A program made the translations under genes and the position numbers. The notes under the pieces are model-generated. The model saw nothing but the letters and a program-made list of their open reading frames with translations, did not search any database and had not been told where the DNA came from. DNA of 63,287 bases, counting the filler, from Mustelus asterias (lineage: Eukaryota): assembly GCF_964213995.1 (NCBI RefSeq). It is 3 parts of 3 records of this genome, joined end to end, with 100 filler letters (N's around TTAATTAATTAA, not from the genome) between each part and the next. Parts side by side here need not be neighbours in the genome. Positions count along the whole stretch, not along the records: positions 31,628 to 63,287 come from NC_135829.1; 2 more parts are not named here. One strand, written 5' to 3'. Of the stretch, positions 1 through 63,287 are shown one piece after another. Position 1 is the stretch's first letter; the number at the start of each line of letters is the position of its first letter.

Positions 1-179
1 AAGTTGATTATGATATTTGGGATCCGTATGTAAGTTCATGCAGCTTGTGTGTGGCTCGAAATAGTGCATATAATTAAACAGTGCCTATTTGAACTATTCA
101 CATCTCACAAGAAAGTTATGCAGCTTGTCTGAGACCTTGTTGGATACAATGATAATCTCCCCAACGCATCAGGAACACT

Positions 180-280
180 CTGCCGAAGCGTCATCCAGAC
201 TCGAAATGTTGGGTCCACTCTGTCTCCACAGATGCTGTCAGATCTGCTGAGATTTTCCAGCATTTTCTGTTTGTTTTCAG
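180..280 (+). mobile_element. Degenerate Penelope-type repeat end with a mutated hammerhead core
   Basis: CTGCCGA-A-GCGTC-ATCCA-GACTC-GAAA-TG-TT has the hammerhead layout, but the CUGANGA core is mutated to CUGCCGA. It is followed by the repeat-like tail CTCCACAGATGCTGTCAGATCTGCTGAG. Confidence 0.45.
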
Positions 281-1139
281 TATTTCATTCTATACAACTT
301 TGCTTTGAATAATTTATTGATATTAACATTTCTTGACATTGTATTGACCTTTTCGTCGCCAAGGATAAAAATCTGTCCCAGAATGCAGTGGGAAATTGAA
401 TGAATTCAGACTGAGGATCATGAGTCGCTACCCAGCAGTCTCTGCGCTTTAAACTCCTGATACATAACTGGTGTGATGATTTGCAAAGTGATTATATAAA
501 TTAAACTATCTTGCACCTTATATTATTTTACTGAATTTTTAAATCCCGATTCATTATTACACTGTTTTGGGAAATATTGTAACACTTGTAGTTGTCCAGT
601 GAGTTTCACAATATATCTGTTGCCACATTATTTATTTTACAGCTTGTTACCTTCACTAATTTGGGTGAGGGCATGGTGAGTAATTTGCTGCACATGTTTC
701 AAATATTACAATCCTCCCTCCTCAGCCAAATCATGTTCCCTCTTTCGATCTTGGATATGAATATTCAGCATCAGCAGAGAAATGAACCATCCGTGCCGCA
801 GGAAAATGCCCTCTTCTTTTCGTGAGGATCAGTTTGCTAACTCCCTCGAAAATCGGGTTTGATTTCACCCAGACCCTCTGGAAGTATTGAAGTTATTAGG
901 CTGACAGAAATGGAAACAAGGAACTGTTTCAATTTATGAACCAGTCAAGTACAAATATGGGAATGTGGAACAGCATCTTTCAGTACCATTTAACAATGCA
1001 TCCATCAATCCGTTCACTGATTCCTCAATCAAAATATTCAGGCATCCAACTGATATTCATATAATTCATTCAACGGTCATTCATTCCTGCATCAACACAG
1101 TCATTCATTTATTGTTTGCGCAGATGGTGACGTAATATT

Positions 1140-1460
1140 AATTGAAGTGGCCCAGTGATCCAGAGACCCAGGACAATGATGTGGGGACAGGGATTTAAAT
1201 CGGAGCATTGCAGCTGGTGGAATTTGAATTCAATTAATAAATATGGAACAGATGCTAATGGCGACCATCGGACCCTCTCTGATTCCCCAATGAGTGAAAT
1301 CTGCCATCGCTACCTGGTCTCACACGGATGTGACTCCAGATGGACAGCAAAATAGCTGACTCCTTCATATGTTCAGAAGTGGCCTAGAAAACCAGTCAGT
1401 TCAAGGGAATTTGGGAAAGACAAAAAGTGCCGGTCTTTGCAACCAAACATCCCATGGAAA
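1140..1460 (+). mobile_element. Old tRNA-derived SINE, second family in the window (possibly SacSINE1/DeuSINE-like)
   Basis: Shares GGTGGAATTTGAATTCAAT...AAATCTGCC...TGTGACTCCAGA...TTCAAGGG with copies at about 40110-40470, 54060-54390, 59030-59295 and minus-strand copies at 57490-57762/58860-58945 and 62850-63200. The family name is tentative. Confidence 0.55.
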
Positions 1461-3254
1461 GATAAAGGGAAAGAAAATACAAACATACATGTTCATGTAT
1501 CGTCTCTCTGAGACATTTCTCAGTTTGCCTGTAATTCTTTCTATCCATCTATCACAATATCCTGATGTGTTGGAAAAATCATCATTGTTGCTAACAGGGT
1601 GCCAGAGAAGCTGCATGACTTTCCTTTCATTAGAGATGGGCAAAATTCATCCAGATTTACAACTTTAAAAAAGTAAAGTGCCTGCAGTACTGTTGCTGGG
1701 TAGATTTATTTATAAACAGGCCTGATTGACAATGTGAAGGGTTTTAAGTTGGCTTGCAGCCAAGCGGTCAGTACTGAGGAAACAGATCATTGTTCTGCTG
1801 CACAAACACCCCCAGATGCTTCCTGTCAATAACTTTGAGCATTTGACAGCAGCCTGGATTGCTGCCAAATACTGTGTGGGACAGATTAGCGTGAACCTGA
1901 ATGGACAAAATGGGATTCAGCCATTTAAACAATAAATGTTTCATTCCCACAAGAAAGACACATTTTAAATCGTAATCATTCTAATCAAATATTTTCATTT
2001 AATGGCCTGTTCATTATGTGAGTAAATAGTATCGCAAAACAGTAAAGTGACCAGATGCTTTTTCATTTGTATAACTTCCAAGTAAATGCCATTCCACTAA
2101 TTAAAGTCTGTTTATTAACCACTTCATGAAATGCGAGACAGAGATGTTGATGGTCCCAATTCCCCAGTCAATTGAAATCAGTGCAATGGCATAAAATGCA
2201 TCGAAATAATATTAAGGGAACATCATAAAACTGACATGAACAGCGGGAATTCCTGGAATATTCTGAACGTTCTGTATCGCATTTAAACAGCAGCGTCTCT
2301 TGTACCTGATTAACACCCTATTCTATTGTACAGTATAATCTGATTCCTGTTATTGAAGAGTTCCAATCATAGCTGCCAATAAGTGGAGAAATGATCAGTT
2401 CATAACCTGATTCAATGGAAGATAAAACATTTATTCTTGTGATATTGTGCAATGTGCCGCAAAGCCCTGATATCTTGTGTTCGCAATACCAGCGAATGTT
2501 AGACAGCCGGTGGCCGATAGAGTGACCTGCAATGATCTGGATGCTGAAGGAGAACTTTAATGATCTCCGTGTCCGTTCCATTCATTAACTTCTCTGTCAA
2601 AAGTCGAGGTTAATTTTATGTTTCTCTGTCAACTCACTATTTAATTATCAGGAGGGCAGGATTCTTATCATTTTCAAAGGGCTGTCTTCGAGATTGGGGC
2701 AGTTTGACAAATATAAGGAGAAACATTGTATTGTGTGAGAGTTTCTTCTCATCTCCAAACCCAAATTGTACAGTGATAGCCATCCGCACTGTAAATGCAA
2801 TCACTTTGTTCATACCCCCTCATTTAGTTACAGGAATCGGTAAAAATTATTCTGATAAATGATGTTTTATTATTGTGATGTGACAGAGACCCGGAATTGT
2901 TGCAAAATAGACTGACGGTCTCTTTATTTTCCAAAAATGTTATTTCATCATTTTTAGATTTGTGTTCTTCTTGGGGGCGTGGTAATAAAATCACCATATT
3001 TACAATGGAATTAGTTATTTTAAATAAAGAAATGATGAACTGCAATATCACCATCAGAAATAATGGAGACAATACAATGAACATAATCAGCCAAACAAAT
3101 ATCCCGATACAGATAAAATGGCCATTTTAATATTAACCTATTGTAAATCTGGGACTCCATTCTGTTGCGGGTGTGGAAGGTGGGACCTGGATCCTGTCGC
3201 CGCCTCCAGCAGGGAATCAACAGGCGGCGCCTGGAAAGCCGCCCCCTTCTGGCG

Positions 3255-3268
3255 GGTATTTAAATACC
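3255..3268 (+). promoter_or_regulatory. VH promoter TATA-like box
   Basis: GGTATTTAAATACC (a perfect 14-bp palindrome) about 90 bp upstream of the leader ATG, inside a GC-rich patch. No ATGCAAAT octamer nearby, as expected for shark IgH promoters. Confidence 0.55.
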
Positions 3269-3355
3269 GCTCACTGGGACCGGAATCCTACAGTCCGGGA
3301 GCTGGTTTGTTCACTGAGTTCCTGACACAACTATTTCCCCCAATTTACCAGAAGG

Positions 3356-3401
3356 ATGAGGTCGGCGATTTCTCTCAGTTTGTTGCTGACTTTCTTATCC
3401 G
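3356..3401 (+). CDS. IGHV: IgH (IgM-type) leader exon, MRSAISLSLLLTFLS
   Basis: ATG at 3356, 46-nt hydrophobic exon, phase-1 GTGAGT donor at 3402. Matches the typical shark IgM leader pattern. Confidence 0.93.
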
Positions 3402-3525
3402 GTGAGTAGTTTTTTTTTCATTGTCCAATTCTCTCACTGTTACTGTCTCAGTGTTAGTCCATATTCCAGAGTAAAAAATCATCACACCAGGATTAATCCT
3501 CGGGTTTTTTGATCTACTTTTACAG

Positions 3526-3837
3526 GTGTCCAGACGCAGGTTGTGTTGACTCAGCCAGAGGCAGAGACCGGGCGTCCCGGAGGCTCCCTGAAACTGACCT
3601 GTAAAACCAGCGGCTTCGATCTCAGCAGCTACTACATGGGTTGGATCCGGCAGGTTCCCGGGCAGGGCCTGGAGTGGCTGGTCAGCTACTATACTTCATC
3701 CGGCAACTACGCCCCAGCAATTAAGAATCGATTTACTGCGTCCAAAGACATTTCAAAGAGCATCTTCGTTTTGGACATGAAGAGCCTGAAGACTGAAGAC
3801 ACCGCCATCTATTACTGTGCATACTACAGCAGTGGGT
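3526..3837 (+). CDS. IGHV: IgM-type VH exon fused in frame to a D1-like segment (VD join)
   Basis: TACAG acceptor ending at 3525. Translation [53 protein letters not shown]...RFTASKD...EDTAIYYCA then YYSSG. Canonical Cys-Trp-Cys present. TGTGCA runs directly into TACTACAGCAGTGGGT instead of the usual AGA(GA) V end. Confidence 0.95.
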
Positions 3838-3875
3838 CACAGTGCTGAGCATAGCGACATCCTCATACAAAAACC
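3838..3875 (+). other. Recombination signal sequence, 22-bp spacer (23-type)
   Basis: CACAGTG (3838-3844), 22-nt spacer, ACAAAAACC (3867-3875). Both motifs are perfect consensus. Confidence 0.95.
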
Positions 3876-4185
3876 TCAGAGGAAAGACTTTGCTTAAATA
3901 TGTGATCAGTGCCACTGCCGAATGCTAAACAGAATGAGGAATAGACAAAATAATAGGTAGAAGCAGCATTGTTTTTTAAAAGATATAAAATACTTCAACT
4001 TTATTGTTATTGATTTACATGCTGAATGTGCACGGAGAGTGTAAAAGTTTCTAATCCCCTTTATCAATCTCATGACCAGTAAAAATTGAAATATCTCACT
4101 GACTCACTCTTAAACGACATTGAAACAGGCTTTTGAAATAGCAGTGAAATGACCTATCTGCATTTTACAGTTAACAGTCTGCCGC

Positions 4186-4253
4186 AGTATTTGTCATGCT
4201 GTGTCTCACTGTGATAACTGGGTGGCACAACATTTACTGTCAATGCAAAAACC
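4186..4253 (+). other. IGHD: IgH D segment (D2-type, ATAACTGGGTGG at 4214-4225) flanked by 12/12 RSS
   Basis: 5' side: AGTATTTGT, 12 nt, CACTGTG. 3' side: CACAACA, 12 nt, GCAAAAACC. Confidence 0.9.
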
Positions 4254-4577
4254 CCTCAGCACTAATTGATTGAGGCTGGATCAGTGTCACTTTTAAATTC
4301 CAACTTTAATCACAATACAGTATTATTTATGTCCAGCACTGACCACATGATAAGAATGAAAATGGAAAATCTGATAATTACTCAGTTATCAGTTGGTGTT
4401 TTCAATAACATGTTCCTGTATTCCTCTGTGAAGTATAAAATATTAGGGTCAGTTATGAATGGAGAATAGTATCCAGAAATACAATTATAATTTAATGAAC
4501 ATTAATTGACTTTGCTTTTCCTCTGGTTTGTGAATATTTAAAATAATGGTGATTTTGTATCTATTTTGTGCAGGGAC

Positions 4578-4616
4578 GGTTATTGTACGACACAGCCCAG
4601 GGAATGTGACACTGTG
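4578..4616 (-). other. 23-RSS of JH
   Basis: GGTTATTGT (4578-4586), 23 nt, CACTGTG (4610-4616). Confidence 0.93.
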
Positions 4617-4664
4617 ACTACTTCGACTACTGGGGACAAGGTACCATGGTGACGGTGACTGCAG
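4617..4664 (+). CDS. IGHJ: IgH J segment YFDYWGQGTMVTVTA
   Basis: WGXG motif and GTAAGA splice donor at 4665. Confidence 0.96.
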
Positions 4665-5204
4665 GTAAGAGCAATGCACTTATTGAATAATTGGTTTACA
4701 TGTGTCTTTGTTTTATATTTTTGTCTATACTAAACATCCATTTGTTTACTTAAATGTGGGTTTGGTGGATTGAGAATTTTTACAATGTTTCCTGTGATTC
4801 TGCTGCAAAGGGGTTCTAGAATTCTGCTGTTTCTTGACAATCGGTGCTGCTGAGGGATTCAATCCCTAATTATTGTGATTTTGTGTTTATCTTTTGAGGC
4901 TACTGTGTGGCTGGGTTACTTTAAAAGCCTGACGTCTGTTAAACAATTCAGCGTTTCGGTCATGTTTAATCTCGGTGACATCTAGTGGCTGCGGGTTGTA
5001 CCATCTACTGCACAAGTGTTTGAAATCTAAGCCTATATTTTTAAAAAGTTCTAAAATGTCTATATTAATCCAGTGAACATGTTCCACTCACTAGCAGTGC
5101 TGGTGATGCTAGGCAATATTTCTGCTTATTTTAAACATTAATTACTTTGGTGATGGGCGGATTGGCTGGAATTTATATTAAAAATTTCTGTCAATGTTAC
5201 ATTT

Positions 5205-6850
5205 GAATCTGTTGAAAGTGTTTGTAGAATTGAGCTGCTTCTGCAGGAAGCGGGGTTCAGCTTCTCAGTGATGCGTTTTTTCTGGTGAGGAGATTATGTA
5301 TCTGGATGACTTTAAATAAGTAAAGTTTGTGAAATAGTTGGGTGTTTCTGCATTGTTTCTGCATTGCTTAAACCCTCGGTGAGACTGAGCTGTTACACGC
5401 TTTGTGATTGAATACGAACAGTCTGCGGGTTTGCAACTGCTTGACGCATGACTACAGGCAGAAATCAGGCAGGCTTTATTCTGTTTGTATTTTTAAAATC
5501 TTAAGTGATAATTGCAGGTTCAACTAAAGTACGGTTTATGCCACTCGTTCAGAACATAGTTTGTCACTGCATTCGCAATTTGGGGTACCTGCAATGCTAA
5601 ATCTCGGAGACGTTTGATGGCTGGAGCTTTTACCATCCAAATGTTTAAATATGTTTGATACATGACCCAATATGAATTAAATGTGATAAAGTTTCAATAC
5701 TAATTTGTTGGACACATTCCACCACCTCGCAATGCTATTGCTATTGTACTAGATTTCTGTTCAGTTTAATAGTTGGTTAAGAGCTCGTTTGCTAGATTCG
5801 ACATTGAGATTTTCTTGCAATGTTCTGTTGAATGGATAATTGAGCTGCTTCTCCGTGAAATGGATTCATTCCCTCATGGATGTGTTTTCGTGTGTTTCTG
5901 TTGAGGAGACTCTGGTTCGGCCACTATGAATGTTTAAAATTTGTGAAATGGTTTGGTGTTTCGGCATTATTTCTGCATTGTTTTAGCTCGGTGGCACTGA
6001 GTGGTTAGACGTTTTCTGGTTGAATGCAAACAATCTTTGAGTTTGAAAATCCTTGGAGGGAGAAAACGAGCAGGTTTTGGAAAGAAACTAAAATAAAGAT
6101 ATCACAGCATTTTTATAAATGTTAACTAATGCTGACAAATTAAAGTAACCTTTCGACTTTTATCGAAAAATCATGACTTACAATGCTCATTCGGAAACTA
6201 AGTCGTTGCTGCAAACACAAACTTCTCATTAACAAGTTTAATTGCAAAGTTAATATAAACCAAACAATTATTAATCGGTAATATAACTCCATATTCACCT
6301 AAGATTATTTTATATTAATATAATTTAGCATTAATCCCCTTTAATAGTTCTGTTGTGCTTTTCACTAACATGACCAGAAAATTTTCCAGACTGGAAATAT
6401 TTATTGATAATTCCAGAAATGACTTCAATGATAACATGCTGTTTCCACCGCAGCGCTCAATTCAACAAGATACTTTGCATTAATCGTTATATCCCAGATT
6501 AGTTCGCATTCACTGGAATACGTGTTTTGCACAATAAGACGTTTCTTTTTGGCAATTTTGGTATCCGATTTTTACATTTTTTTTCAGTGAAGTCGCAACC
6601 AGATTATTTCTTCCAACTAATTTGTCATTGGATACCGAGATAATTAATTACTAATCTCATCTAAAAAATTGTGAAATGGTTTGGTGTTTCTCAATTGTTT
6701 TTGTATTGTTTCAACTCATTAATACTGAGCAGTTACACGTTTTCTGGCTAAATGAAAATTCTTGTCGGGATAAAGCAAACAGGTTTCGGAAAATTAAAAT
6801 AAATATATGTTAGGGCATTTTATTCATGTTAACTGATGCTTACATATTAA
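5205..6850 (+). repeat. Three degenerate direct repeats in the JH downstream intron (about 5205-5440, 5823-6150, 6665-6850)
   Basis: Recurring AATTGAGCTGCTTCT (first two copies), TTGTGAAAT(A/G)GTT(G/T)GGTGTTTC and ACTGAG..GTTA.ACG anchors. Confidence 0.75.
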
Positions 6851-6869
6851 TATACATCATGAATTACAT

Positions 6870-8450
6870 ACTGTGTCACTGTATCTCTCTCAGGGACATT
6901 ACACTACCCTGAATCTGTTATATTTGAGGTGCTCTTTTTCGGAAAAAATACATTTTTGCCCAGTTTTCGGGATTTGAGACAGACAGGGAGAGATAGTTAA
7001 AAGACGATGGGAGTTTTGAAAGGAACGTCAGGTTAATTTAAAATTTTTCATTTTTGTTGTTGTTGTAATTTTACCTTTGATCAATTAGATTCAAACAGTT
7101 TGAATACATTTGACAGCGTGAACAGAGTTTTCTGACAGGTGGAATTCGCTGACACTCAAGCAATTGTTCACATAATTGTGTTTAAATTGTAGTAAAGTGT
7201 CAACAGAAACTGGCTAGAAATTGACAAGTAAATACTTGAAATTCAAAAAGATTAATTTATATAAAAATATTATAATATCATAAATATTATAAAGATAATA
7301 TTAGCTCTGCACTTAATAATAGCATAATGTCTCCCATTACTGCTGAACTCAGGCTAGAATTATGGGACGAATAAATGACAGAATAGAAGAATTGATTCTA
7401 TCTGAACCTGATGTTTAATTCTTATTAAATATTATAATGAAGAAAAAGTCTGGACTTATATTCTGCACCATGTTTTAGTGTTAGAGGAGATTTGAATCAA
7501 TTGTCCTCTTTGTGTTTGCACTGTTTAATTCAGATCTTCTTTAATTAAACAATATGTTCACTAATTAAGTTATATGGATGGTCTAAATTACTAAATCGAG
7601 GAAGCAGTATTATTGATTTCAAACTGCCAGTCCGTTACAGTCTATACAAATTCAGAAGTACGCATTTTTAACACGTTTCTCTGTTACAATAAGACATTGG
7701 TAGTAAACGTGAAAAGTAAAATATTACAATGTGATTAGATTTAAGTAAATGAATGACAGATGTCTGAATGTTTTCATTCAGTAATTTGAAATTATTGTTT
7801 AACATTGTCTAAGACTTAATTGTAACCTAATTATTTAACAATGTTAAAGGCAGAAGCACGTTTTGAATGATTGAAAACTCATTTTATTAGAGCGCAAATC
7901 AGCTGACAGGAGAATTAACTGACAATTAACAATAACTTAAAATATAATATTGATGCTGATTAATTTAAAACAAAAGAACCTGAATACTGTACAGGCGTGC
8001 AAAATACAATTAGTTTTAGAGAATATTTAATTGTATCGAAAATGAATTCAGAAACAAAACATTTCTTTACTCAGCTATGCTCAGCTCGATAAAGTGTTTT
8101 GCCTTGCTTATTTTGTTCACTCTATTTAATTAAGAAATTAACTCGAATCAGATAATGATTTTCAATGTAAATGTTTCCCGATTTGTTTAATTCTGACTGT
8201 GTCACTGCATCTCTGTTAGGGACATTGAACTGTCCTGAACCTGTTATTTTTGATGGCTCATTTTCAGCAAAATTACATTTTTACATAGTTTTCGAGAAGT
8301 GAGACAGAGAAATAATTAAAAGTCGAAAGGAGTTCTGAAATGAATATCAGTTTAATTTAAAATAGGTTATTGATTTTCTGTTGTTGTAAGTTGACCATTG
8401 ATCAATTAGAATCCAACAATTTGAATGAAATTGACAGATTGAACAGATCT
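6870..8450 (+). repeat. Second degenerate direct repeat pair (about 6870-7130 and 8196-8450)
   Basis: ACTGTGTCACTG.ATCTCT...AGGGACATT...TGAGACAGA...GATCAATTAGA.TC.AACA.TTTGAAT appears twice. Confidence 0.75.
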
Positions 8451-8959
8451 ATCTGCTGGGCACTCGATTGTTGCACCGTTTATGTCTGTTCTGTTTCTGT
8501 GCGCGTGGTCACTGTGTTGGCACCAAGAATCTGCCTGACTGGTTATAAACCTTTTGGTTCCTTCCCCTGTATTTCAGGGAGTGAAAATTGATTTATTTCT
8601 TCAATAAACTTGTACCTGTGAGAAACGTGACAGGTTGACTTGATGTTTGACTCGGCGTCTCAGAAATGAGATCCCTGAAGCACATTGTGACAGTCAGAGA
8701 GAGCAGAAACGTCAGGCTGTAGAAAGAGATTTGGTTGATTTTTAACCAGTGATATACCGGCTTTGGGAACTTTGGATGAGCAAATGCAAAGGGAGGTTTA
8801 CTGTATTGTATTCTATACTATAGCAGTCCCTGACCTGTTTAGTAGAACAGTTGCAGGGTCAAATTCGTTTGCATCTTATTCTTAATTTCTAAAGGCAATT
8901 TAGAGTCGCTTGCAAAGCAAGAATTTTAAATATGTCCCTACATAATTGTTCCTTGGGAA

Positions 8960-9350
8960 AGAATTGATATTAAGTATCCTTGAATAACTGCAGTGCATAT
9001 GCTGCAGGCATCCGCCGTGCTGTTAGGCAGGATGTTCCAGGATTTTGACCCAGCGACTGTGAAGGAACTGAGATATTGTTTCAAGTCAAGATGGTGTGTG
9101 TCTTGTAGGGGAGCTTGCAGGTGGTAGTGTTCATGTGTGGCTGCTGCCCTTGTCCTGTTAGGATGTAAAGGCAGCGGGTTTGGGCAGTGTTTTCTCTGGA
9201 GTCTTGGTGAGTTGCTGCAGTGCATCTTGTATAAAATACACACTGCTGTCACTGCTTGTTAGTGATAGAGAGAGTGAATAGGGTGAATGAGGGGGCGGGT
9301 AATCTTGTGGGTGGCTTTGTCCTGGATTGTGTCAAATTTCTTGAGTTTTT
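8960..9350 (-). mobile_element. Decayed LINE 3' fragment (CR1/L2 group)
   Basis: Minus-strand translation contains SSFTVAGSKSWNILPNS, similar to the LINE ORF2 C-terminal WNxLP motif. Confidence 0.5.
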
Positions 9351-9544
9351 ACAAGTTTCGCTCATTGAGGAAAGAGGAAATTATTCAATTGTGACTGACT
9401 TGTGAAAGATTTAAATGTTTTTCCAACCCTTGGCCTGAGGTCCGTATTGTGCTCACTTGTCACTCCCATTTACTGTGTGAGTGGGTGAGTGTGTATGTGA
9501 AGTGAGGGTGTTTTTCCAGTCTGAATCAGCCAGATAGAGACTTG

Positions 9545-11440
9545 CACACATCACACACTCTCACACACATAAATACACACATACACATTCTCATAGTCTC
9601 TCACACATGCCCACATACATATTCACACTTACTTTCTCTCTCATCCGATCTCTCTCACACGCCCATACACATTCTCTCTCTCACATAAACTCTCTCAAAT
9701 ACAAATACATACATACTCTCGCTCTCTCAATCAGTCTCTCATACCACCATACACAAAAGCACTCACACGCACACCCCCGACACACATTCTCTCTTACGCA
9801 CAGCCACACACTCTCACATAAGCACAGTCTCACACTCTCGCATACGCACTCTCACATGCATTCTCTCTCCCACACTCTGTCACACACGCTCAAGCTGTCT
9901 CACATTTATTCACACACGCTCTCACAATTCCTCTTGCACACACGCATCTCTCTCTCTCTCTCAAGCACACGCATATATTTCTATATCTCTTGCACACACT
10001 ATCTCACACCTGTACATTCTTGCTCTCACACACTGGCTCTCTCACAAACACTCTCTCACAAGCAAAGACTCACGCACGCACTCTAACACACACTCTTCCG
10101 CACAGACACAGTCTCTCACATAAGCACAGTCTCGCGCACACATTTTCCCTCACACACACACACATGCACTATCCCTCTCACATTCCCTCTTCCGTGCTCT
10201 CACTCCATCTCACACTCATTTGCATGCTCGCTCTCTCTCTCATACGGACACTTGCACACGCATTCTCTCACACAGGCACATTTTTCTCTCTCTTTCACAC
10301 GCTCACTCCCTTACACATTGTCTCACACACGCACAATCTCGCTCTCAAACTCTGTATCTCACAAACACCCTCTCTCTCTCACACGCACACAGTCTCTCCG
10401 TCTCTCACACATGAACACACATGTATACACAATGTATCTCTCTTAAACACGCCACTTATCACAGACACATGTTCTCGCAACCGTTATTTCACTCACACAC
10501 ACTCACGCATCCACTCTGTCTAATGTTCACAGTTTTTCTCACTCACACACACTCTCCCCGCCCCTCCACGCACGCACACGCACACACATATACTTTGAAG
10601 AACAGAAAAATACTCTCACACACATAAAAAATAACTCTTGAAACACACACTGTCTCTCGCACACACGCATTCTCTATCTCACATATCCTTTCTCTCACGC
10701 GCACTCTCTCCTCTTGTACACACAGACCACTTTCTCAAACACGTGCAAAACACTCATGTGTCTGACACTCTAACACACATAAACCATACACAACGTCTCT
10801 CTCGCACAAAAATTCTCTCTCTCTGTCTCACATACGCACACACACACACACACACACAGACACACAGACACACGCACACACACACACACACTCAAACACA
10901 TTGCTTCTATCACCCACACACATTGCGCATATCTTTCTCACTCACACACAATCCCATGCACACTTTCACACACTCATGAACATATTAATTTGCTTTCCAA
11001 TAGGCACTCCCTCTCACACACACTGTCTTTCACATGAACACAACACTCTCTCCCACACACACACACACACCCTCCCTCAAGCACACACACTATCTTTCAT
11101 AGATACCGTGTATCTCATATAGACACACTCCTTTTCACATAAACACACACTCAATCACACACCGAAGTACTCTCTCACACAGACTGCCCACACACACTCT
11201 TTCAAGAAGAGACACACTCTCACACACCAAGAATAACTTTCCAATCACACATTCTCTCTCTCACACACGTTATCTCACACACCCTTTCTCTCACGCACAC
11301 TCTCCCCTCTTGCACACACAGCCCACTGTATCACACACGTGCAAACACAGTCTATCACACACAGGCACCCTCACACATACATCCACCCTCTCTCTCTCTC
11401 TCACACATCCAAACACCCTCACACACTTTCCATCTCACAT
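9545..11440. repeat. CA/CT-rich low-complexity microsatellite field
   Basis: Degenerate (CA)n/(CT)n tracts. The His/Thr/Ser/Leu ORFs here are compositional artefacts. Confidence 0.95.
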
Positions 11441-11474
11441 AGTCAGAGTGATTGTCCTTGACATCATAAATAGA

Positions 11475-11775
11475 AGCATAGGATCCTACAGTGCAGAAGG
11501 GGGCCATTCAGCCCATCGAGTCTGCACCAACAGCAATCCCACCAAAGCCCTATCCACATAACCACATGTATTTACCCTAACTAGTCCCTCTGACACTAAG
11601 GGGCAATTTAGCACGGCCAATCCATCGAACCCGCACATCTTTGGAATGTGGGAGGAAACAGGAGCACCCGAAGGAAACCCAAACAGACACGGGGTGAACT
11701 TGCAAACTCCACACAGACAATGAGCCAAGTCGGGAATCGAACTGTGAGGCAGCAGTGCTAATCACCGTGCCACCC
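11475..11775 (-). mobile_element. HE1/V-SINE copy
   Basis: tRNA-like head GGTGGCACGGTG..TAGCACTGCTGCCTCACAG, V-domain GTCTGTGTGGAGTTTGCA...GGGTTTCCT, CR1-like tail. Confidence 0.85.
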
Positions 11776-12364
11776 CCCGCCCCCCAACCCCCCGGTAGCA
11801 TTTGAATGAGGATGGGATCGAGGAGCCCGAGTAAAACTCAAGTCAGTAAGAATCGGCGGGAAATTCTTCTCTGTTCGGAGTCATACTTAGCACAAAGCAA
11901 GATGGTGTTGGTTGTTGGAGGTCAAACATCTAAGTTCAGATTTCACTGCAAAAGTTCGGCAGGGGATTGTCCTGGGACCAACAATCTTCTACTGCTTCAT
12001 CAAAGACATTCCATCCAACATGAGGTCAGAAGTAGAGATTTCCATGTGTTACACCGGACAGAAAGACACAATAAGTAAGAAGGGACTTGGCTGAGACCAA
12101 GGCCGCCTGGCTCCCCAATACTGGTGTAAACTTGCTGTTTGATTCCTGTGCGACCCATTCTGGTTTCGCTGTAAGCTTCCCTTCCAGCTCCCTCAGTCTG
12201 TCTATTTGTTAACTGATACGTGTTTCTTAAAGAAAGGCACCGACATTAAAGCAGCTGCCCGGTGATCTACACTGCTGCCTGACTTTACACAGCCCTGTTA
12301 CAGAAAGCTGATCAATGTAGACAATCGGGAAAAGATCGATGGAGAGGAAGAGGAGGACGTGGCC

Positions 12365-13910
12365 CACTGACTCTCTCACCCCCGCCCACACTTCCTCACT
12401 CACCCTCAATCTCTCATCCTCACTCAAAGAACTTCACTCACTCACCCTCACTTACCCAACTTCCCTCGCTGACACACTCTCACTCACTCATCCCCACTCA
12501 CTCATCCCCACTCACTCTCCCTTGCTCACTCATCCAACCTAACACCCTCACACACACCCTCACACACTCACCTTCACACACTCAACCTCACACACTGAGC
12601 CTCACACACTCAACCTCACACACTCAACCTCACGTACTCACCCTCACACACTCACCCTCAGAAACTCACTGATCCTCATTCACCCTGAGTCACTCACCCT
12701 CACACCCTCACTCACTCACAATCACTCACAAACATTCGCTCACTCACTCTCACCCATCCTCACTCACTCACCCACACTCACTCACACACCCTCACTCAAC
12801 CTCACTCATTCAACCTCAATCACACATCCTGAATCACTCATCCTCACACCCTCACTTACTCACTCACATTCACTCACCCTCATTCACTCACTCTCACACC
12901 CTCACTCACCCACCCGCATTCACTCACTCGCACTCACTCACCCTCAGACACCCTCATTTACTCACCCTCATTCACGCACTGTCAGTCAGCCACCCACCCA
13001 CACTCACACCATCACACACTCAACCTCACTCACTGACCCTCAGTCACTCACTCAGAGCCTCAGTCACTCACCAACACCCATACTCACCCTCATTCACTCA
13101 CCCTACTTACCCATCCTCACTCACACAGTCTCACTCACTCTCACTCACTCACCGCACTTACCCACCCTCACTCATCCAGTCTCACTCACTCTCACTCACC
13201 CTCACTCACTCTCCCCACTTACCGACCCTCACTCACCCAGACTCACCCCCACACACTCAAGCTCAATCATCCTCTCTCTTTCACTTACGCCACCTGACCC
13301 ATTCAAACTCACTCAGACTCACGCACCGACATTCACTCACACACCCTCACGTACTCACCATCACTCAACTTCACCCACCCTAACTCACAGATCCTCAATC
13401 ACTCATCCTCACTCAAACACCTTCACTCACTCATCCTCACTCACCCACCCATCCGCATTCATTCTCCCTCACACACTCTCTCACACCACCCCCAATGACA
13501 CACCCTGACTTACTCACTCTCTCACCCTCACTTACTAAGTCATATTCATTCCCTCACCCTCATTCACTCGCTCTCACTCACCCACCTTCGCTAACCTTCA
13601 TGCATCCTCACTCACTCACCCTCATTCATTCATTCTCGCTCACTGACATTCACTCACCCACCTTCACTCACCCATTCAGCCACCTTCACTCACATCCCCC
13701 CTCTCTCACACACCCTCATTTACTCACGCCCTCTCACCCTCACCCACACTTACTCACTCACCCTCAATCACTCATCCTCACTCAAAGAACTTCATTCACT
13801 CACCCTCACTTATGAACTCTCTGTCACTCACACACCATCACTCATCCACTCTCACTCCTTCAATCAGTCCCCCTCACGCACTCACATTCTCTCACTCACC
13901 CTCACTAAAT
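12365..13910. repeat. (CTCA/CACCCTCA)-rich degenerate satellite
   Basis: Many ACTCACCCTC/CACTCA variants with strong C/A strand skew. Confidence 0.95.
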
Positions 13911-14029
13911 CTGTGTGAGGAGGTCTGCAAAGAGAGAGAAGAAAGATCTCAAGCGGCAGTTTGGTGTTCAAATGTGGGAGCTGCCCTGGGAATGCAGAGA
14001 GCTGGAGGGAATCCCTGGGGGCTCAGAGC

Positions 14030-14427
14030 CAGGGACAATGGCAAAGAGCCGGGGAGAACAGGAGGCGTGCTAAAGGGCAGAGAGCAGGGGGTGGGGGGGG
14101 GGGGGGGAGGGCAGAGAGCCTGGGGAAAGGGCACACAGCCGGGCAACAGGGCAGAGAGCCGGGGGAAAGGGCAGAGAGCTAGGAGAAAGGGCAGGGAGCC
14201 AGGTGAAAGGCAAAGAACCAGGGAAAAGGGCAGAGAGACGGAGGAAAGGGCAGAGAGACCAGGGAAAGGGGAGAGAGCCAGGAATAAGGGCAGGGACGCC
14301 GGCGAAACGACAGAGAGCCTAGGAAAAGGGCAAGAGAACGCAGGGGAAAGGGCAGAGAGTCAGGGGGAAAGGGCAGAGAGCCAGGGGAAAGGACAGAGAG
14401 CCAGGGGAAAGGGCAAGAGAACGCAGG
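14030..14427. repeat. About 20-bp purine-rich minisatellite (GGGCAGAGAGCCAGGGGAAA-like)
   Basis: Repeated AAGGGCAGAGAGCC units running into the gap. Confidence 0.85.
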
Positions 14428-14527
14428 NNNNNNNNNNNNNNNNNNNNNNNNNNNNNNNNNNNNNNNNNNNNTTAATTAATTAANNNNNNNNNNNNNNNNN
14501 NNNNNNNNNNNNNNNNNNNNNNNNNNN
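14428..14527. other. Artificial assembly spacer
   Basis: Exactly 44 N + TTAATTAATTAA (stops in all six frames) + 44 N = 100 nt. Confidence 0.95.
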
Positions 14528-14746
14528 CAGTATTCCTGCAATTTGAGTGGCTTGAGGCTGTCACCAACGCCCCAATTTGAATGCAATTGGTTGTGTGCGT
14601 TTGAGAGCTTGTTTTAAAATCATTGGTCCAGTTCAAAGCCTGTTTTGCTCTGCTGGGACTCTGGCTGCTGCTTTGGACACAAATGTTGTAAAGTTGTGTT
14701 CTGCAGCCTGCTTTCTGCAGTTTAAAATCCCCAGCACAGAGACACA

Positions 14747-17700
14747 GGCTTTCTAAAGACACAACGCTGGATGGTTCGTTTTGGTTTTCTCAGCATTTCT
14801 TTTCAATATTTACATTTGTCAAACACCACATTTTTAACCTGATATACGCAACTTCATAACAATATTGGACAGGGAGAAAGAGATCGGGAGAGACAGAGAG
14901 AAAGTCACACAAAGAGAGAGAGAGACAGGGAGACAGAGAGAGAGAGAGAGAGTCACATGGAGTAATGAGGATGGGGCCTGGATGTGAATGTGGTTGGTGT
15001 AGACCTGATGGGCCGAATGGCCTCCTTCTGTACTGTAGGATTCTATGATTCTGTAATGGGGGCTGCGTGTGGTGTGAGGGGAGGGTGGAAGGGGACAGGG
15101 GGTGGGGGAAGCACTGGTTCCCTTTTCCCCCCTCCCTCCTCCCAGGCCCTGTCCGGGAGGTTTCGGGGCTGGAGGGGATTGTTCTGGTGAACTGGCCGGG
15201 GCCTGGGGAACCTGTTCTTTGTCCAGGATGTATAATGCAGCCTCTGTGACCAGGCCTCAATCCCAGGCCTAACCTCAGGAAGGCTTTTGCATTTTGCTCC
15301 TTTTCCAAACAGTGCCTGTGTTTAAATCGATGGGACTCGACGGTCGAATAAAACCTGCAGCAGACACTTTAATACAAAGAACAGCACAGCACAGGAACAG
15401 GTCCTTTGGCCCTCCAAGCCTGCGCCGATCATGTTTACCTATCGAGACCAATGGCCTGTATCCCTCTCTACCCCGTTTGTTCATGTGTCTATCCAGATAA
15501 GTCTTAAATGTCACTAATGTATCTGCCCCAACCACCTCACTTGGCAGCGCATTCCAGGCCCCCACCACCCTCTGTGTAAAAACCTTCCCCGCACATCTCC
15601 ACTCAACCTTTCCCCCCTTATCTTGAACTTGTTCCCCTTGTAATTATCATTTCTGTCCTGGGAAAAAGCTCCCAACTGTTTATCCTCGCCACACCCCTCA
15701 TAATTTTATAAACTTCCAGCTGGTCGTCCCTCAGCCTCCGTCTTTCCAGGGAGAACAATCCCAGTTTATTCAATCAATCCTCACAGCCAATACCCTCCAT
15801 ACCAGGCAACATCCTGGTCAACCCTTTCATTGGATTTGGGATGTGATTGTGGGTTTTCCTGCTATATCTCTTTCTCTTCAATCTTTCTCCCGTGATTGTG
15901 AGTTATCAGGGAGGGAGAGAGAGAGAGAGAGAGAAAGGGATGGTAACAGAGAGAGAGAGAGAGAGGGCAAAGGCAGAGGGGCAGGGAGAGGAGAGAGATT
16001 GGAGGGGAGTGGGTTAGCTGGGGGGGGGGGGGGGGAGCCTCCGCTGTGCACTCACAGCCCACCCAGCTCCCCAGTCTCTGGTTCGGTGCATTAACCCACT
16101 CTGGTGCATTAACAGGCGCCAGAGTGTGGCGACTAGGAGAATTTCACAGTAACTTCATTGCAGTGTTAATGTAAGCCTTACTTGTGACTAAGAAATAAAC
16201 TTTACTTTTTACTTTACTCTGAGATAAAGACCCTCACTCACAGCCTCCCAGAAGGTGGGATTTAGAAACAGCGACTGTGTCACTGAGGCTGAATCTGTGC
16301 TGTTGTGTTTGAAAATATATTTTCCTCATATTTGATGTGTTGTAAAGATATTGGAATCTGGCTGCTGCCACATTGCAGTGAGAGAGAGATCTGGCTTTGC
16401 AGGAGGAGCTTCCCTCCCCATTTCCCCATGGAAATCACTGAGAAATAGCAAACGTGGCCCACAACACGTCATTATTTGAAACGGTCAGACAGAAACTTAT
16501 CAGAGAGAGCATTTTAATCCCCATTCATCCCCAGACGGAGAAACAGAGCAGAGATCAGGACAGATTATCCAGAGTAGGAGAGACCGGGGCAGAGATGGGG
16601 TTTGGATATATATAGATCTGGGGGGAAAGCAAAAGAGACACAGAGGGGGCTGGACAGGTTCAGAGATAGAGGGAGAGAGAAACAGCGAGAGAAAGAGGGA
16701 ATCAGAGAGAGGTGGGACTCTGCTCGAAGTGGAAGGTTCCCAGTTCAGATCGAATGTACTAACAGCACCAATGCTGGAGTGACTTATTATTTTCATTTGG
16801 GGTGGGGGAGAGATGGAGGGGAGAGAGAGGGAGACGTGTGGTTCCCTCATTTCCCACTCACTTCACCCCAATCCTCACTTCAAAATCACTTTGTATCTGG
16901 CCCTGTTCAAGCTGTGTGTGGGATCTTGCTGTGCACTCATGCTCTGTCCCCCTGCCCCATATTCCTCACACTATGACAGAGCCCCATGCTTTAAACATGA
17001 AAAGATGGAGGGGAAGGCGGGTGGGGTAGAGAGAGAGGAACAGAGAATGGGTGGGGAGTGTGGGGGGGCTCAGTGGAGGGGGGTAGGGGGATAGAGACAG
17101 AGGCTCTGGGGGTGGGGGGTGTCCTCCTGCAGTGTGGGACTCCCTGTGGGATCCTGATTGCAGCATTCCCAGTCTCTCTCCCTCTCACTGTGAAGCACTC
17201 GGGAGGGAGAGGGAGCTGAAATTCAAATTCCTGAGCCTGGGGGAAAGGCTTGTTCTCAATCCCAGAGTCCTGCTTGTGTTTTTAGACAGGGCGCTGGGAT
17301 CTGTGGGTGTGGCTTTCTAAAGACACAACGCTGGATGGTTCGTTTTGGTTTTCTCAGCATTTCTTTTCAATATTTACATTTCTCAAACACCACATCTTTA
17401 ACCTTATATATGCAGCTTCATAACCATATTACAGAGAGACAGAGAGAAAGAGACAGAGAGGGGGGGAGAGAGAGAAAGGGAGAGAGAGACAGAGAGGGGA
17501 GAGTGAGGGAGAGCAGGAAAGGGCAGCAAGAGGTGAGGTTTGTGGGGGGTGCAGTGAGGGGGTGGGGGAAGAGACACAGGATCTGGGGGTCTCTCGTGTG
17601 GAGGGAGAGAGAGGGAGACGTGTGGTTCCCTCATTTCCCACTCACTTTACCCCAATCCTCATTTAAAAATCACTTTGTATCTGGCCCTGCTCAGACTGTG

Positions 17701-20700
17701 TGTGTGGGATCTTGCTGTGCCCTCATGCTCTGTCCCCCCTCCTCCCCTCCTCATATTTCCCGCACCGTGACGGCGCCCCACATTTTAAACATGAAAAGAT
17801 GGAGGGGAAGGAGGGTGGGGTAGAGAGAGGAACAGAGAAGGGGTGGGGAGTGTGGGGGGGCTCAGTGGAGGGGGGTAGGGGGACAGAGACAGAGGCTCTG
17901 GGGGTGGGGGGGTGTCCTCCTGCAGTGTGGGACTCCCTGTGGGATCCTGATTGCAGCATTCCCAGTCTCTGAGAGAGAAAGAGAAAGACAGGGAGGGAGG
18001 GAGAAAGAGAGAGAGAGGGAAAGACAGAGAGAGAGAGAGAGAGAAAGAGGGGGAAAGACAGTGAGAGAGAGAGAGACAGGCAGGGATAAAGAGAGAGAGA
18101 AACAGTGTGAGGGAGAGAGAGAGAAAGATGGAGGGAGTGGGAGAGAGAGAAAGATGGACGGAGAGAGAGAGAGAAAGGCAGACAGGGAGTGAGAGAGAAA
18201 GATGGAGGGAGTGGGAGAGAGAGAGGGGGAAAACTGGAAAAGAAAGCAAGAGGTGAGGTTTGTGGGGGTGCAGTGGGTGAGGTGCAGTGAGGGGGTGGGG
18301 GAAGAGACACAGGATCACAGTGACCCGAGCCGGGAATTGAACCCGGGTCCCTGGAGCTGTGAGGCAGCAGCGCCAACCACTGTGCCCCCGTGTGGCCCTA
18401 CACGTTATGATTCAATTCTGAGGGTCCCGGGGCGAGGGGGGGGGGGTGGATTTCACTGCCTCAGCCCCTCTCTGCCTCACTCTCCCTCTGTATAAACATT
18501 TCCCAAATTAAAACACACAACACAGCGAACTGCACCTTCTGGGATCTTCCAGAGCACCACAGAGATTGTGTTTTAAAAAGGGTTTGGCTTCGTTTTAAGA
18601 GGGAGTTCAACCCTTTCTGAAAATTTGGGATGAGACACACACAAACACACAGACAGATACACACACAGACACACACACACACAGGGTAGTGAGTGGGGAA
18701 GGGGGCTCACAGCAGGCGAGAGTGTTGGGGGTGTGTTGGGGAGGACTGTGTCCCATCTGATTCAGGTTCACATTGTTGCTGCTGCTGTTGTGGGATCTTG
18801 CTGTGCACACACTGGGCCTGTGGCCTTTGCTCGCACTGCAACAGCGACCACACTTTATTAAACAAAATCTCGCTCACGGACCGCAAAGTGGGTTCAAAGG
18901 AAAGAAAGTGGAAACGGGGGTCGGGTAAATTAAAGCACTTAAATCACCGAGGCATCGTAGGCTGTGCAGCAAGTGCTGGGGAATGGGGGGAGTATAGATT
19001 GGGATTTGACGGCCAGCATAGACCTGGTGGGCCGAAGGGCCTGTTTCTGTGCTGTGTGACTCCAGATTCTCCTCTCTCTTTTCCCAGGAATTTCTATTTG
19101 GATGGAGGGTTCATAATTTCCCTGTCTCTGTCTCTCCAGCGTTCTTCCCAATCTCTGCACCCCTCCCCTCTCTCTCTCCCCAGACATTCCTGTCTATATT
19201 TCACCTTTCAATCAAATGTGAAGGAAAACACCAATGTTAATTTTTTTGATTTAATTTCAGGGAGGGAAAGACAGAGAGAGAGAAAGAGAGAGACAGGGAG
19301 GGAGGGAAAGACAGACAGAGACAGAGAAAGACAGGGAGGGGGGAAAGGAGAGAAAGACAGAGAGAGAGAGAGAGAAAGGCAGCCGAATAAAACCAGCAGC
19401 AGCCGCTTTAATCCATCGGATTGGGGATGTGATTGTGGGTTTTCCTGCTGTATCTCTCTCTCCCATCTTTCTCCTTTGATTGTGAGTTATCAGGGAGGGA
19501 GAGAGAAAGGGAGGGTAACAGAGGGAGATCAAAGGCAGAGGGGCAGGGAGAGGAGACACACTGGAGGGGGGCTGGGTTAGGGGGGGGGGTCCTCTGCTCT
19601 GCACTCACAGCCCAGCTCCCCAGTCTCTGGGGGAAAAGACCCTCACTCACACCCTCCCAGAAGGTGGGATTTGTAACCAGCGGCTGTGTGACTGAGGCTG
19701 AATCTGTGCTGTTGTGTTTGAAAAGATTTTTTCCCAATATAAAGATATTGGAATCTGGCTGCTGCCACATTGCAGTGAGAGAGAGATCTGGCTTTGCAGG
19801 AGGAGCTTCCCTCCCCATTTCCCCATGGAAATCACTGAGAAATAGCAAACGTGGCCCACAACACGTCATTATTTGAAACGGTCAGACAGAAACTTATCAG
19901 AGAGAGCATTTTAATCCCCATTCATCCCCAGACGGAGAAACAGAGCAGAGATCAGGACAGATTATCCAGAGTAGGAGAGACCGGGGCAGAGATGGGGTTT
20001 GGATATATATAGATCTGGGGGGAAAGCAAAAGAGACACAGAGGGGGCTGGACAGGTTCAGAGATAGAGGCAGAGAAACAGGCAGAGAGAAAGAAACAGCG
20101 AGAGACAGAGGGAATGGGAGAGAGAGGTGTGACTGTGCTCGAAGTGGAAGGTTCCCTGTTCATATTGAATGTACAAACAGCCCCAATCCTGGAGTGACTT
20201 GTCATTATTTTTATTTGGGGTGGGGGAAGAGATGGAGGGGGGGAGCGAGGGAGAGAGAGGGAGAAGTGTGGTTCCCTCATTGCCCACTCACTTTAGCCCA
20301 ATCCTCACTTAAAAATCACTTTGTATCTAGCCCTGCTCAGACTGTGTGTGGGATCTTGCTGTGCCCTCCTCCCCGCCCCATATTCCCTGCACTGTGACAG
20401 CGCCCCACACTTTAAACATGAAAAGATGGAGAGGAAGGAGGGTGGGGTAGAGAGAGAGGAACAGAGAATGGGTGGGGAGTGTGGGGGGGCTCAGTGGAGG
20501 GGGGGTAGGGGGATAGAGACAGAGGCTCTGGGGGTGGGGGGGGGTGTCCTCCTGCAGTGTGGGACTCCCTGTGGGATCCTGATTGCAGCATTCCCAGTCT
20601 CTCTCTCTCTCACTGTGAAGCACTCGGGAGGGAGAGGGAGCTGAAATTCAAATTCCTGAGCCTGGGGGAAAGGCTTGTTCTCAATCCCAGAGTCCTGCTT

Positions 20701-21150
20701 GTGTTTTTAGACAGGGCGCTGGGATTTGTGGGTGTGGATAGAGAAGATTGTTCTGTTTAACTGGGGGGTGGGAGAGAGGGGGGTTTGTTCTTTCTACCGG
20801 AGGAATAATGCAGCCTCTGTGACTAGGCCTCACTTCACGGCCTAAATCTCAGCAGCACTTTTGCATTCGCTTAATTCCCCAACAGGGTTTAAGTGGCTGA
20901 ATTCAATGGTTCAATAAAATGTGAAGCAGCCGCTTCAGGGTGGGATTGTGGATTTTCCAGCTCCCGCCCCCTTCTCATTTCCCTTTTGATTGTGAGTTTT
21001 ATTTTAAACGGTCAGACAGAAACTTAGAGAGAGCATTTCAATCCAGATTCGCCTCGAGATAGAGAAACAGAGCAGAGATCAGGACAGGTTATCCAGAGAC
21101 AGGAGCAGAGACGGGGTATTGGACAGATAGAGATCTGGGGGGAAGTGTGT
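14747..21150 (+). repeat. Mosaic local duplication; main pair about 15830-17310 and 19420-20735, with partial copies
   Basis: Near-identical blocks offset by about 3.4 kb, e.g. GACCCTCACTCACA near 16229/19639 and CTGAAATTCAAATTCCTGAGCC at 17216/20641. Partial copies at 14747/17311, 17600-17970 and 21000-21150. Confidence 0.9.
15372..15826 (-). mobile_element. CR1-type LINE 3' end
   Basis: Minus-strand translation VGAWNALPSEVVGADTLVTFKTYLDRHM, followed by a 3' UTR ending in CTGTGCTGTTCT. Confidence 0.85.
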
Positions 21151-21849
21151 AAGAGACGGAGAGGGAGAAACAGAGTGAGGGGAGAGAGGTGACTGATAGA
21201 AGTGGGAACTTCATTGGGGCCTCCTGTGTTTTTTCACTGGCCTGTCTCTGGAGTAAAGCCCCCAGAATGCTTTGATGTGTTTAATAAATTCAATATCGGG
21301 ACAGTCAGGAGGCAGTTGGAAGTTCATTGCATTTGAAACGTGTTCCCATTTTGTCAGGGTTTAATAATGAGGAGGTGAAAATGAATGTTTCCCCCACCTC
21401 CCCCAGTGAAATTGTGAATTTCAGCAAGTCCTGGGATCTTGCTGTGCCTTTTATTGTTTATAATCAGCTTTTGTTTTGTGTTTAATCAAATTTCACTTTA
21501 TTTTCTCTTTCTCTCTTCCAAGGAGAATTCCTTTGGAAACTTTGGCGATGCAGAGAGCGAATAGTTTTGCCGTGAGGAATCCTCGGACAAGAGCTATAAC
21601 CAGAGAGAAAAATATTAATAAAAGTCCCCGTGTCTTGGTCGTTCATTTTTATTCACAGATAGACTGGTGGGGCTTTTACACGGAGGGTTAGTGGTCTGTG
21701 TGTCAGGGGGAGGGGGTATTCCCAGTGATCCCTGCTCCAATGTAATCCCAGATTTCAATCCCTCTCCCTGAAGCTCTGTCTGTGCAACTCCCCCATCCTC
21801 AGAACTGTTTCTCCACATCTTTCCAATCCCTGTCTCTCCCCATCCTTTA

Positions 21850-22645
21850 TACCTCAGCCTCTCAAAATGGCAGCATCTTTCTCCCTTTTCTCTCATTCTC
21901 TCTATCTTTCACTCTCTCTCTGAAACTTTGTCACTGTCTTGCCAAAGCCCCACTTTCTATTTATCTCGACATCTCACTTTGTATCTCAGCCTCTCTGCAC
22001 ATCTCTCTCTCCCTCTCTGTGGATCATTTTATCTCAATCACAGCAGCCTCCTCTCCATCTCTCTCTCGCTCTATCTATCTCTGCTCCCTCTCTGACTCAT
22101 TCTGTCTGAAGTACAGCAGCATTCTCTCTATCTCCATCTTTTCACAGTAACTTCATTGCAGTGTTAATGTAAGCCTACTTGTGACGAATAAAATTTGAAC
22201 TTTAACTCTGCTTCTCTGTCTTATCTCTCTAGCTATCTGCTTGACTCTCTCTATCTCTCTCTGCTTCCCCCTCTCTCTATCTCTGCCTCCCCCTGACTCA
22301 GTCTGTTTGAATTAAAGTAGCATCCTCTGTCTCTATATCTCTATCTGTTCTCTGCTTCCCTCTCTCTGTGAATCATTGTCTGAATCACAGCAGATTCCTC
22401 ACTAACTCCATCTCTATATCTCTGTCTCTTATCTCTGCTCCCTCCCTTCTCTGTGAATCAATGTCTGAATTACAGTCGCATCCTATCTCCATCTCTATAT
22501 CTCTCTGCCTCTTATCTCTCTCTGTATCTGATCTCTGCTTCCCTCTCTCTGTGAATCATTCTGTCTGAATTACAGTAGCATTCTCTCTAACTCCATCTCT
22601 ATATCTCTCTGCTTCTCTGCCTCTTATCTCCCTCTCTGCTCTCTC
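21850..22645. repeat. CT-rich low complexity with a degenerate about 90-bp unit (TCTGAATTACAG.AGCAT.CTCT)
   Basis: GTCTGAA...CAG.AGCAT.CT recurs roughly five times among CT tracts. Confidence 0.7.
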
Positions 22646-22699
22646 GTGGGGGACGGGCCAGATCACGGGTTTGCTGTTCACAAGCAGCAAAGGCCCAGG

Positions 22700-24567
22700 A
22701 ACGCAGAGGGAGGGAATCGGGGGCAATTCAGAGGGATTCAGCACTGCTGAAAGGGGGGAGTGTGTAATACAGGGGCTTGTTCAGAGCCAGGGGCTATTAG
22801 ACAGAGAGGGAAGGGGCTGGTGGAGGAGGCTGTTGTACAAGAGGGGGGAATATTATAACACAGGCTGACCAGAGTCAGGGGTTATCAGAGAAAGGGGGCA
22901 ATTGAGGGGGGGGGGGGAATCAGACAGGGGGTCTGTTGTACAGGATGGGGGTGCGGGATGTTATAACACAGGCTGCTCAGTGTCAGGGGAATTAGTCGTT
23001 TGAACGTTAATGTTTAAAATGGGCAGAGTTTCCACATCCAACTCCACCAGGAGCTGTTTACAGGGGGGTGGTGGACGGGGATAGATGTGTGGTGGGGGGG
23101 GGGTTACTAATTAGAAGGGGGGGGATCTGTCAGTCCAGAGGCTGTTCACAGGGAGGGAGTGGGAATTTGCCAGGTTGAGAGGGGTGGGGGGAAAGAGGGG
23201 AACTTAGAGGGATATTCAGCCGGGGGGCTTTGAAGATGGTTTGGGCAGTGGGGGAGCGGGGTACGGGGCTCAGAGGGAAGGATCGGGAGATTTAGAGGGA
23301 TTGTGAGGAGGGACAACAGATTTGGCTGGAGTGGGGGGGGGGGGGGGGGGGAATTGACAGGGATTCAAGGAGGAGAGTGTAGAGGGATGTAGGGAGAGAC
23401 TCAGGGATTGTGGTCGGGAATTAGAGGGATTCAGGGGGATTTAAGGGTCTCATGGGGACTTTGGGATTTAGCGGGACTGAGAGGGAGGGAATCGGGGGAA
23501 CAGAGGGGGATTCGGGAAGGGGGGGTTTAGAGGGGGATTTCTGGGGTTCTGAGGGATACAGGAGGGATTGGGGGGCTTACGGGGATTAAAAGACATGGTT
23601 TGGTGCTCAGACAGATTGAAGGGGTGGGATTGGAGAGGGAGCAGGATTCGGGGGCAGAGGAATGTGGCGAGGGTGGGTGCGATCTCGGGAGACATTCAGG
23701 GGAGATTCTAGAGGAATCTCAGGGGCTTAGAATCTGGGGACGGTCTGGATGGGGTAGGGAGTCAGAGAGGGGGTTAGCGGGAGGGGCGATTTGGGGTGGA
23801 GGGAAAGGGATTGAGGGCGGGGTGGATTCATAGGGATTTGGGAGGGGGGAAATTCAGAGAGGGATTTAGGGTGTGGCCTTGCATCAGGGTTAGAATTGGG
23901 GGGGTGCCGAGCGATTCGGAGCGGGGGGGGTGACTCAGAGGGATACAGGGGTGGGGAGGACTGAGGAAGGATTGGGTGCAGGCGTCAGGGGGGGCTTGAG
24001 TTTGGCAGGGGGGGCAAAGGGAGCCTTTGGGGGGGGCTGAGGAATTGGGGCAGGAACTTGGAGGATTCAGGGGGCTGAGAGTCAGATTGGCAGTGGGTGT
24101 CAGAGAGATTGAGCGGGGGGAGGGGGTGCTTACAGAGTCGGATGAAAGGAGATGGGGCAGAGGGACAGGGAATCAGGTGGGGGAAAGAGGAGTTTTGGGG
24201 GGGGAATTAGTGGAGATTGAGGGCGGGGGGTTGAGAAGGATTGGGAGGGGCTCAGAGGGCTTTGGCGGTGAGTTCCTGAGAGAGAGTGAGTGGGGGGGTG
24301 ATTAGAGTGGGATTGGAGAAGATTGGGCAGAGAGGATCAGGGGGAGGGGCAGAGAGGATCGGGAGGAGGGGCAGAGAGAGATTGGGCAGAGGGGAGGTTC
24401 AGAGGGGTTTAAGTGGAGGGACTGAGAGTGGGTTTGGGCAGTGGGGATTTAAAGGGGGTTTTGGGGGGTGGGGAACCTGGAGGGGAGAGGGGAATTTGGG
24501 GGTGAGAGATTGAGTGCGGCAGGTTTAGGATTGGGAGTGGGTTCAGGAGTCGGGGGGGATTAGGCTC
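22700..24567 (+). repeat. G-rich low-complexity field
   Basis: Dense G3-G20 runs with GGATT/CAGAGGG motifs. Confidence 0.9.
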
Positions 24568-24880
24568 AGTGGGGGTTGGGTCTGTCGGTGGGTGTGGGGT
24601 TCGGGTCTGTCGGTGGGGGTGGGGTTCGGGTCTGTCGGTGGGGGTGGGGTTCGGGTCTGTCGGTGGGGGTGGGGTTCGGGTCTGTCGGTGGGGGTGGGTG
24701 TGGGGTTCGGGTCTGTCGGTGGGGGCTGGGTCTGTCGGTGGGGGTGGGGTTTGGGTCTGTCGGTGGGGGTGGGGTTTGGGTCTGTCGGTGGGGGTGGGGT
24801 TTGGGTCTGTCGGTGGGGGTGGGGTTTGGGTCTGTCGGTGGGGGTGGGGTTTGGGTCTGTCGGTGGGGGTGGGGTTTGGG
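24568..24880 (+). repeat. 25-bp tandem repeat GGGTCTGTCGGTGGGGGTGGGGTTY
   Basis: Unit starts at 24603, 24628 and onward; about 12 copies. Confidence 0.95.
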
Positions 24881-25036
24881 GACAGGAGTTCAGGAGCTGG
24901 GGAGGGGCCCCTATGGATAGGGCTGGGATTTGGGGGGAGGGGGGGTGAAATCCTGGTGGGACTGGAGGGTCTCAGAGGAATTGGTCAGGGCGGGTCTGAG
25001 AGGGGGGGACAGCTCGGGGGGGGGAAGGGGAACAAG

Positions 25037-25622
25037 CGGGGGGCGGGCAGTCGGGGGGCGGGCAGTCGGGGGGCGGGCAGTCGGGGGGCGGGCAGTCGGG
25101 GGCGGGCAGTCGGGGGGCGGGCAGTCGGGGGGCGGGCAGTCGGGGGGCGGGCAGTCGGGGGGCGGGCAGTCGGGGGGCGGGCAGTCGGGGGGCGGCCAGT
25201 CGGGGGGCGGCCAGTCGGGGGGCGGGCAGTCGGGGGGCGGCCAGTCGGGGGGCGGCCAGTCGGGGGGCGGCCAGTCGGGGGGCGGCCAGTCGGGGGGCGG
25301 CCAGTCGGGGGGCGGCCAGTCGGGGGGCGGCCAGTCGGGGGGCGGCCAGTCGGGGGGCGGCCAGTCGGGGGGCGGCCAGTCGGGGGGCGGCCAGTCGGGG
25401 GGCGGCCAGTCGGGGGGCGGCCAGTCGGGGGGCGGCCAGTCGGGGGGCGGCCAGTCGGGGGGCGGCCAGTCGGGGGGCGGCCAGTCGGGGGGCGGCCAGT
25501 CGGGGGGCGGCCAGTCGGGGGGCGGCCAGTCGGGGGGCGGCCAGTCGGGGGGCGGCCAGTCGGGGGGCGGCCAGTCGGGGGGCGGCCAGTCGGGGGGCGG
25601 CCAGTCGGGGGGCGGCCAGTCG
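25037..25622 (+). repeat. 15-bp tandem repeat CGGGGGGCGG(G/C)CAGT
   Basis: About 39 near-perfect units running into a gap. Confidence 0.97.
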
Positions 25623-25839
25623 NNNNNNNNNNNNNNNNNNNNNNNNNNNNNNNNNNNNNNNNNNNNNNNNNNNNNNNNNNNNNNNNNNNNNNNNNNNNNN
25701 NNNNNNNNNNNNNNNNNNNNNNNNNNNNNNNNNNNNNNNNNNNNNNNNNNNNNNNNNNNNNNNNNNNNNNNNNNNNNNNNNNNNNNNNNNNNNNNNNNNN
25801 NNNNNNNNNNNNNNNNNNNNNNNNNNNNNNNNNNNNNNN
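25623..25839. other. Assembly gap (217 N, no linker)
   Basis: Run of N. Confidence 0.99.
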
Positions 25840-37694: not shown

Positions 37695-38352
37695 TGTGAT
37701 GATTCTGTACCTTTAAGAAATATATGTATATCATGTTTCTTGTAAGGGGTATGTTTAGAAATCAGATCTGCTTTGCAAGATGCCAATTTGTCCAGCAAAA
37801 CCTTTAAATTGGTCGCTGGGAGCAAGGATACATATTAAGTAGAGCTTGTCCATTTGTGTTTACTTGGGTCTCCCCTGAGGGTTTCAGTGTAGAGTTTTGA
37901 TTAGGTTGACTGACAGGGACAGAGTCATGTGCTTAATGGGAGGGGCCAAGCTTCCAGGGAAAAAAATATTGTTTCAGTTTCATTTTAAAATACAAAGAGT
38001 TGCTGCATGGGCTGCCAGAAGAAAACAGGTGTCTCTCCCTCTGTCTCTCTCACTCCAAAGGTGTTCTGGAAGCTCCAAGACCTAAGACAAGCAAGTATAC
38101 CTGCCTGTGTTTTGCTAACTAATTTTAAAGAGGTTGAGTCTATGAGAGGAATATTTCTTGAAATGCAACTGATTGCAGTAGGTTAGCAGTTAAGATTTGT
38201 GTCTTGTAATGTTTAAATATTGCTCAATTGTTAAAGGTTAAGCTACTTCATTTGTTATAGTTAAACTATGTTGTTAAATAAAGTTTGTTTTGATTAAAAG
38301 GTTCCCAGTTTTCAGTGGAATCGCGCCTGGATTGAAACATCTTATCCTCACA
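37695..38352 (+). mobile_element. Possible solo LTR
   Basis: Begins TGTGATGA and ends TCCTCACA (near-inverted TG..CA termini) with an internal AATAAA. No TSD seen. Confidence 0.4.
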
Positions 38353-38492
38353 CGAATGTCAAATATAGACAATTTAGATAAATAGATAAACACTGTTTGA
38401 ACAATTTAAGTTAAGAATAAACTAAATTTGTGGTGCATCGCGTTCCCTTATTTAATCAGTTTCATTATCTCGGTGATTCTCAGATATCCTCC

Positions 38493-41400
38493 ATGGAGAA
38501 ACCTGTTCTAATCAAACCCTCGCTGAGTGAAGCCCAGGCTGTTGAGTTGGTCGAGCGGTTGTACGGCCTGAAGGTCTCCAGTGTCCGACCAATGCCCAGT
38601 TACGACGATCAGAACTTCCACGTCCTGGTGTCTGAGGGGCAGGAGAGTGGAGATCACAGTGAGAGCTATGTCCTCAAAGTGATGAACTCTGTCGATAGCC
38701 AAGATGCCAATTTGACAGAAGCACAAACGGGAGCCATGATGTATTTGAGTGAGAAAGGGTTTCCTTCACCCACTCCAATCCCAACCATTGATGGCCAGAT
38801 TATGTCATTGGAAACTATTGGTGAGTATTAGTTACTGGGCTCAGGTTACAGTTGACCAGTCAACACACCCAGTATTTCAAATTCTCCTTTTTATAGACGT
38901 CCACATTTACATAAATCATTGCAAATACTAGAATTAATTGGAAATCAGTATTTATTGAGATCATTCAGCTCCCGATACACGAAGCTAATTTAACAACAAT
39001 ACTGGGCATTATCTTTTCCAGATTGTGGAGAAGAATCTAAGATCCATATGGTGCGGTTACTGAGCTACTTGCCTGGAACCCCATTGGCCCAGATGCCGAT
39101 AGGACCTCAGATCTTGTACAAAGCTGGCCGGACACTTGCCCAAATGAACCGTGTTCTTGCAGTAAGTCAGAGCGTTTTACCTGTGGAATTATCTCCAGGA
39201 AGGGTTGTGTGTGCACCCCGCCCCAGGATACAGTGAGGCAGTTCAATGTGTGTGGTTTGATCGATCTTGTAACAGGTCAGAGCCACTTCGAAGCTTCTTT
39301 AACCCGACAGCACAAAATATATTGTGAAGGGAATTCTTTCAAAAGCTTTCCTCATTATTTGTGGTCAGCGGATACCATCGAGGTGATTCTAAACATCAAA
39401 GAGAAGAAATCTAGTCACATCTTTGATTTGATTTATTATTGTTACATGTATTAGCATACAATGAAAAGTATTGTTTCTTGCACGCTATACAGACAAAACA
39501 TACTGTTCATAGAGACGGAAATGAGAGTGCAGAATGTAGTGTTACAGTCATAGCTAGAGTGCAGAGAAAGATCAACTTAGTGCAAGGTGGGTCCATTCAA
39601 AAGTCTGACAGCAGCAGGGAAGAAGCTGTTCTTGAGCCGGTTGGTACGTGACCTCAGACTTTTGTATCTTTTTCCCGATGGAAGAGAGAATGTCCGGGAT
39701 ACGTGGGGTCCTTAATTATGCTGGCCGCTTTGCCGAGGCAGCGGGAAGTGTAGACAGAGTCAATGGATGGAAGGCTGGTTTGCGTGATGGATTGGGCTAC
39801 ATTCACGACCTTTTGTGGTTTGCTGCGGTCTTGGGCAGAACAGGAGCCATACCAAGCTGCGATACAACCAGAAAGAATGCTTTCTATGGAGCATCTGTAA
39901 AAGTTGGTGAGAGTCGTAGCTGACATGCCAAATTTCCTTAGTCTTCTGAGAAACTAGAGGCGTTTGCAGCTTTCCACCGATAGCTGGAGTGTGGAATGTC
40001 TTTTTCCTTTATAACAAAATGGTGAAAGATATCCATATATCCCACACAAGCGCTGTTTCGTACCAGTTCAGTGCTCTTATTGATGATTATATCCAAAGCC
40101 AGGACAGTAGGGGGGGTGATGGCCTAGTGGTATTAAGGCTAGACTATTAATCCAGAAACTCTGCTAATGTTCCAGGACCTGGGTTCAAATCCCCTCAGGG
40201 TAGCTGGTGGAATTGGAATTCAATAAAAAATATCTGGAATTAAGAATCTACTGTTGACCATGAAGCCATTGTCGATTGTCGGAAAAACCGATCTGGTTCA
40301 CTAATGTCCTTTAGGGAAGGAAATCTGCCAGCGTTACCTGGTCTGGCCTACACGTGACTCCAGAACCACAGCAATGTGGTTGACTCTCAGCTGCCCTCAG
40401 GCAACTAGGGATGGGCAATAAATGCTGGCCAGCCAGTGAAGCCCATGTCCCATAAATGAATAATAAAAAAAATTTTGATATGAGTTTCTTGAAGATTTTC
40501 CCAGATGCTGATGGTCACAATGGAAGAAGGGACAACACAATGGACAACATTCCATTGGGAGACTTTGGGGATGGAATCTGATTCCTGCTGGTTTATTAAG
40601 TATTGAGTTTAGAAGGATGAGGGGGAGATCTTACTGAAACTTACAGGATACTGCGAAGCCTGGATAGAATGGACCTGGAGAGGATGTTTCCACTAGTAGG
40701 AAAAACTAGACCAGAGGGCACAACCTCAGGCTAAAGGGACGATCCTTTAAAACAGAGATGAGGAGGAATTTCTTCAGCCAGTGAGAGGTAAATCTGTGGA
40801 ACTCTTTGCCGCAGAAGGCTGTGGAGGCCAGGTCATTGACTGCCTTTAAGACAAAGATAGATAGGTTCTTGATCAATAAGGGGATTAGGGGTTATGGGAA
40901 AAAGGCAGGAGAATGGGGATGAGAAAAATATCAGCCATGATTGAATGGCGGAGCAGACTCGATGGGCTGAGTGGCCTAATTCTGTTCCTATGTCTTATGG
41001 TATCAACTAGCAGATATTTGCGGCGAGATTAGTATCTTTATTGCAACAATGCCTATTTAAATCCATATCTCAGGCCATTCAACCCCTCTTATTCTATCTC
41101 CATCTCATTCTGTTCATCTCCCTTGTATCATCCTCATCCCAACCCCATCGCACATTCCCCACTCCCACACCTTATGTGACCCCCATGGTGTTCCCCTCCC
41201 AGGCTGCCCTCCCTCCCTTGCCATGTCCAGCCCATGCCGCCACTCTTCCCATTGCCATACTCTCGCCACGCCTTCACCCCCTTGGTGATGGATTTGTCTC
41301 TTTGTCAGGAATTCCAGCATCCGACCCGGAAGAGTCTGCAGCGACAGGATTTCCTCTGGAAACTCTCGAACACGCACATGCTGGACGAGTACCTTCACGC

Positions 41401-44400
41401 GCTGGAGGAGGGAAGTAATCGCCAAGTTGTAGAGCAAATTATTCAACAATTCAAGGAAAAGATACTTCCAAATCTCAGCAAGTTTCGTCAAAGTAAGTGG
41501 CCGCCACAATTAGCAGACCAGTTACCAGTGGGCATCGATTAAAGCGGGGGGGGGTTGAGGGGAAATTATTTTAAACAGATAGAGGGAGTGGAGGGTTCGG
41601 GACTCATAGAAGCAGAAAGATTATAAAACATGCAACCCATGATTGCATAGAAACAGACAAAGAACAGTACAGCACAGGAACAGGCCCTTCGGCCCTCCAA
41701 GCCTGCGCCGATCATGTTGCCCCATCTAGACCAACCGCCTGTATCCCTCTATTCCCCGTCTGTTCATGTGTCAATCCAGATAACTCTTAAATCTGCCTAA
41801 TGTGTCTGTCTCAACCACCTCACTTGGCAGTGCATTCCAGGCTCCCACCACCCTCTGTTTAAAAAACCTTCTCCCTCACATCTCCACTGAACCTTTCCCC
41901 CCTTATCTTGAACTTGTGCCCCCCTTGTAATTGTCATTTCTGCCCTGGGAAAAAGCTTCCAATTGTTCGTCCTATCTATATATTCCTCATAATTTTATAA
42001 ACTTCCATCAAGTCGCCCCTCAGCCTCCATCTTTCCAGGGGGAACAATCCCAGTTTATTCAATCTCTCCCCATAGCTCCATACCAGACAACATCCTGGTA
42101 AACCTTTTCTGTACTCTCTCCAAAGCCTCCACGTCCACGCACATAGTAAATAGAAGCAGGCCCTTCGAGCCTGCTCTGTGGGTCACTGTCTGTGTGGAGT
42201 TTGTACGTTCTCCCCGTGTCTGCGTGGGTTTCCTCCGGGTGCTCCGGTTTCCTCCCATAATCCAAAGATGTGCGGGTTAGGTTGATTGGCCATGCTAAAT
42301 TGACCCTAGTGTCAGGGGGACTAGCAGGATAAATGTGTGGGGTTACGGGAATAGGGCCTGGGTGGGATTGTGGTCGGTACAAACATGTTGGGCCGAATGG
42401 CCTTCTTCTGCACTATAGGGATTCTATGGGGCAATTACCAAGGACTGAAAAATGGAGGGTAGGAATTTCAGGCTGTGTTTGGCCCTGGAACCAGAAAATC
42501 TCTCCTGGTCCGCAAACTGCCCGATTCCCGAGGCGGGCGGGACAGGAAAATTCCGCCCAGAATCTCAGCCGCAGACATCTGATGGGCTGATTGGTTGCCT
42601 CCTCTCTGATGAATTTCTATATGACTAGAACCAATCTCATCACATGTCCAATGATATCCTCAGAAGGATCATTCATATTAGTAAAATAAGACCTCAAAAT
42701 AATTTTACCAATGGGACAGGGAGGTAGAATCTTGTCTATTTCGAACGTTTGGTGATTCATTGGCTCTTAGAAGTTTCAAAAGTCTGACATTTGTTGCTGC
42801 TCTTTGAAATTGCCCTTACAATTCTGACAATACCACACTTAACAAACATGCCAGATCCTACAGGAGAAAACTGTTAATTAAAGCACCCCATTCTTTCCAC
42901 AAGCTTTTCCCTTGTCCTCATCAATGTTCACCTTCTTGGCATTTATAAAGGTGAGGAAGTATTGCTGCAACTATACAAGGCATTGGTGAGGCCGCACCTG
43001 GAGTATTGCGCACAGTTTTGGTCCCCTTATTTGAGGAAAGATGTAGTATTGGAGGCAGTTCAGAGGAGGTTCACTCGATTGATTCCAGAGATGAGGGGTT
43101 TGTCGTATGAAGAGAGATTGAATGGTTTAGGCCGATACTCTCTGGAATTTAGAGGAATGAGGGAAGATCAAATTGAGGTATACAAGATGATAAAAGGATA
43201 AAGTAGACGTGGAGCGGATGCTTCCTCTTGTGGGACATTCTAGGACGAGAGGTCATAGTCTTAGGATAAGGGGCAGCAAATTTAAAACAGAGTTGAGGAG
43301 AAACTACTTCTCCCAAAGGTTGTGAATCTGTGGAATTCGCTACCCCAAAGTGCGATGGATGCTGGGACAGTGAGTAAATTTAAGGAGGAGTTAGACAGAT
43401 TTTTAATTGGTAATGGGTTGAAGGGTTATGGGGAGAAGGCAGGAAAATGGGGATGAGGAGCGTATCAGCCATGATCGAATGGCGGAGCGAACTCGATGGG
43501 CTGAATGGCCTAATTCTGCTCCTATACCTTATGAACTTAAGAACAGTTGTTAATATTTCAATGTAATTCATTAGCACTCTGGGACATCATCAGAACATGA
43601 TAAGGTGCTGCACAAGAATACAAGTCTTTTTTTGATTTGATTTGAATAATTTATTATTGTCACATAGTGGTATACAGTCGAAAGTATTGTCTCTTGCGCG
43701 CTATACAGACAAAGCACGACAGTCATAGAGAAGGAAAGGAGAGAGTGCAGAATGTGGTGTTACAGTCATAGCTAGGGTGTAGAGAAAGATCAACTTAATG
43801 CGAGGTAGGTCCATTCAAAAGTCTGATGGCAGCATGGAAGAAACTGTTCTTGAGTCGGTTGGTACGTGACCTCAGACTTTTGTATCTTTTTCCCGACGGA
43901 AGAAGGTGGAAGAGAGAATGTCCGGGATGCGTGGGGTCCTTAATTATGCTGGCTGCTTCTCCGAGGCAGTGGGAAGTGTAGACAGAGTCAATGGATGGGA
44001 GGCTGGTTTGTGTGACGGACTGGACTACGTTCACAACCCTTTGTAGTTTCTTGCGGTCTTGGTCAGAGCAGGAGCCCATACCAAGCTGTGATACAGCCAG
44101 AAAGAATGCTTTCTATGGTGCCTCTGTAAAAGCTGGTGAGAACCGTAGCGGGCATGCCGAATTTCCTTAGCCTCCTGAGAAAGTAGAGGTATTGGTGGGC
44201 TTTCTTAATTATCGCAGTTTCTTTCTTAACTGTAGCGTCGTGAAATGCCATTTTTAAAAATGGTTTTCTCATCATATTTATTATCTATGAGTCAGATGGT
44301 GGGCAGCTAGGAGATATACAAGGGCTGCTATTGGGGTAACTCTCCCTCCCTGTGTGGAGAGTTTTCCCTTGGTAAGATTGGTAACTCATGGGACATTATA

Positions 44401-45907
44401 ATGTGTTATTGTGTAAAAACTCAAAACCCTAGTGCACTGTGGCTGCTCCTGCACTCGGTACAATTTTAGAACAACACCTCATTCTATTATCACGGGTATG
44501 TGTGAAAGATGCAATTCTAATGGAGGAAACCACAGGTTTGATTCATTCCTATTTGAAATGTACATTGAAGTGCAATATCTGTTCAGTCTTACAATGAACT
44601 AAATTTTGAGGGAGAAATTCTGTTTCAGTGAGTTTTTCTGGGACCTTGCTGCAGTTGAGACTGTTGGAAGTAATTCCATAGTTATGCATCGTAAAGAGTG
44701 GCTTCACCAATGATCGGAGGTCATGGCTGGGATTCTCCGGCCGTTTACGCCAGTGGGATTCTCCAGACCCGCTGGCAGCGCATCCCGCCCCCGTTGGCTT
44801 CCCGCCGACGCGGGGTGACGTCAATGGGAATTTCCGTTGACAGCAGGCGGGGTCCAGAGAATTCCGCCGCTAGCGAACAACGCAAAGTTGTTGAACCCCA
44901 CCACATTTACCCTGTCAGTCCCAACGGGAAACGCACCAAGCTTCCTATCGATGGCAGCACTTCCTCTGGGAGAATCGCACCCGTTTGTCTTTAGTGATAA
45001 ATGATAAGACTTCAGCCAGGATAATGAGGTTGGCTTGCTAGAGTATAACCGCTGGGCCACCGCAGGGGCTGGGGTGAATTATCGACCCCGACAGTCACAT
45101 TTTAATTTGACGTTTTAAGTTTCCTTTCTACTTTGCTTTTTAGTTTGGGCTGTTCCCCCTCCTTTTGGGGAGCTGCCCCTTTTAATTTGTCCTTCAGTTA
45201 ATTTGATTTAATTTATTTGTTTGGTATTTGAAAAGAAATCTAATTGATGGTTAAATCAGAGCGCCTCATGCTCCCGATTTAAAGCAGGTGTGTCAGATTC
45301 CCAGCCTGCATTCAGCAAGGAACAACTGGAGAGCTGGTTGTGTACAGATGTATGGTGTAAATAAAGTAACTTGGTGACGGGACTTTCGCCTCCGTGGAGT
45401 AATTACAAAAATATTGCAATGTTTGTGTCTTTACCAGGCCTAAATCACGGAGATTTCAGTCACACCAACATTCTAGTACAGCCGGTTCGACCTTCGTCTG
45501 GGCACTGTGACCCAGCACGCCTCCAGCAGGAGTTGGAGATCTCTGGTATCCTGGACTTTTCTGACATGAACAATGGGTATTATGTATCTGATGTGGCCAT
45601 TTCCATAATGTATCTGATGCTGGAGAGCAGCGACCCCGTGAGCGTTGGAGGCCACGTTCTGTCAGGCTTCGAGAGTGTGATCCCGTTGGGCCCCGAGGAG
45701 CGAGACGCGGTGTTCCTGCTGGTTCTCTGCAGGTTTTCTCAGTCGCTGGTTCTGGCGAGATACAACATTCTCCTGTACCCTGAAAACGAAGAGTACCTCC
45801 TGACCACAGCAAGAACTGGCTGGAAGTGTTTACACCAATTGTGGTCGCTGGGTAAAGGGGCAGTGGAAAAGATTTGGTTCGAGACAGCAAAATCCCACAG
45901 TACTTGA
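38493..45907 (+). CDS. HYKK: Hydroxylysine kinase (AGPHD1); coding exons 38493-38820, 39022-39161, 41309-41492, 45438-45907; 373 aa
   Basis: All introns GT-AG with consistent phases (1,0,1); 1122 nt including stop. Motifs PSYDDQNFHV, VRLLSYLPG, NHGDFSHTNIL, SGILDFSDM, VGGHVLSGFES, YPENEEYLLTTARTGWK, IWFETAKS. Lies upstream of PSMA4 in the same orientation, as in other vertebrates. Confidence 0.95.
39420..39965 (-). mobile_element. Rex1/Babar-like LINE 3' end
   Basis: MSATTLTNFYRCSIESILSGCIAAWYG...IIKDPTYPGHSLF and an (ATCAA)n-type tail. Confidence 0.8.
40595..43540. mobile_element. CR1 3' fragments (40595-41000 +, 41660-42140 -, 42950-43535 +) and a truncated V-SINE (42178-42428 +) in HYKK introns
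   Basis: LYKALVRPHLEYCAQFWSP motif and CR1 3' UTR hairpin GGGCTGAATGGCC. Confidence 0.85.
43630..44210 (-). mobile_element. Rex1/Babar-like LINE 3' end
   Basis: KKAHQYLYFLRRLRKFGM, DPTHPGHSLFHLLPSGKRY, RLKNSFF. Confidence 0.82.
44725..44982. mobile_element. MITE-like element with GGG.NGGATTCTCC-type termini (relatives near 31830-31935, 36872-36983, 42457-42558)
   Basis: GGCTGGGATTCTCC at the left and GGAGAATCGCACCC at the right are imperfect inverted termini. Confidence 0.45.
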
Positions 45908-46117
45908 CACAGTCCCTGCTGGGTTCTGTGTATCCCCAGACACACTGGCTTCCAGCATAACAAGGGCACTACTAAAGGGAGAATCATTGAAACAATGTTA
46001 ACCGATAGATTGGCACCCGGAATTATATAAATGTTTTAAGATCTTCATTCCTAAGATACATTTTTTAATCCATTTTTTTCTTCCTTATGGCTAGCTTTCT
46101 GTTGCTTCTCCTGATTC

Positions 46118-46206
46118 AGTAAGAAGTCTCACAACATCAGGTTAAACTCCAACAGGTTTATTTAGAATTACGAGCTTTCTGAGCGCTGCTCCTTCATCAA
46201 GTGAAT
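46118..46206 (-). mobile_element. Single-arm Penelope-type fragment with a degenerate hammerhead
   Basis: Same AGTAAGAAGTCTCACAAC..AGGTTAAA arm as the 56754 and 61106 elements. Minus strand reads TTGATGA-A-GGAGC-AGC-GCTCA-GAAA-GCTC. Confidence 0.7.
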
Positions 46207-46541
46207 CTCCAGATTCAGCTGTAAATCTGTAGACCTCTCTACAACAATTGAGACTCGCATCAGAATTTCCTTTGTCCAGTCCCAAAATGGTGCATCCAAC
46301 CAGTGGGAGGAATATCTCAATGGCAATTGGCTTCACTGACCTCTGAACCTGATTGAGCTGTGGACAATGATGACCAAAGCAAGGAAGAATTAATCCGCAC
46401 AGTTGCTGACCACATTATGGACGATTATGACCATTCCATCATTAGCGGTCGTGACTTAAAACTGCCTGGCCCCTTTAACTCTGGATCAACTCTGCATCTC
46501 TATCATTTAATACGCTCCTCAAAACATGATCCAGCCATCAA

Positions 46542-47893
46542 GGGTGGCACAGTGGTTAGCACTGCTGCCTCACAGCACCATGGACCCAGGTTCGATTCCG
46601 GCCCTTGGTGACTGTGTGAAATTTGCACATTTGCCCTGTGTCTGTGTGGGCTTCCTCCGGGCGCTCCAGTTCCCTCCCACTGTCCGAAGATTGATTGAAA
46701 TTTATTTATTGATTTATCAGTGTCACAAGTAGGCTTATATTAACACTGCAATGAAGTTACTGTGAAAATCCCCTAGTCGCCACACTCTGGCACATGTTCG
46801 GGTACACTGAGGGAGAATTTAGCATGGCCAATGCACCTAAGCAGCACGTCTTTCGGACTGTGGGAGAAACCTGGAACGCCCGGAGGAAACCCACGCAGAC
46901 ACAGGGAGAACGTGCAGACTCCACACAGACAGTGACCCAAGCGGGAATCGAACCCGGGTCCCTGATGCTGTGAGGCAGCAGTGCTAACCACTGTGCCATT
47001 TTGCTGCTCAATGTGCAAGTTAGGTGGGTTGGCCATGATAAATTGCCCCTTATTGTCCAAAGATGTGCAGGTTAGGTGGATTGGCCATGCTAAATTGCCC
47101 CTTAGTGTCCAAAGATGTGCAGGTTAGGTGGATTGGCCATGCTAAATTGCCCCTTACTGTCCAAAGATGTGCAGGTTAGGTGGATTAGCCATGATAAATT
47201 GCCCCTTATTGTCCAAAGATGTGCAGGTTAGGTGGATTGGCCATGCTAAATTGCCCCTTAGTGTCCAAAGATGTGCAGGTTAGGTGGATTGGCCATGCTA
47301 AATTGCCCCTTACTGTCCAAAGATGTGCAGGTTAGGTGGATTAGCCATGCTAAATTGCCCCTTAGTGTCCAAAGATGAGCAGGTTAGGTGGATTGGCCAT
47401 GCTAAATTGCCCCTTAATGTCCAAAGATGTGCAGGTTAGGTGGATTAGCCATGCTAAATTGCCCCTTACTGTCCAAAGATGTGCAGGTTAGGTGGATTAG
47501 CCATGCTAAATTGCCCCTTAGTGTCCAAAGATGAGCAGGTTAGGTGGATTGGCCATGCTAAATTGCCCCTTAGTGTCCAAAGATGTGCAGGTTAGGTGGA
47601 TTGACCATGCTAAATTGCCCCTTAGTGTCCAAAGATGTGCAGGATAGGTGGATTGGCCATGCTAAATTGCCCCTTAGTGTCCAAAGATGAGCAGGCTAGG
47701 TGGATTGGCCATGTAAAATTACCCCTCAATGTCCCAAGATGTGTGGGTTAGGTGGATTAGTGGGGCAAATGAGCGGGGTTATAGGGATAGGATGGAGGGT
47801 GAGCCTGAGTAAGATGCTGTGTCAGAGAATCAGCGCAGACCCGATGGGCTGAATGGCCTCCTTCTGCACTGTGGGAATTCTATGATTCTATGA
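46542..47893 (+). mobile_element. V-SINE interrupted by an antisense SINE (about 46700-46998) and carrying an internal 52-bp tandem array
   Basis: Head at 46542, break after CTGTCCGAAGA, resumption near 47010, CR1-like tail ending ATTCTATGATTCTATG. Confidence 0.85.
47012..47760 (+). repeat. 52-bp minisatellite, about 14 copies
   Basis: GTCCAAAGATGTGCAGGTTAGGTGGATTGGCCATGCTAAATTGCCCCTTAGT starts at 47055, 47107, 47159 and so on to 47731, an exact 52-bp period. Confidence 0.97.
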
Positions 47894-48417
47894 CTATCCA
47901 TTCTAATATCACCCTTTGTGGATCTGTCTCCCCCGTGCGAGTGTCTTGGAATATTTTACGAAATTCAAGGAGCCACAGGAATACAAATTACTGTCACTGA
48001 TTAAACTTGGCTATTCTTCTTTCCCCCATCAACATTGGCACTCCCTCTGAATGTTTGAATCTGTCTTTGGAACGAGAGCTGTCACTTTTACTTTTGCGAG
48101 GTCGTGAGGAACTCGGGGTTGAATATTGATGATAATTAGAGCAGATTAATTCTTCCCTGCTTTGGTCATCAGTGATCAAAGGTTCAGAGGTCAGTGAGGT
48201 CGGCTGCCAAGGAATACTCCTCGCTGGTTGGATAATTATATATCAATTGTGTCCAATTAATTGCAGGTGGAGGCGTTTCCCTTGAACATATATAATGACA
48301 AATTTATTGAACTTGTGGGCTGGGTTATGTTGAAAAATACATGCTTGTAATATTTTACTCTGTAAATAAGTGTAAGACTGTTTTACCCTTCACCCGCTCG
48401 GGGGTGCGGGGGGAGCA

Positions 48418-48718
48418 GGGTGGCACAGTGGTTAGCACTGCTGCCTCACAGCGCCAGGGACCCGGGTTCGATTCCCGGGTGTCTGTCTGTGTGCAGTTTG
48501 CACATACTCCCCGTGTCTGCGTGGGTTTCCTCCGGGTGCTCTGGTTTCCTCCCACAGTCCAAAGGTGTGCTGGTTTAGGTGCATTGGACATGCTAAATTC
48601 TCCCTTAGTGTAACCCGAACAGCTGCCGAAATGTGGCAACCAGGGGATTTTCACAGTAACATCATTGCATTGTTAATGTAAACTGACTTGTGACACTAAC
48701 AAAATAAATAAATAAACC
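48418..48718 (+). mobile_element. V-SINE with the alternative tail (TTTTCACAGTAAC...TGTGACACTAA)
   Basis: Same head and core as other copies but a different 3' tail. Confidence 0.85.
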
Positions 48719-48849
48719 TGCGATGCAGTTGTACTCGCCTTGACCCGTATGTGACTCCAGTCCCACACCGACATGATCCATTTTAATGCCACAGACTTGG
48801 TCTGAGTCCAGAGTGAGAATTTGGGGAATACTGGAATTGTTGAGCAGAG

Positions 48850-49925
48850 GGCTTCAGCAACCTTCAACACCATCATTCCTACAAAACTCATCTCCATACT
48901 CCGTGGCCTGGGGCCTGGCTCCTCCCTCTGCAACTGGATCCTGAACTTCCTATCCACAATCAGTAAGGATAGGCAACAACACCTCCTCCACGATCATCCT
49001 CAACACCGGTGCCCCACAAGGCTGAGTTCTCAGCCCCCTACTATACTACTTATACACCTTTGACAGTGCGGCCAAATTCCCCTCCAACTTGATTTTCAGG
49101 TTTGCTGACGACACCACTGTAGTAGGTCGGATCTCAAACAATGGCGAGACGGAGTACAGGAATGAGATAGAGAATCTGGTGAACTGGTGCGGCAACAATA
49201 ATCTCTCCCTCAATGTCAGCAAAATGAAGGAGATTGTCATTGACTTCAGGAAGCTTAGTGGAGGACATGCCCCTGCCTACATCAATGGGGATGAAGTAGA
49301 AAAGGTCAAAAGCTTCACGTTTTTAGGTGTCCAGATCACCGACAACCTGTCCTGGTCCCCCCATGCCGACACGATAATTAAGAAAGCCCATCAACGCCTC
49401 TACTTTCTCAGAAGGCTAAGGAAAATTGGCATGTCAGCTAGACTCTCGCTAACTTTTACAGATGCACCACAGAAAGCATTCTTTCTGGCTGTATCACAGT
49501 TTGGAATGGCTCCTGCTCTGACCACGACCGCAATAAACTATAAAGGGTTGTGAATGAAGCCCAGTCCATCCATTGACTCTGTCTACACTTTTCGCTGCCT
49601 CGGAAAAGCAGCCAGCATAATCAAGGATCCCGGACATTCTCTCTGCCACCTTCTTCCCTCAGGAAAAAGATACAAAAGTCTGAGGTCACGTACCAACCGA
49701 GTCAAGAACAGCTTCTTCCCTGCTGCCGTCAGACTTTTGAATGGACTACCTCACATTAAGTTGATCTTTCTCTACATCCGAGCTATGACTGTAACACTAC
49801 ATCCTGCACTCTCTCCTTTCCTTCTCTATGAACGGTATGTTTCATGCATATAGTGCAAGCAACAATACATTAAGTTAAAAAGTTAACGTTTATTTCATAC
49901 ATGTGACACCAATAAATGAACTCAA
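48850..49925 (+). mobile_element. Rex1/Babar-like LINE RT fragment
   Basis: FNTIIP, LCNWILNFL, RFADDTTVVG, LNVSKMKEIVIDFRK, KAHQRLYFLRRL; frameshifted. Confidence 0.88.
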
Positions 49926-50301
49926 ATAGTTTATTTCATATTTTCTGTTGTTATTTCAGGTATTTTATATCTTTTTCAGATTTTTTCAAATTTCAGATTT
50001 TAGTTTTATTTCAGTTTTTTTTATTTCCGATATTTTATTTTAATTTTAGGTATTTTTATTTCGGTTTTATTTGAGATGTGTGGGTGTACCTACACCACAG
50101 GGTCGGCAGCGATTCAAGAAGGCAGCTCACCACCACCTTCTCGAGGACAACTAGGGATGAGCAATAAATGGAAGGCTTTGCTGCTGATACATCCCAGGTG
50201 GGTGGCACAGTGGTTAGCACTGCTGCCTCATGGCGCTGGGTCCAATTCCTGTCTTGGGTCACTGCCTGTGCGGAGTTTGCACATTCTCCCCGTGTCTGCG
50301 T

Positions 50302-50332
<31 letters not shown>

Positions 50333-50415
50333 GAAAGACATGCTGGTTAGGTGCATTGGCCGTGCTAAATTGCCCCTTATTGTGAGTAAAGTGGAGTAAA
50401 GATGTGGGGTTACGG

Positions 50416-50590
50416 CAGTGGTTCCCAAAGGTGCGGCGCGAGAGGATGGTGGGAAGATTCAAGGACAATCAAAGAAACATTTAAACATTCATGTATAGAA
50501 ACCCGTAGAAGTTTCCAGATTTCATGCCATCTCTCTTTGTGTTGAGACTTAACACCAGTGAGGCGCGCCGCACCCTTTGGGAACCCTTTG
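50416..50590. mobile_element. hAT/Charlie-like MITE inserted in a V-SINE
   Basis: Left CAGTGGTTCCCAAAGGTGCGGCGCG and right CGCGCCGCACCCTTTGGGAACCCTTTG form about 25-bp TIRs. Flanks GGTTACGG / GGTTACGT give an 8-bp TSD with one mismatch. Confidence 0.7.
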
Positions 50591-51039
50591 GGTTACGTGG
50601 ATGGGGCCTGGGTGGGATTATAGAATCATAGAATCCCTACAGTACAGAAAGAGGCCATTCAGCCCATTGAGTCTGCACCGATCACAATCCCACCAGGCCC
50701 TACCCCCATATCCCTACATATTTTACCCACTAATCCCTCTAACCTAAGGAGCAATTTTAGCATAGCCAATCAACCTAACCCGCACATCTTCAGACTGTGG
50801 GAGGAAACCGGAGCACCCGGAGGAAACCCACGCAGACACGAGGAGAACGTGCAAACTCCACACAGACAGTGACCCAAGCCGGGAATCGAACCCAGGTCCC
50901 TGGAGCTGTGAAGTAGCAGTGCTAACCACTGTGCTACCGTGCCGCCCATTGTTGTCAATGCAGGCTTGATGGGCTGAATGGTCTCTTGATGTACTGTAGG
51001 GATTCCATTTCAGTCTCTCAGCCCCATTTATTAGTCTTT

Positions 51040-51690
51040 GAGCTGCTGAGGCGCTGCATCCTCCCGGCCGCTGGGTAGCGCTGCAGCGGTGGCGGGGATT
51101 CCGGCGCCGCTCTTGACCGCGGTCAGCGTCTCGTCGGCTGTTGGGAACTGGGCCTGGGATCAGCGGAGGAGCCGGAGCGGCGGGTGAGAGACACCGGGGG
51201 GAGCGGGGGCCCGGGACGCGGGGGGGGGGAGAGACCGGGGAGCGGGGACCCGGGGAGCGAGGAGAGAGAGAGCGGGGACCGGGAACAGGGGCCGCGGCCT
51301 GAGCCGAGCCCGGGACCCGGCTCTGTGAGCCCCGGCAGCACAGGCCCCGGTCTCGCTGGGCGCTGCGGCCGCCGCCTCACCCCGGGGCCCCGGGCCGCTG
51401 AGGGTCCCCTCCCTCCCCCCCGCGCCAGGCCCCGAGGCCGCAGCGCCCCGGCCTCTCCCCCGGGCGGAGGTTGTGAGGCGGCCGGAGCCGGGGCTCGGGT
51501 TCCCGGCCTGAGGGCAGGAAAATCCCCGAGTCACCGCCGCTGGTTTCGCTTTCGCTTCGTGGCGGCGCGGTCCGGGGGAGGAGGCCCGGGGGAGGAGGCT
51601 GGAGCCCGGGGACGGAGGAGGCCCGGGGGAGGAGGCCCGGGGGGGGGTAGGGGAGGGAGGAGGCGGGAAGGACCGGGGGGAGGGAGGGGG
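51040..51690. promoter_or_regulatory. PSMA4: CpG island, probable PSMA4 promoter and non-coding exon 1 (donor GTGAGA at 51184)
   Basis: Very high GC and CpG density in an otherwise CpG-poor region, upstream of the ATG exon. Confidence 0.8.
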
Positions 51691-51754
51691 ATGGAGTGTC
51701 TCCCCATTGAATTCAGCCTCTGTTTCTCCCCCAATATCCCCCTTGAATTGGTGA

Positions 51755-53100
51755 TTTAAAGTTTACTTATTCATTGTCACAAGTAGGCTTACATTAACAC
51801 CGCAATGAAGTTACTGTGAAAATCCCCTAGTCGCCGCACTCCGGCGCCTGTTCGGGTACACGGAGGGAGAATTTAGCACGGCCAATGTACCCTAACCAGC
51901 ACGTCTTTCAGGCTGTGGGAGGAAACCGGAGCACCCGGAGGAAACCCACGCAGACACGAGGAGAATGTGCAAACTCCACACGGACAGTGACCCAAGCCGG
52001 GAATCGAACCCGGCTCCCTGGAGCTGTGAGGCAGCAGTGCTAACCCACTGTGTCACCTAGTTAGGAAGGCAAATACAATGTTAGCATTCATTCTGAGAGG
52101 ACTAGAATACAAAAGCTGGGATGTGCTGCTGAGGCTTTATAAGGCTCTGGTCAGACCCCATTTGGAATATTGTGAGCAATTTTGGGCTCCGTATCTAAGG
52201 AAGGATGTCCTGGCCCAGGAGAGGGTCCAGAGGAGGTTCACGAGAATGATCCCGGGAATGAAAAGCTTGATGTATGAGGAGCGTTTGAGGACTCTGGGTC
52301 TGTACTCGATGGAGTTTAGAAGGATAAGTGGAGATCTCACTGAAACTTACAGAATACTGAAAGGCCTGGATAGAGTGGGCGTGAGGAAGATGTTTCCATT
52401 AGGAGGAGAGACTTGGATCCCAGGGCACAGCCTCAGAGTAAAGGGATGGTCCTTTAGAACCGAGATGAGGAGGAATTTCTTCAGCCAGAGGGTGGTGAAT
52501 CTGTGGAATTCATTGCCACAGGAGGAGGCCAGGTCATTGAGTGTCTTTAAGACAGAGATAGATAGATGCTTGATTGGGAAGGGGATCAAAGGTTATAGAG
52601 AAAAAGACAGGAGAATGGGGTTGTGAAACTTATCAGCTGTAATTGAATGACGGAACAGACCCGATGGGCTGAATGGCCTATTTCTGCTCCTATATCTTAC
52701 GGTCTTCTCCCCCCCCCCACCCACCCTCCCCCTTAACATTCAGTGGCATTACCACCACTGAATTCCCCACTATCAACATCCCAGGGGGCTGCCAGTGACC
52801 AGAAACTGAACTGGACTGGCCATATAAATACTGTGGCTGCAAGAGTTGGTCAGAGGCTAGGAATCCTGTGGTGAGTAACTCATCTCCTGACTCCCCAAAG
52901 CCTGTCCACCATCTACAAGGCACAAGTCAGGAGTGTGATGGAATACTCCCCACTTGCCTGGATGAGTGCGGCTCCAACAACACTCAAAGTTTGACACCAT
53001 CCAGGACAAAGCAACCACTTGATTGGTATTCCTTCCACAAACATTCAATCCCGCCACCACCGATGCACAGTAGCAGCCATGTGCACCATCTGCAGATGCA
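51755..53100. mobile_element. V-SINE (51755-52056 -) followed by CR1 fragments (52060-52700 and 52730-53100 +)
   Basis: LYKALVRPHLEYCEQFWAP, ERVQRRFTRMIPG, FFSQRVVNLWNSLP. Confidence 0.88.
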
Positions 53101-54714
53101 TCATAAGTATGGTAATAAAAGCAAAATACTGCAGATACTGGAGAATTGAAATAAAAGCAGAGTTCTACAAACAGTTAGCATTTCAAGTTTAATGTCACTT
53201 CAGGCCTGGTTCCGAGAAGAGTCATATTGGTCTCAGTGTTAGCTCTGTTACTCTGTCCATCATAAATATGATCTCAGATTGTCAGGTTGAGACATTTCTG
53301 CAACAATTGCAATGGATTTTTCATTGCTGATCCTTGATGGATTTACGTGGAGGTACACTACACTGCAGTCATCTGCAGAGGTGTGGTCAGTCGGGTATGA
53401 GAGTGCACCCCCCCCCGGTGCACTGCAGAAGATTCCAGGAGGTCAAATGGCCACCGGAAGTAGCTTTAAGTAAGATCGTCAATGATTGGCACTCGGAGGT
53501 AGCAGTCCTTTCGTGTCAGGCCCCGTCTTTGGGATTTGTATATTTGTCCAGTAAACCCTCACAGTTCAAAGTCTGGCAGCTTCTCCCACTTAAGGTCCCA
53601 AATGAGTTGGAGAAAAGGTGAATAATTTTTGAGTGCACTCCCTATTGTACTGCAGCTCCAACCCAGTCCCATGAGCTTCTGGCTGTTACCAGTCCTGGTC
53701 TGCCCTGTGCTGCATTATTTGGAGTACAGCTTCAGTGGGCAGGGTAAGCAACTTCTTTCCCTGCAGCCGCTTCCCTGGATAATATCCCAAACTTATACTA
53801 ATCCCTGCAAATTGTCATAATTCTCACACGCGCCCTCTAATTCCCAAAACTCCGCTCCGACCCTTGGACTTTTTATTCTGCTTTCCAACAAAATAAATTA
53901 TTTATCCTGGGAATGTTGTCCTCCGAGGAGCCCAATGTTCCAAGTTGCTGTCTAGCCACCAGTTGCTATTGGTGGAAAAAGCCCTGAAATCTAACAAGGT
54001 TCTCGTGTAGCCCTCTGCACCCGCCTGTATTCGGCCACATGGTCACTGGTAACAGATAAGGAAGTGGTGCAGTGGTATTGTCACTGGACTAGTAATCCAA
54101 AGCAAGATCTGGGACTCGGGCTCAAATCCCACCATGACAGATAGCAAATTGAATTCAGTAAAAATCTGCAATTAAAAGTCTAATGATGACCACATTGTCG
54201 ATTGTCGCAAAAACCCATCTGATTCATCAAAATCCTTTAATGTCCTGTGACTCCAGACCCACAGTGATGTGGTTGACTCTTAAATGCCCTCTGAAGAGGT
54301 CTATAGCAAGCCACTCAGTGCAAGGGCAGTTAGGGACGGGTAATAAATGCTGGCCCAGCCAGCGGTGCTCACATCCCATGTAAGAATTTTTTAAAAGTCC
54401 AATTGGCACGAAAAAGGATGTGTAAATTGACACGAGGTCTATAAATACTGTAGCTTAGCAGTATTAAATAGTTACCAAAATTTTCCAAAATTCAGCAAGC
54501 AGTTTTAAATACCCTTAAATTCTAATATTGATTAGATCAGACCATTGTGTGTTTTCGTTATAATGTGATTCTCTTTATCAAAGACCATTTTGAGATGGGT
54601 GTCTCACTGATTCACCACACTCTGGCAAACTAGAGTTGGAAAAGCAAGTTCTGTTTCTGCCAGAGGTGGTGAAGGTTTTGATTTGGATGGTGAATGCCTA
54701 CCATCATCAGTCAA

Positions 54715-56060
54715 TATACACTTTGGGATTCTGACAGTTCCACGTGTTACAAGATTGGCCCATTGGCAGCTTCATAAATGGGGCCAAGGCCATTTGCCAC
54801 CCTGTAAGCTTGATGCTGAAATAGGACATTTGGAAAGCATCCTGCGGGATAATGACTATCCTGATCAGATCATTTTGTGCTACATATCGTGCAAACTCGT
54901 GAATGGGCCTCAAGGCTGTCACCTTCAGCGCTGAGAAGGGCCCAGTCTACCTCAGATTACCCTGGGAGGACAAGCTGTCTCTCACTAGCTGTTTCACGCT
55001 GTTACTATGCAGTAACAACACAAATATTCTCCACTAACAGAATGCTGTCATCACGCTGAAAAGACATTCTGCCAATCGCACAAATGGATTACGGTGTATG
55101 AATTGCTGTGCCAGTGTGATGCCAGCTATGTAGGCAAAGGTTGGCTCATAATATCGTACAGCATGTCCCTTCCACTGTGCACAGACCATACCCAACCAGC
55201 TCGTACTTGCAAAATTTAAAACACAGTGTCCGGGACTAGATGAAATTCTGTGATTGGACAGCCTTTGCTAAATAATTCACATTGTGCTAAGAATCACACT
55301 GATAACCAATTTAAGATTATCAATCAGGCTGGCATTGTGGTGCATTTGCATGTATTGGAAGCTACATATATTAATACATAGGAATCCTGTTCTTTGCAGA
55401 CAGAAAGAACATGCATACACATTGCACCTGTTTCAGCTAAACAAAATAAGTGTCAGCCATTTGCTGGTTCATTCCCCAGTGAAACGCCTTGATCATCAAT
55501 CAGAGTCGAGCTCCCTGGTTTAAATTTCAAACTATGCTTGCCAGTTAACTTTCAGTCTCTTTCAACTGGTGCGTTCTCCATGCGAGTTCCTCTCCCCATC
55601 AGAGTCCACTTGCCAACCAATAGGCACTCTCTTCTCACACGATCTAAATTTGTTGATTTCTCCTGATGTTGATGTTAGAAATCATAGAAACCCTACAGTG
55701 CAGAAGGAGGCCATTCGGCCCATCGAGTCTGCACCGACCACAATCCCACCCAGGCCCTACCCCCACATATTTACCCGCTAATCCCTCTAACCTACGCATC
55801 CCAGGACTCTAAGGGGCAATTTTTAACCTGGCCAGTCAACCTAACCCGCACATCTTTGGACTGTGGGAGGAAACCGGAGCACCCGGAGGAAACCCACGCA
55901 GACACGGGGAGAATGTGCAAACTCCACACAGACAGTTAACCGAGCCGGGAATTGAACCCGGGACCCTGGAGCTGTGAAGCAGCAGTGCTAACCACTGTGC
56001 TACCGTGCCGCCCTTCTTGTGTGAATGTCCTGATGAGTGCAAGATGAACAGCTTCGACAA
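54715..56060 (+). mobile_element. Decayed Penelope-like element (RT C-terminus, GIY-YIG endonuclease, 3' hammerhead), interrupted by a V-SINE at about 55675-56012
   Basis: KLDAEIGHLESILRDNDYPDQII; VYLRLPW; VYELLCQCDASYVG at 55094-55135; QFKIINQA...LHVLEATYI...PVLCRQKE. Stops and frameshifts present. Hammerhead-like motif at 56026-56059. Confidence 0.85.
56026..56059 (+). ncRNA. Minimal hammerhead ribozyme remnant, probably inactive
   Basis: TGTC-CTGATGA-GT-GCAAG-AT-GAAC-AGCT-TC-GACA. Stem I TGTC/GACA and the CUGAUGA core are intact, but GAAA has become GAAC. Confidence 0.65.
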
Positions 56061-56753
56061 AAAATGTAATAGAAAGTGAAGCTTTTGTGGTTTTAGGCCT
56101 TGTAAAAATTCGAAACAAGTTTCCTAATAGATGTGGAATGGATTACAAATGCGCTTGGTAGCAGCTCGATTAAAATGTGTGGTGAGGTATACCACCCTCG
56201 GTTAAATCTCCATTCCCAGATGTGGCCCTCCAGCCGCAAGGTTTGCCCAGATGTGTGCGAGGACCATTCTGAGGACACAGAAAGCTGATCTTCTCAATTA
56301 AGTGAAACTTGTGCCTTAGGCTAAACAAATCTGTCATTATTTAGAAATTCATTCCAATTACAGGTTAACCAATATATTGTTGACTTTCAGATTTTCTGTG
56401 CAAATATGCTGGAAGCAACATTCTGCCAATGGAATGTAAACACATATTCGAATAGTTTAACATCTTTTATATTTGATAATCTCAGGGAAGGAGATTTGTA
56501 GTCCCTCCATATCTGTGACAGATCATTTGACCAACTTTATGAGACCCAATTTTAACCCATAAGTGAGTGGTTTTGAAGGGGCTAAACTGGGGCTAACTAT
56601 GTCTTCATATTGGAGAAATTCTGTTGCTGTTTATCTCAGAGTGGGTGATAATTGTAGAAAGTGTGTGTTTGTGTGTGTCTGTCTTGTCTGATATAGGAAC
56701 AAGTTAAAAATAAAAAATAAATGGCCACTTGGTTCACTGTATTCTCAAATTCC

Positions 56754-57094
56754 GTAAGAAGTCTCACAACACCAGGTTAAAGTCCAACAGGTTTATTTGG
56801 TAGCAAATACCATAAGCTTTCGGAGCTTGCTGCTCCTTCGTCAGATGGAGTGGTCTCTGTTCTCCAACAGTGCACAGACACAGAAATCAAGTTACAGAAT
56901 ATAGTATTCTGTAACTTGATTTCTGTGTCTGTGCACTGTTGGAGAACAGAGACCACTCCATCTGACGAAGGAGCAGCAAGCTCCGAAAGCTTATGGTATT
57001 TGCTACCAAATAAACCTGTTGGACTTTAACCTGGTGTTGTGAGACCTCTTACTGTGCTTACCCCAGTCCAACGCCGGTATCTCCACATCATGAC
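56754..57094 (+). mobile_element. Fold-back Penelope-type short element with 12-bp TSD
   Basis: 148-bp inverted arms (56754-56901 / 56905-57052, one mismatch seen), 3-nt loop, 42-nt unpaired extension. TTCTCAAATTCC duplicated at 56742-56753 and 57095-57106. Confidence 0.9.
56958..56996 (+). ncRNA. Minimal type I hammerhead ribozyme motif (mirror copy on - at 56810-56848)
   Basis: CCAT-CTGACGA-A-GGAGC-AGCAA-GCTCC-GAAA-GC-TT-ATGG: stem I CCAU/AUGG, stem II GGAGC/GCUCC, palindromic AGCU in place of helix III. Confidence 0.8.
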
Positions 57095-57408
57095 TTCTCA
57101 AATTCCAACAGCTTTGAGTTAAACGTCACATTGACTGAGATGTACATGTTAATGCTGGTTCTACTCAAACTTGTTTCTTGGCTGTTCCTTACGGATGAGC
57201 AAAACGAGGCCAAATTATCCCCTTCATCTGTGTCGACCTTCTGGTTGCAAGCTATTCTGTCTGAGTGCTTGATTAAAGCTTAACTGTGTTGTCAGCATTA
57301 AGAAGATATTCGGGACAGATACTGTCAGGTCTTGTTTCAGCAGAGTATCGCACACATTAACTAATTCCTTTTTCTGTTCCCAGATTTTTGATCTAACCTC
57401 AGAACACG

Positions 57409-61889
<4,481 letters not shown>

Positions 61890-62481
61890 TAAGATAATCC
61901 ATTAGTTTTGAATGAGCTTTCCCTCTGAAATAGTCTTCTTATCACACTCGAGTTTCATTCACAGCAGTTCGAATTTCAGAATGTTTTAATTGTTTGATGC
62001 CAAACTGCTCCTTGCAGCACATCACACCCACAGTGGAAACTGTTCTAGGATATCTCCCATCAGTAATCACAGCCCTGTCTCAGTCAAAGCACCCGCAATC
62101 CTTCAGTCATCCTCTAGTGACGACTGATCGTTCTCGAGCTGCAGGTTGTTGGTGCTGGGATCCTGGTGCCTAATGTTGACAGGAAGTAAACCCCTTAGCA
62201 AGTCCAGCATGAGGTCCATTGAGAGTAGAACCTCTTGCTACTCCACCACAGCAATATGCCTTAACATCAACTTCCCGAATGCCCACTGCAGAAGCATAAC
62301 ATTCACGGCCAACTTTGTCACCTTTTAAGTAAAGCTGCAGGTTCTTGGCCCCTGAGTGGATTTAGTACGTGGAGTCAGTGCCGTGAGGCCATGTACAATG
62401 CCCGCAGTGTACACAATCGACAGGATGCAAATCGCCACGGTTTTACCAGAACCTCCCAAACCCACGGTTTCCGACACCTGC

Positions 62482-62757
62482 GGGTGGCACAGTGGTTAGC
62501 ACTGCTGCCTCACAGCGCCAGGATCCGGGTTCGATTCCTGGCTTGGGTCACTGGCTGTGCGGTGTGTGCGCGTTTTCCCTGTGTCTGCCTGAGTTTCCTC
62601 CCACGGTCTGAAAGACGTACTGGTTAGGTGAATTGGCCATGCTAAATTCTCCCTCAGTGTACCCGAACAGGCGCCGGAGTGTGGCGACTAGGAGATTTTC
62701 ACAGTAACTTCATTACAGTGTTAATGTAAGTCTACTTATGACACTAATAAAATAAAC
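62482..62757 (+). mobile_element. V-SINE with the alternative tail
   Basis: Head GGGTGGCACAGTGGTTAGC; tail GGCGCCGGAGTGTGGCGACTAGG...ACACTAATAAA. Confidence 0.85.
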
Positions 62758-63287
62758 CTAGTAGGACAAGGGAAACATCTGCATGGAAACGGTGTCAGGT
62801 CCAAGTCCCAGACCATCTGACTCTGTATTCATTAATGGAATACAGGATTGGTTGGCACAGCCAGTATTTATTGATATTCTTGTACAGCATAGTAGCTTGC
62901 TGAGTCATTTCAGGGGGAAGTTAATCGTCCACATTGCTGTGGTTATGGAGTCACCCACAAACTAGTCAGGCAGGACACCCAGTTTCCTTCCCTAAAAAAC
63001 AGTGGTGAGTCAGATGGGTTTTACCGATAATCTGGTAGTTTCATGGTCACCATCTTCGAGACGAGCTTTCATTTCAGATTTAATTAACTGAATGTGAATT
63101 CCCCAGGCTGCCATGTTGGGATTTGAACTTGTGCCTCTGGATCATTAGTCCAGGCCTTTGGATTACTCGAGTAGTAACCTAACCACTATGATACCCACCC
63201 AACCCCAAGCTTGGAAATACGTCCCCCGGTGGCACAGTGGTTAGCACTGCTGCCTCGCAGCGCCAGGAACCCCGGTTCAATTCCAGC

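Follow-up and report, generated by a model that had tools for sequence, protein, structure and literature searches.

A short fold-back insertion in a proteasome-subunit gene of Mustelus asterias, probably a truncated Penelope-like 3' end laid head-to-head

The window analysed here (the whole stretch of 63,287 nucleotides, filler included, from Mustelus asterias) carries on its plus strand a gene for a proteasome alpha subunit, recognised by Pfam PF10584 and PF00227, which we take to be PSMA4 from its N-terminal sequence. A short fold-back insertion, here called element A, sits in the intron preceding the 28-nt exon that holds the start ATG, about 290 bp upstream of that exon. One contig of run X3, a run whose kind is unrecorded, halts at the last base of the ATG exon, and on this account X3 may be RNA.

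The surroundings are varied. An exon of the phosphotransferase family lies at 45365-45904 (Pfam APH, E 0.00038, below the cutoff); it is presumably HYKK, going by synteny with PSMA4. An immunoglobulin V-set exon (3513-3845, Pfam E 4.4e-17) lies, across N gaps, about 42 kb from this kinase-like exon and from the proteasome gene, and the association may be true linkage or a scaffolding join. The gap fillers at 14428-14527 and 31528-31627 are identical, each consisting of 44 N, a 12-bp AT palindrome and another 44 N; they are assembly artefacts, which repeat finders call as palindromes. A 52-bp unit derived from a local SINE-like repeat forms a tandem array at 47011-47760. Upstream of element A, at 54600-55520, there are decayed reading frames that presumably resemble two domains of an old Penelope-like element of unrelated kind, its RT thumb and one similar to GIY-YIG; as a relic of that kind they gave no Pfam matches, and none of 15 homology-search candidates supported it.

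Element A is an insert of 341 bp (56754-57094) between two 12-bp direct repeats; the chance of its given 12-mer recurring at one given place is 6e-8. The two arms, 56754-56901 and 56905-57052, are 148 nt each and form an inverted repeat with a sole mismatch at 57046. They are separated by a 3-nt loop, TAG, and a 42-nt extension (57053-57094) is found on one side only. Insert size, duplication, arm length, loop and extension had all been described in a first-pass annotation of this DNA, and all the coordinates check, with the one mismatch to be added for the arms. The arm length of 148 nt rests on the window assembly, no listed contig crossing the entire insert. The TAG loop is probably family sequence kept in the tail-bearing arm only; one X3 contig matches from 56902 and has other letters further upstream. 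The inner joint is without microhomology, and no direct repeat of the unit occurs in 55500-58500. At the end of the extension, which we call the tail, is an ATG (57090-57092) that might be an ORF start; stops are found in all three frames between the predicted ribozyme cut and this ATG. The tail has partial complementarity with the arm immediately before it (57014-57076), and the stem formed encloses the tail-less end. The segment 57000-57094 folds to -20.4 kcal/mol (z -1.71), and the modelled stem is a candidate structure for setting the two start sites of reverse transcription considered below.

Table. Coordinates of the fold-back elements, their parts and the neighbouring exon, as positions in the window
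Feature	Position	Strand	Remark
Element C, older single-arm tail-less copy	46107..46218	-	arm 46120-46205, decayed hammerhead
Element A, left copy of 12-bp target-site duplication	56742..56753	+	direct-repeat comparison and organism B contig
Element A, inverted tail-less arm, 148 nt	56754..56901	-	first fixed 3' end of the family at its outer end
Mirror copy of minimal hammerhead, inverted arm	56810..56848	-	descriptor search
Element A, tail-bearing arm, 5'-truncated at 56902	56902..57052	+	includes the 3-nt 'loop' TAG
Minimal type I hammerhead, tail-bearing arm	56958..56996	+	descriptor search and folding
Element A, one-sided 'tail', 42 nt	57053..57094	+	spans the gap between the two fixed 3' ends
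Element A, right copy of target-site duplication	57095..57106	+	
Host gene, 28-nt exon	57384..57411	+	closes with the start ATG of the proteasome gene
Element B, fold-back, opposite orientation to element A	61094..61382	-	3' family common to A, different upstream subfamily

We aligned the contigs of four of 24 public runs to 56300-57500 at 85% likeness. Contigs of organism A run from each unique flank into element A, in head-to-head orientation. In organism B, a contig that covers 56300-56723 and then 57095-57500 has 28 letters in place of the window's 371 in between, and it resumes exactly at 57095, that is, at the right duplication copy; a contig of organism E has 108 letters where the window has 447. 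The orthologous site is without element A in both of the other organisms examined, which bears out the recent insertion proposed at first reading: element A was inserted after organism A split from these two organisms. The empty-site contigs of organisms B and E carry 10 and 14 letters, respectively, beyond the expectation for a clean empty site. Their alignments break 18 nt before the duplication, at 56724-56741, and carry these 10-14 extra letters; beside the insertion, a small deletion or other change may have occurred in organism A. The arms of element A diverge at 1 of 148 positions (0.7%, interval 0.02-3.7), and the flanks of organisms A and B at 35 of 830 (4.2%). The right junction is present in both organism A samples examined, of which sample S2 is possibly not an independent animal.

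Two further family members in the same window had been missed at first reading. Element B, less than 5 kb from element A, is inserted in a host repeat within a later intron of the proteasome gene; another copy of this host repeat, at about 47812, has the target site once. The 12-bp duplication of element B (61094-105 and 61371-382) encloses an element spanning 61106-61370, with a 36-nt tail on one side (61106-141), arms of 108 nt (61142-249 and 61264-371) that have 3 mismatches (97%), a spacer of 14 nt and two intact hammerhead cores. All four arm mismatches in elements A and B lie in the tail-bearing arm; we rejected this pattern as a signal, four being too few. Element C has a 13-bp duplication with 1 mismatch, a 3' end with three bases in common with the duplicated target, and a decayed hammerhead in which position 17 is C and helix I has two compensatory changes.

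All three elements have the same tail-less end. The tail measures 42 nt in element A (40 to the common end of the family at 57092) and 36 nt in element B, and is absent from element C; the tail-bearing arm is the longer one, by 3 nt in A and 14 nt in B. Within A and within B, the two arms have their subfamily marks in common, namely the length of loop II (5 versus 3 nt) and the upstream sequence, as expected if both arms came from one template.

A descriptor of the minimal type I hammerhead, run on both strands of the whole window, gave four matches, all within element A and its sister element B (61.1-61.4 kb). Thirty dinucleotide shuffles gave a mean of 0.17 hammerhead loci of any quality and none of equal quality, which upholds the earlier claim of a minimal hammerhead in each arm. 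Helix I of element A pairs 56958-61 with 56993-96; the core is at 56962-68 and the unpaired A at 56969, followed by helix II (56970-74 with 56980-84), GAAA (56985-88) and the palindromic AGCU (56988-91). The cut is predicted after U56992, in the triplet CUU, the same position and triplet as originally proposed. Rfam at its gathering threshold had no matches in the window, a blank that is uninformative for minimal hammerheads. The first-pass annotation had also spoken of a ribozyme on both strands. A hammerhead is indeed found in both arms, but its presence on both strands is a mere result of the inverted duplication, and we reject it as a separate feature. Among the loose-end consensus rows displayed (see below), position 17 is C, U or A, and other versions of the hammerhead have UCAC/GUGA or CCAC/GUGG in helix I versus CCAU/AUGG, these pairings being drawn from separate consensus rows and not from single molecules. 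In element C, two of the four helix I pairs are changed on both sides (three sequences compared; 72 of 500 shuffles reach this count).

The full element A RNA folds to -292.6 kcal/mol. The closing pair of helix II has a probability of 0.0 in this full hairpin versus 0.75 in a lone arm, and so the folding agrees with the suggestion, made at first reading, that the long hairpin would sequester the ribozyme. The isolated hammerhead folds no better than shuffles (z -1.27). According to these models the ribozyme of element A is probably silent in the host pre-mRNA, because it lies opposite its own complement in either transcript and because head-to-head copies cannot form a tandem dimer.

The same public runs give a view of the family. 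The numbers of records aligning to 56300-57500 in the four runs are 54,851, 2,037, 42,505 and 99,324, and the tables drawn from them comprise 1,000 joints, 615 between-letter rows, 1,134 loose ends and 188,873 pieces, of which 15, 12, 24 and 32, respectively, are displayed. Depth over the upstream segment specific to element A is 519,011 in X1 versus 6.06 in X5 and 2.42 in X16 (summed contig depth is not taken as copy number); this type of upstream segment is almost confined to organism A. Among the loose ends listed, records pile up at 56754 (849 in X1, 583 in X5, 1,940 in X16), at 57055 (286 in X1) and at 57092 (284 in X1, 22 in X3, 570 in X16). Family copies thus end at two fixed 3' sites, one at 57052-55 (with its mirror at 56754) and the other about 40 nt away at 57092. 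Past the tail ATG, the loose-end consensus reads GCT ACA or GCA ACT, with a low agreement of 0.34-0.43.

We found 1,000 distinct fold-back joints across the four runs, at many depths. In all 15 of the joints listed no more than 15 nt separates the ends of the two arms, and some joints recur at 15-80 times single-copy depth (in X1, identical joints have depths of 280-1,440, single-copy flanks about 19). Fold-back microhomology is strongest at 56994-57000, where it reaches 6 bp, and the recurrent joints sit there. The family is abundant, its two 3' ends are fixed, and its 5' ends are heterogeneous and mutually coupled. No description of this shark family appeared in the literature searched on Penelope, sharks and inverted repeats, a search with most subscription papers and Repbase/Dfam outside its scope; neither family motifs nor shark names occur in the supplement of PMC8557442 or in supplement file 2 of PMC4209133.

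We think it highly likely that element A is an extremely 5'-truncated, dead-on-arrival 3' end of an abundant shark Penelope-like family, a pseudo-LTR (pLTR) with minimal hammerhead and tail, laid head-to-head in one retrotransposition event, with the hammerhead as a passenger from the parent element. Its membership of the Penelope-like elements (PLEs) rests on non-coding features. Like a canonical EN+ PLE it has a minimal type I hammerhead with the traits given in PMC4209133, fixed 3' ends with variable 5' truncation, an optional tail of 30-40 bp at one end only, and a head-to-head inverted 5'-truncated copy with a target-site duplication. The available text of PMC3846280 describes a typical Penelope unit as pLTRs next to which lies an inverted pLTR, one of the inverted copies bearing a tail of 31 bp, with an 8-10-bp duplication; it reports that head-to-head palindromic joints are frequent, ascribing them to self-priming on an antisense template, and that pLTRs allow trans-mobilisation. 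The same picture of the unit is given in the accessible parts of PMC8557442, PMC2377424 and PMC8969392. For minimal hammerheads, PMC4209133 as excerpted lists a nucleotide between 9 and 10.1, G10.1-C11.1, a palindromic 15.2-16.2 and a helix I of 4-5 bp, with weak activity as dimers and none as monomer, and mentions hammerhead pairs on opposite strands, 100-700 bp apart.

Head-to-head inverted ends with a one-sided tail and a duplication are already on record as an insertion pattern of Penelope-like elements. A Penelope-type origin, as proposed at first reading, is supported by the inverted truncated copy, the one-sided tail, the duplication and the traits of the hammerhead. Of the two forms that the proposal took, the heavily truncated and inverted Penelope insertion is favoured, since it fits the published insertion pattern; against the mobile retrozyme- or MITE-like family stand heterogeneous joints and arm lengths, unequal ends and the absence of tandem units. 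Protein searches tied no RT or GIY-YIG ORF to this 3' end. The arm read-through gave no match among five candidates, a weak blank given that the sets searched hold few shark sequences. Further protein searches gave four matches, none with an RT domain; two look unrelated, and the other two are translations, free of stops, of other copies in the family, and end abruptly at the tail. The family motif has no matches in viral, metagenome and prokaryote genome contigs, where shark DNA is not expected.

How one event might lay down two inverted ends is suggested by in vitro work on the anole Poseidon protein. According to the available text of PMC11167929, this protein, a predicted dimer, nicks and extends both target strands, and reverse transcription starts at two RNA sites bounding the tail; ribozyme cleavage is not needed in vitro, and no reads are reported at the cut. 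The two fixed 3' ends of the shark family (57052-55 and 57092) match these two start sites. By analogy we lean towards twin priming on one RNA. A dimeric RT/GIY-YIG protein would nick both target strands 12 bp apart; one cDNA would be primed from the downstream start site, with tail, and the other from the upstream site, without tail, on the same RNA. Both cDNAs would stop near the same point, their 3' ends would join with little or no microhomology, and fill-in would leave the inverted repeat, the one-sided tail and the duplication. Twin priming is the simplest account in that no additional step would be needed to obtain the inverted repeat, the one-sided tail, the duplication, arms that match and inner ends that are coupled. 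In a less likely but still sizeable possibility, the first cDNA would fold back and prime itself, the endonuclease then cutting at the upstream site. Such cDNA fold-back fits the coupled ends too, as well as a tail arm that is longer by 3 nt in element A and by 14 nt in element B, but a second cut is required if it is to stop at the upstream site. Self-priming on antisense RNA, as suggested in the available text of PMC3846280, seems improbable to us as the step concerned.

A possible objection to our interpretation is that the fold-back units are copied as such, Penelope enzymes mobilising them as a non-autonomous family of the MITE or retrozyme type. The identical joints far above single-copy depth in X1 would suit this, as would the presence of two fold-back copies, A and B, within 5 kb, and animal retrozymes have been argued to be non-autonomous PLE derivatives (available text of bioRxiv 10.64898/2026.07.22.740005). 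We nevertheless give self-copying little chance of being right. There are 1,000 distinct joints, and neither arm length nor spacer nor subfamily is the same in A and B; the recurrent joints lie at the strongest microhomology, so independent recurrence suffices to account for them. Moreover, the upstream start site and the ribozyme would be hidden in the duplex of a fold-back RNA, and the ends are unequal with no tandem units. A similarly slim prospect is that the parent was a linear non-coding PLE derivative borrowing enzymes in trans, which would leave the insertion mechanism unchanged. The protein searches indeed gave no link to an ORF, there are stops in all frames from the cut to 57092, unlike the anole element with its ORF starting inside the hammerhead (PMC11167929, available text), and trans-mobilisation by pLTRs is reported in that of PMC3846280. 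Against a non-coding parent, the protein blank is weak for the reason given above, and the tail ends at an ATG whose low-agreement continuation is compatible with an ORF start.

It is very improbable that the host has domesticated element A as an intronic ribozyme or regulatory dsRNA hairpin of the proteasome-subunit gene. It does lie in an intron of a housekeeping gene, and its right junction is found in both organism A samples, but the orthologous site is empty in both other organisms, the family is enormous with three copies in the 63-kb window, and the probability of the ribozyme fold is 0.0 in context. Hardly credible, finally, is an assembly or library fold-back artefact. That no listed contig crosses the whole insert would be consistent with one; the exact 12-bp duplication, the arms that differ at one base, the empty orthologous sites and the short-read contigs leading from each unique flank into the element, head-to-head, all argue against it.

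Given a truncated Penelope-type end copied by reverse transcription, the inner ends of the shark fold-back copies might accumulate at the base directly following the predicted cut, both RTs running off the 5' end of a ribozyme-cleaved RNA. We consider this unlikely, with evidence on both sides. Of the 15 joints listed (from 1,000), three resume at 56993, which immediately follows the predicted cut, whereas the stretch 56954-56991 contains the end of none of them; of the nine X1 between-letter rows listed, four reach or can reach the base equivalent to 56993 in a sister subfamily, the existence of which is also suggested by the stop-free translation of another family copy. Against a pile-up at the cut, the strongest microhomology (56994-57000) and a hairpin (56994-57008) adjoin it, and the hairpin could explain the joints there equally well; other subfamilies stop aligning at the cut, an alignment limit; and elements A, B and C all run through the ribozyme. 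If true, such a pile-up would count as evidence, at the level of the genome, for in vivo cutting by the minimal Penelope hammerhead and for retrotransposition of the cut RNA, and sharks would be a natural data set for the mechanism of Penelope inverted repeats.

Element A itself is probably inert, one of very many truncated Penelope-type ends. Lying in a housekeeping-gene intron, its 148-bp hairpin would, on the folding model, probably be a substrate for editing or a dsRNA substrate, and fold-back Penelope copies of this kind can be mis-annotated as MITEs. The family carries more weight than the single copy: with its thousands of short fold-back insertions, the joints of which can be read, it offers a direct test of Penelope inverted-repeat formation and of in vivo hammerhead cutting.

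MITEs and fold-back DNA transposons are short, with a long inverted repeat and a flanking duplication, as is element A. The shark family differs from them in having unequal termini, variable arm length and a single-arm member with a duplication (element C); in place of TIRs at both ends and uniform length it shows a one-sided tail, arms of 148 versus 108 nt and 1,000 joints. With non-LTR retrozymes (PMC7229834 and bioRxiv 10.64898/2026.07.22.740005, available text) element A has in common that it is small, non-coding, hammerhead-bearing and PLE-related. Retrozymes are described there as head-to-tail tandems, mostly with canonical type I hammerheads, that are expressed as circles, whereas element A is head-to-head with a minimal hammerhead; the head-to-tail hammerhead units that mark retrozymes are absent, A and B being head-to-head and C single.

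The Penelope/Poseidon insertion units described in the available text of PMC3846280, PMC8557442 and PMC2377424 resemble element A in the head-to-head inverted 5'-truncated copy, the tail at one end, the short duplication and the strong 5' truncation. Element A differs in comprising only about 190 nt of the 3' end, with no ORF, and the duplications of A, B and C are 12, 12 and 13 bp versus 8-10 bp in the rotifer examples. Compared with the metazoan PLE minimal hammerheads of PMC4209133, the accessible text of which does not name sharks, the CUGANGA core, the unpaired nucleotide before helix II, G10.1-C11.1, GAAA, the palindromic stub replacing helix III and the 4-bp helix I are common to both; helix II is 5 bp here versus 7-8 bp in Schistosoma. 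Opposite-strand pairs, as in element A, are known from that text in Schistosoma and a bracovirus PLE.

The closest parallel for the two 3' ends is PAc, the Poseidon of Anolis carolinensis, for which the available text of PMC11167929 contains no discussion of inverted copies. In PAc the ORF starts at helix II within the hammerhead and the tail is coding, whereas here the frames are closed until the ATG at the tail end. Both elements have two 3' ends bounding the tail; the distance from cut to tail end is 100 nt here versus 85-92 nt in PAc (by subtraction of the coordinates in that paper), and the tail region here can fold into a stem-loop that we liken to that of PAc.
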